Assembly: GCA_963808235.1 (NCBI GenBank)
Contig: CAWEEQ010000004.1
Span: 1,312,001-1,376,000, forward strand
Reading direction: 5' to 3'
Source: an uncultured delta proteobacterium
Lineage (GTDB): Bacteria; Desulfobacterota; Binatia; Binatales; Binataceae
Length of the DNA: 64,000 nucleotides
Each line of letters opens with the position of its first letter. The first letter of the stretch is position 1. Positions 1-64,000 of this stretch are shown here, in pieces. Made by a program: the position numbers and the translations under genes. The notes below the pieces were generated by a model that searched no databases, was not told the DNA's origin, and saw nothing but the letters and a program-made list of their open reading frames with translations.

Positions 1-1
1 C

Positions 2-346
2 GGCGAGCCACATCGCGCGGTTGCCGTTGCGCATCGTGAACGGGCCGAGAAAGTACCAGATGCCCTTGGCGCGATTGCCGTCGACCACGATGTCGGGATT
101 CATCACGTTGTGCTGCGAGAAGCTGATCCGATGCTGGAAGTCCTGGAACAGCTTGCGAATCGCGTCATGGCCCTGATGCGTCCCGACGCCGGCGCCTTCC
201 CAGATTCCGTCGGGAGCGAACAGCGTGGTGATCTTTTCGGGATTGTGATTGTCGTCGCAGACGGCGCAGTAGCGAGCCTTGAGTTTCTTGATTGCCTCGA
301 TGTCCTCGAGAATCGTGATGCGTTTTTCGAGTTCGCCGATGTCCAT
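2..346 (-). CDS. SnoaL/NTF2-like family protein (BaiE/LinA-like), runs off the left edge
   Basis: My translation of the reverse strand from ATG at 346: MDIGELEKRITILEDIEAIKKLKARYCAVCDD...LFAPDGIWEG...HNVMNPDIVVDGNRAKGIWY. GAGGAGG RBS at 354-360. Absent from the ORF track because it is truncated. Confidence 0.8.
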   Translation of the reverse strand, partial: MDIGELEKRITILEDIEAIKKLKARYCAVCDDNHNPEKITTLFAPDGIWEGAGVGTHQGHDAIRKLFQDFQHRISFSQHNVMNPDIVVDGNRAKGIWYFLGPFTMRNGNRAMWLA

Positions 347-358
347 AGATAGACCTCC

Positions 359-628
359 TCAGGTGCCGAATCTTTGCAGGCCGCGGGCCTTCGCCTTTGC
401 GGCTTCCTCTTCGCGATTGCGCGACGGTGCGTTGGTTTCGAGCGAGCGGAGGAGGCGAGTCGCAGCGCCGGCTATTTCATCGATCGCGGCCATGAAGGGG
501 GCTTCGTTGGCCTTCGACGGTTTGTTGAAACCGCTTATTTTTCGGACGAACTGGAGCGAGGCGGCGCGAACCTCGTCGTCGGTGACTGGCGGATCAAAAT
601 TGAAAAGGATTTTGATATTTCGGCACAT
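359..628 (-). CDS. DUF2277 family protein
   Basis: MCRNIKILFNFDPPVTDDEVRAASLQFVRKISGF is the typical DUF2277 N-terminus. Confidence 0.85.
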   Translation of the reverse strand: MCRNIKILFNFDPPVTDDEVRAASLQFVRKISGFNKPSKANEAPFMAAIDEIAGAATRLLRSLETNAPSRNREEEAAKAKARGLQRFGT

Positions 629-782
629 CGCGGGTGACCTCAAAATCTTGAGAATTCTCTAACTGTTAACTGTTACCAAAAAACTTTAGTCGGCTTTCAG
701 GCAGTCGAGAAGAGCTGGTCACTGGTCACATCGTTGGAAGCCGGACGATTGCCGACCAGCACGACCTGTGTAAGATGCGGCT

Positions 783-1724
783 ATGAACGACGAAGTGACT
801 AAAAGTTCACCGTGGGACGTGTTCATCAATCTGCTTGCGGTGATCGCGCTTTATGTCAGCGTCTATAGCGCGATCAGCCTGCTTTTTCAGTTCACCAATC
901 TTGCACTGCCCGAACCTGCCGACCAGCGAACGGCCATCCGCGAGGCGATTCGCTATGGCGTGTCGATGTTGATCATATTTTTCCCAGTCTATTGGTGGGC
1001 GTGGAGCTCGATCGAAGCCGACCTCGCGGTGAACCCGGGGAAACGGCGACTGTGGGTGCGCACAGTTCCCATCTACCTGACACTGTTTCTTGCTGGAATG
1101 ACCGCGCTCGAAGATTTGGCTTACCTGTTCTACTACCTGATGAGCGGCGATCTGACTTCGCGATTGGTGACGAAAATCGCGGCGGTTCTGATCGTGGTCG
1201 GGGGAGTACTCTTCTTTTATCGCGATGCGCTTCGCCGTGAATCCGGTCCATTGCCGGGCGCAACTTGGGCGTTTGCGTATGCTTCAGCGGCATTGGCCGC
1301 GGCGCTCGTAGTCGCCGGATTTGTTATCGCAGGGCCGCCGACTCGTGCGCATCGTGCTCGCCTGGATGCCCTGGATCAGCAGCGGATACGCGATCTCGAT
1401 TCCATACAGCAGAAAATTCTCACCTACTGGGACGACAAGGGCGAACTTCCGGATTCGATCGATCAGTTGAGTAAGGACATGGTCGGCTATTCGCCGCCGC
1501 GAGATCCCGCGAGTGGCGACTCTTACACCTATTTCAAGACGGTCGACGCGTCGTTCGAACTCTGCACGGATTTCGAGCTGGTGGGCTCGGCCCCGGCGAG
1601 CATGAGCACCTCGCGGCAGACGGATCCAAGTTTTACGTGGCGGCATCTGGAGGGGCACTGGTGCTACAAGTGGACGATCGATCCCGCGCTACACCCTCCG
1701 CACAAGAAATCGCTACGCCCTTGA
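783..1724 (+). CDS. DUF5671-like multi-TM membrane protein with C-terminal extracytoplasmic domain
   Basis: About 5 hydrophobic helices (DVFINLLAVIALYVS..., IYLTLFLAG..., GDLTSRLVTKI). C-terminal LDQQRIRDL..IQ..YW...LP...DP.SG..Y.Y....FELC pattern. Confidence 0.7.
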   Translation: MNDEVTKSSPWDVFINLLAVIALYVSVYSAISLLFQFTNLALPEPADQRTAIREAIRYGVSMLIIFFPVYWWAWSSIEADLAVNPGKRRLWVRTVPIYLTLFLAGMTALEDLAYLFYYLMSGDLTSRLVTKIAAVLIVVGGVLFFYRDALRRESGPLPGATWAFAYASAALAAALVVAGFVIAGPPTRAHRARLDALDQQRIRDLDSIQQKILTYWDDKGELPDSIDQLSKDMVGYSPPRDPASGDSYTYFKTVDASFELCTDFELVGSAPASMSTSRQTDPSFTWRHLEGHWCYKWTIDPALHPPHKKSLRP

Positions 1725-1909
1725 GCCGAGCGAGCGATTGAATATTGATCCCGCACGGCCTGATTCGCGGTGCGGGCGCGAGGGTTGACGACTTTGCGCA
1801 CCTGTGGGAAACTCCGGCTAAACGAGAAAGACCGCGCCGCCGCAAGGGCGGCGTTAGTCATTCTGATAGCACCGTCAATTGCACCAATTTTGGATTTCGG
1901 AGGATCTGT

Positions 1910-2353
1910 ATGGCTGAGCAAGCTCAAGCTACTGACACCGGACCGCGTCCGATCGTTCCATGGCTGAAACTCGCGCCCAAGCCCCATCTGGAGGGAATCA
2001 AGTGTGGCGCGTGTGGAGCGATCTACCTGGATCCGAAGCGGGTCGCATGCTCGAAATGCGGCGCGACCGATAAGTTCCAGCCGCTGGCGCTCTCGGACAA
2101 GGGTAAGGTGTACGTCTTCTCGGTCGTGCATCAGTCGTTCCCGGGAATCAAGACGCCGTATGTGACCGCGATCGTCGATCTGCCCGAAGGTGTCAGCGTG
2201 CGCGCGAATCTGATGGACGTCGATCCGGAGCAAGCTCAGAAGGAACCGAACAAGGTCTTCAATCTGCCGGTCGAATTGGTGACCAGCGTCGCGGCCAAGG
2301 ATCGCGAGGGCCACGACGTGGTAGCTTTTTCGTACCGGCCGAGCAAGAATTAG
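1910..2353 (+). CDS. DUF35 Zn-ribbon/OB-fold protein (thiolase partner)
   Basis: CGAC...CSKC zinc ribbon followed by OB fold (GKVYVFSVVH..PYVTAIVDLPEG). GGAGG RBS before ATG 1910. Adjacent thiolase. Confidence 0.88.
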   Translation: MAEQAQATDTGPRPIVPWLKLAPKPHLEGIKCGACGAIYLDPKRVACSKCGATDKFQPLALSDKGKVYVFSVVHQSFPGIKTPYVTAIVDLPEGVSVRANLMDVDPEQAQKEPNKVFNLPVELVTSVAAKDREGHDVVAFSYRPSKN

Positions 2354-2473
2354 GCAGAAGGCGCTAGCGCCGTTATAATGAAGAGCGTAATTAATAATTA
2401 AGCCAGCTGCGAACTGTGAACAACTAACTCGACGGACCACGGTACATGGCCGGGCCGCCAGGAGGGTATCGAG

Positions 2474-3634
2474 ATGCGAAATGTTTATGTGCTTGGAACC
2501 GGGATGATCAAGTTCGGACGTTATCCCGAAAAGAGCGTTCCTGAACTTGGCGGACAGGCGGCGATCCTCGCGCTGAAGGACGCCGGAATCGCAATCAAGG
2601 ACGTCGAGATGTTCGCCTGCGGAAATCTCTACCAGTCCAACGCGATGGTCGGGCAGAGAATTCTGCAGCAGATCGGCCAAACCGGAATTCCGGTAATCAA
2701 CGTGTCGAACGCATGTGCGACCGGCTCGACGGCGTTTCGCGAGGCGTACATGTCGGTCGCGTCGGGAATGTATGACATCTCGATGGCGGTGGGCGTCGAG
2801 CAGATGGGCAAGCAGGGATTGCTCGGCGGCACCGGCGGTGGCGACCCGGCGTACTCGACCGAAGGCAAAGTGGGCTCGGGCCTGATGCCGGCGGTGTTCG
2901 GGCAGGCGGGTATCGAGCACATGCGCAAGTACGGAACGAAGCTCGAGCACTTCGCGAAAATCTCGGTGAAGTCGCACAAGCATGCGACCAAAAATCCGTT
3001 CTCGCAGTATCGCAACGAAGTATCGCTCGAAGACGTGATGAATGCGCGCATGGTCGCGTTTCCCAACACGCTCTATATGTGCTGCCCGACCGGAGACGGC
3101 GCGGCGGCGGCGATCCTCGTCAGCGAGGACAAGTTGAAGCAGCTAGCCGGCGGGCGCAAGCGCGCACGCGTGGCGGCCTCGGTGCTCACGTCGGATCCGT
3201 GGACCGATCGCGACTTGACCCTGCCTGACGTCAGCACGCTAACGCGGCGTGCGTCGAAGCAGGCCTACGAGAAAGCCGGAATCGGACCCAAGGATATCGC
3301 GCTTACCGAATTGCATGACTGCTTCGCGACCGCGGAACTAGTCCACTACGAGAACCTCGGACTCTGTGGCGACGGCGAGGCCGGCAAGTTCATCGATTCG
3401 GGCGGCGGCGTGCATCCGAGCCTCGGCGGCCACGATCCGGTCAACGTGTCGGGCGGGCTGCTCTCGAAGGGGCATCCGCTGGGCGCGACCGGCGTCGCGA
3501 ATATCTGCGAGGTGGTCTGGCACCTGACCCAGGACGATCGCGCGAAAGAGCGCCTGGTGCCTAACGCCAAGGCGGGCCAGGCCCACGTAATCGGGCTGGG
3601 TTCCGCCTGCACGATTCATATCCTGACGGTATAA
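2474..3634 (+). CDS. SCP2/SCP-x-type thiolase family protein
   Basis: NACATGS, HDCF and GHPLGATG motifs. AGGAGG RBS. Confidence 0.92.
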   Translation: MRNVYVLGTGMIKFGRYPEKSVPELGGQAAILALKDAGIAIKDVEMFACGNLYQSNAMVGQRILQQIGQTGIPVINVSNACATGSTAFREAYMSVASGMYDISMAVGVEQMGKQGLLGGTGGGDPAYSTEGKVGSGLMPAVFGQAGIEHMRKYGTKLEHFAKISVKSHKHATKNPFSQYRNEVSLEDVMNARMVAFPNTLYMCCPTGDGAAAAILVSEDKLKQLAGGRKRARVAASVLTSDPWTDRDLTLPDVSTLTRRASKQAYEKAGIGPKDIALTELHDCFATAELVHYENLGLCGDGEAGKFIDSGGGVHPSLGGHDPVNVSGGLLSKGHPLGATGVANICEVVWHLTQDDRAKERLVPNAKAGQAHVIGLGSACTIHILTV

Positions 3635-3668
3635 TTCAGGACTCAACGCCTAATCGGCACTTCGAAAG

Positions 3669-3700
3669 AGGGCCGCCCCAAAAGGCGGCCCTTTTTCTTT
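3669..3700 (+). terminator. Rho-independent terminator after thiolase
   Basis: AGGGCCGCC-ccaaaa-GGCGGCCCT stem followed by TTTTCTTT. Confidence 0.85.
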
Positions 3701-3737
3701 CTCGATCCGGGCCGATAAGATTCGGAATCGGTGAAAG

Positions 3738-4640
3738 ATGATGGCTGAAGAAGAACAATCGGAACTCCGGAAGTCGACTGCGGAAAGGCTCGGCTACGCA
3801 GCCGATGCACGCATGCTGATCATCAATGCCGACGACTTCGGCATGTGCCACGACCAGAACGAAGGCGTGATGCAGGGATTGACGCGCGGGCTGTTCACCT
3901 CGTCGACCATCCTGGTGACTTGCCCGTGGTTCGAGGAGGCGGCCGAGTTTGCGCGGAGCAATCAGCAGGCCGACCTCGGGGTGCATCTGACGCTGACGGC
4001 GGAATGGGATCGTTACAAATGGGGGCCGGTGCTCGGGCGCAACGCGGTTCCGACTCTGTGCAACGCAGCCGGCTATCTTCGGCAGACGGTCGAAGATGTG
4101 TACCAGCACGACAGTCTCGACGAAGTCGAGCTGGAACTGCGCGCGCAGATCGAAAAAGCGCTCGCTGCTGGAATCGACGTGACCCATCTCGATTCGCACA
4201 TGGGGCCGCTGCATCTGCGCGCCGACTATCATGAGATCTACACCCGCCTCGCGAGCGAGTATCGGGTGCCGATCAGGCTCGCATCACGGCGGCGGATGCG
4301 CGCGGAAGGATGGACCGCGGTACTCGATCAGCTCGAGGGGCTTGGAGTCGTCACGCCGGATCATCTCGTCTTCCACGGGCCGCCTTCGGTGGACCAGACC
4401 GAGGGTTACTGGACGAATCTGATTCGCAACTTGAAGCCGGGCGTGACCGAGATCTTGTGTCATCCGGCGCTCGCTCGCGACGAACTGAAGAGCTGTGCGC
4501 GCGACGCGTTCCAGCGCGAAGCCGATTTCCGCTACTTCACCTCGGAGCAAACGCGCAAGTTGATCAAGGATGCGGGAGTCACGCTTACCGGCTTTCGCCA
4601 ACTCCGCGACCTGATGCGCGGCGATTCGGCGGATGGGTGA
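3738..4640 (+). CDS. YdjC/ChbG-family carbohydrate deacetylase
   Basis: IINADDFG, GVHLTL, THLDSHM and EILCHP motifs. Confidence 0.9.
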   Translation: MMAEEEQSELRKSTAERLGYAADARMLIINADDFGMCHDQNEGVMQGLTRGLFTSSTILVTCPWFEEAAEFARSNQQADLGVHLTLTAEWDRYKWGPVLGRNAVPTLCNAAGYLRQTVEDVYQHDSLDEVELELRAQIEKALAAGIDVTHLDSHMGPLHLRADYHEIYTRLASEYRVPIRLASRRRMRAEGWTAVLDQLEGLGVVTPDHLVFHGPPSVDQTEGYWTNLIRNLKPGVTEILCHPALARDELKSCARDAFQREADFRYFTSEQTRKLIKDAGVTLTGFRQLRDLMRGDSADG

Positions 4641-5905
4641 GTGAAAAGTTGGAACTGACGAGGCTAAGAGGGTTTCGAGATATTGTCGGCGCGGAGGCGC
4701 GGGCGATGAGTCTCGTCGAGGACGAGGCGCGCGCGGTAGCACTTCGCTACAACTTCAGCGAGATCAGAATTCCCCTGCTGGAGCGGATTCAACTGTTCGC
4801 GCGCTCCACCGGCGAAACTTCGGATATCGTCGAAAAGCAGATGTACGCATTTGCCGACCGCGACGAGGTCGAGACGATGGTCGCGCTCAGGCCAGAGGGT
4901 ACGCCGAGCGTGGTGCGCGCATACGTGGAGGCCGGCTTCGATCGCAGCGACCCGGAGCAGCGTTTCTTCTACTCGGGTCCGGTGTTCCGGCGCGAGCGCC
5001 CGCAGAAGGGCCGCTACCGGCAGTTCTACCAGTTCGGAGTCGAAGTGTTTGGAAGAGCAGACCCGAGTTGCGACGCGGAGCTGCTGATCATGGTCGCGGA
5101 ATTGTGCGGAAATCTGAAACTCAAAGTCAGATTCGAAATCAATTCGATCGGAGACGCGAACTGCCGGCCGGCGTTTCGCGCCGCGCTCATCGAATGGGGT
5201 AGGGCGCATTGGGACCAGCTCTGCGACGATTGCCACAGCCGGCTAGAGCGCAATCCGCTCCGGCTGCTCGATTGCAAGATTGACGCGAAGCTCGCGGAGT
5301 CGGCGCCGAACAGCCTCGACTATCTCTGTGATCCATGCCGGACGCATTTCGCCACGGTCAAGGAACTGGCCTCGGCAGGCGGAGTGGAGTTTGTCGTCAA
5401 CCCGCGGCTGGTGCGCGGGCTGGACTATTACACTCGCACGGCGTTCGAGGTTATGGCCGACGGACTTGGCGCGCAGAGCACGGTGGTTGGAGGCGGGCGC
5501 TACGACGGACTCGTCGAAATAATGGGCGGCGGCGCGATTGCGGGAATCGGCTTCGGGATCGGCGTCGACCGGATGGTGCTCGCGCTGCAAGCCGCAGGCT
5601 TGGCGCCGTCGACCGCGCCGGACGCCGCGATAATCGCGATGGGGCACGCGGCGACGCGCCAGGCGATCCTGGTCGCACGCGACCTGCGCGCGGCGAATCT
5701 TTCCGTGGAGATGCTGTCGCCTGAGCGTAAGATGAAGGCGCTGCTCGGCCGCGCGTCGAAGATCGGCGCGCGCTTCGCGATTATAATAGGGGAAGACGAA
5801 ATTGCGCGCGGAGTCGTGCAGCTCCGCGACCTGAAGCAGAGCGCACAGCGCGAGGTCGCATTCGCCGACGCGGCTCGCACGATCGCGGACGCGCGCAAGG
5901 AGTGA
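4637..5905 (+). CDS. hisS: Histidine--tRNA ligase
   Basis: RGFRD, LRPEGT, FRRERPQKGRYRQFYQ, LVRGLDYY and GGGRYD motifs. Probable GTG start overlapping the upstream TGA. Confidence 0.96.
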   Translation: MSEKLELTRLRGFRDIVGAEARAMSLVEDEARAVALRYNFSEIRIPLLERIQLFARSTGETSDIVEKQMYAFADRDEVETMVALRPEGTPSVVRAYVEAGFDRSDPEQRFFYSGPVFRRERPQKGRYRQFYQFGVEVFGRADPSCDAELLIMVAELCGNLKLKVRFEINSIGDANCRPAFRAALIEWGRAHWDQLCDDCHSRLERNPLRLLDCKIDAKLAESAPNSLDYLCDPCRTHFATVKELASAGGVEFVVNPRLVRGLDYYTRTAFEVMADGLGAQSTVVGGGRYDGLVEIMGGGAIAGIGFGIGVDRMVLALQAAGLAPSTAPDAAIIAMGHAATRQAILVARDLRAANLSVEMLSPERKMKALLGRASKIGARFAIIIGEDEIARGVVQLRDLKQSAQREVAFADAARTIADARKE

Positions 5906-5981
5906 GGTACTTCACAGTTTCTTGCACAGTTTCGTGCGCCCTCGGGCACAGGTATTCTCGACCGACAAGTAAGATTTCAAT

Positions 5982-6012
5982 TTTTAACGTTTTAACCTTT
6001 CAACTTTTTAAC
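5982..6012. repeat. AT-rich 8-bp periodic repeat TTT(T/C)AAC x4 between hisS and aspS
   Basis: Copies at 5982, 5990, 5998 and 6006, plus degenerate TTTCAAT at 5975. Confidence 0.75.
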
Positions 6013-6020
6013 TGTGATGA

Positions 6021-7817
6021 GTGATGGCGAAAACTGAACAATATTCTCCTCTCCCACCGTGGCAGCGCACCGATCTTTGCGGCGCGATTCGCGCCGTCGA
6101 CGTTGGCCGCGAGGTCGCGCTGTGGGGATGGGTGCAGACGCGGCGCGACCATGGCGGACTTATATTTATCGATCTGCGCGACCGCGCGGGAATCGTGCAG
6201 CTCGTCATGAACCCCACCCATAGTCCGGGAGCGCATCAGGCGGCCGAAGAAGTTCGCGCCGAGTTTTATATCGCGGCGAAGGGCAAAGTCGTGCGCCGTA
6301 GCGAGGGAACCGTCAACGCGGAACTTCCGACCGGCGAAGTCGAAGTGCTGGTCAGCGAGTTCGAGACGCTCAGCGGATCGGCGCCGGTGCCGTTTCAGAT
6401 TGCAGACGGCGACGCGACTGCTGAGGAAATCCGGCTGAAGTACCGCTACCTGGATCTGCGCCGCCCCGAGCTGCAAACGAATCTCCGCCGGCGGCATCAG
6501 GCCCTCCAGGCGGTCCGCGAGCATCTCGATCAGAACGGCTTTGTCGAAATCGAAACGCCGATACTTTTCAAATCCACGCCGGAAGGCGCACGCGACTACC
6601 TGGTTCCGAGCCGGGTGAACCCTGGAAAGTTCTACGCGCTCCCGCAATCACCGCAGCTCTTGAAACAGATCCTGATGATCGGCGGCTTCGACCGCTACTA
6701 CCAGATTGCACGATGCTTTCGCGACGAGGACTTGCGTGCGAATCGGCAGCCCGAGTTCAGCCAGATCGATATCGAGATGACCTGCCCGCGTCCTGAAGAT
6801 GTGCAGTCGATCGCGGAGGGCATGATCGCGTCGATCTATCGGCGCGTGTTCGATATCGACGTCAAACCGCCGTTCCCGAGAATGCAGTATTCGGATGCAA
6901 TGGAACGATTTGGCAACGACAAGCCCGACCTTCGCTTCGGACTCGAACTCAAAAATCTCACCACGACGTTTGCGGGAACTTCGTTCAAGGTGTTTGCGGA
7001 AATCCTGGCGCGCGGTGAAGCGATCTACGGAATCAACGTGACCGGCGATCATACGCTCAGCCGGCGCGAGCTCGACGAACTGACCGAATCGGTGAAAGCG
7101 CGCTATTCGATGGGTCTCGCGTGGGTAAAGATCGGCGACGCCGGATGGCAGGGCCCGATCGCGAAGTATCTGAGCGACAGCGAGCGGAGTGCCGCCGCGA
7201 CGATCGCGAATCTCAAGCGAACAGACACGCTCTTGATGGTCGGCGGGCCACCGGACCAGGTGCGTCCCGTGCTGAGCGAGATCCGCCTGCAACTCGGCGC
7301 GAAGTTCGGTCTCGACAAATCCGAAGAGCTTAAATTTTTGTGGATTGTGGATTTTCCCCTGTTCGACTACAGCGCCGACGAAAAGCGGATGGTCGCGGTG
7401 AACCATCCCTTCACCGCACCGCATCCGGACGATCTCGCGATGCTCGAATCTGCGCCGCTCAAATCTCGCGCGCTCGCATACGACATGGTGCTCAACGGCC
7501 AGGAACTCGGCGGCGGCTCGATTCGTATCCATAGCCGGGAGCTTCAATTGAAGGTATTTGAGTTGTTGGGCCTTTCACGCGAGGAGGCGATGGATCGTTT
7601 CGGCTTTTTGCTCGATGCGCTCAAATACGGCGCGCCGCCGCACGGCGGAATCGCATTCGGGGTCGATCGGATTTGTATGATGTTGTGCGGAACGGACTCG
7701 CTGCGCGACGTGATCGCGTTCCCAAAAACGCAGAAGGCGGTCGATCCGATGAGCGGCGCGCCGTCGGAAGTGGATCCGCGTCAACTGAAGGAATTGTCGA
7801 TCAAGGTGACGTCATGA
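6021..7817 (+). CDS. aspS: Aspartate--tRNA(Asp/Asn) ligase, probably non-discriminating
   Basis: RRDHGG (His typical of the ND type), STPEGARDYLVPSR, CFRDEDLRANRQPEF, GAPPHGG. Confidence 0.97.
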   Translation: MMAKTEQYSPLPPWQRTDLCGAIRAVDVGREVALWGWVQTRRDHGGLIFIDLRDRAGIVQLVMNPTHSPGAHQAAEEVRAEFYIAAKGKVVRRSEGTVNAELPTGEVEVLVSEFETLSGSAPVPFQIADGDATAEEIRLKYRYLDLRRPELQTNLRRRHQALQAVREHLDQNGFVEIETPILFKSTPEGARDYLVPSRVNPGKFYALPQSPQLLKQILMIGGFDRYYQIARCFRDEDLRANRQPEFSQIDIEMTCPRPEDVQSIAEGMIASIYRRVFDIDVKPPFPRMQYSDAMERFGNDKPDLRFGLELKNLTTTFAGTSFKVFAEILARGEAIYGINVTGDHTLSRRELDELTESVKARYSMGLAWVKIGDAGWQGPIAKYLSDSERSAAATIANLKRTDTLLMVGGPPDQVRPVLSEIRLQLGAKFGLDKSEELKFLWIVDFPLFDYSADEKRMVAVNHPFTAPHPDDLAMLESAPLKSRALAYDMVLNGQELGGGSIRIHSRELQLKVFELLGLSREEAMDRFGFLLDALKYGAPPHGGIAFGVDRICMMLCGTDSLRDVIAFPKTQKAVDPMSGAPSEVDPRQLKELSIKVTS

Positions 7818-8608
7818 AAGCCGTGTGGGCGAACCGATTGCCGGCTCTGCTCGGAATCGCGCTCGGAGTCTCAATCGGAATCTCGGGATGCACCACGATT
7901 GCGGCGGATGCGGTCACCTCGACCGGAGAGTCGGTGTCGGACGCGATCAACAGCCGCAACGTCAAAGCGCACGCGGTGCGTTCAATCAAAACGATCACGA
8001 TCAATCGCGTCGCCGTGATGCCGCTGGTTGAAGCGCCGGCCGGCAGCGATGCGCTTGCGCCGGGCGCCGCCGAAGCGGTCACGGCCGAACTCTACAGCCA
8101 GGTGGCGCTGGCCGGCGGATGGGAAGTGATTCCCCAGCTCGATGTTGACGCCGCGCTGCAGAAAATGCCGCCGACGACGATCGCAGACATGGATGAGAAC
8201 GCACTCAAGCTTGCCCATGACGTTTCCGCAGACGGCGTAATCTACGGCACCGTCGAACGCTACAAGGAGCGGGTCGGGATGGACTACTCGGCTGCGAGCC
8301 CGGCTTCGGTCACCTTCAATCTTAAATTTGTCGATCTGAAAAGCCGGGAAATCGTCTGGACAGCCAAGTTCGCAAAGTCGCAAGCCGCGCTGTCGGAGAA
8401 CATTTTCGATCTCGCGAATTTCGTGCAACGTTCCGGAAGATGGGTGCGTGCCAACGAAATCGCGCTCGAGGGCGTGAAGGAAGCAGTCGCAAATCTGCAC
8501 GGCGATCTCGACCTGACCAAGAACGTCAAGCGATTCGAAACCGGCACCTACAGCCAGCAAAAGTCCGGACAGCAGCGCTATAATACCGGCTCGCAGGGAA
8601 TCTACTAG
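7814..8608 (+). CDS. Lipoprotein, CsgG/LpoB/DUF799-like fold
   Basis: ATG overlaps the aspS stop. Lipobox ISGC; RVAVMP and ADGVIYGTV motifs. Confidence 0.65.
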   Translation: MKAVWANRLPALLGIALGVSIGISGCTTIAADAVTSTGESVSDAINSRNVKAHAVRSIKTITINRVAVMPLVEAPAGSDALAPGAAEAVTAELYSQVALAGGWEVIPQLDVDAALQKMPPTTIADMDENALKLAHDVSADGVIYGTVERYKERVGMDYSAASPASVTFNLKFVDLKSREIVWTAKFAKSQAALSENIFDLANFVQRSGRWVRANEIALEGVKEAVANLHGDLDLTKNVKRFETGTYSQQKSGQQRYNTGSQGIY

Positions 8609-8624
8609 CAAGTCGCGCCGAGCG

Positions 8625-9731
8625 TTAATCCCACACTGAGTGCGGCTTCATCTTCAATGCCTGCGCGACCGCGGGATGCACCACGTGGCCGTCGTAAGTA
8701 TTGAGGCCGTGACGAATCGCTGAGTTCAGGCGGCCCGCCTCCAGGATGCCGCGATCGGCGATCTCGAGCGCATAGGTCAGGGTTGCGTTGGTGAGCGCGT
8801 AGGTCGAAGTATGCGGGACCATCGCGGGCATGTTGGTAACGCAGTAATGCACGACGCCGTTGCGGATGAAGGTCGGCCGCGCATGGTTCGTCGGCATCGA
8901 GGTCTCCGCGATTCCGCCCTGGTCGATCGACAGATCAACGATCGCCGCGCCCGGACGCATCCGCGCAACCATCCTGGCGCTCAGCAATCTGGGCGCGCGC
9001 GCACCGGGCACCAGCACTGCGCCGATCACCAGGTCGGAGTTGGTGACTTCCTCGTCCAGCGTCGCGCGATTCGACATCACGGTGGTGACGCGCCCGCCGA
9101 GCAGGTCGCTCAGGTAGCGCAGCCGAATCGGATTGATATCCATGATCGTGACTTCCGCGCCGACGCCCGCCGCGACCCGGCATGCATTGAGTCCCGCGAT
9201 TCCTCCGCCCAGCACGACGACCTTTCCGGGGCGCACTCCGGACGCGCCGCTAAGCAGCACTCCGCGTCCGCCGGAGCGCGCTTGCAGGCACCATGAGCCG
9301 GCCTGGATCGCGAGGCGTCCGGCAACTTCGCTCATCGGTGCGAGCAGCGGCAGGCTGGAATCTTCGAGCTGGATTGTTTCGTAGCCGACCGCGACGACGC
9401 GGCGGCGAATCAATTCGCGCGAGAGCCGCTTGTCGGCGGCCAGGTGCAGATACGTGAACAGGATCAGCCCGGGGCGCATCAGCGGATATTCCTGCGCCTG
9501 CGGCTCCTTCACCTTCAGGATCAGATCGGCGCGACGCCATACCTCGGACGCGGCGCTGACGATCGATGCACCCGCGGCGCGATAGTCAGCGTCGGCGAAT
9601 CCGCTTCCGACGCCCGCGCCGGCCTGGATCAGCACGCGATGGCCATGCATGCCGAGTGCGGCCGCGCCGGCCGGAGTGAGCGACACGCGCCGCTCATCGG
9701 ATTTAACTTCGGCCGGAATCCCGACAATCAT
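8625..9731 (-). CDS. ald: Alanine dehydrogenase
   Basis: IVGIPAEVK, KVKEP, FTYLHLA, PMSEVAGRL, DQGG, YCVTNMP. Confidence 0.95.
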   Translation of the reverse strand: MIVGIPAEVKSDERRVSLTPAGAAALGMHGHRVLIQAGAGVGSGFADADYRAAGASIVSAASEVWRRADLILKVKEPQAQEYPLMRPGLILFTYLHLAADKRLSRELIRRRVVAVGYETIQLEDSSLPLLAPMSEVAGRLAIQAGSWCLQARSGGRGVLLSGASGVRPGKVVVLGGGIAGLNACRVAAGVGAEVTIMDINPIRLRYLSDLLGGRVTTVMSNRATLDEEVTNSDLVIGAVLVPGARAPRLLSARMVARMRPGAAIVDLSIDQGGIAETSMPTNHARPTFIRNGVVHYCVTNMPAMVPHTSTYALTNATLTYALEIADRGILEAGRLNSAIRHGLNTYDGHVVHPAVAQALKMKPHSVWD

Positions 9732-9981
9732 TCTGATAGGTCCTCCACGGCGCCGCGATCGCTAAGCGCGGCACTAATGTCATCGGCGGCGAAGGTCAAG
9801 AGTCGTGAGCATGAATGGCGGCCTTGAGCGCGCGATTCGGAACTTGACAAGAGTAAGTCCGCCGCGCTTCATGATCTGAGATGTGATCGTGCGTGGGCGG
9901 TCGCCAGTGAGAAAGTGAAAGAGGGAAAGACTGAAAAAACCGGACGCGCGAGACGCGACTCTCACGATTTGCGGAGGAGTC

Positions 9982-10371
9982 ATGGAGATCCCGCAGGGAC
10001 TCAAATATTCGAAAGAGCATGAATGGGTTGCGACCGAGGACACGGTGGCGACCGTTGGATTGACCGATCACGCGCAGGACCAGTTGGGCGAGATCGTGTA
10101 CATCGAGTTGCCGGCGGTAGGCGACAAGGTCAGCAAGGATGATCCGTTCGGCGTCGTCGAGTCGGTGAAGGCGGTATCCGACATCTACGCGCCGGTCACC
10201 GGCACCGTTATCGAGGTCAACGAGGATTTGCCTGAAAGTCCCGAGACCGTGAACGAAGATCCGTACGGCGACGGGTGGCTGATCAAGGTGAAGATCGCGG
10301 ACATGAGCGATCTCGAGGACCTGATGGACAGCGACGAATACACCGAGATGCTCGCGCGCGAGAAGGAATAG
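9982..10371 (+). CDS. gcvH: Glycine cleavage system H protein (lipoyl carrier)
   Basis: YSKEHEW, VESVKAVSD (lipoyl-Lys), NEDPYGDGW. Confidence 0.96.
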   Translation: MEIPQGLKYSKEHEWVATEDTVATVGLTDHAQDQLGEIVYIELPAVGDKVSKDDPFGVVESVKAVSDIYAPVTGTVIEVNEDLPESPETVNEDPYGDGWLIKVKIADMSDLEDLMDSDEYTEMLAREKE

Positions 10372-10392
10372 TCGATCCGAAAAAAATCCTGG

Positions 10393-11757
10393 CTAGCTGC
10401 GTCGCGCCGCCGCGCCGGCACCCGGCTCGGGATTGTCGGCGGCGATCGCTTTCGACACGGAAAGCCGCACCGCGCCCGCGTGCGCAGGCGGATTCATGAA
10501 GACCATCAGGAAGGGAGCGGCGCCCGATGGCTCGATCGCGAACGATTTCTGCGGGCTCAAGCCTTGCGAAAATTCTATTTCGCGCGGCGTCATCTCGCCG
10601 AGCATCTTTGCCGACAACTCGTTGCCACAATAGACGCCCAGCCGCGACAGCGGCCGCGTTCCGCCACCGAGCAGTTCGGCGTCGATCTGAACGAGATGAA
10701 GCGCGCTCGCGCCGACGTTCTGCGCGGTGCCGGTGATCACGATCGCCACCTGCCCGCCCTTCAGAGTGCGATATTCCGTGTGAACGTCATGCAGCGCCAC
10801 CAGCATCGCGGGCACGATCGGCCGCGCGAAGTAGGGGCCTATCTGCGGGGCCTCGCTGAGCAAGCGGGCGCTTGCGACCGGCTCGCCGCAGATCAGGCTG
10901 CTCGCCGCGACGAAACCAATCGCGACCAGGAAAAACATAGCGACGAAGTATCCGGACGCATACGTCTTGCCGGGCATCGGAAGGTCGTCGGCCTCGTCGG
11001 CGAGATGACCGAGTTCGTATCCGGCGGACGTTGCCGGCTGCGGAGCTTGGGCGCGCGGGCGGCCAGCCTTGAGCGCCGCGGCAACGCGATGCGGCGACGC
11101 CGGCGCGGGACGAGCGGAGGGCTCGGCAGCCGCGACCGTAGTCGGCGCATGCATAATCGGCGCGCGTCGATCGGGCTCGGTGTCGAATTCAGCGGCGTCT
11201 CCAACCTCCCATCGATCGTCGTCGCCTTCGGGCGCGGCAATCTCATCCTCGTGCTCGGTGTCGGTGATCTCGCGGCTTTCATCGCTGAAATCGAACTTGA
11301 AATTCTCTCCAGTGCCGGCTCTCTGCTCGCGATCGCCGAACGTGCGATTGAGCGGATGATCGGATTCCAGTTCGCGCTCGTGGATATTTTCGGACGCGAT
11401 CGGCTCGGTACGCTCGATCTCCTGTTTCCCGGATTCAAAGTGCCTCGCGTCGACGGGATTCTCCGGCGCAGCCTCGGGTTCCGGCTGCGCGGCTCGCGCG
11501 GGCGCGATTGCCTCGCGCTTCACGCCGCTGGGCTCGACGGACGGTCGCGGCACGCTCGCACGCAAACGCGCGGGCCGAATCGTCTGCGCCGGCTGCGACT
11601 CAGTTTCGGTAACGGCGGGGCGCGTTTTCGCGGGAAGAGGATCCGCGTTGAACACGTGGCCGCACCGCGAACACTTGAAGGTCGGCGTGTCGTCGGGCAG
11701 CACCCGCTCGTCAATCCGATAGCGGGTATGGCAACTAGTACATTGAATTTCGATCAT
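10393..11757 (-). CDS. MJ0042-type zinc-ribbon / DUF3426 membrane-anchored protein
   Basis: N-terminal CTSC..CSRC, long acidic/Pro-rich linker, one TM helix, C-terminal beta domain. Confidence 0.8.
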   Translation of the reverse strand: MIEIQCTSCHTRYRIDERVLPDDTPTFKCSRCGHVFNADPLPAKTRPAVTETESQPAQTIRPARLRASVPRPSVEPSGVKREAIAPARAAQPEPEAAPENPVDARHFESGKQEIERTEPIASENIHERELESDHPLNRTFGDREQRAGTGENFKFDFSDESREITDTEHEDEIAAPEGDDDRWEVGDAAEFDTEPDRRAPIMHAPTTVAAAEPSARPAPASPHRVAAALKAGRPRAQAPQPATSAGYELGHLADEADDLPMPGKTYASGYFVAMFFLVAIGFVAASSLICGEPVASARLLSEAPQIGPYFARPIVPAMLVALHDVHTEYRTLKGGQVAIVITGTAQNVGASALHLVQIDAELLGGGTRPLSRLGVYCGNELSAKMLGEMTPREIEFSQGLSPQKSFAIEPSGAAPFLMVFMNPPAHAGAVRLSVSKAIAADNPEPGAGAAARRS

Positions 11758-11816
11758 CGCCCCTCACCCCAGCCCGTCAAAAAAAATATCACACCAGGCG
11801 TGAGCACGCATCCACC

Positions 11817-12941
11817 ATGCGAATAGCCCTGCTGACCCGGCGATTCGACAGCGGCGGCGGCGGCACCGAGCGCGATTTGATCGTGACGGCGGAATGCCTG
11901 CGCGCGGCCGGCCATCAGATCACGATATTCGCCGACGAGGTCCGCGGAATCGATGGCGACTGGAAGATCGTGCGCGTCGGAGGTGCTCCAATCGGACGCG
12001 CTCTGTCGCTGCTGCGATTCGCATACGGTGCTGCGCCGGCCGCGCGCCGGGCCGGAAACGACCTGGTGCTTAGTTTCGCGCGATGCGTCGGGGCGGACAT
12101 TATGCGCTCCGGCGGCGGGGCGCATGTGAGCTATCTTCGCGCGGCGCGAAAATGGCGCGGCGCTCTGGGCGCATATTCGATGCGTCTCAGCCCGTACCAT
12201 CAGGTGCAGATGCTCATAGAGCGCCAGGGCTTTCGCCACCGCGGGCTCAAGCGCACGGTCGCGGTGTCAAAGCTGGTGCGTGACGATTTGATTCGGGAGT
12301 TTGGCCTCGCACCCGACAAAACGATCACGATTTATAACGGTGTCGATCTCCAGAAATTCCGGCCGGCCGAGAGCGGCCGATCCGAACGCGCGGCGATTCG
12401 CCAAAAGTTCGTGATCCCGTCGAGCGCTCGAGTGGTGATTTTCGTGGGCAACGGATTCGCACGAAAAGGGCTCGGCTTTCTGATTGAAGCATGGCCGCTG
12501 GTCGCCGGCGGAGCGTTTTTGCTCGTGGTCGGCGCAGACCGTGCGACCGCGAAATTCGCGCGTCGCGCGCGCGAGCTCAACGTTGGCGCGCGCGTGGTAT
12601 TCGCGGGTCCGCAGCCGAACGTCGAGTCGTTGTTTCATGCGGCGGACGCGTTCGCATTGCCTTCGCTTTTCGAGCCGTTCGGCAATGTCGCGATAGAAGC
12701 GATGGCGAGCGGGTTGCCAGTGATGACCAGCGCATTTTCGGGCGTCGCTGAGTTGATACCGCCGTCGATGCGCGGGTTTCGAGTCGAGAACCCCACCGAC
12801 CCTGGCGAGATTGCGCTTCGCCTGGGCGCCATGCTCGATGCGCCGGCAAACATTGGAGCGCAGGCGCGCGCGGTGGCGGAAAAGTTTACCTGGGAGCGTT
12901 ATGCGACCGAGTTGAACGCGCTCGTCGAGTCGTTGAAGTGA
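11817..12941 (+). CDS. GT4 glycosyltransferase (RfaG/WaaG-like)
   Basis: GGGTER, YNGVD, RKG, FEPFGNVAIEAMASG. Confidence 0.92.
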   Translation: MRIALLTRRFDSGGGGTERDLIVTAECLRAAGHQITIFADEVRGIDGDWKIVRVGGAPIGRALSLLRFAYGAAPAARRAGNDLVLSFARCVGADIMRSGGGAHVSYLRAARKWRGALGAYSMRLSPYHQVQMLIERQGFRHRGLKRTVAVSKLVRDDLIREFGLAPDKTITIYNGVDLQKFRPAESGRSERAAIRQKFVIPSSARVVIFVGNGFARKGLGFLIEAWPLVAGGAFLLVVGADRATAKFARRARELNVGARVVFAGPQPNVESLFHAADAFALPSLFEPFGNVAIEAMASGLPVMTSAFSGVAELIPPSMRGFRVENPTDPGEIALRLGAMLDAPANIGAQARAVAEKFTWERYATELNALVESLK

Positions 12942-12953
12942 AACTTCAGCTGC

Positions 12954-13805
12954 TCAGTGATGTCCGCCCAGGCCGTCGAACATGCCGCGCGCAATCGCGA
13001 GCCTGCGCTCCTCGCGCGCGATTCGCGGCAGTCCCGCGCCGATCAGTTGCGCGAAGCGCAGCCGCGTCAATGCGATCGCATTTTTGGTGATCACTTCCAT
13101 CGCGGAATGCTTTTCATGGATCATGCGGCAGCGACCGCGCTCACGCGCGATCCGGATGAAGCGCTCGCGGTCGGCACGCGATCGATCGACTTCGTGATAG
13201 ACGAGCGCTTTGGGTGCGTAGCCGATCCGAAAGCCCGCGCGTCTTAGCCGCGCCGACATTTCGGTCTCCTCCTCATGTCCGCCCGCACCCGGCCCGAGTC
13301 GCTCGTCGAATGGCCCGACCTGTCTCAGAGCCGTCGCGCGGAATGCCATGTTCGCGCCGAGCACGCCGCGGACTTCGACTACGTGATCGCCGTCGTCGGC
13401 AATCGGCAGGTCGAGATAGACGGCCATCGGGCCGACTTTCTTATCGGGATCTTCGGCCGGGAGGATTCTTCCCTTCATGGCCGCAAACTCGGGATGGGTA
13501 TCGAAGAACGATTCGACCGCGTCGAGATACCTAGCCGCCACGGTCAGATCGTCGTCAAGAAAGACCAGAATCTCACCGGTCGCCTCCGCGATCGCGCGAT
13601 TCTGGATGTGGCATTTTCCGGGCCGCGGTTCGTGCAGGTGCTTTAGCGTAACGCCTTCGGTCGCCAATCGCGTCGGCGCAGGCGTTCCATTTTCCGCCAC
13701 GATGACTTCGCGCGTTCCGGACGCGAGTTCCGGCGCGAGACTGGCGATCAGCCTCGCGAGCGACGCGGGCCGCGCGTGAGTTGCGATTATGATCGAGGTC
13801 TTCAA
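12954..13805 (-). CDS. GT2 glycosyltransferase
   Basis: SIIIATH, FLDDD, GANMAFR, FDERLG. Confidence 0.9.
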   Translation of the reverse strand: MKTSIIIATHARPASLARLIASLAPELASGTREVIVAENGTPAPTRLATEGVTLKHLHEPRPGKCHIQNRAIAEATGEILVFLDDDLTVAARYLDAVESFFDTHPEFAAMKGRILPAEDPDKKVGPMAVYLDLPIADDGDHVVEVRGVLGANMAFRATALRQVGPFDERLGPGAGGHEEETEMSARLRRAGFRIGYAPKALVYHEVDRSRADRERFIRIARERGRCRMIHEKHSAMEVITKNAIALTRLRFAQLIGAGLPRIAREERRLAIARGMFDGLGGHH

Positions 13806-13808
13806 CTC

Positions 13809-14513
13809 TTATGCGACTGTTTCCACTTTACGGAATCGCATCACGATATTCTCGTCCATCAGCAGGCTCGCGCTGGTCATGAATCGTAGCAGGTCGCGAT
13901 TTATCTGGCGTTGCGCCGGATCCTTGACGCGACCGTAGAGCATCCAGGAAAAGCCCACGATGAACGGGTAAAGAATCGGCGCGAAAATGATCGAGCGCAG
14001 CTTGCGCTTGCTCCGCCCGAGCGCTTCCATCCGAAGTCCGGCGCCCCACGCGATCCAGTGCAGGTCGTTGAGGCCCATCACGTGCCAGTTGCGTCCGTCC
14101 GCGACGCGGTAGCGATATGACAATGGCGCGCGGCGGCCCTTGTAGTAACCGCTCAGCAGGTAGTGGATTCGCGAGTTCACGTTCAGGCGATTGGGCGTGG
14201 TGACGATCGCGACTGCACCGGGACGCATCACGCGCGCGATCTCGCCAAGTGCGTGCGGGATATCGGCAAGATGCTCGATCACCTCGAGCAGCGTCACCAA
14301 GTCGAAGCATCCGGTCTGAAAGGGCAGGTCGCTGTTGAGATTGACCGCAACCCAGCCGGGATTGCGCGTACGATACTCGGTCGAGACGACGCGCCACCCG
14401 CGCTCGGCGAGCATGCGGCTGGAGAGGCCGTCGCCGGCGCTCAAATCGAGCGCGCGTGCTGAAGGTCCCGGGGCCGGTGCAAGCGCGATCGCGCCGCGAA
14501 CCCGTTCACTCAT
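13809..14513 (-). CDS. Class I SAM-dependent methyltransferase
   Basis: LDLSAGDG motif I, FDLVTLLEVIEHL, TTPN. Confidence 0.88.
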   Translation of the reverse strand: MSERVRGAIALAPAPGPSARALDLSAGDGLSSRMLAERGWRVVSTEYRTRNPGWVAVNLNSDLPFQTGCFDLVTLLEVIEHLADIPHALGEIARVMRPGAVAIVTTPNRLNVNSRIHYLLSGYYKGRRAPLSYRYRVADGRNWHVMGLNDLHWIAWGAGLRMEALGRSKRKLRSIIFAPILYPFIVGFSWMLYGRVKDPAQRQINRDLLRFMTSASLLMDENIVMRFRKVETVA

Positions 14514-14625
14514 CGCAACGGCAAATGGTGTTTCACTTTATCACTGACGCCTCGCGCTCAAGACCGCGGCGCAAAGTCTTGAATCGGAATGTCGCGACGG
14601 TTAAACCGTATACTCTTGCCCGCTC

Positions 14626-14711
14626 GCGAGAGTGGCGGAACGGCAGACGCGCAAGGCTCAGGACCTTGTGAGCGCAAGCTCGTGGGGGTTCAAGTCCCCC
14701 CTCTCGCACCA
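14626..14711 (+). tRNA. tRNA-Leu(CAG)
   Basis: Acceptor GCGAGAG/CTCTCGC. Anticodon arm CAAGG-CTCAGGA-CCTTG. Long variable arm GAGC-GCAA-GCTC. T arm GGGGG-TTCAAGT-CCCCC. Encoded CCA. Confidence 0.97.
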
Positions 14712-14739
14712 ATTCCCTTCGGACGGGAGTCAGCGCGTG

Positions 14740-14997
14740 CTAGTAGGGCGCGGGAGTTACTTCGCCGGATGACTTGTTGCCACTGGTCTCGGCGCCGTGG
14801 CATTTCGCGACATCCGCCTCGCTGCCGCCGACCGCCGATGCGATCTCAGCGTCGGTGCGTCCCGATTCCGCCTGCAGCTTCACGACGTTGCAATCGACGT
14901 GGTCGCTGGAAATCGAGCTGCACCCGGAAAGCCCGCCGCCGATTATCATAGTTCCAATTGCCGCTGCGATACCCAGTTTGCGAAGCGCATCAACCAT
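14740..14997 (-). CDS. Small lipoprotein, unknown function
   Basis: Signal peptide with lipobox LSGC, two further Cys, GGAGG RBS. Confidence 0.7.
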   Translation of the reverse strand: MVDALRKLGIAAAIGTMIIGGGLSGCSSISSDHVDCNVVKLQAESGRTDAEIASAVGGSEADVAKCHGAETSGNKSSGEVTPAPY

Positions 14998-15202
14998 GAA
15001 ACTGTCCCTCCGAAGTCAAAATCCGCCCATCCCCAAATGGCCGGGCATCGGAAAGATATTATTAAGCCACCTGACTTTACAAGCTTGACTCTTTTACTGA
15101 TCAGAGAGTACGAGTCGCGCTTTCGCTGGCTTGAGAGGCGCCCGCGCGGACAATATGATTTGGGATTCGAAGGGCGCGCGTAGCGCCCTTTCCCGACTCA
15201 GG

Positions 15203-17866
15203 ATGCCAGCAGTGGAATTGCCCAAGACATTCGATTCCAAAGCCGCTGAAGAGCGATGGTTCCAGCGCTGGATCGATCTCGGCTACTTCAAGGCCGACCC
15301 GTCGCGCGAAGGCAAAGTATTTTCGATCGTCATCCCGCCGCCCAACGTTACCGGCCAGCTTCATCTCGGCCATGCGCTGAACGTCTCGCTGCAGGACATC
15401 ATCGTGCGCACGCGCCGGATGCAGGGCTACAACACGCTCTGGCTCCCCGGCACCGATCACGCGGGAATCGCCACGCAGAACGCGGTCGAAAAGGATCTCG
15501 CGAAGGAAGGCAAGAACCGCCATCAACTCGGCCGCGAGCCATTTGTCGATCGAGTCTGGCAATGGCGCGAGACTTACGGTGGCCGAATCCTGAATCAGTT
15601 GCGACGCCTGGGCGCATCCTGTGACTGGAGCCGCGAGCGCTTCACGCTCGACCCCGGACTCTCCCGCGCGGTGACCAAGGTCTTCGTCGATCTTTACAAC
15701 AAGGGAATGATCTACCGCGCCAAGCGGCTCATCAACTGGTGTCCGCGATGCGAAACAGCGCTCTCCGATCTCGAAGTCGATCACAAGGATGTGAATGGGC
15801 ATCTTTGGTACATTCGCTATCCGTTCGCCGATGGTAGCGGTGAAATCACGATCGCGACGACGCGGCCCGAGACGATTCTGGGCGATACCGCAGTCGCGGT
15901 GAATCCCGATGACGAGCGCTACAAAGCGTTAGTCGGCAAAACGATCCGGCTGCCGCTGATCGGGCGGGAGATAAAGATCATCGCCGATGCCGCAATCGAT
16001 CGCGAATTTGGTACCGGCGCATTGAAGGTGACTCCCGGCCACGACCCGATCGACTTCGAACTTGGCAAGCGCCACGGCCTCGAGCAGATCTCGATTCTCG
16101 ACGGCCAGGCGCGCATCAACGAGAACGGCGGCCCGTATCGCGGCCTCTCGCGCGAGGAAGCGCGCAAGCAAGTCGTCAAGGACCTCGAGGCGGCGGGCCT
16201 GCTCGAAAAGATCGAGCCGCACAAGCATGCCGTCGGCGTATGCTCGCGATGCGACACGATCGTCGAGCCAATGCTCTCCGAGCAGTGGTTCCTGCGCATG
16301 CGTGAGATGGCCGATCGCGCGATCGCGGCAGTTCGCAACGGCGACACGACTTTCCATCCGAAGTTCTGGGAGAACACTTTCTTCAACTGGCTGGAGAACA
16401 TCCACGACTGGTGTATCTCGCGACAGTTGTGGTGGGGGCATCGGATTCCCGCCTACCGATGCGTCCGCTGCGACCATCTGATCGTCGCGGCGGAGCGCCC
16501 CTCGCGATGCCCGGAGTGCGACGGCTCGGACATCATCCAGGATGACGACGTGCTCGACACGTGGTTTAGCTCGGGCCTGTGGCCGATGTCGACGCTCGGA
16601 TGGCCCGACGACACTCCGGACTTCGCGCGCTACTACCCGACCAGCCTGCTGCTGACCGGTTTCGACATCATTTTTTTCTGGGTCGCGCGGATGATGATGT
16701 TTGGGCTGGAGGTCACCGACAAGGTTCCATTCAAGGACGTGTACATCACGCCGCTGGTGCGCGACGAGCTTGGCAAGAAGATGACCAAGTCGAAGGGCAA
16801 CGTCGTGGACCCGCTCGACCTGATGGAGCAATACGGCGCGGACGCGGTGCGCTTTACGCTCGCGCAGTTGGCCGCGCAGGGCCGCGACGTGATCCTGTCG
16901 CACGATCGTTTCGCCGCGTCGCGCGCATTCGCAAACAAAATCTGGAACGCGGCGCGCTTCGTGATGATGAATCTCGAAGGCGCGCGGCGGCCGCTGCCCC
17001 GCGTCGAGATTGCGACGCTTGGACTCGCGGAGCGATGGATTCTCTCGCGCCTCGACGCGACGATCCGCGAAGTCACTCGCGCGATCGACGCCTACGAATT
17101 CAACCTCGCCGCGATGCGCCTGTACCAGTTCATCTGGCACGAGTTCTGTGACTGGTACATCGAACTGTCAAAGGAACCGCTCAAGAGCGGCGGCGACCGC
17201 CAGGCGGGTGCGCGATGGGTGCTGATCAACGTCTTCGACAAGATGCTGCGACTGCTGCATCCCTTCATGCCGTTCGTGTCGGAGGAGATCTGGCAAGTCA
17301 TCCGGCCGCATTTGGATGAGCCGAATCTCGAGCAGCATCTGCCGATCGCGAAATATCCCGAAGCGTCGGCAACGAATCCGCTTTCGGCGGCGGAAGAGAC
17401 CGCGATGAATCACTGCATCGAGGCAACCGAGGCCATAAACTCCCTGCGCTCGCTGCTTGGATGGCATCCCGGGCAACGCGTGGACGGCGTGATCATGCAA
17501 CGCGGGCCTCTTGACGAGACCTATATGTGGATCAAATACGCGAAGGTCCTTGGCAAGCTAGGGAACGTTGAGACGGAGCAGCAGTCGGGAGAGCGTATCG
17601 TCCTTATTCATCTAGCTTGGGCAGACATAGGAATTAGAGTACCTCCTGAATTCGACTATCAGCGGACAAGGCAGAAGCTTCAGAAGGATCTAGAGGACGT
17701 TTTGAAACACGCGACACAACATGAAGCGCGGCTCAACGATTCAAAGTTCATGCAAAAGGCCGACGTCGAGACTGTGGAGAGTGTAAGCGCGCGCTTTCAG
17801 GAATTGAAAGTCCAAAGCACCCGATTGCAACAACAGATCCAGCAATTGGACGCTGCAGTGGATTGA
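15203..17866 (+). CDS. valS: Valine--tRNA ligase
   Basis: PPPNVTGQLHLGH (HIGH), DHAGIATQ, WCISRQLWWGH, KMTKS (KMSKS). Confidence 0.97.
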   Translation: MPAVELPKTFDSKAAEERWFQRWIDLGYFKADPSREGKVFSIVIPPPNVTGQLHLGHALNVSLQDIIVRTRRMQGYNTLWLPGTDHAGIATQNAVEKDLAKEGKNRHQLGREPFVDRVWQWRETYGGRILNQLRRLGASCDWSRERFTLDPGLSRAVTKVFVDLYNKGMIYRAKRLINWCPRCETALSDLEVDHKDVNGHLWYIRYPFADGSGEITIATTRPETILGDTAVAVNPDDERYKALVGKTIRLPLIGREIKIIADAAIDREFGTGALKVTPGHDPIDFELGKRHGLEQISILDGQARINENGGPYRGLSREEARKQVVKDLEAAGLLEKIEPHKHAVGVCSRCDTIVEPMLSEQWFLRMREMADRAIAAVRNGDTTFHPKFWENTFFNWLENIHDWCISRQLWWGHRIPAYRCVRCDHLIVAAERPSRCPECDGSDIIQDDDVLDTWFSSGLWPMSTLGWPDDTPDFARYYPTSLLLTGFDIIFFWVARMMMFGLEVTDKVPFKDVYITPLVRDELGKKMTKSKGNVVDPLDLMEQYGADAVRFTLAQLAAQGRDVILSHDRFAASRAFANKIWNAARFVMMNLEGARRPLPRVEIATLGLAERWILSRLDATIREVTRAIDAYEFNLAAMRLYQFIWHEFCDWYIELSKEPLKSGGDRQAGARWVLINVFDKMLRLLHPFMPFVSEEIWQVIRPHLDEPNLEQHLPIAKYPEASATNPLSAAEETAMNHCIEATEAINSLRSLLGWHPGQRVDGVIMQRGPLDETYMWIKYAKVLGKLGNVETEQQSGERIVLIHLAWADIGIRVPPEFDYQRTRQKLQKDLEDVLKHATQHEARLNDSKFMQKADVETVESVSARFQELKVQSTRLQQQIQQLDAAVD

Positions 17867-18711
17867 TGGAACTGTTCCAGCAATTCGATCCCACCGAACT
17901 CATCAAGCGGGCGCTCGCCGAAGATGTGGGGCAGGGCGATATCACTACTGTCGCGACTGTTGCGCCGGGACAGAAGGGGCGCGCGCGAATCAAAGTCAAA
18001 GAACCGCGAATGATTCTTGCCGGCGGCATCTTCCTCGAACCCGTGATGCGAATGACTGGCGCCGAGCCGCGCATCGTCAAGCTCGCTACGGAAGGTGCGG
18101 AGCTCAAGGCCGGTGAGACGCTGGCCGAAGTCGATGGAAAGCTCGCGGGACTCCTCACCGGTGAGCGCACCGCGCTGAATTTCATCCAGCTCTTGTCCGG
18201 TATCGCGACGACGACCCGCACTTTCGTCGATGCGATCGCGGGCACCCGCGCGAAAATCATCGACACCCGCAAAACGCATCCGGGACTGCGCATCGTCGAG
18301 AAGTACGCGGTCCGCGTTGGCGGTGGACATAATCATCGCCACGGCCTGGATAGCGGCGTCCTGATCAAAGAAAACCACATTGCGGCGGCGGGCTCGGTCA
18401 CGAAGGCGATCGAGAGCGCACGCCGCATCGCGCCGCATACGCTCAAGATCGAGATCGAATGCGAGACGCTCGCGCAAGTCGACGAGGCCATCAAAGCCCG
18501 TGCCGACGCCATCTTGCTCGACAACATGCCGCTCGAGGACATCCACAACGCGCGCGCGATGGCGCGCGGCGTCATCCTCGAAGTTTCCGGCGGCGTGACC
18601 CTCGACACAGTTCGCGCAATCGCTGAAACCGGCGTCGATCTAATCTCTGTCGGCGCGTTGACTCATTCAGCCCGCGCCGTCGATATAAGCTTGAGAATCG
18701 AAGCTATGTAG
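17866..18711 (+). CDS. nadC: Nicotinate-nucleotide pyrophosphorylase (quinolinate PRTase)
   Basis: GDITT, ERTALN, DTRKTHPG, HRHGL, KENH, LLDN, GALTHS. Confidence 0.96.
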   Translation: MELFQQFDPTELIKRALAEDVGQGDITTVATVAPGQKGRARIKVKEPRMILAGGIFLEPVMRMTGAEPRIVKLATEGAELKAGETLAEVDGKLAGLLTGERTALNFIQLLSGIATTTRTFVDAIAGTRAKIIDTRKTHPGLRIVEKYAVRVGGGHNHRHGLDSGVLIKENHIAAAGSVTKAIESARRIAPHTLKIEIECETLAQVDEAIKARADAILLDNMPLEDIHNARAMARGVILEVSGGVTLDTVRAIAETGVDLISVGALTHSARAVDISLRIEAM

Positions 18712-18731
18712 CTGCGCATGTCAGGTGAAGT

Positions 18732-19547
18732 TTGCCTGCACCGTCCAAACCGCAGAAAAATCCCTACCTCGCGATCGAACGCGGCGAACCGGGCCGGATC
18801 GGTTGGCGCATACACTATTTCGACGAAATCGACTCCACCCAAAACGCCGCGCGCGAACTTGCTGCCGCGGGCGCTGACCAGGGCACCGTCGTAATCGCAG
18901 AGCGACAGACCGCGGGCCGCGGCCGGATGGGCCGCACGTGGCATTCGCCGGCGGGAGTTAATCTCTACGCGACGATAATTTTGCGCCCGCCGATTCCGAT
19001 GACCGACGTGCCGAGGCTGAGTCTTGTTGCGGGCGTCGCGGCGGCGCAGGCGCTCGAGCGCGAAGCAGTCGGAATCGTCGCGCTCAAGTGGCCCAACGAC
19101 TTGTGGCTCCGCGGACGCAAGGCCGGGGGCATCATCGCCGAGGCGGTGACCGACGCGCGGGGCCGGCTCAACTGCGTGCTTTTGGGAATCGGGATAAACA
19201 TCAATCTCGCCGCCGAGGACATTCCCGACCAACTGCGCGACAAGGCCACCTCGATGCGCATCGCGACCGGCCATCCATGCGATCGTATCGCGATTGCGGA
19301 TTCGCTTTTTAATCTGCTCGACTCCCGCTATATGGAAACCCTGACCCGCGGCTTCGAGGCGGTCCGCCCAATGTGGGAACGTTACTCGGCGCTGACCGGC
19401 AAGCGGGTCTCGATTGTCGTCGGCGATCGGCGCGAATCGGGGGTTGTGAAAGGAATCGACGCGGGAGGCGCACTGCTGCTAGACATCGGAGAGCGAATCG
19501 AGCGGATTGTCGCCGGCGAAGTGAGCGTCGAGGGCGCGTACGAGTAA
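18732..19547 (+). CDS. birA: Biotin--protein ligase (no N-terminal HTH)
   Basis: DSTQN, QTAGRGRMGRTW, KWPND, KAGGI, GIGIN. Confidence 0.93.
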   Translation: MPAPSKPQKNPYLAIERGEPGRIGWRIHYFDEIDSTQNAARELAAAGADQGTVVIAERQTAGRGRMGRTWHSPAGVNLYATIILRPPIPMTDVPRLSLVAGVAAAQALEREAVGIVALKWPNDLWLRGRKAGGIIAEAVTDARGRLNCVLLGIGININLAAEDIPDQLRDKATSMRIATGHPCDRIAIADSLFNLLDSRYMETLTRGFEAVRPMWERYSALTGKRVSIVVGDRRESGVVKGIDAGGALLLDIGERIERIVAGEVSVEGAYE

Positions 19548-19643
19548 GCTATATGTGATGTGCACGAAATAACTGCTTCGTTCGAGGCGCGGCGCGCTCG
19601 AATCGGCGCCGCTCTCGCGAGGCTTCGGAGAGAGGTAGTCGCT

Positions 19644-21761
19644 ATGGCTGTGGAGGAAATCGGACGGCTTAGAACTATCGCAATCGTTGGCCAGGGCGGC
19701 ACCGGCAAGACGCAGCTCGCCGACGCGATGCTCTTCACGGCCGGCGCCACGACCCGGCTCGGCCGCCCCGACGACGGTTCGGCGGCGATGGACTTCGAGC
19801 CCGAAGAAAACAAGCATCACATTTCAATCAGCTCCGCGTTTCACCATCTCAACTGGAAAAAGACCGAAATAATCATTGCCGATACTCCCGGCTACACCGC
19901 GTTCCTGCCCGAAACGATCACAACTCTCCGTGCCGTTGACGGTGTGGTGATTCTGATAAGCCCGGGCTCCGACACCAAGATTGAATCAGAAAAAATCTGG
20001 GCCGCGACCGCCGAGCTGAAGCTGCCGCGAATCGCATTCGTGTCGAGGCTCGATCGCGAGCGCACGAGCTTCGAAAGTGCGATGAAGGATCTGGAAAAAG
20101 TGCTCGGCGCGCGCGCAGTCGCGCTGACGATCCCGGTCGGCGAAGAGCTCGGCTTCAAGGGAATCGTCGACGTGCTCGCGATGAAGGCGCTCAGCTACTC
20201 CGACACCAGCGGCAAGTTCAAGGAAGAAGAACTCACGCCCGAGCTGAAGACTCGCGCCGAAGCCGCGCGCAACGCGCTCATGGAAGCGGTTGCGGAGACT
20301 GACGACGCGCTGCTCGAGAAATACCTCGACAAAGGAACCCTCGACGATACCGAAGTGCTCGCCGCACTTCGCAGCGCCGTGATGGATCGCACCGTCACGC
20401 CGGTCTTCTGCGGGTCGGGCGCAAAGAATATCGGCATCGCGCCTCTGCTCGACGCGATCACCAACTTTTTGCCGGCGCCCAATCAGCGGCCTCCTGTCGA
20501 ATGCCAAAATCCGGTTACTGGCGAGCCGGCCAATCGTCCCGCCGATCCGGCCGCGCCATTCGCAGCCCTGGTGTTCAAGACGGTGATCGATCCGTTTGCG
20601 GGCAAGCTCTCGATCTTCCGCGTCATCTCGGGCAGCGCGCATAGCGACGGCGCCGTGCTCAACTCATCGCGCGAATCGAAAGAACGCTTCGGCCAGTTGC
20701 TGAGACTTGAGGGCAAGAAGCAGACTCCGCTCGCCATCGCGATCGCAGGCGAGATCGTCGCAGTCGCCAAGTTGAAGGACACCACCACTGGCGACACGCT
20801 GTCCGACGAGAAAGCGCCGGTGCTCGTGATGCCTCCGTTGACGCGGCCGGCCGGCGTCATCTCCTTCGCGATTCATCCCAAGACCAAGAGCGATGAGGAG
20901 AAGTCTTCCGCCGCTCTGCAGAAACTGATCGAAGAAGATCTCGCACTCGAGATGCATCGCGATCCGCAGACCCACGACATCATTTTGTCCGGCACCGGCC
21001 AGATGCATATCGAAATGACGGTCGAAAAGCTCCGCAGAAAATTTAATGTAGACGTTGAACTTCAGGCGCCCAAGGTTCCCTACAAGGAAACCATCAAGGG
21101 ACGCGCCGAATCGCAGGGCAAATACAAGCGCCAGTCGGGCGGCCGCGGCCAATACGGCGATTGTTGGCTCAAGGTCGAGCCGATGCCGCGCGGCAAAGGC
21201 TTCGAGTTCGTCGACGCGATCGTTGGCGGCGTCATCCCGCGCAACTTCATCCCGTCGGTTGAGAAGGGCGTCCGCAACACGCTGGTCGAAGGGCACCTGG
21301 CCGGCTATCCGCTCGTTGATATCAAGGTCACGGTTTTCGACGGTAGTTATCACAACGTCGATTCGTCGGACATGGCGTTCCAGATTGCGGCCTCGATGGG
21401 CTTCAAGGCGGCGCTCGAAAAGGCCCGGCCGATCATTCTCGAGCCGATCGTCGCGATCGAAGTTGCGTGCCCCGACGAATGCATGGGCGACGTAATCGGA
21501 GATCTCAATTCACGCCGCGGCAAAGTGCTCGGGATGGACAGCAAGGGCAGCGGCCAGGTGATCAAGGCTCAGGTGCCGATGTCGGAGGTGCTCAAGTATG
21601 CGCCGGATTTGCGCTCGATCACTTCGGGACGCGGCTCGTTCGAGCAACATTTCTCGCACTACGAGGAAGCGCCGGCGCCCGTCGCGGAAAAGATAATCAA
21701 GGAGACGCACGCCGCGCGCGAGGCCGCCGGCGCCAAGGCGGGCGCTCACGCGCACGCATAG
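19644..21761 (+). CDS. fusA: Elongation factor G paralogue (EF-G2 type)
   Basis: GQGGTGKT, DTPG, QSGGRGQYG, DGSYHNVDSS. Divergent switch I (HHISI) and G4 (SRLD). Located outside the str operon. Confidence 0.9.
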   Translation: MAVEEIGRLRTIAIVGQGGTGKTQLADAMLFTAGATTRLGRPDDGSAAMDFEPEENKHHISISSAFHHLNWKKTEIIIADTPGYTAFLPETITTLRAVDGVVILISPGSDTKIESEKIWAATAELKLPRIAFVSRLDRERTSFESAMKDLEKVLGARAVALTIPVGEELGFKGIVDVLAMKALSYSDTSGKFKEEELTPELKTRAEAARNALMEAVAETDDALLEKYLDKGTLDDTEVLAALRSAVMDRTVTPVFCGSGAKNIGIAPLLDAITNFLPAPNQRPPVECQNPVTGEPANRPADPAAPFAALVFKTVIDPFAGKLSIFRVISGSAHSDGAVLNSSRESKERFGQLLRLEGKKQTPLAIAIAGEIVAVAKLKDTTTGDTLSDEKAPVLVMPPLTRPAGVISFAIHPKTKSDEEKSSAALQKLIEEDLALEMHRDPQTHDIILSGTGQMHIEMTVEKLRRKFNVDVELQAPKVPYKETIKGRAESQGKYKRQSGGRGQYGDCWLKVEPMPRGKGFEFVDAIVGGVIPRNFIPSVEKGVRNTLVEGHLAGYPLVDIKVTVFDGSYHNVDSSDMAFQIAASMGFKAALEKARPIILEPIVAIEVACPDECMGDVIGDLNSRRGKVLGMDSKGSGQVIKAQVPMSEVLKYAPDLRSITSGRGSFEQHFSHYEEAPAPVAEKIIKETHAAREAAGAKAGAHAHA

Positions 21762-21787
21762 AATCGAAGATCGAGGCTGGGCAGCTG

Positions 21788-22300
21788 TTACTTGCGGCGT
21801 CGAAGCGCGTCCGACATGCCGTCATGCGGTCCCAGGCGCCGCTTGGGAATATCGTCCCACCATTCGCTCGGCGGCAGGTCGCCGCGGCGTTGCGGATGCA
21901 TCGGATAGAAAATCCGGTTGTCGGGCTTTGAAGCCTCTCCACCGACTAGCAACAGGGCCTCGTGCTCTGCGTTGTTTATGAAGCAATGGCAAATGCCGGT
22001 GCCCGCGGGAAGTGCCGCAAAGTCTCCGGCGCGCATCGCGTGAACATCGCCGTCGATCCACGCGTCCACCTCGCCCTCGAGAACGTAAACAAACTCTTCC
22101 TCTTTCTCCTCGGCGTGCGGCCAGGAGCTTCGCACTCCGGGCGGCAACCGCATCAGGTGGATGCCGATCTTCGCGAGCCCGGCAGCTTTGCCGATGCTCC
22201 TTTGATACCCCATGTATTCGTCGCTATTCGGATAATGATGCCGCGTCTCGACACACGACGCGGCGGCAATGATGAAGGGTGGTCGTTGGCTATTGCTCAT
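21788..22300 (-). CDS. Cupin domain protein
   Basis: SSWPHAE..EEEFVYVLEG and GICHCFIN cupin motifs. Confidence 0.88.
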   Translation of the reverse strand: MSNSQRPPFIIAAASCVETRHHYPNSDEYMGYQRSIGKAAGLAKIGIHLMRLPPGVRSSWPHAEEKEEEFVYVLEGEVDAWIDGDVHAMRAGDFAALPAGTGICHCFINNAEHEALLLVGGEASKPDNRIFYPMHPQRRGDLPPSEWWDDIPKRRLGPHDGMSDALRRRK

Positions 22301-22377
22301 GCCGTCCTGTAACACAAAGTGCCCCCGTATTGCTGCGAGGCGCCGTCTTGTACAATCGGCGCTGAGTCATTTCAGCG

Positions 22378-22590
22378 ATGGCGCCGTTAGGAAAATCTCT
22401 GGTCTTCGCCGGTGTCGGGATGGCGCTGGTCGGCCTCGCTATCTGGGGACTCTCGTCAGTTCCGTACGTCGGCCGCATCCTCGGCGATATCTACATCCGC
22501 CGCGGAAACTTCAGCGTCTACTTTCCGCTCGCGACCTGCATCCTAATCAGCGTCATCGCGACTATACTGTTCTCGCTGATGAGGCATTAA
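22378..22590 (+). CDS. DUF2905 family small membrane protein
   Basis: GRILGDIYIRRGNFSVYFPLATCILIS signature. Confidence 0.85.
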   Translation: MAPLGKSLVFAGVGMALVGLAIWGLSSVPYVGRILGDIYIRRGNFSVYFPLATCILISVIATILFSLMRH

Positions 22591-22593
22591 GGC

Positions 22594-24822
22594 TTGGCGG
22601 CGAATAAAACTGTCAGTCCGCGCCGGCTCGTGGAGCGCAAGCGACGCCGCCGCGAGTTGATCGCGGTTGGCGTGGCCGGCGCGACGCTCGTCGCATTCGT
22701 GCTCGCCCAGACCGAACTGCCGCCGCTCACGCGGCACACCTCGCTGGTCTCGAACCTCGCCGTCATCTCGCTCTTCAACCTGAGCTTCCTGCTGCTCGGC
22801 CTGATGCTGTTCCTGGTCGGGCGCAATCTCGCCAAAGTTATTTTCGAGCGCCGCCGCGGACTGATCGGCTCGAAGTTCCAGGTCAAGCTGGTGGCTGGAT
22901 TTATCGCCGTTGCGCTGATTCCAAGCGCCTTCCTCCTGTATGTCTCCGGCGTGTTTCTGCACGAACAAATCAATAGCTGGTTCAACCCCGAATACGAGCA
23001 GATCCTCGACGACTCGCTCGAGATCGCCAAAACCTACTATTTGAACTCGGCCAACAACGCGTCCCATTTCGCGCGCGAGCTGGCCGAGCAAATCTCCGCA
23101 CTGGGATTGCTCGCGCCGAATAAGCGCGACGATTTGAAAAAGTTCATCGCCCGGCGTCAGCAGGAATACAATCTCGGCACCATCGAGGTTTTCTCCGCCG
23201 ACCGCAAACTCCTGCTCCTCGACATCAGTCCCAAGACTCCGACCGGCATCGGCGCTTCGCCCGATTCTCCGATTATCTCACAGACTCTGAAGGGAGAGGC
23301 TCTCACTCGCACCGATCGGCTCGGCAACGCCGACGTGGTGCGCGGCTCCGCGCCGATTTACGTTTCCGCCGAGACCGACAACGTTCTTGGTGCGGTCCTG
23401 GTCGACTATTACTTGCCGAAGAGCCTGGCCACGCGTGCGACCGATATCTCGCGGGTGTCGGAAGATTATTTCCAGCTCCGGATTCTTCGCCAGCCACTCA
23501 TGAACAGCTATCTGCTGACGCTGGTCTTGATCGGACTGGTTGTGGTGACGCTCGCGAGCTGGTTCGGGATATTTTTGTCACGCGGAATCACCGGCCCGAT
23601 CAAGCTGCTTGCCCGCGGAACGCAGGCAGTTGCCGGCGGCGATCTGAACTTCCGCATTCCTGCCGTCGGCGACGACGAGATCGGCCAACTGGTCGATTCC
23701 TTCAACCAGATGACCGCCGACCTGCGCAGCTCCGGCGCCGAACTCGAGCGCCGCCGCCAGTACACAGAGACGCTGCTCCGCAACGTGTCCGCCGGTGTCG
23801 TCGGTCTTGACCATGAAGGCGTTGTCACGACGATCAATCCATGCGCCGAGCGCCTGCTCGGCCTCGACAGTGCCAGCGTGATCGGTCGCAACTACCAGGG
23901 TGCTTTTCCGCCCTCGCTCGCGCGCTCGCTGGACGACGTATTTGCGACCGCGATGCGGCCGCGCGAGGCGCGCTCGACCGTCAAGCTCGAGGTCTCGGGC
24001 ACCGAGATGGAACTAATGATGACCGCGAGCCCGCTCGGCGACACTCCGAACGCGCCCGCTGGAACAGTGCTTTTCTTCGAGGACGTGAGCCAGATCGCGA
24101 AGGTCGAGCGGATGGAAGCGTGGCGCGAAGTCGCGCGCCGAATCGCGCACGAAATCAAAAATCCATTGACGCCGATCCAGCTTTCCGCCGAGCGCCTTCG
24201 CCGCCAGCTAGGCTCGCGCGCTGGCGCCGAATCGGCGCTGGTCGAGGAATGCACCCGCGTCATCATTGGCGAGGTCGAGGACCTGAAGCGGCTCGTCAAC
24301 GAATTTTCCGCGTTCGCACGGATGCCGCATCTGAACCTGATTCCCGGCGATATCAACCTGCTCGCGAGCGAGACCGCCGCCAATTTCCGCGAAGCCAACC
24401 CCAACGTGGATTTCGCGCTTACGCTCGATGCGTCAGTGCCCCCGATTCTGATCGATCGCGAAGCCCTGAAGCGCGCGCTGGTCAACCTGCTCGACAACGC
24501 CGTCGCCGCGGTGAGCGCCGTCAATCATAACGGCGACCGCCCGCGAATCGAGGTTCTAAGCCGCCGCCGCGCCGACAATTCCATCGTCACTGTCGAAGTC
24601 GCCGACAACGGGCCCGGAATCGATCCGCGCCTGCGCACCCGCATCTTCGAGCCCTACTATTCGAGCAAGAAGGGTGGCACCGGACTCGGCCTCGCAATCG
24701 TGTCGGCGGTGGTCTCGGACCATCACGGCTTCGTTCGTGTGATCGATAACCAGCCGCATGGAAGTAGATTTGTACTGGAGTTTCCCGTACAATCCGCACA
24801 ATTCGTAAAGGCAACTGCCTGA
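22594..24822 (+). CDS. NtrY-like sensor histidine kinase (TM-periplasmic-HAMP-PAS-HisKA-HATPase)
   Basis: WREVARRIAHEIKNPLTPIQLSAE H-box typical of NtrY; NLLDNA, DNGPG, GTGLGL. Confidence 0.93.
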   Translation: MAANKTVSPRRLVERKRRRRELIAVGVAGATLVAFVLAQTELPPLTRHTSLVSNLAVISLFNLSFLLLGLMLFLVGRNLAKVIFERRRGLIGSKFQVKLVAGFIAVALIPSAFLLYVSGVFLHEQINSWFNPEYEQILDDSLEIAKTYYLNSANNASHFARELAEQISALGLLAPNKRDDLKKFIARRQQEYNLGTIEVFSADRKLLLLDISPKTPTGIGASPDSPIISQTLKGEALTRTDRLGNADVVRGSAPIYVSAETDNVLGAVLVDYYLPKSLATRATDISRVSEDYFQLRILRQPLMNSYLLTLVLIGLVVVTLASWFGIFLSRGITGPIKLLARGTQAVAGGDLNFRIPAVGDDEIGQLVDSFNQMTADLRSSGAELERRRQYTETLLRNVSAGVVGLDHEGVVTTINPCAERLLGLDSASVIGRNYQGAFPPSLARSLDDVFATAMRPREARSTVKLEVSGTEMELMMTASPLGDTPNAPAGTVLFFEDVSQIAKVERMEAWREVARRIAHEIKNPLTPIQLSAERLRRQLGSRAGAESALVEECTRVIIGEVEDLKRLVNEFSAFARMPHLNLIPGDINLLASETAANFREANPNVDFALTLDASVPPILIDREALKRALVNLLDNAVAAVSAVNHNGDRPRIEVLSRRRADNSIVTVEVADNGPGIDPRLRTRIFEPYYSSKKGGTGLGLAIVSAVVSDHHGFVRVIDNQPHGSRFVLEFPVQSAQFVKATA

Positions 24823-24867
24823 TGCTTTCCTTGCCGCGCGACGCGCGATTTCCCGGAGAAATTTGAA

Positions 24868-26145
24868 GTGAATGAGACCGTTTTGGTGGTGGATGATGAG
24901 GAGCGGATTCGGTCGTCAATTCGTGGAATCTTAAGCGACGAAGGCTTTCGCGTCGTCGATACCGGCAACGCGCCGACCGTGATGGACCTTATCGCGCGAG
25001 AGAATCCGGCCATCGTCCTGCTCGACGTATGGATGCCGGACATGGACGGCATCGAGCTGCTCCGCCGGATCAAAGCCGAGCAGCCACGCGTCCCGGTGAT
25101 CATGATCTCGGGCCACGCCAACATTCAGAACGCGGTCGCCGCCACCAAGCTCGGCGCCGCCGACTTTATCCAGAAACCATTTTCCGTCAGCGGATTGCTC
25201 GCGTCGATTGCTCGCGCGCTCGAAGGCGATTCCACCGGCCCCGACTCGTCGGACGCGGGCGGACGTAAGCTCGCGACCGGCGCGACCGCACGCAATGCGT
25301 TAGGCGCCGGCGCGATTCCTCAGCGCACCATCGCGCGTTCGATCGTGATGGGCGGGCAGGGGCTTCATTCCGGCCTCAAGACCGGCGTCATACTGCATCC
25401 GGCCCCGGCCGGATCCGGAATCGCGTTCTCGTCGCTTGCTGACGAAACTACGATCGCGGTGCGATTCGAGAACGTCAGCGACACCGGCTACAACACCACG
25501 CTCACCAGCGGCGGGCGCTCGGTCCGGACCGTGGAACATCTTCTTTCCGCTCTTCACGCATTCGGGATCACCAATCTACTGGTCAAGACCGACGACGAAG
25601 TCCCGGCGCTCGACGGCTCGGCGCTCGAGTTCTGCAAACAGATCGGCGAGGCTGGACTCACCGACCAGGAAACGACTGTGGTGCCGATTACGATCCAAAA
25701 GAAGATCGTCATCGGTTCGGAAGGCATTGGCCGCGAGTTCATCAGGGCCGAGCCCGCCGACCATCTGATCATCGACTACACTCTCGACTATCCGAATCCG
25801 ATCGGCGTGCAGCAGGTGCATTTCGAGCTGACTTCTGTCGATGCCTACGCGCGCGAGATTGCACCCGCACGCACCTTCAGCCTGGTGCGCGAGTTCCGCA
25901 AGCTCACCGAGATGGGCCTCGGGAACGGCGGCCGCCTCGACAATTTGATCCTGGTTGACGATGAAAAAGTCGTGAACACCGCGCTCCGCTTCCCCGACGA
26001 ATTCGCGCGTCACAAGATTCTCGATTTGATCGGCGATCTCTACCTGCTCGGCCGCCCGCTCCATGCTCACGTCACGGCATCGAAGACCGGCCACTCCGAC
26101 AACCTCGCACTAGTAAAAGCAATCCGCACCTCGCTGGGCAGCTGA
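24868..26145 (+). CDS. lpxC: Receiver domain fused to UDP-3-O-acyl-GlcNAc deacetylase (REC-LpxC)
   Basis: aa 1-118 REC (D9, D10, D53, S81, K103). From aa 152 LpxC: QRTI, GLHSG, TVEHLLSAL, DGSA, ARTF, RHKILDLIGDL, GH. Confidence 0.93.
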   Translation: MNETVLVVDDEERIRSSIRGILSDEGFRVVDTGNAPTVMDLIARENPAIVLLDVWMPDMDGIELLRRIKAEQPRVPVIMISGHANIQNAVAATKLGAADFIQKPFSVSGLLASIARALEGDSTGPDSSDAGGRKLATGATARNALGAGAIPQRTIARSIVMGGQGLHSGLKTGVILHPAPAGSGIAFSSLADETTIAVRFENVSDTGYNTTLTSGGRSVRTVEHLLSALHAFGITNLLVKTDDEVPALDGSALEFCKQIGEAGLTDQETTVVPITIQKKIVIGSEGIGREFIRAEPADHLIIDYTLDYPNPIGVQQVHFELTSVDAYAREIAPARTFSLVREFRKLTEMGLGNGGRLDNLILVDDEKVVNTALRFPDEFARHKILDLIGDLYLLGRPLHAHVTASKTGHSDNLALVKAIRTSLGS

Positions 26146-26148
26146 CCC

Positions 26149-26246
26149 GCGCGCAAACAGCCGCATGCGATCCCGGATCGCCATGAACCCCAACGCGATT
26201 GTTCCCCTTCCCTCGAGTGAAGGGGTTAGGGATTAGGTTTGCTCGC
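26149..26246. repeat. REP/MITE-like structured intergenic element
   Basis: Terminal inverted repeats GCGCGCAAAC / GTTTGCTCGC enclose the palindrome GCGATCC-c-GGATCGC and the hairpin CCCCTTC..GAAGGGG. Confidence 0.55.
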
Positions 26247-26270
26247 GCTGGTGCCCCTGCAAACCTCAAC

Positions 26271-27002
26271 ATGGATCTCAAAGGAAAAGTCGCGATAGTC
26301 ACCGGCGCAAGCCGCAGAATCGGCCGCGCAATCGCACTAGAAGTAGCCGCGCACGGCGCAGCGATCGCAGTCCACTACCGATCCTCGCACGCCGAGGCGG
26401 ACGCAGTCGTCGCCGAGATCGCGCGCAAACGCGGCAAGGCGCATGCATTCCACGCCAATCTCCAAAATGTTTCCGAGATCGAGAAGATGGTCACCGACGT
26501 GCTCGCATCGTTCGGCCGAATCGACGTGCTCGTCAACTCGGCCTCGGTCTTCACGCGCAAGCCGCTCGAGGAAATCACTGAGCGCGATTGGGACTCGAAC
26601 CTCGACACCAACTTGAAGGCGCCATTCTTTCTATCCAAGTTCGCGGGCGCCGCGATGCGTAAGCAAGGCGCAGGCAAAATCGTCAACATCGGCGATTGGG
26701 CCGGCATCCGCCCGTACAAGGACTACTTGCCGTACAGCGTCTCCAAAAATGGGTTGATAGGCCTCACCCAGGCGATGGCCAAGGCGCTCGCACCCCAAGT
26801 TCAAGTCAACTGCATCGCGCTCGGCCTCGTGATGCCGCCCGAGGAGTACAGCAAAGACGAAGTCGCGCGCCTGGTAAGTCGCACCTTGACCAAAAAAATG
26901 GGCTCGCCGGAGGACGTCGCGCGCGCTGTGATCTTTTTCTGCGAGACCGACTTTGCGACCGGCGCCACCCTGGCCCTCGAAGGCGGCCGCCTCCTCAGTT
27001 AG
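26271..27002 (+). CDS. Short-chain dehydrogenase/reductase, pteridine reductase/FolM-like
   Basis: TGASRRIG, VNSAS, YSVSK. Confidence 0.88.
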   Translation: MDLKGKVAIVTGASRRIGRAIALEVAAHGAAIAVHYRSSHAEADAVVAEIARKRGKAHAFHANLQNVSEIEKMVTDVLASFGRIDVLVNSASVFTRKPLEEITERDWDSNLDTNLKAPFFLSKFAGAAMRKQGAGKIVNIGDWAGIRPYKDYLPYSVSKNGLIGLTQAMAKALAPQVQVNCIALGLVMPPEEYSKDEVARLVSRTLTKKMGSPEDVARAVIFFCETDFATGATLALEGGRLLS

Positions 27003-27868
27003 CCCAGATCGCGGAGAATCTCTCTAGCGGTGGACATCCAGTAGGCGGTCCATGCCGGAGGGTGATGACGAATCGACCAATCCACCTGCCGGACGATCAT
27101 GTGCGCCAAATAGACCGTGAGCGCGTCATGTCCCGAGTGATCGATCACCTCGCGCCAAAGCGGATCTCGCACTTCTCGATTGCCGTACGAATAGAAAAGA
27201 AAAGTTGCCAGATCGAAGCCCCGATCGCCGGCACATACGCCGTCCCAATCGATCACGCCCGTGACATATTCTCCATCATTGAGCACGTTGCCCGGATTGA
27301 AATCCCAATGAACGATGTCGCCGGTGATGAATATCCCGTTCGCGTGGCGGACGACCAATTCCTGAACTGTCTCGAGCAGCGCCGCGCTCTCCGCGGAGTA
27401 GTCGCGCAGCGTGTCGATGACGCAGTACCGCTCGAAGCCTTTCAGCACACCGTCGATCACTCGGCCCGGCCACTCCGGCGGCAGGTCGCCGGCGAGCCCG
27501 GCCTGAATACGATTGATCGCGATCAATTCGCGAACCATCGAGGGTGTGATCGTCTGGCTCGGGCGCCCCGGCATCATCGCCTGAATCGAGTACTTAGTGC
27601 CGGCATCGTCGCCGACGCATACATACAAGGGAGCTGGATATCCGGCTTCTCGCAGGCGTTTCGTGCTCTGTTGAGCTTCTTCCGAGCGGGTTTCCGTGCC
27701 GTACCCGAACTTCAGAACAAATCGTTCGCCGACCCCGTCGGTGAGGATATAAGCGGCGTGGCTCTCTCCCATTTCGATGCGATCGCGCAGAGTAAACGCG
27801 GTACGATGGCGCGAATTTATCTCCGCGACGAGTGCGTCGACGTCAACTGGATTTCCATCCGAGGGCAT
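26999..27868 (-). CDS. Aminoglycoside phosphotransferase / choline kinase-like protein
   Basis: VLK, HWDFNPGNVL, VIDWD. Substrate unknown. Confidence 0.82.
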   Translation of the reverse strand: MPSDGNPVDVDALVAEINSRHRTAFTLRDRIEMGESHAAYILTDGVGERFVLKFGYGTETRSEEAQQSTKRLREAGYPAPLYVCVGDDAGTKYSIQAMMPGRPSQTITPSMVRELIAINRIQAGLAGDLPPEWPGRVIDGVLKGFERYCVIDTLRDYSAESAALLETVQELVVRHANGIFITGDIVHWDFNPGNVLNDGEYVTGVIDWDGVCAGDRGFDLATFLFYSYGNREVRDPLWREVIDHSGHDALTVYLAHMIVRQVDWSIRHHPPAWTAYWMSTAREILRDLG

Positions 27869-27889
27869 CTATTCAGACTCTATTCCTGA

Positions 27890-28951
27890 CTACGGAGCAG
27901 GGGGCGGCGGCTCTTCTTTCGGAGGATTTTTGAATTCGATCTTCGCAGTCTTGGCGAGCTTTTTCAGAAGCGCCTTCACGACTTCGTTCTGATTGTAGTC
28001 AAGCAGGACCATCGCGACTTTGGCCTTCACTTCAGGGAGCGGCGAGATCGATTCGCCGCGCCGCGCCACCACCTTGATAAAGCTGAAGCCGAGATTCGAC
28101 TGCACGATTTGCGTTGTTTGTCCGACCGGCGTCGCGAACACCATCTTGTCCACGACCGGCGGGAGCTGCCCGGGCCGGAAGTAACCGAGGTCTCCGCCTT
28201 TCGCGGCCGACTGCGTGTCCTCTGAATTCTTTTGCGCAAGCGCCGCGAAGTCTTTGCTCTTCTGCGCTTCTTTGTAGAGCTTCAGGATCTTATCCTCGGC
28301 CGCTTTCTTCTGCGCGTCGGTTGCCTTGGGTGGAATCTTCACCGCGATATGCGCGATTTGCACCTCGCCCGGATCCTTCACGAACAAGTCGTGATGCTCC
28401 TCGTAGTATTGCTTGATTTGCGCGTCGGTCGGCTGCACATGATGCGCCCGGAATTCGTCGTCGAGCATTTTTTCGATCAACATCGATCCGCGCACCGCGT
28501 TCATCAGTTGCGCGTCGGGAGCACCGCCGGTGTTGACCGCCGCGCCGCTCGCGCCGGCGACCTGGAACTCGCGCGCGCGCTGCGCCACTTCGCCGTCGGA
28601 CACCGTGATCTTGCGCCGCGCCGCCTCCTGCAAAAGAAGACGCCGGCCAACCAGGTTTTCCGCCGCGTCGCGAAAGACCGCCTTGGTTTCCTCGGTGCTG
28701 GTGGCGTTGAGCATCTTCTCCTCGGTCTTCGCATAGTCGGAGACTTCCGCCGCCGTTATCGGCGCGCCGTTAACCGTGACTACGACCGGATCTTTTGGAT
28801 CGGGCTTGACGAGCGGAATTATGCCCAGGAAGCGCTGTTCCCAACTGAGACCCGATTGCCCCAGCTGAGCGCGGATCGGCGGGACGCTTGCAACCGCAAT
28901 GGCAAACGCCACAATCAGAACTGCGAGCGATCTTCGGCAAATGCCCATCAA
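27890..28951 (-). CDS. SurA/PrsA-like PpiC-type peptidylprolyl isomerase
   Basis: Signal peptide, VTVNG, AHI, FAALAQKNSED, GGDLGYF. Confidence 0.9.
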   Translation of the reverse strand: MMGICRRSLAVLIVAFAIAVASVPPIRAQLGQSGLSWEQRFLGIIPLVKPDPKDPVVVTVNGAPITAAEVSDYAKTEEKMLNATSTEETKAVFRDAAENLVGRRLLLQEAARRKITVSDGEVAQRAREFQVAGASGAAVNTGGAPDAQLMNAVRGSMLIEKMLDDEFRAHHVQPTDAQIKQYYEEHHDLFVKDPGEVQIAHIAVKIPPKATDAQKKAAEDKILKLYKEAQKSKDFAALAQKNSEDTQSAAKGGDLGYFRPGQLPPVVDKMVFATPVGQTTQIVQSNLGFSFIKVVARRGESISPLPEVKAKVAMVLLDYNQNEVVKALLKKLAKTAKIEFKNPPKEEPPPPAP

Positions 28952-29067
28952 TTCAAAACTCCCAATGCCGCGATGCGATGAACTCGTATACTCACCCGCG
29001 TCCGCGCGTCAAGACACTGTTTCGGCTGCGCCGCGCATTGCGCTCGAACCTGCGTGAGCGATCCCCG

Positions 29068-29253
29068 ATGGCCCAACTGCGCACCGTAAGCATCGTCTTC
29101 GCAGCCATCGCGAGCGTCTTTGCGCTGGTCTCAGGAGTCATCTTATTTTTTGTGATCGAGCCGCCGTTTCTCGCGTCGATTTTTCTGGCCTCGGCGCTGA
29201 TCTCGATCGCGTGCTTCGTGCTCGCCGGCCTCGCATCCTACTTTGGCCCATGA
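29068..29253 (+). CDS. Small two-TM hypothetical protein
   Basis: MAQLRTVSIVFAAIASVFALVSGVILFF...; two hydrophobic helices. Confidence 0.45.
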   Translation: MAQLRTVSIVFAAIASVFALVSGVILFFVIEPPFLASIFLASALISIACFVLAGLASYFGP

Positions 29254-30038
29254 GCTTGCGTCGATGTGCCCCGCGGGACCGCCGCAGGAGCGTACCCGGT
29301 TCGACACGGCGGCCCGGGTGCGAAGAAGTGCGCGACCTCCGGCGTATCCGCCCGCATGAAAATCATGCTTGACGATCGGGTGCCGTAGTTCTCGACGTGC
29401 AGGCAAAGCGCGTTGGGCCGGCCGCCCGCGGCGATGCCGATTCGTGAGTCGAGCTGCGTGTTGTGATCCGCGAGCAGCCGGCCAAGCGCCGCTCGATTCG
29501 CAACCGGATACGCCTGGAACTCCGCGTTGGCCCCAAGTTTCGCGAACTTGCCGTACGACGCACTGATCTTCGGACACTCGAAGTCGTCCACGTCGAGGTT
29601 CGAAAGCAGATGAAGTCCCGGCCGCAGCGCGACGACTTCGATAGCCTCGCCGCGGTTGTATGCAACGAACGCATGGCTGCGCGATACCATCAGCAGGTTG
29701 AATGGATTGTAGTCCGAGCCGCGTTGAGCGGCGGCGAACTCCGCCGCTTCGCCCGCACTGCGGCATCGCAGCGCGTCGAGGCATAGCAGTCCGCGCGATC
29801 GCGCCTGCGGATTAGCGCCACCCTCGGCGCGCCGATTCAGCAGCCCGGCCACGACTCCATGCTCACTGATTCCGAGCCACGTTCCGCCCGCCTTCAAATC
29901 CTTTCCACCAACTACATGCGGATTCTCGCACAGCGTAGTCGGATCGTCCGCGGGCCGATCTAGAAACTCGTCGCGATTCGCGGCGATCACGACCGGGTAA
30001 TCGCGCGTTGTCTGAAAGTAAATCGCAAGCGTGCACAT
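29238..30038 (-). CDS. NRDE/TANGO2 family protein
   Basis: MCT start, AANRDEF, DLKAGGTW, SRG, YGTRSS. Confidence 0.92.
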   Translation of the reverse strand: MCTLAIYFQTTRDYPVVIAANRDEFLDRPADDPTTLCENPHVVGGKDLKAGGTWLGISEHGVVAGLLNRRAEGGANPQARSRGLLCLDALRCRSAGEAAEFAAAQRGSDYNPFNLLMVSRSHAFVAYNRGEAIEVVALRPGLHLLSNLDVDDFECPKISASYGKFAKLGANAEFQAYPVANRAALGRLLADHNTQLDSRIGIAAGGRPNALCLHVENYGTRSSSMIFMRADTPEVAHFFAPGPPCRTGYAPAAVPRGTSTQAHGPK

Positions 30039-30367
30039 CCAGATAAAGTTGGCAGCCCCGCGCCCCCTCCGCAATCTACTAATAGTCTCGTTCTGACCGG
30101 CAGAGGCCACGACTCATCGCGTAGCGCACTAGCGAAAAACGAATGGCGAATGAGGGTCCACATTCCAGGTTCTGCGCCCAGACCGAGGTTGGCCCCTGCC
30201 TTTCCCCGACCGAGAGCAAAATACCGTCCGCGGGATTTTGCGATTGAATGGACGATGGGTGCAGGGGTCACCCCTGCCGCCCCGCGCGCAGCGGTCCGAA
30301 TCCTCAAAATCTACACATCTTTGCACGACCCGACCGGAGGTCTGCCCGGTTTTGCTAGAATTAAACC

Positions 30368-31585
30368 GTGAGAATAGGCGAGCGTTTCGACCTGATCGTC
30401 ATCGGCGCCGGCGTCGTCGGCAGCTCCGTCGCGATGGGCCTCGCCGAGCGCGGACTCAAGACGCTCACCGTCGATATCGATTTGAGCGGGCGCCTCAGCT
30501 CCAGCGAGAAGAACGCGGGCGGCGTGCGCGCGACATGGTGGCAGCGCGTCAACATCGCGCTATGCCGCGCGTCGATCGAATACTACGATCGCATCCGCGA
30601 CGAGGTTGGCTTCCGCCAGAAAGGCTACCTGTGGCTCTACGATGATCAGACCTTCCCGCGCGCCCAGGAGCACCTGCCGCTACAGCGCGAACTCGGCCAT
30701 CCGATCGAGACGCTCACGCCTGCCGAAGTCGCTCGCCGCTTCTCCGAGATCGACAAGCTCGAGGGAGTCGCCGGCGCGACTTTCTCTCCTGAGGACGGAC
30801 TCATCAATCCCAACTTGCTGAAGGAGCACTATCGCCATCGCGCGTTGAAACACGGCGCGCAGTTTCTCGATCGCTCCTACGTGGTCGGCTTCGATGTGAC
30901 CGCGACGGGCGTGCGTCTGGAATGCTGGCAGTCGGACGAACCGCTAACCGACGAGGGGCTGGTCCGCCTGATGACCCAGGATGGCCCGGGCGACGCGGCA
31001 CCGGGACGCATCTTCGAGCTGGTCGCGGACTCGATCGTTCTCGCGAGCGGCGCATGGTCGCCGTCGGCTCTCAGAGCCCTCAAGCTGCGCAACTACACCG
31101 AGCCGATCCGCCGCCAAATCTGCCTCGTCGACAATCGCACGACCAACCTCGCGAACTACGGGATGATCGTCGATACCTCGGGCGTGTACTTTCACAACGA
31201 GGGCCCGCACATCCTCGCCGGATACTCGCCGCCCGACGAGCCGGCCGGTTATCACTTCAACTACGACGGCGAACCGTTTTTCCAAAATGAAATCTGGCCG
31301 CACCTGTTCGCGCGGATGTCCTCGATGGAACGTCTGCGCCACGTCACCGGATGGGCCGGCCTGTACGAAGTCAGTCCCGACCGCAGCGCAATCGTCGGCC
31401 GCGCCGCACCACGCGTCTACGAGGCGCACTCGTTCAGCGGACGCGGCGTGATGCAATCCTACGGAGCAGGGCAGGCCCTCGCCGAGCTAATCGCTCACGG
31501 CAAGTACGGCGTGCTCGACGCATCCGCTCTATCCCGCGACCGCTTCGCGCGCGGCGAGCAAGTCTTTGAAGAACTCCACATCTGA
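30368..31585 (+). CDS. FAD-dependent oxidoreductase (DAO / sarcosine oxidase beta-like)
   Basis: VIGAGVVG, NAGGVR, WAGLYEVSPD, FSGRG. Confidence 0.9.
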   Translation: MRIGERFDLIVIGAGVVGSSVAMGLAERGLKTLTVDIDLSGRLSSSEKNAGGVRATWWQRVNIALCRASIEYYDRIRDEVGFRQKGYLWLYDDQTFPRAQEHLPLQRELGHPIETLTPAEVARRFSEIDKLEGVAGATFSPEDGLINPNLLKEHYRHRALKHGAQFLDRSYVVGFDVTATGVRLECWQSDEPLTDEGLVRLMTQDGPGDAAPGRIFELVADSIVLASGAWSPSALRALKLRNYTEPIRRQICLVDNRTTNLANYGMIVDTSGVYFHNEGPHILAGYSPPDEPAGYHFNYDGEPFFQNEIWPHLFARMSSMERLRHVTGWAGLYEVSPDRSAIVGRAAPRVYEAHSFSGRGVMQSYGAGQALAELIAHGKYGVLDASALSRDRFARGEQVFEELHI

Positions 31586-31591
31586 TCGCGA

Positions 31592-33193
31592 TTAGCGATC
31601 AGCGCGCGCGGTCGTGGGCTCGAGATCCTGGTCGAGGAACGGCCGGACTGCCTGGTCGATCTGCTCGGCCTCGCCGTCGCCCGGGACACTGATATGGTCG
31701 GTGCCCTCGATGGGTACCAGCCGGGCTCCCGGAATGAGAGACGCCAAGTCAGTAGCCGCAATGAAGGGCACCACCTGATCACCGCGGATCTGGATTATCA
31801 GCGTGGGCTCCTTGATTTGACGAGCGAGCGCGCTGACGTCGACATTGTTGACAGCCGACAGGAACGCATCGACATCCTCCGGTGTCCCGGAGATTCGCCC
31901 CATCTCGTCGAGGAACCGCTTATCAACCTCGCTCCCATTGGGCATCAGGAGGTTGGTAAACAGGTCGCGGTAGGCGGGATTGTTCCATCCGCCTTTCACC
32001 AGCGCTATGGCTTGCGCCTGCTGTCGCAAGGCCGGCGTCATGAACTGCTTTGCAGCATCGGAGTTTGGATCCAGGGTTCGCGCCCAAGTGTCGTAGAAGA
32101 CGATTCGTGTGACCCGTTCCGGATGGCGTGCTGCATAAGCAATCGTCGCGGATCCTCCTGCGGAGATGCCGTAGAGGGCGAACCGCCGCAGCTTGAGCGC
32201 ATCGACCACCGCCTCGAGGTCGCGCACCCGGGGTTCCAGCGAATAGTCTCGGAGGCCCCGCTCCGAGAGGCCGCATCCGCGTCCGTCGTATTGCACAATC
32301 AGGTGATGCGGGCCCACTGATTCGAGAAAGTCGTTGCTATATGTCGGACTACCCACGCCACGTGTCAGATGTGTCCCCCATCCAAGTACGAGCACGACGG
32401 GCGGACCATTGCCGCTGGTGCCATAGGCAATCCGCACTCCGTCGCTCGTCATGCAGTAACCGATCTTCTGATGGAGCCGGGTAGGGAGGATCCGCGGGAC
32501 GTAGATGAGTAAGGCGGTAGCGATCTCGACGTAGAAGGTTGAATAGAGAAGGTACCCGACCAGGGCCGCGCCTACCGAGGCAAAGCTGAACGTGCGGATC
32601 GACGGAAGGCGGGATGTCACCCGGCGCGCGAGGCCCGCGAACGCCGACCCCGCTGGCTTGCGGCCGCGACTCGACGATACGGTGGTGGCAAGGGTGTAGA
32701 CGCGAACCGGGTGGCTTACGTTCTTGAGGCTCTTTTCGCCGAGATAAGTCGCCGCCATCCCGGGCTTGTTGCGAATCTCGTCGAAGACATGATCCGACAC
32801 GCAGATTCCGCCCGGCGGCGCCAGCGCGTGGATCCGCGACGCCACGTTCACTCCGTCTCCGACTACGTTGTTGTTGGAGAACACAACGTCGCCGACGTGA
32901 ATCCCAATCCGCAGCCGAAGCTCCGAGTCATCCACCAGCGCGGCCTGGAGTTCGTGCGCGCAATTGACCGCGTCCGTCGCGCTATGGAAGCTCGAGAGCG
33001 TGCCGTCGCCGATCTCGCCAAGCATCCGGCCGTTGAATTTCGGAAGGAGTAAGCGGAGCAATTCGCGATGCTCGTGCAGCGCGCGGATCGCCTTCGCCTC
33101 GTCGCGGCCCATGATGAGCGTGTAGCCCGCGATATCGCTGAACATGATCGCGGCAAGCTCGCGAGTCGAGTTTGAGTCGGCCAGGTTCCCCAT
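31592..33193 (-). CDS. Class III nucleotide cyclase - TM - alpha/beta-hydrolase fusion
   Basis: MFSDIAGYT, IGDG, GDGVNVASRI. Hydrophobic segment VGAALVGYLLY..TALLIYV. Then YDGRG, GISAGG, GDQ, GTDH. Confidence 0.88.
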   Translation of the reverse strand: MGNLADSNSTRELAAIMFSDIAGYTLIMGRDEAKAIRALHEHRELLRLLLPKFNGRMLGEIGDGTLSSFHSATDAVNCAHELQAALVDDSELRLRIGIHVGDVVFSNNNVVGDGVNVASRIHALAPPGGICVSDHVFDEIRNKPGMAATYLGEKSLKNVSHPVRVYTLATTVSSSRGRKPAGSAFAGLARRVTSRLPSIRTFSFASVGAALVGYLLYSTFYVEIATALLIYVPRILPTRLHQKIGYCMTSDGVRIAYGTSGNGPPVVLVLGWGTHLTRGVGSPTYSNDFLESVGPHHLIVQYDGRGCGLSERGLRDYSLEPRVRDLEAVVDALKLRRFALYGISAGGSATIAYAARHPERVTRIVFYDTWARTLDPNSDAAKQFMTPALRQQAQAIALVKGGWNNPAYRDLFTNLLMPNGSEVDKRFLDEMGRISGTPEDVDAFLSAVNNVDVSALARQIKEPTLIIQIRGDQVVPFIAATDLASLIPGARLVPIEGTDHISVPGDGEAEQIDQAVRPFLDQDLEPTTARADR

Positions 33194-33399
33194 CTCGTTC
33201 CACCCCAGAGAACAATCCAAGGCGCCCCGAAACGCTGTCACTATACTCCGCGTACCGGCAGGCGATAAGCTGCGCTCATCGCCGCTCCAACGAGCGGTCG
33301 CCCGATTCGGTAGTGGGTTTCCTCGCCTTAACTCGCCGTGATATTTAATCTAATCCGGACGGGGCTTGCGCCTTCAGCTTCCGCTGTCGAGGAGGATGG

Positions 33400-34359
33400 A
33401 TGTTTTCATCGATCGAGGACGTTATCGAACGGTTCGCCAAGAACAACTATATCGCCAGCCGGCGAATCGCGACCGTCATCTACCTGGCCAGCGAGATGCG
33501 CAAGCCCATCCTGGTCGAAGGCCCCGCCGGCGTCGGCAAAACCGATCTCGCCAAGGTGCTCTCCGCGTCGCTCGGCTTCGACATGATTCGCCTGCAGTGT
33601 TACGAAGGCCTCGACGAGGGCAAGGCGCTCTACGAATGGGAGTACGCCAAGCAACTCCTCTACACGCAGATTCTCAAAGACAAGATCAGCGAAGTGCTGG
33701 TCGGCGCGAAGGGCCTTACTGAGGCGGTCGATCGAATCGCGGCCCAGGACGAAGTCTTCTTCTCCGAGCGCTTCGTGCTGCCGCGTCCGCTCCTGAAGGC
33801 AATCTCAAGCGAGCAGCCCTCGGTGCTGCTGATCGACGAGATCGACAAAGCCGACGCCGAGTTCGAAGCCTTCCTGCTCGAGCTGCTCTCTGATTTCCAG
33901 GTCACCGTGCCCGAACTCGGCACGCTCAAGGCCAAGCACATTCCGCTCGTCGTACTGACTTCCAACAACGCACGCGAAATGTCCGACGCGTTGAAGCGTC
34001 GATGCCTCCATCTCTACATCGACTTTCCCGATCGCGCCCAGGAACTTGCGATCGTCAAGCTCAAGGTGCCCGAGGCCGCTCAGAAGCTCGCCGAAGAAGT
34101 CGTCACCGTCGTGCAATCGCTGCGCAAGCTCGACTTGAAGAAGACCCCGGGCATCAGCGAGACGCTCGATTGGGTCAAGGCGCTGACGCTGCTCAATGTG
34201 CAGAGCCTCGATCAGGAACTCGTCACCGAAACGCTCGACACGATCGTGAAGTACGAAGGCGACGTCCGCAAAGCGCAGGAAGAACTCAAGGATTATGTGC
34301 GTCGGGTCCGCGCGCGCCGCGGCACCGAAGCCGGCAGCGACAAGGATTTGTTGAACTGA
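33400..34359 (+). CDS. MoxR family AAA+ ATPase (CoxD-like)
   Basis: EGPAGVGKT, RLQCYEG, LIDEIDK, LKRRC. Confidence 0.93.
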   Translation: MFSSIEDVIERFAKNNYIASRRIATVIYLASEMRKPILVEGPAGVGKTDLAKVLSASLGFDMIRLQCYEGLDEGKALYEWEYAKQLLYTQILKDKISEVLVGAKGLTEAVDRIAAQDEVFFSERFVLPRPLLKAISSEQPSVLLIDEIDKADAEFEAFLLELLSDFQVTVPELGTLKAKHIPLVVLTSNNAREMSDALKRRCLHLYIDFPDRAQELAIVKLKVPEAAQKLAEEVVTVVQSLRKLDLKKTPGISETLDWVKALTLLNVQSLDQELVTETLDTIVKYEGDVRKAQEELKDYVRRVRARRGTEAGSDKDLLN

Positions 34360-34382
34360 TTACGGAGCGCAAGAAGGCGGTC

Positions 34383-34916
34383 ATGGTGATCTGGCGGAAG
34401 TTGAACCGCGGCGCAAAAATCGGTCTTTTGTCCGGCGTCGCGGCTTCCATCGTTGGAGCAGCGTGCATGGGATTGGCGGTCGGGGCAATGCTTGGTGGTG
34501 GCTTTGGTGAGAAACTCGATGGCGCCAACGGAGTCGCGGTGGGCGGCTTTCTCGGATTCATCCTCGTTGCGGGAATCATCATAGTCCTCAGTGCTTGCGT
34601 GGGAGCAGCGGCAGGGCATGCGCTACATCGGTTCGATATGGGGCGCCGGTTGAAACTGGGTGGAAGGTTGGGAGGCGTCTTGGGAGTCCTGGCCGTGACG
34701 CCTCTATCAATATATTTAGGGTCAGCCGCGTGGACGGCAGTCGACGGCAACTTGGGTAAAAGCTTGGTCGGCGCTCTTGTCACGTCGATCTTCTTGCTGC
34801 TCCCCTTTACGTTGGCCATGGACGCGATTCTGGTTGTCGGTTTTGGCGTCGGAGCAGCAATCGGTCAAGTGATATATCGTTTCTTTGATCCGAATCCGCA
34901 CGAATCTGTGGCATGA
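34383..34916 (+). CDS. Glycine-rich 4-TM hypothetical membrane protein
   Basis: MVIWRKLNRG...; repeated GxxxG hydrophobic helices; atypical codon usage. Confidence 0.6.
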   Translation: MVIWRKLNRGAKIGLLSGVAASIVGAACMGLAVGAMLGGGFGEKLDGANGVAVGGFLGFILVAGIIIVLSACVGAAAGHALHRFDMGRRLKLGGRLGGVLGVLAVTPLSIYLGSAAWTAVDGNLGKSLVGALVTSIFLLLPFTLAMDAILVVGFGVGAAIGQVIYRFFDPNPHESVA

Positions 34917-34961
34917 AAAAACTCTGAGCGACAACCGGCGGAGTAGGGCACAACAACTGTC

Positions 34962-36374
34962 ATGCAAGATAAGCTCGTAGAGTTTGCGAACCTGCTGCGC
35001 GAGAACGGCGTCCGCGTCTCGCTCGCCGAAACGCTCGACGCGTTCAGCGCCTCGCAAGTTACCGGGCTCACCGAACGCGACGCGTTCCGCTCGGCGTTGC
35101 GCTCCACGATGGTCAAGCGGGCCAGCGAATTGCCGGTTTTCGAAGAACTCTTCGACATCTATTTCTCCGGCCTCGGCGAGATCATCAAGCAGGCCAGCCA
35201 GGCTGTGCAGAACGCGCTCTCGATGTCGGACCAGGAATTTCAAAAGTTCCTGGACGAAGTCGAAAAGATGCTCAAGAAGCAGGGCAAGGACCTCTCCGAG
35301 CTCGCCAAGCAGCTTCTGCAAAACAACAGTGGCGAGATGGAACGCAAGATTCGCGAAGCCTCGCGCGCCGTCAAGCTTCAAGGGATCGAACGCACCATCG
35401 AGGAGAACTACTTCGCCCGCGCGCTCGCCCGCCAGCTCGGCCTCGACAAGATCGAAGCCGAGATCAAGGAGCTTCGCGAGCAGCTCGAGAAGATGGACAT
35501 CGGGTCCGAGCTCAAGGCCAAGATGGAGGAGTATCTCGAGCGCAGGCTGAAGGCGCTCGACGACATAATCCGCCGCTATGTCCGGATGGAACGCGAGAAG
35601 CGCGACATCAAGCAGAAGGAAGATCAGCGCCTCAATCAGATCGGTGAGAAGAGCTTCTATTACCTGACCGAAGAAGAGCTCAAGAAAATGAACGAGGCGG
35701 TCACCCGCCTCGCGCAGCGGCTCAAGAACGTGATCACCGTGCGCCGCAAGCGGGCCAAGAAGGGCCGCTTCGATATCAAGCGCACGCTGCGCCAGAACCT
35801 CGAATACGGCGGGGTGCCATTCAAGCTCCGCTTCGAGAAGCGCAAGCGGGAAAAGCCGCAGGTCGTGATCCTGTGCGACGTGTCGGATTCGGTGCGCAAC
35901 GCGTCACGGTTCATGCTCCAGTTCGTGTATTCGTTGCAGGACCTCTATTCGCGCGTGCGCAGCTTCATCTTCGTCGCCGATATCGGCGAAGTGACCGAAT
36001 GCTTTCGCAACAACGACTCCGCCGAAGCGCTCGACGTCGCGCTCAAGGGCGATATAATCAATGTGTACGCGCACTCGAACTTCGGCTATGCGTTCCGCAA
36101 TTTCGTTTCCGATCATATCGGCTCGGTCAACAAGCGCACGACTGTGATCGTGCTCGGCGATGCCCGCAACAACTACAATCTGCCGCATGACTGGTGCCTG
36201 CGTGAAATCCGCCAGCGCGCCAAAAAGGTCATCTGGCTTAATCCTGAAAGCCGCAATACCTGGGGCTTCGGCGACAGCGAGATGGATCGCTACGCGCCGC
36301 ATTGCGACGTGGTGGAAGAGTGCCGCAATCTCAACCAGCTTTATCGCGTGATCGATCGCCTGGTCGCAGGCTGA
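34962..36374 (+). CDS. VWA domain protein (CoxE-like)
   Basis: CDVSDS MIDAS, LGDARNN, WLNPE. Confidence 0.92.
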   Translation: MQDKLVEFANLLRENGVRVSLAETLDAFSASQVTGLTERDAFRSALRSTMVKRASELPVFEELFDIYFSGLGEIIKQASQAVQNALSMSDQEFQKFLDEVEKMLKKQGKDLSELAKQLLQNNSGEMERKIREASRAVKLQGIERTIEENYFARALARQLGLDKIEAEIKELREQLEKMDIGSELKAKMEEYLERRLKALDDIIRRYVRMEREKRDIKQKEDQRLNQIGEKSFYYLTEEELKKMNEAVTRLAQRLKNVITVRRKRAKKGRFDIKRTLRQNLEYGGVPFKLRFEKRKREKPQVVILCDVSDSVRNASRFMLQFVYSLQDLYSRVRSFIFVADIGEVTECFRNNDSAEALDVALKGDIINVYAHSNFGYAFRNFVSDHIGSVNKRTTVIVLGDARNNYNLPHDWCLREIRQRAKKVIWLNPESRNTWGFGDSEMDRYAPHCDVVEECRNLNQLYRVIDRLVAG

Positions 36375-36508
36375 TAAATTGGCTCCGCGCCGTTTGCCAG
36401 CCTGTTTGGTTGACCACGCGGCGTCTTTGGGCCAAGATATTTTCACGGGGAGTTGTTGGGGATTCGAGCGTTATTTTTCCGCTCCCGTTTGAGAAGAAGA
36501 GCTCGTCT

Positions 36509-37042
36509 ATGGCAGGACACAAAGAAGATTTCATTCTGATGATGGTTGGGGGGATTACTCTCGACCCGTCCACCAAGATGCCGATTGTGGTCCTGAAAGA
36601 TCCTGACAACAAACTCAATCTGCACATCTGGATCGGCCCGCTCGAGGCCACTGCGATGGCCACCGAGCTCGAGGCGATCAAACCGCAGCGCCCGATGACG
36701 CATGACCTGCTGCGCAACCTCCTGGTCGAGTTCGGCGCCACCGTCGAATCAGCCGAGATAACCGAACTTCGCGAGAGCACTTACTTCGCCCGCATTCAGG
36801 TTAAGACCCGCGAGGGCAAGAGCCTTGAAATAGATTCGCGCCCGAGCGACGCAATCGCGCTGGCGCTGCGCACCAAGTCGCCCATCTACGTGGCCAAGAA
36901 AGTGCTCGAGGCTTCCAGCGAGCTGCACGAGTCGCAGGGCGAACCACAGACTTCGGATCAGAACCTGGCCAGCGTCTCGCGCGACAAATGGTCCGAGATC
37001 CTCGAGCGGATGTCGCCCGAGGATTTCAAGTACAAGATGTAA
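36509..37042 (+). CDS. Bifunctional nuclease family protein (DUF151)
   Basis: IWIGPLEA, RPMTHDL, IDSRPSDAIALALR. Confidence 0.92.
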   Translation: MAGHKEDFILMMVGGITLDPSTKMPIVVLKDPDNKLNLHIWIGPLEATAMATELEAIKPQRPMTHDLLRNLLVEFGATVESAEITELRESTYFARIQVKTREGKSLEIDSRPSDAIALALRTKSPIYVAKKVLEASSELHESQGEPQTSDQNLASVSRDKWSEILERMSPEDFKYKM

Positions 37043-37102
37043 GCGCGTGCGCGCTTGCGTTTTCGCTGATCCTCTGCCGGGCGGCGCCCGCTGGAGCCTT
37101 CG

Positions 37103-37840
37103 ATGCCGCCGAGTACCCATCGCCGCAAGATAACCCAGAAAGAACTCAAGGCGCCCGACGAGCTGACCACACTCATCGACAGCGCGCGCGAATTCCTGCT
37201 CGCCAACCTTACCCAGGTTCTGATTTCGGCCGGCGTAGTAGTGGCGATCGGCGCGATCGTGATCGGCGTCTATTACTACGAGCGCCATCAAGACGCCGCC
37301 GTGTCAGCGCAGTTCTACGCCGCAATCACAACCCTCAACGCCGGCCATAGCAAGGAAGCGGAGGCGCAGTTCAAGAAACTCGCCGACGAAGAGCCGGGAC
37401 GCCGCTTGGGACGCCTCGCGCGCTTCTACCTGGCGAGCAGTTACCTTGGCGATGGCGACCTGCCCAACGCGCGCGATGCGCTGGTCGCATTCATTGCCGA
37501 GGAACACGATCCGATCTTCTCGAGCCTCGCGCTGACGGACCTCGCCGTGGTTTACGAAAAAATGGGTGACTGGCGCAAAGCCGCGGGTTCTTACGAACTG
37601 GCGGCCGGCGTACCGGGACCGGAGCAGGCGAGGGCGGAGTTGGGCGTCGCCCGGATGCTTGCGAAGTCAGGCGACAAGAGCCAGGCGATTGCGGCGTATC
37701 GCGGGTTTCTGACCGCTCATCCGTACGCCGCGCAGCGGCAGGATGTGATGGAATCCCTCGCACTGCTCGGCGCGCCGGCGGAGCCGCCGTCTTCAGCGCC
37801 GGCGCGGATCTCCGGTCCGCTGCCGGTTCTCAAGCACTAA
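37103..37840 (+). CDS. YfgM-like membrane-anchored TPR protein
   Basis: KELKAPDE N-terminus, one TM helix, TPR-like helices. Confidence 0.8.
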   Translation: MPPSTHRRKITQKELKAPDELTTLIDSAREFLLANLTQVLISAGVVVAIGAIVIGVYYYERHQDAAVSAQFYAAITTLNAGHSKEAEAQFKKLADEEPGRRLGRLARFYLASSYLGDGDLPNARDALVAFIAEEHDPIFSSLALTDLAVVYEKMGDWRKAAGSYELAAGVPGPEQARAELGVARMLAKSGDKSQAIAAYRGFLTAHPYAAQRQDVMESLALLGAPAEPPSSAPARISGPLPVLKH

Positions 37841-37866
37841 GCCACTAAGCACGTCGCTCGCGACGT

Positions 37867-38865
37867 TCAGTGTTTCGCGGACGCCGACTTGTCCGCGAGT
37901 TCGGAGTTGATCACGAATTCCAGCACCTTGTTGTCCGGCAGTCCTATCACCGGAATTCCGTTGATGAAGAAAGTCGGCGTCGAGGTGACCTTGATCGAGT
38001 TACCGTCGGCCTGGTCCTGCTTCACGCGATCGGAGGCTTGCGGACTGTTCATGCATACCTTCAGCGACGGAGTGTCCAGCTTCAAGTTCGTCGCTTCCTT
38101 GTCAACTTGATCCTGAAGATTCTTCGGCGTGATCGATCCCTGGTTCGAGTAGAAGTAACGAGCGAATTCCCAGAACGCAGTCGGATTCTGCAGGCGCGCA
38201 CATTCGGCCGCCTCCGCCGCTTTGACCGCCCACGGATGCACGTTGAGAGGAAAGTTCTTGAAGACGACCTTTATCTTGTCCTTGTAGTTCGTGTTGGCGA
38301 GCGTCTCGAGGACGCTGAAGGCGCGCGCGCAGAAGGGGCACTCGAAATCGGCAAACTCCACGATCGTTACCGGCGCATCGGCAGGTCCGACCGATGCGTT
38401 GTCGTTAAGATGAATCTTGCTGAGATCCATCCGTCCCCACGGCTCCTGGCTGCTGTCCAACAACTGTCCGATAAGCAGCTTGCTGCCGCTCTTGTCGAAA
38501 AACAGCGCCGTGTTGATCATCTGGCCGCTCTCGAGAATGACGGTAAGCCCCCGCGCGTAAGGCAAACCCGCGATGGGGCTCTGAACCGCGGGACCAAACT
38601 TGATCAAATCGGGATTTGGAATCTTGAAGTGCTTCTGTAGATACAGCTTCATCGCCGCATCGCGCGCGGGATCCGCCGGGACGGGCGCGGTGCTCAGTGC
38701 GGCGGGCGCCGCGATCTGCGCGGCCGCACTAGTGAGGCCCGCAGCGATGACGATGGCGCCAAGCGAAAGGGCGAAGCCGGTGAGGGCGGCCGCCCGCCGG
38801 ATTCCAGCCAGACCCTTTAATGAGTTCGCATAAGAAGTATTATGTAAACTAGGAAGTGTATTCAT
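37867..38865 (-). CDS. DsbA/BdbD-family thioredoxin-fold protein
   Basis: EFADFECPFC, FPL..H, STPTFFING. Start codon uncertain. Confidence 0.88.
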   Translation of the reverse strand: MNTLPSLHNTSYANSLKGLAGIRRAAALTGFALSLGAIVIAAGLTSAAAQIAAPAALSTAPVPADPARDAAMKLYLQKHFKIPNPDLIKFGPAVQSPIAGLPYARGLTVILESGQMINTALFFDKSGSKLLIGQLLDSSQEPWGRMDLSKIHLNDNASVGPADAPVTIVEFADFECPFCARAFSVLETLANTNYKDKIKVVFKNFPLNVHPWAVKAAEAAECARLQNPTAFWEFARYFYSNQGSITPKNLQDQVDKEATNLKLDTPSLKVCMNSPQASDRVKQDQADGNSIKVTSTPTFFINGIPVIGLPDNKVLEFVINSELADKSASAKH

Positions 38866-39031
38866 GAAATTGAGAAAGCTCCTGTCCTGCAAGGGGTTTC
38901 GTCGATTGCCTGCTGCTCGCACTTCTGCCGATCAGATTATGTGATGCTCTTCCGAGATGAAAAAGGCGGTCCTTAAAACGATCTTCATCATTGCTCTTCA
39001 GCGCTCCTCCAGATTTGCGGGACAGTTCTAG

Positions 39032-39676
39032 CTAATCTGGAACGGTCCGTACAGCACGCGGCGCTTTCTTATCGGCCGCGCGAGCGCGGCCCAGTGCACG
39101 CAGCGCGCTGCGCGCCACGAAGTTGCGGGGCTCGAGCTTGAGTACCTGCTCGTAGTACGCCAACGCGGTCGCCGGCCGGTCCATGCGCGCGGCGCATCGC
39201 GCCATCGCGATCAGAAGCTCGCTGCCACTGTCGGCGCCGAACTCACGCGCGCGTTTGAGCGCGATGAACGCGTCGGCAAATTTCTCCAGTTCCACAAGCG
39301 CGAGGCCGAGCCGCAGGAGTGCTACCGAATTGAGCGGGTCGAGCTGCACAGCATCACGATACATGAGCAGGGCGCCCCGCCGTGCGCCTTTCGCGTACAG
39401 GTCACTTGCCGCGGCGGCCATTCGCGCGCCCTCTTCGCTCCATCCGCGCGATTCGACTTCGACCGTGATCTCGTCGTGTGAGACTTCGGCTTTGATCAGC
39501 TTCAGCTTGGATCCCAGGTATTCGCGGAGCCGATCGAGCACTGCATCGCCGTTGGTTTCCGCCGATTCGAGGAAAGCGATTCCTATCGGATCGCCAATGT
39601 GATCTTCACGTCGGATCACGAGCGATCGTCGCTGGCGAATCGGCGCGCCGGCCGCTCTTCGCTCAGACTCGCTCAT
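39032..39676 (-). CDS. TPR repeat protein
   Basis: TPR patterns (AVQLDPLNSVA, VLKLEPRNFVA). Start overlaps the dgt 3' end. Confidence 0.75.
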   Translation of the reverse strand: MSESERRAAGAPIRQRRSLVIRREDHIGDPIGIAFLESAETNGDAVLDRLREYLGSKLKLIKAEVSHDEITVEVESRGWSEEGARMAAAASDLYAKGARRGALLMYRDAVQLDPLNSVALLRLGLALVELEKFADAFIALKRAREFGADSGSELLIAMARCAARMDRPATALAYYEQVLKLEPRNFVARSALRALGRARAADKKAPRAVRTVPD

Positions 39677-40820
39677 TGGGGTCGAATAATTTCCGGTATT
39701 CGTCGAGCGCGAAGCGATCCGTCATTCCAGCAATATAGTCCGCTACCGCGCGCGAGATGGGCTCGCCGTAGTGCTCGGCGCGCACCAGGACGTGCCCAGG
39801 CATCTGTCGCGGCTCGGTCATGTAAGTGTTGAAAAGCCGCTCGAGCACCCTGCCCGCCTTCTCGGTCATCCTGCTGACGCGGTAATGATGGTAGAGGCGC
39901 TCGCTCATGACGTGCTTGATCTCATCGACTTGCGGAGCCATCGCGGCGCTGAAACTTGCCAGCGCCCTGCCCGCCCGCCGGACGTCATCGACGCTCCCGA
40001 TATTGCGCTCGAGTTGCGCGGCGAGATTCATCATCAAGTCAGTGGACATCGCGTCGATCATCCGGATGACAGTCTGGTAGCGCAGGATGCGCATCTCGGC
40101 GCCGGGAAATGCGTCCCGCGCCGCCGCGTCCGAGGCTCTGAACAGCGCCGATTCGCTCAGTTGCTCGACGGTCAGCATCTGCGCCTTCAGGCCGTCATCG
40201 ACGTCGTGCGCCAGATAGGCGATTTCGTCCGCCAGGTCGACGATTTGCGCTTCGAGACAGGGATAGGTGGTCGGGTCGAACTCTTGCGCGGCGGGGCGAT
40301 CCTGGAAGTGCGAATGTTTGACGATTCCCTCACGCACTTCGAAGCTCAAATTGAGTCCGCGATAGTTCGGATAACGGATTTCAATCCAGTCGACTGTGCG
40401 CAGGCTCTGCGCGTTATGATCGAAGCCGCCGTACGGAGTCATCAGCTCGTTCAGCATGCGCTCGCCGGCGTGTCCGAAAGGCGTGTGTCCGAGATCGTGC
40501 GCAAGCGCGACCGCCTCCGCCAGTTCCTCGTTGAGGCCGAGCGCGCGGGCCACCGTGCGCGCGATTTGAGCGGCTTCGAGCGTATGGGTTAATCGAGTGC
40601 GGTAGTAGTCGCCCTCGTGATTTACAAAAACCTGGGTCTTGTATTCGAGCCGGCGAAACGCGGCCGAGTGAATTATGCGATCGCGGTCGCGCTGAAAGAC
40701 GGTGCGGATCGGATGCTCGGGTTCGGAAAAGCGACGGCCGCGGCTGGCCCGCGACGCCATCGCATATGGCGCCAGCGTGTGCGCCTCGATGCTCTCCAGC
40801 TCCTGCCTCGTCCGCAACAT
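39663..40820 (-). CDS. dgt: dGTP triphosphohydrolase (HD domain)
   Basis: FQRDRDRI, RRLEYKTQVF, RLTHTLE, HDLGHTPFGH, DYIAGMTD. Confidence 0.94.
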   Translation of the reverse strand: MLRTRQELESIEAHTLAPYAMASRASRGRRFSEPEHPIRTVFQRDRDRIIHSAAFRRLEYKTQVFVNHEGDYYRTRLTHTLEAAQIARTVARALGLNEELAEAVALAHDLGHTPFGHAGERMLNELMTPYGGFDHNAQSLRTVDWIEIRYPNYRGLNLSFEVREGIVKHSHFQDRPAAQEFDPTTYPCLEAQIVDLADEIAYLAHDVDDGLKAQMLTVEQLSESALFRASDAAARDAFPGAEMRILRYQTVIRMIDAMSTDLMMNLAAQLERNIGSVDDVRRAGRALASFSAAMAPQVDEIKHVMSERLYHHYRVSRMTEKAGRVLERLFNTYMTEPRQMPGHVLVRAEHYGEPISRAVADYIAGMTDRFALDEYRKLFDPNERV

Positions 40821-40951
40821 CGTCGCCGTAATCCGCGCCCCCGGGCGCGGCGATTGCGATGGTACCACGTCAGGGGCGGGGTCCGAAGACCCTCTGCGAC
40901 ATCGCTCAACAGCAAATGGATGCAGCGACAAGCTGCTGCCCTGTATAGTCG

Positions 40952-41647
40952 ATGCTCGTGCGTGGAAGTCGACACCGTGGCGCCATCTCTCGAGTTACCT
41001 GGCTCGTCGCCATGAGCGCGCTTATGGCGGCCTGCTCTGCGTCGCAGCCCTCCGCACCACCCGCGCCGCTTCCGATCCAACCTTCTGCGCGACCGACTCC
41101 CGAAGTAGTTGGGTTGGCCTCGTGGTACGGACCTGGATTTGACGGCCGTCGGACTTCCACCGGCGCGATTTATAATCAGGAAGATCTTACCGCCGCCTCG
41201 AACCTGTTTCCGCTGGGGAGCCGCGTGATGGTCACGAATCTCGACAACGGGCGCTCAGTCGAAGTCGCCGTTATCGATCGCGGGCCGTTCAAGAAAGGGC
41301 GCAAGATCGATCTTTCGCACAAGGCCGCGACGATTATCGGGATGCTGGACAAGGGCACTGCGCCGGTTCGAATCGCGTTGCTAAGCGCTCCGCCCGGTGC
41401 GCCGGAGGTCGGAGCGGCGCCCCGCTACTTCGTCCAGGTCGGTTCGTTCTCGCGCAAAGATAACGCGGAGAATTTGCGCGACAAACTATCTGCATCCTAT
41501 CGCGATGTTCGCGTCGATCAGCTTGAAGCAGACCAACGCCGCTACTACCGTGTACGGATGGGCGCGTTTGCGACTCGCGACGAAGCAGAGTCGCGCGCCC
41601 GTGATTCTGCCCGCTTTGGGCTTCCAATAATTGTAGTGACTGAATGA
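40952..41647 (+). CDS. rlpA: RlpA septal ring lytic transglycosylase with SPOR domain
   Basis: Lipobox LMAAC, GLASWYG, DRGPF, IDLS, SPOR VQVGSF. Confidence 0.9.
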   Translation: MLVRGSRHRGAISRVTWLVAMSALMAACSASQPSAPPAPLPIQPSARPTPEVVGLASWYGPGFDGRRTSTGAIYNQEDLTAASNLFPLGSRVMVTNLDNGRSVEVAVIDRGPFKKGRKIDLSHKAATIIGMLDKGTAPVRIALLSAPPGAPEVGAAPRYFVQVGSFSRKDNAENLRDKLSASYRDVRVDQLEADQRRYYRVRMGAFATRDEAESRARDSARFGLPIIVVTE

Positions 41648-42990
41648 ATCTCAGTTCCGGCCGCATCGATACCACGCTACTACTCTGGCGGCTGACAGGC
41701 GCTATTGTTGCGGCGGTATTCTTCGCCGGATGTGCGTACAGTCTGCTAAGCGGCAACCGCGTAAATCAGAAACAATCCGACAAAATCGAGGCCGGCATCC
41801 AGGATCTTCGCCAGCTCCGCTTCACCAAGCCGGTTCCGCTGGTGGTGAAATCCCAAGACGAGGCCGGTGCAATGATGGAAGCCGATCTGATGCGCGACTA
41901 CACAGACAACGAGCTCAAGGTAGATGCGGTCGCGGGCGCGTTGACGGGTCTCTATCCGTCGGGGCTCGATCTCAAGGCCCAATCGCTCAGCCTGATGAAG
42001 AGCGAGGTGGCCGGGTTTTACGATCCGCACGGCAAGGAAATGGTTCTGGTCGAGGGCGGCGCGGACCTGGGCTTCTGGAATAACGCGACTCAATTCATGA
42101 TCCAGCGCGACGTGGTTGGCGAGATGCTGCTTGCGCACGAACTTACCCACGCGCTGCAAGATCAGAATTTCAACCTCGAATCGAGTCTCGACAAAGTCAA
42201 AGACGATGACGACCGCGCGCTCGCGCTCAAGTCGGTCGCTGAAGGTGACGCGACGCTGGCCGGCTTCGCTTACGCAGCCGGCGTAATGGATGACGCCACC
42301 GCCGAAATGCTCGTCGCCAATCTGAAGGACCTTCCCAAAATGCTTGCGGCGGAGGCGCCGAATACTCCACTGGGGCTGAGCGCCCCGCTTCTATTCCAGT
42401 ATTCCGAGGGCGTCCATTTCGTCGCCGAGGCCTATCGGCGCGGTGGATGGACTGCTGTCGACGCGCTCTATCGCAACCCACCCGAGTCGAGCCATGAGAT
42501 CCTGCATCCCGCGCTCTACTTCGACAATCGCGTGCCCCAGGCGCGGATCACGCTCACCGGCTACCAAAACATCATGGCCGGATGGAAGACCGTCGATGAG
42601 GACACGTTCGGCGAGCTGTTGTTGCGGGTGATCCTCGAGCGCAACCTGGGCGCACAGTCAACCGAGCTTGGGCTCGCGTCGCGATGGATCGCCGATCGAA
42701 TGATCGTGCTCGAGGAGAGCCGTGGCGTAAATGTGATCTGGATGCTCGCGTTCGGCGACAACCAGTCCGCCAGCCACTTCGCCGTCGTCTACGCAACCTT
42801 GCTCGACCGCCTGCTTGGTGACTCCACCCCGCATCGAATCGACTGTCGCGGGAAACTGGTGCTGGTCGTGATCGGAGAAGGCGCAAACTACTTCGATACG
42901 TTGGCGCCCGCGATCTGGAGTGCCAGCTCGATCGAGTCAGGCGGCGTGACCGCGCGTCTCGAGCCTGCCGCCGGATCCGCGGCCCGCTGA
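41644..42990 (+). CDS. Putative lipoprotein zinc metallopeptidase (gluzincin-like)
   Basis: Lipobox FAGC, AGFYDP, HELTH, downstream EGDA. Confidence 0.72.
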   Translation: MNLSSGRIDTTLLLWRLTGAIVAAVFFAGCAYSLLSGNRVNQKQSDKIEAGIQDLRQLRFTKPVPLVVKSQDEAGAMMEADLMRDYTDNELKVDAVAGALTGLYPSGLDLKAQSLSLMKSEVAGFYDPHGKEMVLVEGGADLGFWNNATQFMIQRDVVGEMLLAHELTHALQDQNFNLESSLDKVKDDDDRALALKSVAEGDATLAGFAYAAGVMDDATAEMLVANLKDLPKMLAAEAPNTPLGLSAPLLFQYSEGVHFVAEAYRRGGWTAVDALYRNPPESSHEILHPALYFDNRVPQARITLTGYQNIMAGWKTVDEDTFGELLLRVILERNLGAQSTELGLASRWIADRMIVLEESRGVNVIWMLAFGDNQSASHFAVVYATLLDRLLGDSTPHRIDCRGKLVLVVIGEGANYFDTLAPAIWSASSIESGGVTARLEPAAGSAAR

Positions 42991-42993
42991 GCG

Positions 42994-45115
42994 CTAGCCA
43001 ACGTCGCCGAGACTGAAGCCGAACTCCAGCATCTTCTTCAGAGCCACGCGCGCGCCAGCCGATTGTGCGCCCTGCAGCGATGGATCGCGGCGCAACCACT
43101 CGTCGGCCATCTTGCGCGCTCGTTCGATCGTACGAAGGTCCCGAATAAGGTGGACGAAGCGAAGCGGCAGTGCGCCAGTCTGTCGCGATCCCAGCAGGTC
43201 GCCCGGTCCGCGCAGCTTCAGGTCGGCGTCCGCGACCTCGGCGCCGGTAGTGCATCTGCGCATGAGCTCGAGGCGTTCCAGCGCCTTATCTTCCGCATCG
43301 CGCGACGCCACCAGGCAGCATCGCGACGGCCTTTCGCCGCGCCCCACTCTGCCCCGCAACTGATGCAGTTGCGCGAGCCCGTATCGCTCCGCACAATCCA
43401 CTACGATGACGGTCGCCTCGGGCACGTCGATTCCAACCTCTACCACCGTCGTGCAGACCAGGAGATCGATGCCTCCGTCGCGGAACGCGCGCATCACACG
43501 GTCTTTCTCCGCGCCGCTCATCCGGCCGTGCATCGTCCCGATTCTCGCGCCGCGCAAACTGCCCTTGGCCAGACGCGCAGCAGTCGCAGAAACCGATTTG
43601 GCTTCATCTTCTTCGCCGTCGATAAACGGGACGACGTAGTACGCTCGGCCGCCCGCGGCGATCTCTGCAGCGAGCCCGCTGTGCACATTGGGCAGATCTT
43701 CTTCAGCGTACACTTCAGTCGCGATCGGCGTGCGCCCCGGCGGAAGCTCGTCGAGAAACGACACGTCGAGGTTTGCGAACAGAGTCATCGCAAGGCTTCG
43801 TGGAATCGGAGTCGCGGTCATCATGAGCAGGTTCGCCCGCGGCCCCAGCGCTTTCAGCTTCGCGCGATCGAAAACGCCGAAGCGATGCTGCTCGTCGATT
43901 ATGCCAAGTGCGAGATCGCGGATTCGCACTTTCTCCTGGATTAGCGCATGCGTCCCGAAAACGACCGCGACCTCGCCATCTGGCGAGTCCGCGCAAAATG
44001 TCCGCGCGCTCTTTTCCGATGACTTTTCCAGTCAGCAACGCGCTCCGGACTCCAAGCTGCCGGCACCATCGATCGAAGCTCCGGAAATGTTGCTCCGCGA
44101 GCAGTTCGGTCGGAGCCATCATGGCCGCCTGATAGCCGCATTCTGTCGCGCGCAGCATCGCCCAGAACGCCACCAGGGTCTTGCCAGAGCCCACATCGCC
44201 CATCAGCATGCGATTCATCTGACCCGGGCGGGTGAGGTCGCCGTCGATTTCCTCTATCGCGCGAGATTGCGACGAAGTCAGTTGGAACGGAAGATCGTCG
44301 GTCAACCGGCGGCTTAGATTTCGCGTTGCGCCGAGCGCGATACCGGCACGGCGTGCAGCGCGTCGGCGTTCGATCGAAAGCGCCAACTCGAAAACGAACA
44401 ATTCATCGAAGGCAAGAGCGAGATGACCGGGCGAGTCTCCGTCCGATAGCGCATGGAAGTCCGCGTCCGGCGGCGGATCATGCAAATACGCAAGCGCATC
44501 GCGAAGCGAGGGAAGTTCTCCGCGAACCTCCTCGGGCACCGCATTTCGAATAGAGATGCTAGCTTCCGCGAGAACGCGCGCCACGATGCTGCCGAAGAGC
44601 CGTTGCCCGACGAGCGCCGGCAGCCGATAGACCGGCCGGATAGGTTTCGGATCTCCGTCCGCGAGCCGATGCACTTCCGGCTGGTGAATCTCGATTTGAT
44701 CTTCGCCTCCGGCGTCAGAGACCGCCGTGACGCGCCCGCGCACGAGCACGCGCTCTCCGCCAGGAAGATAACCACGCATGTATGCGGGCAGGTTGAACCA
44801 CACGAGCCGAATCCGCCGGCCCTTCGCGTCGAGCCATCCGCTGGCGAGCCTTCTCCAGCGCGAGCCGCGCATCGGCCGCTCGACGATCTTGCCGAGGTCG
44901 CCTTCGACGACCGCCATCACTCCCGGCCGCAGATCGTTGGACGGGGTGCGTTCGCGCCAATCCTGGTATCGAGCAGGGAGATGGAAGATCAGATCGTTTG
45001 CGGTGACGATGCCGCGCGCTTCCAGAGCCATCGCACGCTTCGGGCCGATTCCCGGGAGCTCGTCAATCCGACTCGTGATTTGAAACGGTTTCGCGCCGCG
45101 CTCTTCTTTGCCCAT
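42994..45115 (-). pseudogene. recG: ATP-dependent DNA helicase RecG with a +1 frameshift at about 43980 (or a sequencing error)
   Basis: GDVGSGKT and APTELLA in one frame; GTHAL, DEQH, TATPIPR and QLRGRVGR in another. Removing one base at GCC-A-GAT joins them. Confidence 0.85.
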
Positions 45116-45137
45116 CGTCTGCGACGCGAGGCGCACG

Positions 45138-48100
45138 CTAGCCGCGATGGTAATCCTGCAGCGCGCGCACTTCGAACGGATGAGTTTTCAAGGCCTCGAT
45201 TCCCTGAACCGCCGCGTTCGCACCCGCCATCGTCGTGAAGTACGGCAGGCGAAGTTCGAGCGCGGTGCGCCGAATCGAGAATGAATCTTTCGTCCCGCTC
45301 GCGTCAGGCGTGTTAATCACCATGGCGATTCGACCCTGCTTCATCGCGTCGACGATGTGCGGGCTGCCTTGTAGAACCTTGTTGATGTGCTCGCACTCAA
45401 GACCGAGCTGCCGGATGTAGCTCGAAGTTCCTGAGGTCGCAATCAAGTCGAACCCCATCGCAACCAGCCCGCGTGCTATCGGTTCAAGTTGTGTCTTGTC
45501 CTCGTCGCGCACGCTGATGAAGACCAACCCGGTGTCGGGCAGATTGGACGACGCCGCCAGCGACGCCTTCGCAAACGCCATCGCGAAGTTGGTGTCGATA
45601 CCCATCACCTCGCCGGTCGATTTCATCTCCGGGCCCAGAATTGTGTCGACTCCGGGAAATCTGCCAAATGGGAAGACCGACTCCTTGACAGCAACGTGCG
45701 ACGGCACCCGCTCGGTAGTGAATCCAATTTCGCGGAGCTTCTTTCCTGCCATCACGAGCGCTGCGTACTTCGCCAGCGGAACGCCGATCGCCTTGCTGAC
45801 GAATGGTATGGTGCGCGATGCACGCGGATTAACCTCGAGGATGAAGACCTCGCCGGCGAAAATTGCATATTGGATATTGATCAGTCCGACCACGCCGAGT
45901 TCTCGCGCCAGCAGTTTGGTTTGCGCTATCAATTCATCCTGCAGCGCGCGACTAAGCGTGGTCGGCGGCAACGCGCATGCGCTGTCGCCGGAGTGAATCC
46001 CGGCATGTTCGACGTGCTCCATGATTCCTCCGACGACTACGATTTCGCCGTCGGAGATCGCATCAACATCCACTTCGATCGCGCCTTGCAGATAGCGATC
46101 GATCAACAATGGATGACGCTCGGAGGCTTGCAGAGCCTGCGTGACGTAGCGTCGAAGCTCTTCTTCATTTGGGATAACTTCCATCGCACGGCCGCCGAGA
46201 ACGTAGGAAGGCCGGATCAGCACCGGGTAGCCTACTTTCGCGGCGCCCGCCAAGGCTTGCTCGAGACCGCGCGCGAGGACTCCATGGGGCTGCTTGAGGC
46301 CCAGCCGCGAGACCATCTCATTGAACCGCTCCCGATCTTCGGCTCGGTCGATCGAGTCTGGACTGGTCCCCAGAATTGGAACTCCAGCGCGCGCCAGCGG
46401 CACCACCAGCTTGAGAGGAGTTTGTCCGCCGAACTGCACGATTACGCCCAGCGGCTTCTCGCGTTCCGCGATCGCGATCACATCTTCAAATGTAAGCGGC
46501 TCGAAGTAGAGACGATCCGAGATGTCGTAGTCGGTAGAGACAGTCTCGGGATTGCAGTTCACCATGATCGTCTCGAAACCCGCCTCTTTCAGCGCGAGGC
46601 TCGCATGCACGCAACAATAGTCGAACTCGATCCCCTGCCCTATCCGGTTCGGACCGCCGCCCAGAATGATCACCTTGTTGCGACTGGTCGGCGGCGCTTC
46701 ATCTTCGCCTTCGTAGGTCGAGTACAGATACGGCGTGAACGCTTCGAATTCCGCGCCACAGGTGTCTACGGATTTGAAGACTGGCAGCACCCCGATCTCG
46801 CGACGGGCATCGGCCGCCGTGGCTTCATCGATCGAGCGGAGCTCGGCGATTCGCCGATCGGAAAAACCCATCGCCTTGAACTCGCGAAAGTACCCCTCGC
46901 TAAGCGGCTCCGTCGCGACCCGATGCTCCACGGAAACGAGATCTGCCACCGCGTCGATAAACCAACGATCGATCTTGCTCAGCTCAAACACTTCCTCGGC
47001 GGTGAGACCGAGTCGCAGCGCGTCGGCCAGATAGTACAAACGATGACTGCTCGGGACCGCGACCTGTGCGCGGATCTCCGCGAGGGCCTGGGCTCGCGTC
47101 TGCTCTGAGAGCCCACTCTCGAGTCCGTAGGAGCCTATCTCGAGCGAACGCAGCGCCTTCTGCAGCGACTCCTTGAACGTCCTTCCAATCGCCATCGCCT
47201 CGCCGACCGACTTCATCTGCGGGCCCAGCACGTCGGCGGCGCCGCGAAACTTCTCGAATGTGAAGCGCGGAATCTTGGTGACTACATAGTCGATGGTCGG
47301 CTCAAAGCAGGCCGGCGTCATCCGTGTGATGTCATTCGGTATCTCATCGAGGCGGTAGCCAACGGCGAGGCGCGCGGCGATCTTCGCAATTGGAAATCCG
47401 GTCGCCTTCGACGCGAGCGCCGAACTTCGCGACACGCGCGGATTCATCTCGATTATGACCATCCGGCCGCTGGTCGGCTCGATAGCGAACTGAATATTTG
47501 ATCCACCTGTATCGACGCCGATTTCCCGGATGATCCGCAGCGCGGCGTCGCGCATTATTTGATATTCCTTGTCGGTGAGCGTCTGCGCCGGCGCGACCGT
47601 GATCGAGTCGCCAGTATGCACGCCCATCGGATCGAGGTTTTCGATCGAACAGATAATCACCACGTTGTCGGCACAGTCGCGCATCACTTCGAGCTCGAAT
47701 TCCTTCCATCCCTCGACCGATTGCTCGATCAGCACCTCGTGGCTGGGCGACTGTTCAAGACCGTACGCAACTTTGGCGCGGTAGTCGTCGAGTTCGCGGG
47801 CGATCGAACCGCCGGTACCGCCGAGTGTTCGCGAGGGTCGTATGATAACCGGCAGGCCCAACTCGGTCAGCGACCGCTCAGCGTCGGCGGCAGAGTGCGC
47901 AATTACCGAGCGCGGAACTTCGAGTCCGATTTTCAACATCGCTTGCTTGAACAGGTCGCGGTCCTCGGCTTTCTTGATCGCCGGCAGCTTTGCGCCTATC
48001 AGCTCGCAGTTGAATCGTTCGAGTACGCCCGATTCGGCAAGCTCGATCGCAAGATTCAACGCCGTCTGTCCGCCGACGGTCGGAAGCAATGCGTCCGGCC

Positions 48101-48344
48101 GTTCCCGCTCGATTATTTTGCTCAGCGCGGCAACTGTCATCGGCTCTATATAGGTGCGATCCGCCAGGTCCGGATCGGTCATGATCGTCGCCGGATTTGA
48201 GTTGACCAGGATGAGCTTCAGGCCCTCCTCGCGGAGTGCTTTCAACGCCTGCGTGCCCGAGTAGTCGAACTCGCACGCCTGCCCGATCACGATCGGCCCC
48301 GAGCCAATCAGCAGGACTGATTTTAAATCTTTACGAAGCGGCAA
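45138..48344 (-). CDS. carB: Carbamoyl-phosphate synthase large subunit
   Basis: [36 protein letters not shown] domain. Confidence 0.98.
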
Positions 48345-48378
48345 CTTGAGAATCCAATTTATTTGTCAACTTGTGTTT

Positions 48379-49575
48379 TCATCGCGCGGCCGCGGCCTCG
48401 GCGGCGATAATTCGGTCCAGGCTATCTGCGCCATAGCGCGGGAATGCTGCGACCAGCTTCTTGAATCGGCCGAACAGATAGCTCGAATCGTGCGGACCCG
48501 GCGACGCCTCAGGATGGTACTGCACCGAAAAAAATGGCGCCCCGATTCCACGCAGTCCTTCGACGGTCTTGTCGTTCAGGTTCAAATGCGAAAGTTCCGC
48601 ACGGCCCTTGAGCGATTCGGAGTCGACCGCGAACCCGTGATTCTGCGAAGTTATCTCGACCCGCTGCGTCCGCAGATCCATCACCGGGTGATTCGCGCCA
48701 TGATGACCGAAGTCGAGCTTGTAGGTTTTGCCGCCCAGCGCCAGCCCGAGCAGTTGATGACCAAGGCAGATGCCGAACACGGGCTTCTTCCCAAGTACTC
48801 CCGCGATGGCTCTGTAAGCGTACGGCAGCGCGGCAGGATCCGCCGGACCATTTGACAGAAAAATCCCATCGGGATTGTTCGCGAGAATCTCCACCGCGGT
48901 TGATGCCGCGGGCATCACCTTTACCCGGAACCCGGTCGCCACGAGGCGGCGCAGGATGTTCAATTTGATCCCGTAGTCGAGCGCCACTACAAACGGCGCA
49001 TCGCGCATCGCTTCTCGACTCGCTCGAACGTGCCCGCGACCTAGTTCCCAATCTCCGAAATCCCAATCGTAGGCCTCGCGGCAGGTCACCTCTTTCACCA
49101 GGTCACGCCCGACCAGGCCTGGCGACGCCTTTGCCTTGCGCACAAGCGATTCCGGATTCAGATCGGTACTTGAGATCACCGCCTCCTGCGCGCCATGGGT
49201 ACGCAGATGACGAACCAGCGCGCGCGTATCTATACCCTCGATTCCGACGACCCGCGCCTGTTCAAGATACTTTCCAAGCGGCATTTCCGAGCGCCAGTTC
49301 GACGGCCGCTCCCAATATTCGCGGACGATGAAGCCCTCGACGTAAACGCGGCGCGACTCCGCATCTTCCGCGTTGACGCCGACATTGCCGATTTCCGGAT
49401 AGGTCATGCAGACCAATTGGCCCTTATAGGACGGGTCGGTCAGCACTTCCTGGTAACCGGTCATCGCGGTATTGAACACCGCTTCGCCGACGGTCTCGCC
49501 GATCGCGCCAAATGCGTGCCCGCGGAAAATCCTGCCGTCCGCCAACGCGAGTATCGCTTCAGTGCCTTTGCTCAT
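48379..49575 (-). CDS. carA: Carbamoyl-phosphate synthase small subunit
   Basis: [22 protein letters not shown]. Confidence 0.98.
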
Positions 49576-50942
49576 CGAACCGCGGAATCCTTCCTGCCGT
49601 CGAAAACAATTTCGCCGTTTACAATAGTGAGAACCGCCCTACCCTTCAGACGCATCCCGGTGAACGGCGTATTGCGGCTTTTCGACAGAAACTTTTCAGG
49701 AGTGACGGTCCATTCCAGGTTTTGATCGATAACCGTAATGTCCGCGATTGCACCGACCGCAAGTGTTCCCGCTTCGAGTCGAAGCAGAGCCGCCGGGTTG
49801 AGCGACATCATTTGGACCATACGGGACACGTCGATTGTCGATCGATGCACCAGGTCGAGCGCCAATCCGAGCGAAGTTTCGAGACCGACCACGCCGTTCG
49901 CGGCATGCCCAAAACTTTCGGCAACACTCTGCGCGAGCTTTACTGGCGCATGGCCCGGACCGAAATGCGCCGCCAGCTCGTCCATTCGCTTCGACTTGGG
50001 ATCGTGCGGCGCGTGATCGGACGCGATCATGTCGGCGGTTCCATCGCGTATCGCGGCGCGAACCGCCTCAACGTCTTCGCGGCTGCGAAGCGGTGGATTC
50101 ATTTTCGCGTTCGGTCCCCAGGTCAGTGCCGCGGATTCATCGAGGGCAAAATGATGCGGCGTCACTTCGCATGTAACCTGTGCTCCGTGCCGGCGCGCCG
50201 CTCGAATCAGATCGAACGACTCCGCGGTTGACACATGCGCAACATGAACCGTGGCGCCCGAGCCAATCGCGATCGCGAGGTCGCGCCGCACGCGCTCTGA
50301 TTCCGCGGAGTCGCTATAGCCGGTGACCCCAAGTTGGCTCGATATATCGCTCGCGTTCAGCGCACCGCCGCACGACAACGATCGATCCTCCTCATGCAGT
50401 GAGATCGCGTAGCCGAGTCGCTTGGTCGCATCGAAGGCCTGGGAAAGAATCATCGGATCGTCGATCGGAATGCCGTCGTCGGAAAACAGTCTGGCGCCTG
50501 CTTCGATCATGGCTGCGAAGTCTACCGGTTCAACGCCGCGAAGATCGCGCGTGACTGCCGATACCGGAATCAGCCGCGCGCAATGCGCACTCTTGGCGCG
50601 TTCGAGCATGTAGCGCGTCGTAGCGGGATTGTCGTTGACCGGCGACGTGTTGGCCATCGCTGCAACTGCCGTGAAACCACCGGCCGCAGCGGCTCTCAGT
50701 CCGGTCGCGATCGTCTCCTTTTCTGGAAACCCGGGGTCGCGCAAATGGACATGAGGGTCGATGAGTCCCGGAACTACCCAACAATCGCGCACATCTACAA
50801 TCGGAACGCCCTCAGGAGGTGTCAACGATCCTGCCGGTTCAACCGCTTCGATCTCGCCGTCGCGGACAAGCAGATCATACGCGCCTTCAACCGCGCTTCC
50901 CGGATCGATGACTCTTCCGCCTCTGAGCAGCATCGAGTTCAT
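49572..50942 (-). CDS. pyrC: Dihydroorotase (type I, long)
   Basis: [29 protein letters not shown]. Confidence 0.95.
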
Positions 50943-52885
50943 TGCGCTGCTTCCGTTTCCTTGAGCGGTTCGACGATCGAATAAATCATCACCCGGTCGT
51001 GCGACATCGTTTTGCTATCGGCATCAGAGGGCGCGAGCCGGACCTGCACGCGCTCGGTGCGCGAGGTCGGGATATTCTTGCCAACGAAATTCGGCCGAAT
51101 CGGCACCGCGCGATGCCCGCGGTCGATCAATACGGCAAGCTTGACTGCCGCGGGACGTCCGCGCTGCCAAATCGTCGCCATCGCTCGCTGCACGGTCCAT
51201 CCGCTGTTAATCACGTCATCAACGAGGATTATGGTTCGATCTTCGACATCGAAATTGTCGGTGCCGTCGATCGGATGCACGGCTTCCAAGGGACTGTACA
51301 CGTCGAGGGCCGCGCAAGGCGGACGAATCCTGGTCTTGCGTTCGACGAGGTCGCGGAGCCTCAGCGCGAGGATCGCGCCACGGCTGATTACGCCGACGAT
51401 CGACACGCCGGTCATATCTGGCATCTCGGCGATCAGCTGATCGGCAATGGATTCGATTGCATGCGCGACCTCGTCGGACCGCATGATTTCGCGCTGCGGG
51501 CCGCGCTTGTAGGGCTCGTAGCCGCCTTCTTCGGCCTGCTTGACGCTCTCGAAAACCGCTAGCGAGCCTTCTTCGATCCATTGGCGGACGTAGCCTTGCA
51601 GGTTTTCGTCGAAGCGGTAGAAGCGATGAGAGCGCGCGTGGCCGACGTATTCGATCTTCAGTTCACGTTCACAGAAGTCGCACTTCAGCGCGAGTATGGT
51701 GGCGTCCGCGCTTCGCGCGAACCGGAAACGCGGGCGCAAGTACGCGCCTTCGAACCTGGTGACGCAGTTGGGATTTGCGCATCGCGGCGGCGCCCCGCTC
51801 TTGAAACGAATCGGCTCCGCCGTCGGCCGGCGCTGAATCCCTGCGCCAGCGCTCTTTTCGATAAGCCATGCGATCAGTGCCATGCGGACCGGGACCCCCG
51901 CGGCGGCTTGCTCGAAGTACACCGCGCGCGGATCGCTATCGAGTTCGTACGCGAGCTCGCCCGTGCGCGGCAGCGGATGCATCACGACCGCTTCCTGGGT
52001 GCGGCTGGTCTTGAGCGCGCGCGCGTCGAAGCGCACGTACTCGCCGCCATTCGCGTCCTTGCCGGTCATTCGCTCTTTCTGCAGACGCGTGACGTAAAAT
52101 GCGTCGAGCGCGGCCGGCGGTTCGACCGACGCAATGTTCCGCGTCGCGTCGCCACCGGTGAACAGCGCCATCTGATGCGGCGCGCTGGGCGTCAGGTAAA
52201 GCGCATCGAGTCCGCCCGCGAGCGTCTTGAGCTCGTCCATCGTCACCGTCGAGAAGTTGTAGTTGCGCTCCGCGGCGAGCCGCTCCAGCACGTAGTCGGG
52301 CACATCCATTCCCGCGGTCGGCACCGCGACGATATTCGCGCCGAATCGCGCCAGCGCATAAATCAGCGAATGAACCGTGCGGCCGAACTTCAAGTCCCCG
52401 CACAGCGCGACAGTCAGTCCCTTCAGATGCCCTTTCTTCCTGCGCAGGATGTACAGGTCGCAGAGCGTTTGCGTCGGATGCTCGCGGCTGCCGTCGCCGG
52501 CGTTCAGCACCGGGCACGCCGCGTAGTCCGCCGCAACTCGCGCACTGCCGTCGTGAGGATGGCGCAACACGATCAGGTCCGCATACCCGCTGACAACGCG
52601 GACCGTGTCGGCGAGGCTCTCGCCCTTGGCGGCCGAACTTGCGTGCATATCCGCCGAACTGATCACGGCGCCACCGAGGCGATGCATCGCGGATTCGAAA
52701 CTGAGGCGGGTCCGCGTCGAGGGCTCGTAAAATAGCGTCGCCATGATTAGTCCGCTGGCGGTCGTGATCTGTCCGCCACTGTCGAGCGATTCCGCAAAGC
52801 CGTCGGCGAGCGCGAACACGTGCTCGATCTCCGAGGTGTCCAGATCGTCGATCGAAACGACGTCGAATTTTTTAAGCCGTGACAT
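50939..52885 (-). CDS. pyrB: Aspartate carbamoyltransferase fused to a PyrI Zn domain, an Ada-like module and a PyrR-like PRTase domain
   Basis: STRTR, HPTQ, TRLQKER, HPLPR (aa 1-342). CANPNC..KCDFC (aa 369-405). LVDDVINSGWT, LIDRGHRAVPIRPNFVGKN (aa 465-640). Confidence 0.93.
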   Translation of the reverse strand: MSRLKKFDVVSIDDLDTSEIEHVFALADGFAESLDSGGQITTASGLIMATLFYEPSTRTRLSFESAMHRLGGAVISSADMHASSAAKGESLADTVRVVSGYADLIVLRHPHDGSARVAADYAACPVLNAGDGSREHPTQTLCDLYILRRKKGHLKGLTVALCGDLKFGRTVHSLIYALARFGANIVAVPTAGMDVPDYVLERLAAERNYNFSTVTMDELKTLAGGLDALYLTPSAPHQMALFTGGDATRNIASVEPPAALDAFYVTRLQKERMTGKDANGGEYVRFDARALKTSRTQEAVVMHPLPRTGELAYELDSDPRAVYFEQAAAGVPVRMALIAWLIEKSAGAGIQRRPTAEPIRFKSGAPPRCANPNCVTRFEGAYLRPRFRFARSADATILALKCDFCERELKIEYVGHARSHRFYRFDENLQGYVRQWIEEGSLAVFESVKQAEEGGYEPYKRGPQREIMRSDEVAHAIESIADQLIAEMPDMTGVSIVGVISRGAILALRLRDLVERKTRIRPPCAALDVYSPLEAVHPIDGTDNFDVEDRTIILVDDVINSGWTVQRAMATIWQRGRPAAVKLAVLIDRGHRAVPIRPNFVGKNIPTSRTERVQVRLAPSDADSKTMSHDRVMIYSIVEPLKETEAAQ

Positions 52886-52925
52886 CAGGAATTTCGCCGC
52901 GTCGCGATCGCGAGCACGCGACGCT

Positions 52926-53468
52926 TCACTTTTCCTCTCCGATTACGACTGCGTCCGCGCCGTCAATCTCAACCAGGCGCACGTAGACGCGTTGCCCATC
53001 CGGCGCCTGAATATTTTTGCCCACGTAGTCGGCGCGAATCGGAAGCTCGCGCTCGCCGCGATCCACCAGCACCGCCAGCTGAACGGACTCCGCCCTGCCC
53101 AGGTCGGAGATCGCATCAAGCGCGGCGCGCACCGTCCGGCCGGTGTAAAGGACGTCGTCCACCAGCACGACTCGTTTGCCGTCGAGCGAAAACGGGATAT
53201 CGCGACCGATCAACCTCGGGTCGCCTGGCATTCCCTTTCCGTCGTCGCGGTATGACGAGATATCAAGCGTGCCGACCGGTACCGGCCGCTTGCCATTGGA
53301 ACGAAGCTCGGCGGCGATCCGCTCCGCCAGCTTCGCGCCGCGACGCACGATGCCGACCAGCACGACGTTGTCGGCGCCCCCGTTGCGCTCGGCGATCTCC
53401 ATTGCGATTCGCTTGATCGATCGTCCGAGCTGAGCCGAGTCCAGCGCAACGCTTCGCTGCGCGCTCAT
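52926..53468 (-). CDS. pyrR: Pyrimidine operon regulator / uracil PRTase
   Basis: KRIAMEI, TLDISSYRDD, LVDDVLYTGRT, DRGERELPIRADYVGKN. Confidence 0.95.
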   Translation of the reverse strand: MSAQRSVALDSAQLGRSIKRIAMEIAERNGGADNVVLVGIVRRGAKLAERIAAELRSNGKRPVPVGTLDISSYRDDGKGMPGDPRLIGRDIPFSLDGKRVVLVDDVLYTGRTVRAALDAISDLGRAESVQLAVLVDRGERELPIRADYVGKNIQAPDGQRVYVRLVEIDGADAVVIGEEK

Positions 53469-53478
53469 CGCGACACCC

Positions 53479-53568
53479 AAAAAAAATCCCGGCTGCGAAT
53501 ACAGCCGGGTCGAAGACTACATAGTTTCATTGTCGTCCCTTTCCGCTATCTCAGTAGCGGGTTAAAGG
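53479..53568 (-). promoter_or_regulatory. PyrR-binding attenuator leader (binding stem-loop plus terminator)
   Basis: Minus strand: CCUUUAAC-CCGCUA-CUGAGA-UAGCGG-AAAGG (53568-53538), then CCCGGCUG-UAUUCG-CAGCCGGG-A-U8 immediately before pyrR. Confidence 0.8.
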
Positions 53569-53615
53569 TGATCAATATGTACGATCGGATCGCTCGGCGG
53601 TCAAGGCTCCGACGG

Positions 53616-54149
53616 CTACGCGCCGCGCTTGCGCTCGATTTTTCTTAGCCGCTGATCCTGATCGCGGGTCTGAACCGTGATCCGATCGTCGAAACGATCG
53701 AACTTGCGCGCCAGGTTGGCCAGCGCTTTGTTGGTCTCCTTGAGCTCCGCGCCGAGTCTCTTCGCTGCCATCTCGGCCGAGGTAGCGATTTCGCGCTTGA
53801 GAGTCTTTGTCGTCTCGCCGCCAGTAGCCACCGCCTGCTGGCTGGTGGACTCGACAGCGCGTGCGGCTTCCTCGCGAAACTCGACGCGCGCCTTGCCCAG
53901 CGTCTCGCCCAGGCGAATCATCTCCGCGCCAAGGTCGTCGCGAGTCACCGCAATAGCCCTGCGATTTTCCGCGATTTGCTCTGACAGAAATCGAATCTGC
54001 CCGCCGACCTCTGCGAACTGACCAAAGATCTCGTCGCGCAGCGTATCCAGTCGTCCGCCGAAGCCGGATACCGCTTCGACCACCAGATCGAAGCGCGCGC
54101 CCAGTTCCTCGAGCATCGCGCCAAGCCTGTTCACCGCTTCGTCCGCCAC
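53616..54149 (-). CDS. Coiled-coil hypothetical protein
   Basis: Heptad-rich helical sequence; GGGGAG RBS before GTG. Confidence 0.7.
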   Translation of the reverse strand: MADEAVNRLGAMLEELGARFDLVVEAVSGFGGRLDTLRDEIFGQFAEVGGQIRFLSEQIAENRRAIAVTRDDLGAEMIRLGETLGKARVEFREEAARAVESTSQQAVATGGETTKTLKREIATSAEMAAKRLGAELKETNKALANLARKFDRFDDRITVQTRDQDQRLRKIERKRGA

Positions 54150-54168
54150 CTGGATCTCCCCCTTAAGG

Positions 54169-54921
54169 CTAGTGCACGAGCATTCCGACGCGATCCCATC
54201 TGATGTACTCGAACCATAGCAGCAACGGAGTCACCCAGGATGCGCCGTCGGCTTTCTCTTCATTCCACGGAAGGTAAATCACCGCCGCCCGGCCTTCGAC
54301 ATCGTTATGATCGACGAAGCCCCAGAAGCGGCTGTCGTAACTGCGATCGCGATTGTCGCCCATCATGAACAGCTTGCCTGCAGGCACCGTAACCGGACCG
54401 AAGTTATCGCGCGGCGAGACTGGCGACCGGTCCTGCGGCGCGGCCTCCATATGCGCGTGCGGGTCGTCCATCTTCTTGCCGTTCAGCCAGACCGTGCCGT
54501 CCTTCACTTGAATCGTGTCGCCAGCCACGCCGATTACGCGCTTGATAAAATCCTTGGTTCGATCGGGCGGGAAGACGAATACGACAACGTCGCCGCGATG
54601 CACTGGTTCGACGTTGAACAGATACCGCCCATAAGGGAGTCCCGGAATCTCGAGCCCGAAAATCGAGTCGGGCATCCTGAGCCCGTAGATGATCTTGTTG
54701 ACCAGGATGTGATCCCCGACCAGCAGCGTCGGCTCCATCGAGCCCGAGGGAATTTTGTACGCCTGGATGAAAAACGTGCGGATAAAAATCGCGAGCACGA
54801 GCGCGATCAGCATCGCCTCGGCATATTCGCGGGTTACCGACTTCTGACCTTCGGCGCTCGCCGAGCTCTCGCGCACCGGTTGCGCCGCCGCCTTTGATAT
54901 GTTTCGCGCTGGTTCGGCCAC
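54169..54921 (-). CDS. lepB: Signal peptidase I
   Basis: IPSGSMEPTL, FIKRVIG, GDNRDRSYDSRFWG. Confidence 0.96.
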   Translation of the reverse strand: MAEPARNISKAAAQPVRESSASAEGQKSVTREYAEAMLIALVLAIFIRTFFIQAYKIPSGSMEPTLLVGDHILVNKIIYGLRMPDSIFGLEIPGLPYGRYLFNVEPVHRGDVVVFVFPPDRTKDFIKRVIGVAGDTIQVKDGTVWLNGKKMDDPHAHMEAAPQDRSPVSPRDNFGPVTVPAGKLFMMGDNRDRSYDSRFWGFVDHNDVEGRAAVIYLPWNEEKADGASWVTPLLLWFEYIRWDRVGMLVH

Positions 54922-54927
54922 TGCCGG

Positions 54928-56730
<1,803 letters not shown>

Positions 56731-56731
<1 letters not shown>

Positions 56732-56783
56732 TTCAACTCGGCGGTTCCGTCTTTCAACTCGGCAGTTCCGTCTTTGAACTCGG
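56731..56783. repeat. 21-bp tandem repeat (about 2.5 copies) at the epimerase/lepA junction
   Basis: TTTCAACTCGGCGGTTCCGTC / TTTCAACTCGGCAGTTCCGTC / TTTGAACTCGG. Confidence 0.85.
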
Positions 56784-57716
56784 TTGGCCCCGTTGCTGCT
56801 TGAAAAACTTGAACGTCTCTTCGAGTCCCTCTTCGAGTTTCTTCTCCGGACGCCATCCGAGCACCTCGGCCGCACGTGCCGGCGAAATTACCGATCGCAT
56901 CTGTTCGCCCGGCTTCGCCGGCCCATACTCCGGATGAGTTGGGAAATCGGCGATCGCCGCGAGCGTGGAAAACAAATCGTTCACGTTGGTCTCGATTCCG
57001 GTGCCGACGTTGAGCGCTAGTCCCGACGCCTTCGACTTGAGCGCCGCAACGATCGCCGCGACCACGTCGCCAACGTAGACATAGTCGCGCGTCTGCTCGC
57101 CCGTGCCGTAGATCGTTACCGGCTTTCCATCCAAAATTCGTCCGCAGAAAATCGCCACCACACCGGCCTCGCCATGCGGATCCTGCCGCGGGCCGTAGAC
57201 ATTTCCGAAACGCAGCGACAGGTAATCGATCCCGTACTGGGCCTTGTAGAAAAACAGGTACGCTTCGGTCGCAAGCTTGGCGACTCCGTAGGGACTGACC
57301 GGGCGCGTCGGATCGTCTTCTTTGCAGGGAAGATTTTCCTGCTCGCCGTAAATAGCTCCTCCGCTCGATGAAAAAATCACCCGCCTGAGCCCATGGGCGC
57401 GCGCGCTTTCCATCAGGTTGAGAAATCCAATCACGTTTACCTGTGCGTCGAAGGCGGGATCCGCGACCGAGCGCCGCACGTCCATCTGCGCCGCAAGATG
57501 AACGATGATCTCCGGCTTCACCTTCGCAACCGCCGACGCAACTGCCGAGGCTGCGCGCAGATCGATCGGATAGGCCGTCGCCTTGGGATTGACCCGGTAG
57601 CGCTTGCCGGTCGAAAAATCGTCGAACAGGAAGACCTCGTCCGCTTTGGTCGCGACCAGCGCATCGATCAGGTGCGAGCCGATAAAGCCGGCCCCGCCGG
57701 TAACTAGAATTCTCAT
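56754..57716 (-). CDS. NAD-dependent epimerase/dehydratase (UDP-glucose 4-epimerase-like)
   Basis: [25 protein letters not shown]. Confidence 0.92.
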
Positions 57717-57729
57717 TGAGGTTCCCTTC

Positions 57730-59037
57730 CTATACCGGGTGCCGTCCGATCGAATAATAACGGAGGTCGAGCGCTTTCATCAGGTCTGGATCATACAGGT
57801 TCCGGCCGTCGAATATCACCGGCTCCTTCAGCTCCGCTTTTATCCGCTGGAAGTTCGGATGCCGGAACTCGTTCCATTCCGTCAGGATCAGCAGCGCGTC
57901 GGCGCCTTTGAGCGCTTCGTAGTTGGTTTTGTGATAGGTGACGCGGGTGCCGAAAAAAGCGCGCGCGTTGTCGAGCGCTTCCGGATCGTGCACCTGGCAC
58001 TTCGCGCCGGCCTGCAGGAGCTCTTCGATCACCACCAGCGACGGCGCCTCGCGCATGTCGTCGGTGCGCGGCTTGAACGCAAGCCCCCAAATCGCAAACG
58101 TGCGTCCGCTCAGGTTCTGTCCGAAATGCTGCTTCACGCGCGCGGGAATCAGCCGTTTCTGGCGCGCGTTGATCGCCTCCGCCGCGCGCAAAAGCGCAAA
58201 ATCAAGATTGTGTTCCGAACCGCTATGAATCAGCGCCTGCACGTCTTTCGGAAAACATGAACCGCCGTAGCCTACGCCCGGAAACAGAAACGACGAGCCG
58301 ATGCGCTTGTCGGTGCCGAGCCCGCGCCGCACCGAATTGATATCCGCGCCCACCGCTTCGCATAGATTCGCCATCTCGTTGATGAACGAGATCCGCATCG
58401 CGAGCATCGCGTTCGATGCGTACTTGGTCAGTTCCGCGGAGCTGGGATCCATCACCAGGATCGGATTGTCGGTGCGCACAAACGGATTGTGGATTTCCTT
58501 CATAATCGCGGTTGCCTGGTCGCTCCGGCTGCCGATTACCACGCGGTCCGGGCGCATGAAATCCTCGATCGCCGACCCTTCCTTGAGGAACTCCGGTACC
58601 GAGCATACGTCAGTGCGATGCTTGGCGAAGCGGCCCACGACCTCGCGAACGCGATCGTTGGTGCCAACCGGCACCGTGCTCTTGATCGCGACGATATGAT
58701 ATCCGGTGGTCGACTTCGCGATATCCTCGGCGGCCTTGAAGATCGCGCTCAGATCCGCCGCTCCCGACGCGGTCATCGGAGTGCCGACCGCGATGTAAGA
58801 AACCATCGATTGACCGACCGCTTCCGCGATGTCGGTGGTGAAGTGAAGCCGGCCTTCCTTCAGATTGCGCCGCACCAGCTCTTCGAGGCCCGGCTCGTAA
58901 ATTGGAATCTTGCCCTCGAGCAACTGCGCGATTCGCTTCGCATCGATATCGACGCAGAACACCTCGTTACCGCTCTCGGCGTAGCAAGTGCCGCTGACGA
59001 GCCCAACGTATCCGCTGCCTACTATTGCGATATTCAT
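57730..59037 (-). CDS. ugd: UDP-glucose 6-dehydrogenase
   Basis: GSGYVG, KSTVPVG, PEFLKEG, GYGGSCFPKD. Confidence 0.95.
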   Translation of the reverse strand: MNIAIVGSGYVGLVSGTCYAESGNEVFCVDIDAKRIAQLLEGKIPIYEPGLEELVRRNLKEGRLHFTTDIAEAVGQSMVSYIAVGTPMTASGAADLSAIFKAAEDIAKSTTGYHIVAIKSTVPVGTNDRVREVVGRFAKHRTDVCSVPEFLKEGSAIEDFMRPDRVVIGSRSDQATAIMKEIHNPFVRTDNPILVMDPSSAELTKYASNAMLAMRISFINEMANLCEAVGADINSVRRGLGTDKRIGSSFLFPGVGYGGSCFPKDVQALIHSGSEHNLDFALLRAAEAINARQKRLIPARVKQHFGQNLSGRTFAIWGLAFKPRTDDMREAPSLVVIEELLQAGAKCQVHDPEALDNARAFFGTRVTYHKTNYEALKGADALLILTEWNEFRHPNFQRIKAELKEPVIFDGRNLYDPDLMKALDLRYYSIGRHPV

Positions 59038-59053
59038 CGACCAGGCCCCCGAG

Positions 59054-59992
59054 CTAGAGCTCTTCCTTGATAACGTAAATCGGTTTTCCCTGGGATTCGT
59101 GATAGGTCCGCGCCAGCATCTCGCCGAGCAGTCCGAAAACCACAAATTGCACTCCGACCACCACCAGCAGAACTGCCAGCAGCAACGCGGGCCGATTCCC
59201 CAGTTCGCGTCCCAGCACGATTTTCTCGAACACCAGGATAAACGTCCATAGACTGCCGAGCCCGCCCAGCACGAATCCGATCAATCCGAAGACTTGTATC
59301 GGCGCGGTCGAATAACGGGAAAGAAACTTGACCGTGATCAGATCGAGCAAGGTGCGGACGATTCGCCACAGGCCATACTTGGAGATTCCCGCCCGCCGCG
59401 GACGAAAGCCCACTTCGACTTCCGCGATTCGTGCGCCCTGCTCCGCCGCAATCGCCGGAACGAAGCGATGCATCTCACCGTAAAGATTGAGGCTCTGCGC
59501 CAACACGCGGCGATACGCCTTGAACGTGCATCCATAGTCGTGAAGCTTAACCCCGGTCATCGTCGAGATAAGCCGGTTCGCCGCAATCGAAGGCATTCGG
59601 CGGCTGAAGCGCTCTTCCTGCCAGCGCTCGGTGCGCCATCCGCTGGCCAGGTCGTAGCCTTCGTCGAGCTTGGCCAGCAGGCGCGGGATATCGGCCGGAT
59701 CATTCTGCCCGTCGGCGTCCATCGCGATCACCACGTCGCCCTTGGCGTTCGCAAATCCGCACGCCAACGCGGCCGTCTGGCCCGAGTTGCGCGCGAGCCG
59801 AATCACGCGGACGTTTGGGTCGCGCGACTTTATCTCGCGCAACACCTCGAAGCTGCCGTCGGTGCTGCCGTCGTCCACGAATAGAAGTTCGTATGCTCGT
59901 CCCGTCGCTTGCATAGTGCTGGTCAACTCCACGTGCAGCGGGGCGACGCTATCCCGCTCGTTGAACAGCGGGATAACTACTGAGTAATCCAT
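59054..59992 (-). CDS. GT2 polyprenol-phosphate glycosyltransferase (ArnC/DPM-like)
   Basis: VDDGSTD, MDADGQN, HRF, two C-terminal TM helices. Confidence 0.92.
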   Translation of the reverse strand: MDYSVVIPLFNERDSVAPLHVELTSTMQATGRAYELLFVDDGSTDGSFEVLREIKSRDPNVRVIRLARNSGQTAALACGFANAKGDVVIAMDADGQNDPADIPRLLAKLDEGYDLASGWRTERWQEERFSRRMPSIAANRLISTMTGVKLHDYGCTFKAYRRVLAQSLNLYGEMHRFVPAIAAEQGARIAEVEVGFRPRRAGISKYGLWRIVRTLLDLITVKFLSRYSTAPIQVFGLIGFVLGGLGSLWTFILVFEKIVLGRELGNRPALLLAVLLVVVGVQFVVFGLLGEMLARTYHESQGKPIYVIKEEL

Positions 59993-60900
59993 CTCGAGTG
60001 ATGCGAGTCGATCAGATCGATGAAGGCGCGGTAGCGAGTGTCGATCTCCTCCCAGGTCAGATCGATCAGTCGCTCCAGCGAAAAACGCTCGACCACGAAC
60101 GACGCCATCACGCTCCCATATACCACCGCGGTGCGCAGCGAGGATTCCGTGATTCGTCCGTGCCGCGCGAGGAAGCCCATCATGCCGCCGGCAAACGTGT
60201 CGCCGGCGCCGGTCGGATCGACCACCTCTTCAAGGGGATACGCGGGCACCGCGAACATCCCCTCCTTGCTGAACTGGAGCACGCCATACTCGCCGCGCTT
60301 GATCAGGACCGTGGCCGGCCCCATTTTCAAAATCGCGCGCCCCGCCTTTACAAGGTTGTGCTCGCCCGTCAGCACCCGGGCCTCGCTGTCGCTGCAAAGC
60401 AGAATATGAATTCGCTTGAGCACCTTGGCCAACCCGGTGCGGGTGTTATCGATCCAATAGTCATATAAGTCGGCGGCTACTACCTTCGGACTAAGCATCT
60501 GGTCCAGTACGTGTTCCTGAAGATCAGGATCGCTTGGCGCCAGGTATAGATAGTCTGCACGGCGCTGGTCAGGCAGCAATTCGGGGGTGAAGCCTTCCAG
60601 CACGTTCAGCGAAAGCTTGACGGTGTCGCGCACGTTGAGGTCTTCGTGATAGCGCCCGTGCCATCGCGTGGTCTGCCCCTCGCGTTTGACTACTCCGCGC
60701 AGATCTATATTCCGGTCGGTGAACAACTTGGAATCTTCGGCCTTATAGTCGGTGCCAACCACCGCCACTATGCTGACCGGAGAAAAAAATCGTGCTGCTA
60801 TCGCGAAATAGCTGGCGCCGCCACCCATCACTTCTTCGACTTTTCCATTGGGCGTCTCGACCGTGTCGTAGGCCAGGAACCCAACCACCACAATACTCAT
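59977..60900 (-). CDS. PfkB family carbohydrate/nucleoside kinase
   Basis: GGGASY, DPTGAGDTFAGG. Confidence 0.92.
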   Translation of the reverse strand: MSIVVVGFLAYDTVETPNGKVEEVMGGGASYFAIAARFFSPVSIVAVVGTDYKAEDSKLFTDRNIDLRGVVKREGQTTRWHGRYHEDLNVRDTVKLSLNVLEGFTPELLPDQRRADYLYLAPSDPDLQEHVLDQMLSPKVVAADLYDYWIDNTRTGLAKVLKRIHILLCSDSEARVLTGEHNLVKAGRAILKMGPATVLIKRGEYGVLQFSKEGMFAVPAYPLEEVVDPTGAGDTFAGGMMGFLARHGRITESSLRTAVVYGSVMASFVVERFSLERLIDLTWEEIDTRYRAFIDLIDSHHSRWITQ

Positions 60901-60925
60901 CTATCGTTCCCCCGGTTCCGCATCA

Positions 60926-61789
60926 CTATAGATATTTGCCCACCAGCGGCCGCAAGTCGTCGATCAAGCGCTGCGCGATCGCTTTGCGATCGGTAATGAT
61001 TGTGCCTTCGAGCGCATGCTCGCATCGGCAGGTGCGCGGCCGATTGCCCAGCGCATGCGCGAGGCGCGCGACGGCGCGCTGCGCCTTGTCTACGTTGAGT
61101 TTCATCACGCGCAGGATCTCGCCGATATCCACCGCCGCAACGGATTGATGCCAACAGTCGTAGTCTGTCACCAGGACCAGCGCCGCGTAACACATCTCGG
61201 CTTCGCGGGCGAGCCGCGCTTCCTGCATCGCGGTCATGCTGATCACGCTGGCGCCGAAGCTTCGGTAGAGATTGGACTCGGCGCGCGTCGAGAATTGCGG
61301 ACCCTCCATGCAGATGTAGATGCCGCCTTCATGAATCACCGCGCCGTCCTCGCGCGATGCTTTCGCCAAGTCGCTCGCGAGGTTTGCGCAAACCGGATCG
61401 GCAAGTGAAACGTGCACCACGATTCCGTCGCCGAAGAAAGTTTCGGGCCGCTTGAAGGTCCGATCGATAAACTGATCCGGAATCACCAGCTCGCCCGGAT
61501 GAATCTCCTCCTTCAAACTGCCGGCGGTGGAAACCGAAACGAGATGAGTCACGCCGAGCTGCTTCATCCCAAAAACATTTGCGCGAAAATTGATCTCGGA
61601 CGGCAGCAACCGATGGCCCCGGCCGTGCCGCGAGAGAAACACCACTTCGAGGTCGCCGATTCGCCCCTGGTAGAAAGGATCGGACGGTCGGCCGAACGGC
61701 GTCTCGAGTTCCATCATCTCGACCTTGTCGAGACCGTTCATCTGGTAGAAGCCGCTGCCTCCAATCACTCCAAGTACGTTTTGTGACAT
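60926..61789 (-). CDS. mtnP: S-methyl-5'-thioadenosine phosphorylase
   Basis: GGSG, RHGRGH, EGPQFSTRAES, VTDYDCW. Confidence 0.94.
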   Translation of the reverse strand: MSQNVLGVIGGSGFYQMNGLDKVEMMELETPFGRPSDPFYQGRIGDLEVVFLSRHGRGHRLLPSEINFRANVFGMKQLGVTHLVSVSTAGSLKEEIHPGELVIPDQFIDRTFKRPETFFGDGIVVHVSLADPVCANLASDLAKASREDGAVIHEGGIYICMEGPQFSTRAESNLYRSFGASVISMTAMQEARLAREAEMCYAALVLVTDYDCWHQSVAAVDIGEILRVMKLNVDKAQRAVARLAHALGNRPRTCRCEHALEGTIITDRKAIAQRLIDDLRPLVGKYL

Positions 61790-61820
61790 TTGCTTTTAAG
61801 GTCTGAGCCGCGAATCGATG

Positions 61821-62885
61821 CTACGCGTGCTGTTCGGCGTAGAGCTGGCCGCATGCCGCCGCGATATCCAGTCCGCGGCTTTCGCGGATTGTAGCGGTCA
61901 AGTTACCGTTACGCAGCACCGCTTGAAAGGCCTCGACGCTGGCGCGTGGACTGGTCCGCAGCGGAGATCCTTCGAGCGGGTTGTAGAAGATCAGATTCAC
62001 CTTGGCCTTCATCGGAGCGAGCAGTTTGACGAGCCGGCGCGCGTCAGCGATCGAATCGTTCACCCCCGCAAGCATCACGTACTCGAACGTGATCCGCGCG
62101 CGGCGCTTGAGCGGCAGATTGCGGCATGCGTCGAGCAGAACTTCGAGCGGATAGCGCTTGTTGATCGGCGCGAGACGGTCGCGAAGCTCGTTAGTCGTCG
62201 CATGCAGCGACACCGCCAGGTTGACGGGGATCTCTGCGAGCAGACGTTCCATCATTGGAACCAGGCCGACCGTCGAGACGGTGATGCGGCGTGGCGAGAT
62301 GTGCATCCCCCACTCCGAAGTCATGATCGTGAGCGTGCGGATGAGGCGCGGATAATTCGCTAAAGGTTCGCCCATGCCCATAAATACGAAATTTGTGACG
62401 CTTGCCGTTTCTTGCCGGCGCGCAGCGTGGATCTGGGAGAGCATCTCGGCGGCGGTGAGATTGCGATGCAAGCCCATCCGGGCGGTCGCGCAGAACTCGC
62501 ACGCCAGCGCGCATCCGACCTGGCTCGACATGCAAAGCGTGACGCGATCGTCGCTGGGAATTATCACCGACTCGATCTCTTCGCCGTCGGCGAGCCGTAT
62601 AAGGAGTTTGCGGGTACCGTCGGTGGAACGGGAGACGAACGATTCCGCCTCGGCGGCGATCGTGAAGTTTTGCTTTAGATGTTTGCGGAGTGTCGATGGC
62701 AGATCGCGCATCTCGTCGAATGAGTCCGCGCCACGAGCGTGCAGCCAATGGAGAATCTGACGGGCGCGATACGGCGGCGCGCCCGCATCGGCGACGACTT
62801 GCTCGACTTCATCGAGCGTCATATCGCGGAGATTCGCGCTCGTTGATGGCGAATCTGCCGATGTTTCCTGCGATGTTTCCTGCAA
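61821..62885 (-). CDS. rlmN: 23S rRNA m2A2503 methyltransferase (radical SAM)
   Basis: GCALACEFC, MGMGEP, SLHA, AACGQL. Start codon uncertain. Confidence 0.95.
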   Translation of the reverse strand: MQETSQETSADSPSTSANLRDMTLDEVEQVVADAGAPPYRARQILHWLHARGADSFDEMRDLPSTLRKHLKQNFTIAAEAESFVSRSTDGTRKLLIRLADGEEIESVIIPSDDRVTLCMSSQVGCALACEFCATARMGLHRNLTAAEMLSQIHAARRQETASVTNFVFMGMGEPLANYPRLIRTLTIMTSEWGMHISPRRITVSTVGLVPMMERLLAEIPVNLAVSLHATTNELRDRLAPINKRYPLEVLLDACRNLPLKRRARITFEYVMLAGVNDSIADARRLVKLLAPMKAKVNLIFYNPLEGSPLRTSPRASVEAFQAVLRNGNLTATIRESRGLDIAAACGQLYAEQHA

Positions 62886-63096
62886 TGTTTCGTGGGTATC
62901 GTTCCACAGGGCGAGTATTGTAGTGGAAACGCGGGGCAGTGGGCAGGCTGAACAAGTTGGGACATCCCCAACGTGACACGGTAGATGGCCGAATTATTCT
63001 GGTTTATGTGACAGGCCGGATTCTAACTCCCGCTCAAAGCCCCTACAAACTGTAGTAAAACGATCTCAACGTGGATTCGTCGCGTTGCCGCTAGCG

Positions 63097-64000
63097 TTAC
63101 TTCTTTGCTTCTTGATGGCTGTCTCTATAGGACATCAAAAAGAATCCAGTTTGTTTCTGGTCGGGCGGAAATCCGAACTCCCAATGAAATTCCGTCCAAT
63201 ATGGCGATTGGGCCGGATCGCGATAGTGAACCACGCCACGCAATTCGATACGGATGCCATTAGGGAAGGGGTCTACAGCCGGATCGTAGACTTCCCCACT
63301 GAGTATGCGCATCGCGACCGTATATCCGATGTCGTCGTCGTTTGGGCTGATATTTTGCGTGTGCAATGGAACTACATAATTACTCGATCTCTGACCGGCC
63401 TCGATTACCCGATCTTGTATAGGCAAAAGCGTTTCATCTTCGGTGAAGGTCAGTCGCTCCGGAAAATTAAACGTCTGAGCTTTTCCCTTTATCTTGTCGA
63501 GGTAATTCACGATTCCGAGGCGCGCCCGTATCTCACCGATAAAGGCTGGGTTTCGTCCCCAATTTCTAAAGCTTACGACCGCTCCAATTTCTCGCTTGTC
63601 GGAACGGGCATGTACCCTATCCATCAAGTCGGGTTGGCTCGTATACAAGAAAGGCCGATCCAACGAGACGGCATGCTCTGCGGCCTCTGCGGCTTTCGCC
63701 GTGGCCTTTTTCATTTCGTCGGTAACGCCGACCAACTGCCAGTTGAACCACGCAATCAACCCAGTAGCGACAGCGCTGATCCCGACGAACAGCAGCATCA
63801 CCATAGAGTCGCCCTCGCTCTGATCGCTTTTGGTGTTGGAAGTTTTTGTGTCTGCTGGAGTGTGCGCCGGATTGGCAAATGCGAGTGGGGTTGGCTGTTG
63901 AGCGGCTGGCTGTTGTACGAATTCGCGTTGTTTATCCTGTTCGGCGCTTCGCGTGGGATTTGGTAACTCGGCGCTTCCGCTGACCAACGTCAATGCGATC
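63097..64000 (-). CDS. Hypothetical membrane-anchored protein of atypical composition; 5' end probably beyond the window
   Basis: Frame is open to the window edge. Q/P/T-rich linker, TM helix, short coiled coil, beta-rich domain. Lower GC than the core genes. Confidence 0.55.
   Translation of the reverse strand, partial: IALTLVSGSAELPNPTRSAEQDKQREFVQQPAAQQPTPLAFANPAHTPADTKTSNTKSDQSEGDSMVMLLFVGISAVATGLIAWFNWQLVGVTDEMKKATAKAAEAAEHAVSLDRPFLYTSQPDLMDRVHARSDKREIGAVVSFRNWGRNPAFIGEIRARLGIVNYLDKIKGKAQTFNFPERLTFTEDETLLPIQDRVIEAGQRSSNYVVPLHTQNISPNDDDIGYTVAMRILSGEVYDPAVDPFPNGIRIELRGVVHYRDPAQSPYWTEFHWEFGFPPDQKQTGFFLMSYRDSHQEAKK

What the first reader, a model, noticed from the sequence alone, without database searches (positions are those of the whole stretch)
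22378..26145. Two-component system whose output domain is LpxC: NtrY-like kinase plus REC-LpxC fusion
Seen: an NtrY-type kinase is followed 45 bp later by one 425-aa ORF. It has an NtrX-like receiver with all phosphorylation residues (D9, D10, D53, S81, K103), a ~30-aa flexible linker, and an LpxC with its zinc and catalytic motifs (TVEH, HKILDLIGD, GH). Established: NtrX normally carries a DNA-binding output (often AAA+/HTH). LpxC catalyses the committed step of lipid A synthesis and in E. coli is controlled by FtsH/LapB/YejM proteolysis. NtrYX is linked to envelope physiology in alphaproteobacteria. Inference: a periplasm- or PAS-sensed signal sets LpxC activity, stability or oligomer state by phosphorylation. 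I know of no characterised example.
Basis: partly seen in the sequence, partly recalled or inferred. Interest (0 to 1): 0.88.

Follow-up and report, generated by a model that had tools for sequence, protein, structure and literature searches.

The report
Response-regulator receiver fused to LpxC
The only LpxC of this soil bacterium, the enzyme that commits the cell to making lipid A for its outer membrane, carries an intact phosphorylation-switch domain and sits just after a membrane sensor kinase, which points to an unstudied way of controlling outer-membrane synthesis.

Summary
A 742-aa NtrY-like sensor kinase (22594-24822) is followed 45 bp later by a 425-aa receiver(REC)-linker-LpxC protein (24868-26145). 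This is the only LpxC match in the 93%-complete genome.

It is not an assembly artefact. All 120 best database relatives carry both domains. At least 42 of 201 sampled genomes of the same phylum hold a fused LpxC. Named loci place it in Binatia, Syntrophobacteraceae, Syntrophorhabdus, Desulfocapsaceae, Holophagae, Thermoanaerobaculia and Thermodesulfovibrionia. In 106 fused proteins the phospho-acceptor Asp is kept in 104 and the LpxC catalytic residues in 105-106.

New here:
- A long sister form exists: REC, degenerate sigma54-type AAA+, HTH remnant, then LpxC.
- All fused LpxC domains form one clade.
- In unfused genomes lpxC lies next to the same kinase type in 42 of 110.
- Published Desulfovibrio work shows a two-component system whose only target is lpxC.

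I read the fusion as a transcriptional kinase-to-lpxC circuit collapsed into direct phospho-control of the enzyme. The mechanism, and whether phosphorylation switches LpxC on or off, is inferred, not shown. I found no paper describing it. It is a new variant of a known kind, and its interest is high.

The parts
22594..24822 (+). NtrY-like sensor histidine kinase, 742 aa. Four TM-like segments (22-40, 57-75, 99-117, 310-328) flank an extracytoplasmic loop. These are followed by HAMP, PAS, HisKA (His519) and HATPase_c.
   Evidence: ORF. Pfam domains. Motifs and hydrophobic segments. It is the only NtrY_N match in the genome.
24823..24867 (+). 45-bp spacer holding GGAG (24855-24858) nine bases before the GTG start. 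The two genes are probably one operon.
   Evidence: Sequence. No terminator-like site lies between the genes. In two homologous loci the two genes overlap by 4 bp (L021, L095).
24868..25227 (+). Receiver (REC) domain, residues 1-120. Phospho-acceptor D53 (codon 25024-25026), acidic pair D9/D10, S81, switch residue F100, and K103-P104.
   Evidence: Pfam Response_reg E 9e-32. Closest to NtrX. Residues invariant in 38 sequences and kept in 104-106 of 106 fused proteins.
25228..25305 (+). Flexible linker, residues 121-146. It is Gly/Ser/Ala-rich and not conserved.
   Evidence: pLDDT is below 50 for residues 121-146. The alignment shows no consensus there.
25306..26145 (+). LpxC deacetylase domain, residues 147-425, through the stop codon. 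It has E223/H224, T336/F337, H382/K383/D386/D390 and H409. Only 16 residues follow H409.
   Evidence: Pfam LpxC E 5e-83 and TIGR00325 above its cut-off. Aligns to P. aeruginosa LpxC. The model matches Aquifex LpxC at TM 0.94-0.95 and rmsd 1.6 A. Tail lengths.

Best explanation
This is a two-component system whose response regulator is the enzyme LpxC itself.

Proposed mechanism (inferred throughout): the membrane kinase, NtrY-like in architecture, senses an envelope or redox cue through its extracytoplasmic loop or its PAS domain. It then sets the phosphorylation state of D53 in the receiver domain. The receiver is tethered by a 26-residue flexible linker to a complete, catalytically competent LpxC. 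The phosphorylation state switches the output of the cell's only LpxC, and so the flux into lipid A.

I favour a CheB-like mechanism. The unphosphorylated receiver restrains the deacetylase, and phosphorylation relieves this. The direction of the switch is only about 55:45 in favour of activation.

Proposed origin: a dedicated transcriptional circuit (kinase, then a sigma54-type response regulator, then the lpxC promoter) that is widespread in the same phylum. The regulator fused to LpxC, its AAA+ and HTH parts decayed, and in the short form seen here they were deleted.

Shown: the architecture, residue conservation, sole-copy status, distribution, synteny and the single clade of fused LpxC.
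Inferred: phosphotransfer from this kinase, any effect of phosphorylation on LpxC, and its direction.
For: - Both domains are intact. Across 106 fused proteins, D53 is kept in 104, K103 in 105, S/T81 in 106, F/Y100 in 104. E223, H224, H382, K383 and D386 are kept in 106; D390 and H409 in 105.
- It is the sole LpxC in this genome, while LpxA, LpxB and LpxK are present elsewhere. Fused genomes of the phylum sample have one LpxC match each, except G034, G199 and G074. The fused gene is also the only LpxC match in a Thermoanaerobaculia, a Thermodesulfovibrionia and a Syntrophobacter genome.
- Kinase link: it is the only NtrY_N match in the genome, and no NtrX reaches the family cut-off. The kinase lies directly upstream in 6 of 27 short and 5 of 13 long fused loci, including all 5 other sampled genomes of the class (one from each of families f1-f5), and in 10 of 28 named loci. 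In 5 of 5 genomes where it is not adjacent, exactly one full-length NtrY-like kinase lies elsewhere with no response regulator within 1.5 kb.
- The same kinase type is tied to unfused lpxC. Its sensor part occurs in 184 of 201 genomes. It lies within 5 kb of lpxC in 42 of 110 genomes for which both places were listed, and in 7 of 20 fetched loci. One of these loci also holds a GAFTGA-bearing REC-AAA+ regulator whose REC is 51% identical to this one.
- Intermediates exist: long REC-AAA+-lid-(HTH)-LpxC proteins (120 of 120 best hits). They keep Walker A but lack the Walker B Glu and GAFTGA. HTH_8 is above cut-off in P0217 and just below it in two others.
- All 41 fused LpxC domains form one clade (SH-aLRT 100, stem 1.06), with long and short forms interspersed.
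- Fused LpxC has a short C-terminal tail: 15-25 residues after the catalytic His, against 21-55 (median 44) in unfused LpxC. No LapB was found.
- Literature, passages read. The D. vulgaris regulator DVU2934 has lpxC as its single target (PMC3333781). It carries GAFTGA (PMC4641369). In D. alaskensis a mutant of the cognate kinase strongly up-regulates lpxC, apparently the only target (PMC4045070). In R. sphaeroides, deleting ntrYX raises lpxC mRNA 8.8-fold and raises LPS (PMC7240162).
- The AlphaFold pTM of 0.85 despite a disordered linker hints at a defined REC-LpxC packing.
Against: - No biochemical or genetic data exist for any fused protein.
- The kinase is not adjacent in 21 of 27 short and 8 of 13 long fused loci. 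It is adjacent in 0 of 11 Acidobacteriota loci. Pairing there rests only on the kinase being a lone orphan, checked in 5 genomes with 1.5-kb flanks.
- A second homologue (Thermoanaerobaculia) gave pTM 0.74. I could not see coordinates or PAE for either model. So docking, and which face is involved, is unproven.
- The direction of control is open. Published kinase or TCS mutants raise lpxC expression. That fits a braking role for the kinase as well as it fits activation by phosphorylation combined with a phosphatase-dominant kinase.
- Some genomes carry the fused gene beside a normal lpxC: G034 and G199, and Desulfopila sp. IMCC35006. There the fused copy need not be the housekeeping enzyme.
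- The genome is 92.95% complete, so a second lpxC cannot be fully excluded.
- The NtrY_N match of the kinase is marginal (25.9 bits against 23.2).
Confidence: 0.6

Rival explanations
1. Phosphorylation controls the amount of LpxC rather than its catalysis. The receiver would act as a phospho-dependent degron or adaptor-like module (RssB-like logic) that hands the enzyme to a protease. This would replace the FtsH/LapB route of E. coli.
For: In the best-studied systems LpxC is controlled by proteolysis (review PMC12444477, passages read). The fused clade lacks the longer C-terminal tail of unfused relatives. No LapB was found.
Against: No protease or adaptor gene is linked to the locus. A short tail is also typical of Aquifex LpxC, the best structural match. 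Nothing in the sequence marks the receiver as a degron.
Confidence: 0.15
2. The receiver works mainly through assembly or placement. Phospho-dependent dimerisation through the alpha4-beta5-alpha5 face, as in NtrC/NtrX-type receivers, or recruitment to the membrane kinase, would bring LpxC to its membrane-bound partners without changing its intrinsic catalysis.
For: The receiver is NtrX/NtrC-like and keeps the switch residues S81 and F100. The long linker would allow action in trans.
Against: From recall: LpxC is monomeric in solved structures, and no dimer interface is known. The pTM of 0.85 for a single chain suggests packing in cis.
Confidence: 0.12
3. The receiver is an evolutionary leftover of the NtrX-LpxC fusion that no longer signals. 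Alternatively it serves only as a phosphate sink for the kinase. In either case LpxC is effectively constitutive.
For: The AAA+ and HTH parts of the long form are visibly decaying. The kinase is unlinked in many genomes.
Against: The whole phosphorylation set is kept in 104-106 of 106 proteins from several phyla. This is not expected for a relic. A sink has no need to be fused to the sole essential LpxC.
Confidence: 0.08
4. Assembly chimera, frameshift artefact or a deletion private to one genome.
For: The window comes from a metagenome-type assembly. Read cover across the junction is thin.
Against: 120 of 120 best relatives have both domains. 40 of 40 fetched loci from other genomes have both in one ORF. 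28 named loci from several phyla do too. Seventeen clusters show this architecture in the ESM Atlas search.
Confidence: 0.01

Closest known systems
CheB (receiver-linker-methylesterase response regulator)
   Same: N-terminal receiver, flexible linker and a C-terminal hydrolase that acts as a single chain. It is the textbook case, from recall, of a receiver that blocks the active site until it is phosphorylated.
   Different: The output is LpxC, a zinc deacetylase of lipid A synthesis, not a chemotaxis esterase. The partner is an NtrY-like membrane kinase, not CheA. Autoinhibition is not shown here.
NtrY/NtrX two-component system of alphaproteobacteria
   Same: The kinase architecture matches (TM region with NtrY_N, HAMP, PAS, HisKA, HATPase). 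The receiver's best matches are NtrX. The function is linked to lpxC and the envelope: ntrYX deletion raises lpxC mRNA 8.8-fold (PMC7240162).
   Different: NtrX is REC-AAA+-HTH and acts on transcription, and its effect on lpxC is indirect. Here the AAA+ and HTH parts are gone and LpxC is the output. The protein scores 127 bits against the NtrX cut-off of 600.
DVU2931/DVU2934 (Dde_3000/Dde_3003) system of Desulfovibrio
   Same: A two-component system dedicated to LpxC. The regulator's single target is lpxC, and a kinase mutant up-regulates lpxC (PMC3333781 and PMC4045070). The lpxC-kinase-regulator neighbourhood that those authors noted in S. fumaroxidans is what I see in 42 of 110 genomes.
   Different: There control is transcriptional, through a sigma54 activator with GAFTGA. 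Here the receiver is covalently joined to the enzyme. I did not test whether the Desulfovibrio kinase is the NtrY-like type.
E. coli LpxC control by FtsH/LapB/YejM and P. aeruginosa LpxC activation by MurA
   Same: [quoted passage not shown]
   Different: Those systems use a protease with an adaptor, or a partner enzyme. Here a phosphorylatable domain is built into LpxC. No LapB was found, and the C-terminal tail is short.
LpxC-FabZ/FabA fusions
   Same: The other LpxC fusion mentioned in print (bioRxiv 10.1101/2025.10.16.682753; NCBIfam NF009667).
   Different: That fusion joins two enzymes of neighbouring pathways at the C-terminus of LpxC. This one puts a signalling domain at the N-terminus.

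Membership tests
LpxC (UDP-3-O-acyl-GlcNAc deacetylase; PF03331 / TIGR00325) | Family profile matched above the curated cut-off over the whole domain | tested here: met
   PF03331 scores 279 bits (cut-off 27) over profile positions 1-266 of 268. TIGR00325 scores 233 bits (cut-off 187).
LpxC (UDP-3-O-acyl-GlcNAc deacetylase; PF03331 / TIGR00325) | Zinc ligands (His, His, Asp) and the catalytic Glu/His pair. The roles of these residues are recalled from the E. coli and Aquifex literature. | tested here: met
   E223-H224, H382, D386 and H409 align with the TVEH, HKxLD and GH motifs of P. aeruginosa LpxC. They are invariant in 38 sequences and kept in 105-106 of 106.
LpxC (UDP-3-O-acyl-GlcNAc deacetylase; PF03331 / TIGR00325) | LpxC fold | tested here: met
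   The AlphaFold model matches Aquifex LpxC 1p42/5u86 with target TM 0.94-0.95 and rmsd 1.6 A over 275 columns.
LpxC (UDP-3-O-acyl-GlcNAc deacetylase; PF03331 / TIGR00325) | Deacetylase activity and a role in lipid A synthesis | not testable with these tools
   Indirect only: it is the sole LpxC match in the genome, and LpxA, LpxB and LpxK are present.
Response-regulator receiver domain (PF00072) | Profile match plus the acidic pair, phospho-acceptor Asp, Ser/Thr, aromatic switch residue and Lys-Pro | tested here: met
   110 bits (cut-off 30). D9, D10, D53, S81, K103 and P104 are invariant and F100 is at least 90% conserved. Kept in 104-106 of 106.
Response-regulator receiver domain (PF00072) | Phosphotransfer from a histidine kinase | not testable with these tools
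   Only gene order and co-occurrence are available.
NtrX (NF051870: REC, AAA+, HTH) | Full-length equivalog score with AAA+ and DNA-binding domains | tested here: not met
   127 bits against a cut-off of 600, matching residues 4-121 only. No AAA+ or HTH is present in the 425-aa protein. It is not an NtrX; only its receiver is NtrX-like. The long sister form keeps a degenerate AAA+ and an HTH remnant.
NtrY-type sensor kinase | N-terminal NtrY region with TM segments, then HAMP, PAS, HisKA and HATPase_c, with the H-box His | tested here: met
   All domains were found. The NtrY_N match is marginal at 25.9 bits against 23.2, or 27.7 bits in the genome search. Four TM-like segments and His519 are present. 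Orthology to alphaproteobacterial NtrY was not tested by a tree.
CheB-like autoinhibited receiver-enzyme regulators (works-like, not membership) | The receiver packs on the catalytic domain and blocks it until phosphorylated | tested here: inconclusive
   pTM is 0.85 for this protein and 0.74 for a homologue, both with disordered linkers. Neither coordinates nor PAE could be inspected.

The most novel reading that the evidence does not exclude
[quoted passage not shown] The same kinase type is linked to lpxC in four ways: gene neighbourhood, a dedicated sigma54 regulator, NtrX-LpxC fusions and REC-LpxC fusions. Alphaproteobacterial NtrYX also restrains lpxC. The core, ancient job of NtrY-type systems may therefore be homeostasis of LPS synthesis. 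The fused forms would be a mode of LpxC control independent of FtsH/LapB and MurA.
Probability: 0.5. Interest if true: 0.85.

Novelty: new variant of a known kind. Interest (0 to 1): 0.78.

Why it matters
LpxC is the control point of LPS synthesis and a major antibiotic target. Too much or too little of it is harmful. Its regulation is understood only in a few proteobacteria: FtsH/LapB/YejM, MurA, possibly Lon, and NtrYX/ChvGI at the level of transcription. A 2025 review of the field never uses the word 'fusion', and the passages I read mention phosphorylation only in the context of LpxK.

A receiver domain built into the sole LpxC, conserved with all its phosphorylation residues in several phyla, would be a direct signalling input into outer-membrane biogenesis. 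It would also be a clean in-vitro system, because one protein is both switch and enzyme.

The series from unfused to long fusion to short fusion also acts as a Rosetta-stone link. It says what the widespread but poorly understood NtrY-type kinases are for in these phyla. It fits independent genetics in Desulfovibrio and Rhodobacter.

A cultured strain, Desulfopila sp. IMCC35006, carries a fused copy.

Tried and rejected
- Complex prediction of the receiver (1-122) against the LpxC domain (148-425) with alignment A1 gave ipSAE 0.06 against a mark of 0.32, and the controls were not run. There is no verdict, and I use it neither for nor against.
- The AlphaFold models give only pLDDT, pTM and secondary structure. 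No coordinates or PAE reach the script box. The receiver-LpxC interface therefore could not be read.
- Expression: no RNA holder was listed for 24600-26200.
- Reads: four soil or metagenome runs kept as contigs were laid and cover is patchy. One contig of X1 spans 25025-25318 with no difference, and one of X4 spans 25028-25286 with 7 differences. No contig spans the whole gene. X1 may be the source sample. The depth peak at 25024-25056 comes from other organisms' receiver genes, seen as loose ends on both sides.
- Sigma54-type promoter pattern: 53 matches in the window against 55.8 expected, and none between 22316 and 22593. The sigma70-type scan found 0 sites in 21700-27200. No promoter is proposed.
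- LapB: NF008757 gave only generic TPR hits (39.7 bits against a cut-off of 363), and PF18073 gave none. The PF18073 control also rings in Gram-positive bacteria, so I did not use it for a phylum-wide comparison.
- Taxon names through the listing of cluster members: none of 10 clusters carried an organism name.
- I considered a triple kinase-REC-LpxC fusion because of open frames of 1007-1423 aa in G076, G110 and G143. I rejected it for G143 and G110: there the kinase lies in another reading frame of the same strand (L015 and L016). G076 (L019) I did not check for frame; there the kinase and REC-LpxC matches fall in two separate overlapping ORFs.
- I considered residue covariation between the receiver and LpxC. 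I did not run it because there are too few non-redundant short forms.
I added it and sent the same report again.
- Supplementary files were not opened. Table S9 of PMC3333781 (orthologues and motif occurrences) and the data sets of PMC4045070 and PMC7240162 may bear on which kinases and regulators are orthologous to those here.
- Literature searches that found no description of a receiver-LpxC protein. The Hummels review holds 'fusion' 0 times.

Full report
WHAT IS THERE. The window holds two co-directional ORFs on the + strand. The first is a 742-aa protein at 22594..24822. The second is a 425-aa protein at 24868..26145. The gap is 45 bp with GGAG nine bases before the GTG start. No terminator-like site lies between them.

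The first protein has NtrY_N (25.9 bits, cut-off 23.2), dCache_3, HAMP, PAS, HisKA and HATPase_c. It has four TM-like segments around a loop of about 190 residues, the H-box His519 and the N, G1 and G2 boxes.

The second protein has Response_reg at residues 5-114 (E 9e-32) and LpxC at residues 152-419 (E 5e-83). It passes the NCBIfam lpxC equivalog (233 bits against 187). Its receiver scores best with NtrX (127 bits over residues 4-121, far below the full-length cut-off of 600). Among solved structures the receiver's best matches are the NtrX receiver entries 4d6x and 5m7n, and the LpxC part aligns with P. aeruginosa LpxC through the TVEH, HKxLDxxGD and GH motifs.

An AlphaFold model (38-row alignment) has mean pLDDT 87.1. 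The only disordered stretch is residues 121-146. Its LpxC part superposes on Aquifex LpxC at target TM 0.94-0.95 and rmsd 1.6 A.

IS IT REAL, AND IS IT THE WORKING LpxC. The genome (4.59 Mb, 4 contigs, 92.95% complete) has one LpxC match, which is this one. LpxA (two matches above cut-off), LpxB and LpxK lie together about 1.3 Mb away.

Of the 120 best listed relatives in the 5.8-billion-protein collection, 120 carry both PF03331 and PF00072. They are 73-100% identical, and those with names are called Candidatus Binatus or Binataceae. The ESM Atlas search lists 17 hits with the Response_reg+LpxC family set; the three top clusters shown are commonest in Candidatus Binatota. A contig of a soil run covers 25025-25318 without a difference, but that run may be the source. 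A chimera or private deletion is excluded.

HOW WIDE. In a sample of 201 genomes of the same GTDB phylum, 25 including this one gave a full-length match. Names on homologues point to Candidatus Binatota and Thermodesulfobacteriota.

I fetched 40 loci. All 40 have the receiver and LpxC in one ORF. After start-codon trimming, 27 are short forms of 413-455 aa and 13 are long forms of 685-743 aa. With this genome and G158 (full-length match, not fetched) that makes at least 42 of 201. Six more look fused from frame length and identity but were not fetched: G031, G070, G126, G138, the C52 copy of G199, and G074.

Each fused genome has one LpxC match, with three exceptions. G034 and G199 hold a fused and an unfused copy. 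G074 has two matches, which I took for a copy cut at a contig end.

A scan of named genomes returned 28 full-length loci. The taxa are:
- Candidatus Binatia and Binataceae
- Syntrophobacter and Syntrophobacteraceae
- Syntrophorhabdus
- Desulfopila sp. IMCC35006 (a cultured strain) and Desulfocapsaceae
- 'Deltaproteobacteria' MAGs
- Holophagae, Holophagales, Thermoanaerobaculia and Acidobacteria
- a Thermodesulfovibrionia bacterium
- one 'Pseudomonadota' MAG

The fused gene is the only LpxC match in the Thermoanaerobaculia, Thermodesulfovibrionia and Syntrophobacter genomes tested. Desulfopila has a fused and an unfused copy, and the Holophagae genome has a fused copy plus a partial second match.

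In the library of 1.84 billion cluster representatives, 1836 proteins reach E 1e-30. By my rough reading of lengths and matched ranges, not a tool count, about 45 of the best 150 are fused forms.

Across 106 fused proteins of both forms:
- D53 is kept in 104, K103 in 105, S/T81 in 106 and F/Y100 in 104.
- LpxC residues E223, H224, H382, K383 and D386 are kept in 106; D390 and H409 in 105.

Both halves are under purifying selection as functional domains.

THE LONG FORM AND THE ORIGIN. Five long proteins scanned against Pfam show Response_reg, Sigma54_activat, AAA_lid_14 and LpxC. Of the 120 best relatives of one of them, 119 carry this full set and one (P0229) lacks the receiver. Their names include Thermodesulfobacteriota, Desulfobacterota and Deltaproteobacteria, and JGI calls several of them NtrX.

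In the 13 long forms I aligned, Walker A (GxxGxGKE) is kept. The Walker B Glu is replaced and there is no GAFTGA loop. Ten of the 13 keep a Fis-type HTH-like stretch just before LpxC. HTH_8 reaches 32.2 bits (cut-off 22) in P0217, and 18.7 and 20.4 bits in two others.

A maximum-likelihood tree of LpxC domains used 61 rows, none left out, with the quick IQ-TREE method. It puts all 41 fused domains in one clade (SH-aLRT 100, stem 1.06 changes per column) apart from 20 unfused LpxC of the same phylum. Long and short forms are interspersed, needing 3-4 changes. This fits one fusion event followed by repeated loss of the AAA+-HTH part. The direction is inferred, not tested with a rooted model.

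Fused LpxC ends 15-25 residues after the catalytic His (median 17; 37 of 41 measured). Unfused relatives end 21-55 residues after it (median 44; 18 of 20 measured).

THE KINASE LINK. This kinase is the only NtrY_N match in the genome. No regulator reaches the NtrX cut-off, although about nine full-length NtrC-type regulators exist.

The kinase lies directly upstream of the fused gene in these cases:
- all five other sampled genomes of the class, one from each of families f1-f5 (L014, L015, L016, L019, L021), and L018 from a sixth family of the phylum, which is 6 of 27 short loci
- 5 of 13 long loci
- 10 of 28 named loci, including Syntrophobacteraceae and Thermodesulfovibrionia, where the genes overlap by 4 bp
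- 0 of 11 Acidobacteriota loci

In 5 of 5 genomes with an unlinked fused gene there is exactly one full-length NtrY-like kinase elsewhere. No receiver gene lies within 1.5 kb of it.

The kinase's sensor part (residues 1-330) is found in 184 of 201 genomes of the phylum, nearly always once. I compared the places listed, which show only the best 150 rows each. For 110 genomes both an unfused lpxC and the kinase were listed. In 42 of them they lie within 5 kb, mostly 1-2.2 kb start to start, and in the fetched loci the kinase is downstream on the same strand.

Among 20 fetched unfused loci, 7 show this arrangement. One (L066) continues with a REC-AAA+ regulator that has GAFTGA and an intact Walker B, and whose receiver is 51% identical to the one here.

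So the same kinase type is tied to LpxC in three ways:
- the lpxC-kinase-regulator neighbourhood
- kinase followed by regulator::LpxC
- kinase followed by REC::LpxC

A tandem duplication of an lpxC-kinase-regulator operon would place the regulator's 3' end next to lpxC. This is my suggestion for how the fusion arose, and I did not test it.

WHAT IS IN PRINT (passages read, supplements not seen).
- Rajeev et al. 2011 (PMC3333781). The D. vulgaris regulator DVU2934 has a single target, lpxC. In S. fumaroxidans lpxC lies directly upstream of the orthologous regulator operon.
- Kazakov et al. 2015 (PMC4641369) list DVU2934 as a TCS regulator with GAFTGA.
- Kuehl et al. 2014 (PMC4045070). [quoted passage not shown]
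- Lemmer et al. 2020 (PMC7240162). R. sphaeroides lacking ntrYX has 8.8-fold more lpxC mRNA and more LPS, with no NtrX site at lpxC.
- Hummels 2025 (PMC12444477) reviews LpxC regulation, covering FtsH/LapB/YejM, MurA, Lon, NtrYX and ChvGI transcription, and Ght. The word 'fusion' occurs 0 times, and the 'phosphorylat' passages shown concern LpxK.
- Searches for a receiver-LpxC protein found nothing. The only LpxC fusion I saw mentioned is LpxC-FabA/FabZ.

I did not test whether DVU2931/Dde_3000 is the NtrY-like kinase. The S. fumaroxidans remark fits the synteny I see.

HOW IT MOST LIKELY WORKS. Shown: a complete receiver and a complete LpxC in one chain, joined by a flexible linker. It is the sole LpxC. 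It sits next to, or co-occurs with, a single NtrY-like kinase. It descends from a regulator that in relatives controls lpxC transcription.

Inferred: the kinase sets the phosphorylation of D53, and this changes LpxC output. I favour a CheB-like mechanism, in which the receiver restrains the hydrolase until phosphorylated, for four reasons:
- The architecture is the same.
- LpxC works as a monomer (recalled).
- The ancestor is a sigma54 activator, a class normally switched on by phosphorylation.
- The single-chain model has pTM 0.85 despite the disordered linker.

A Thermoanaerobaculia homologue gave pTM 0.74, and I could not inspect the interface, so this is weak. The published mutants show that losing the kinase or the system raises lpxC expression. 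The kinase may therefore act mainly as a brake or a phosphatase. I put the direction of control at about 55:45.

The rivals are control of stability, control of assembly or location, and a relic or phosphate sink. They are listed with their tests in the Rival explanations section.

VERDICT. It is not a one-off. It is a conserved family spanning several phyla, with a long NtrX-like sister form. Public databases hold it under the plain name 'LpxC', and I found no paper on it. I file it as a new variant of a known kind: a response regulator with an enzymatic output, and a new mode of LpxC control.

Noticed in passing
L037-L047, L050, L051 (e.g. L042:5968-8163:-); proteins P0121-P0240: A long fused family exists: REC, sigma54-type AAA+ (Walker A kept, Walker B Glu and GAFTGA lost), AAA lid, a Fis-type HTH remnant, then LpxC, 685-743 aa in all. 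It is annotated either as LpxC or as NtrX. P0217 keeps an HTH_8 above cut-off. In effect it is a whole NtrX-like regulator joined to LpxC.
   Followed up: yes
L060, L064, L066, L069, L072, L073, L078; coordinates: In genomes with an ordinary lpxC, the NtrY-like kinase lies within 5 kb of lpxC in 42 of 110 genomes for which both places were listed. In the seven fetched loci named here it is immediately downstream of lpxC on the same strand. In L066 a GAFTGA-bearing REC-AAA+ regulator follows the kinase.
   Followed up: yes
P0266, P0277, P0278, P0279 (535-615 aa): Cluster representatives with an AAA+ part and LpxC but no receiver hit. They may be truncated gene calls of the long form or a third architecture.
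   Followed up: no
window 19560-21761 (+), 26199-27002 (+); L014, L098, L099, L106: In Binataceae the order EF-G paralogue, kinase, REC-LpxC, SDR is conserved. The SDR is pteridine-reductase/FabG-like and below the family cut-offs. In this window a cupin gene on the minus strand lies between the EF-G paralogue and the kinase. An SDR 30-35% identical also lies within about 1 kb of the fused gene in three loci of another family (L017, L023, L032).
   Followed up: partly
L093:3717-4616:+: In a Thermoanaerobaculia contig a second ORF just downstream of the fused gene matches only LpxC residues 185-249 of the query domain, at 52% identity. It may be a duplicated fragment.
   Followed up: no
G000:C4:2650875-2651633 and G000:C4:1744034-1744792: The genome has two LpxA matches above the TIGR01852 cut-off (308 and 279 bits). 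It has single LpxB and LpxK matches, clustered at 2.65-2.667 Mb.
   Followed up: no
window 27890-28951 (-), 18732-19547 (+): Near neighbours include a SurA/PpiC-type peptidyl-prolyl isomerase with a signal-like N-terminus (all equivalog scores below cut-off) and a BirA biotin ligase (TIGR00121, 197 bits).
   Followed up: partly
window 25024-25056: Contigs of many other organisms in soil runs match only this 33-base stretch, which encodes the conserved LLDVWMPDMDG receiver motif. This gives a false depth peak when reads are laid.
   Followed up: yes
P0303, P0309, P0332 (412-456 aa): These are distant REC-LpxC representatives. Their receiver is only 29-34% identical to this one and their LpxC 36-37%. 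P0309 and P0332 end differently after the catalytic His. I did not place them in the tree, so a separate origin of the fusion is possible.
   Followed up: partly
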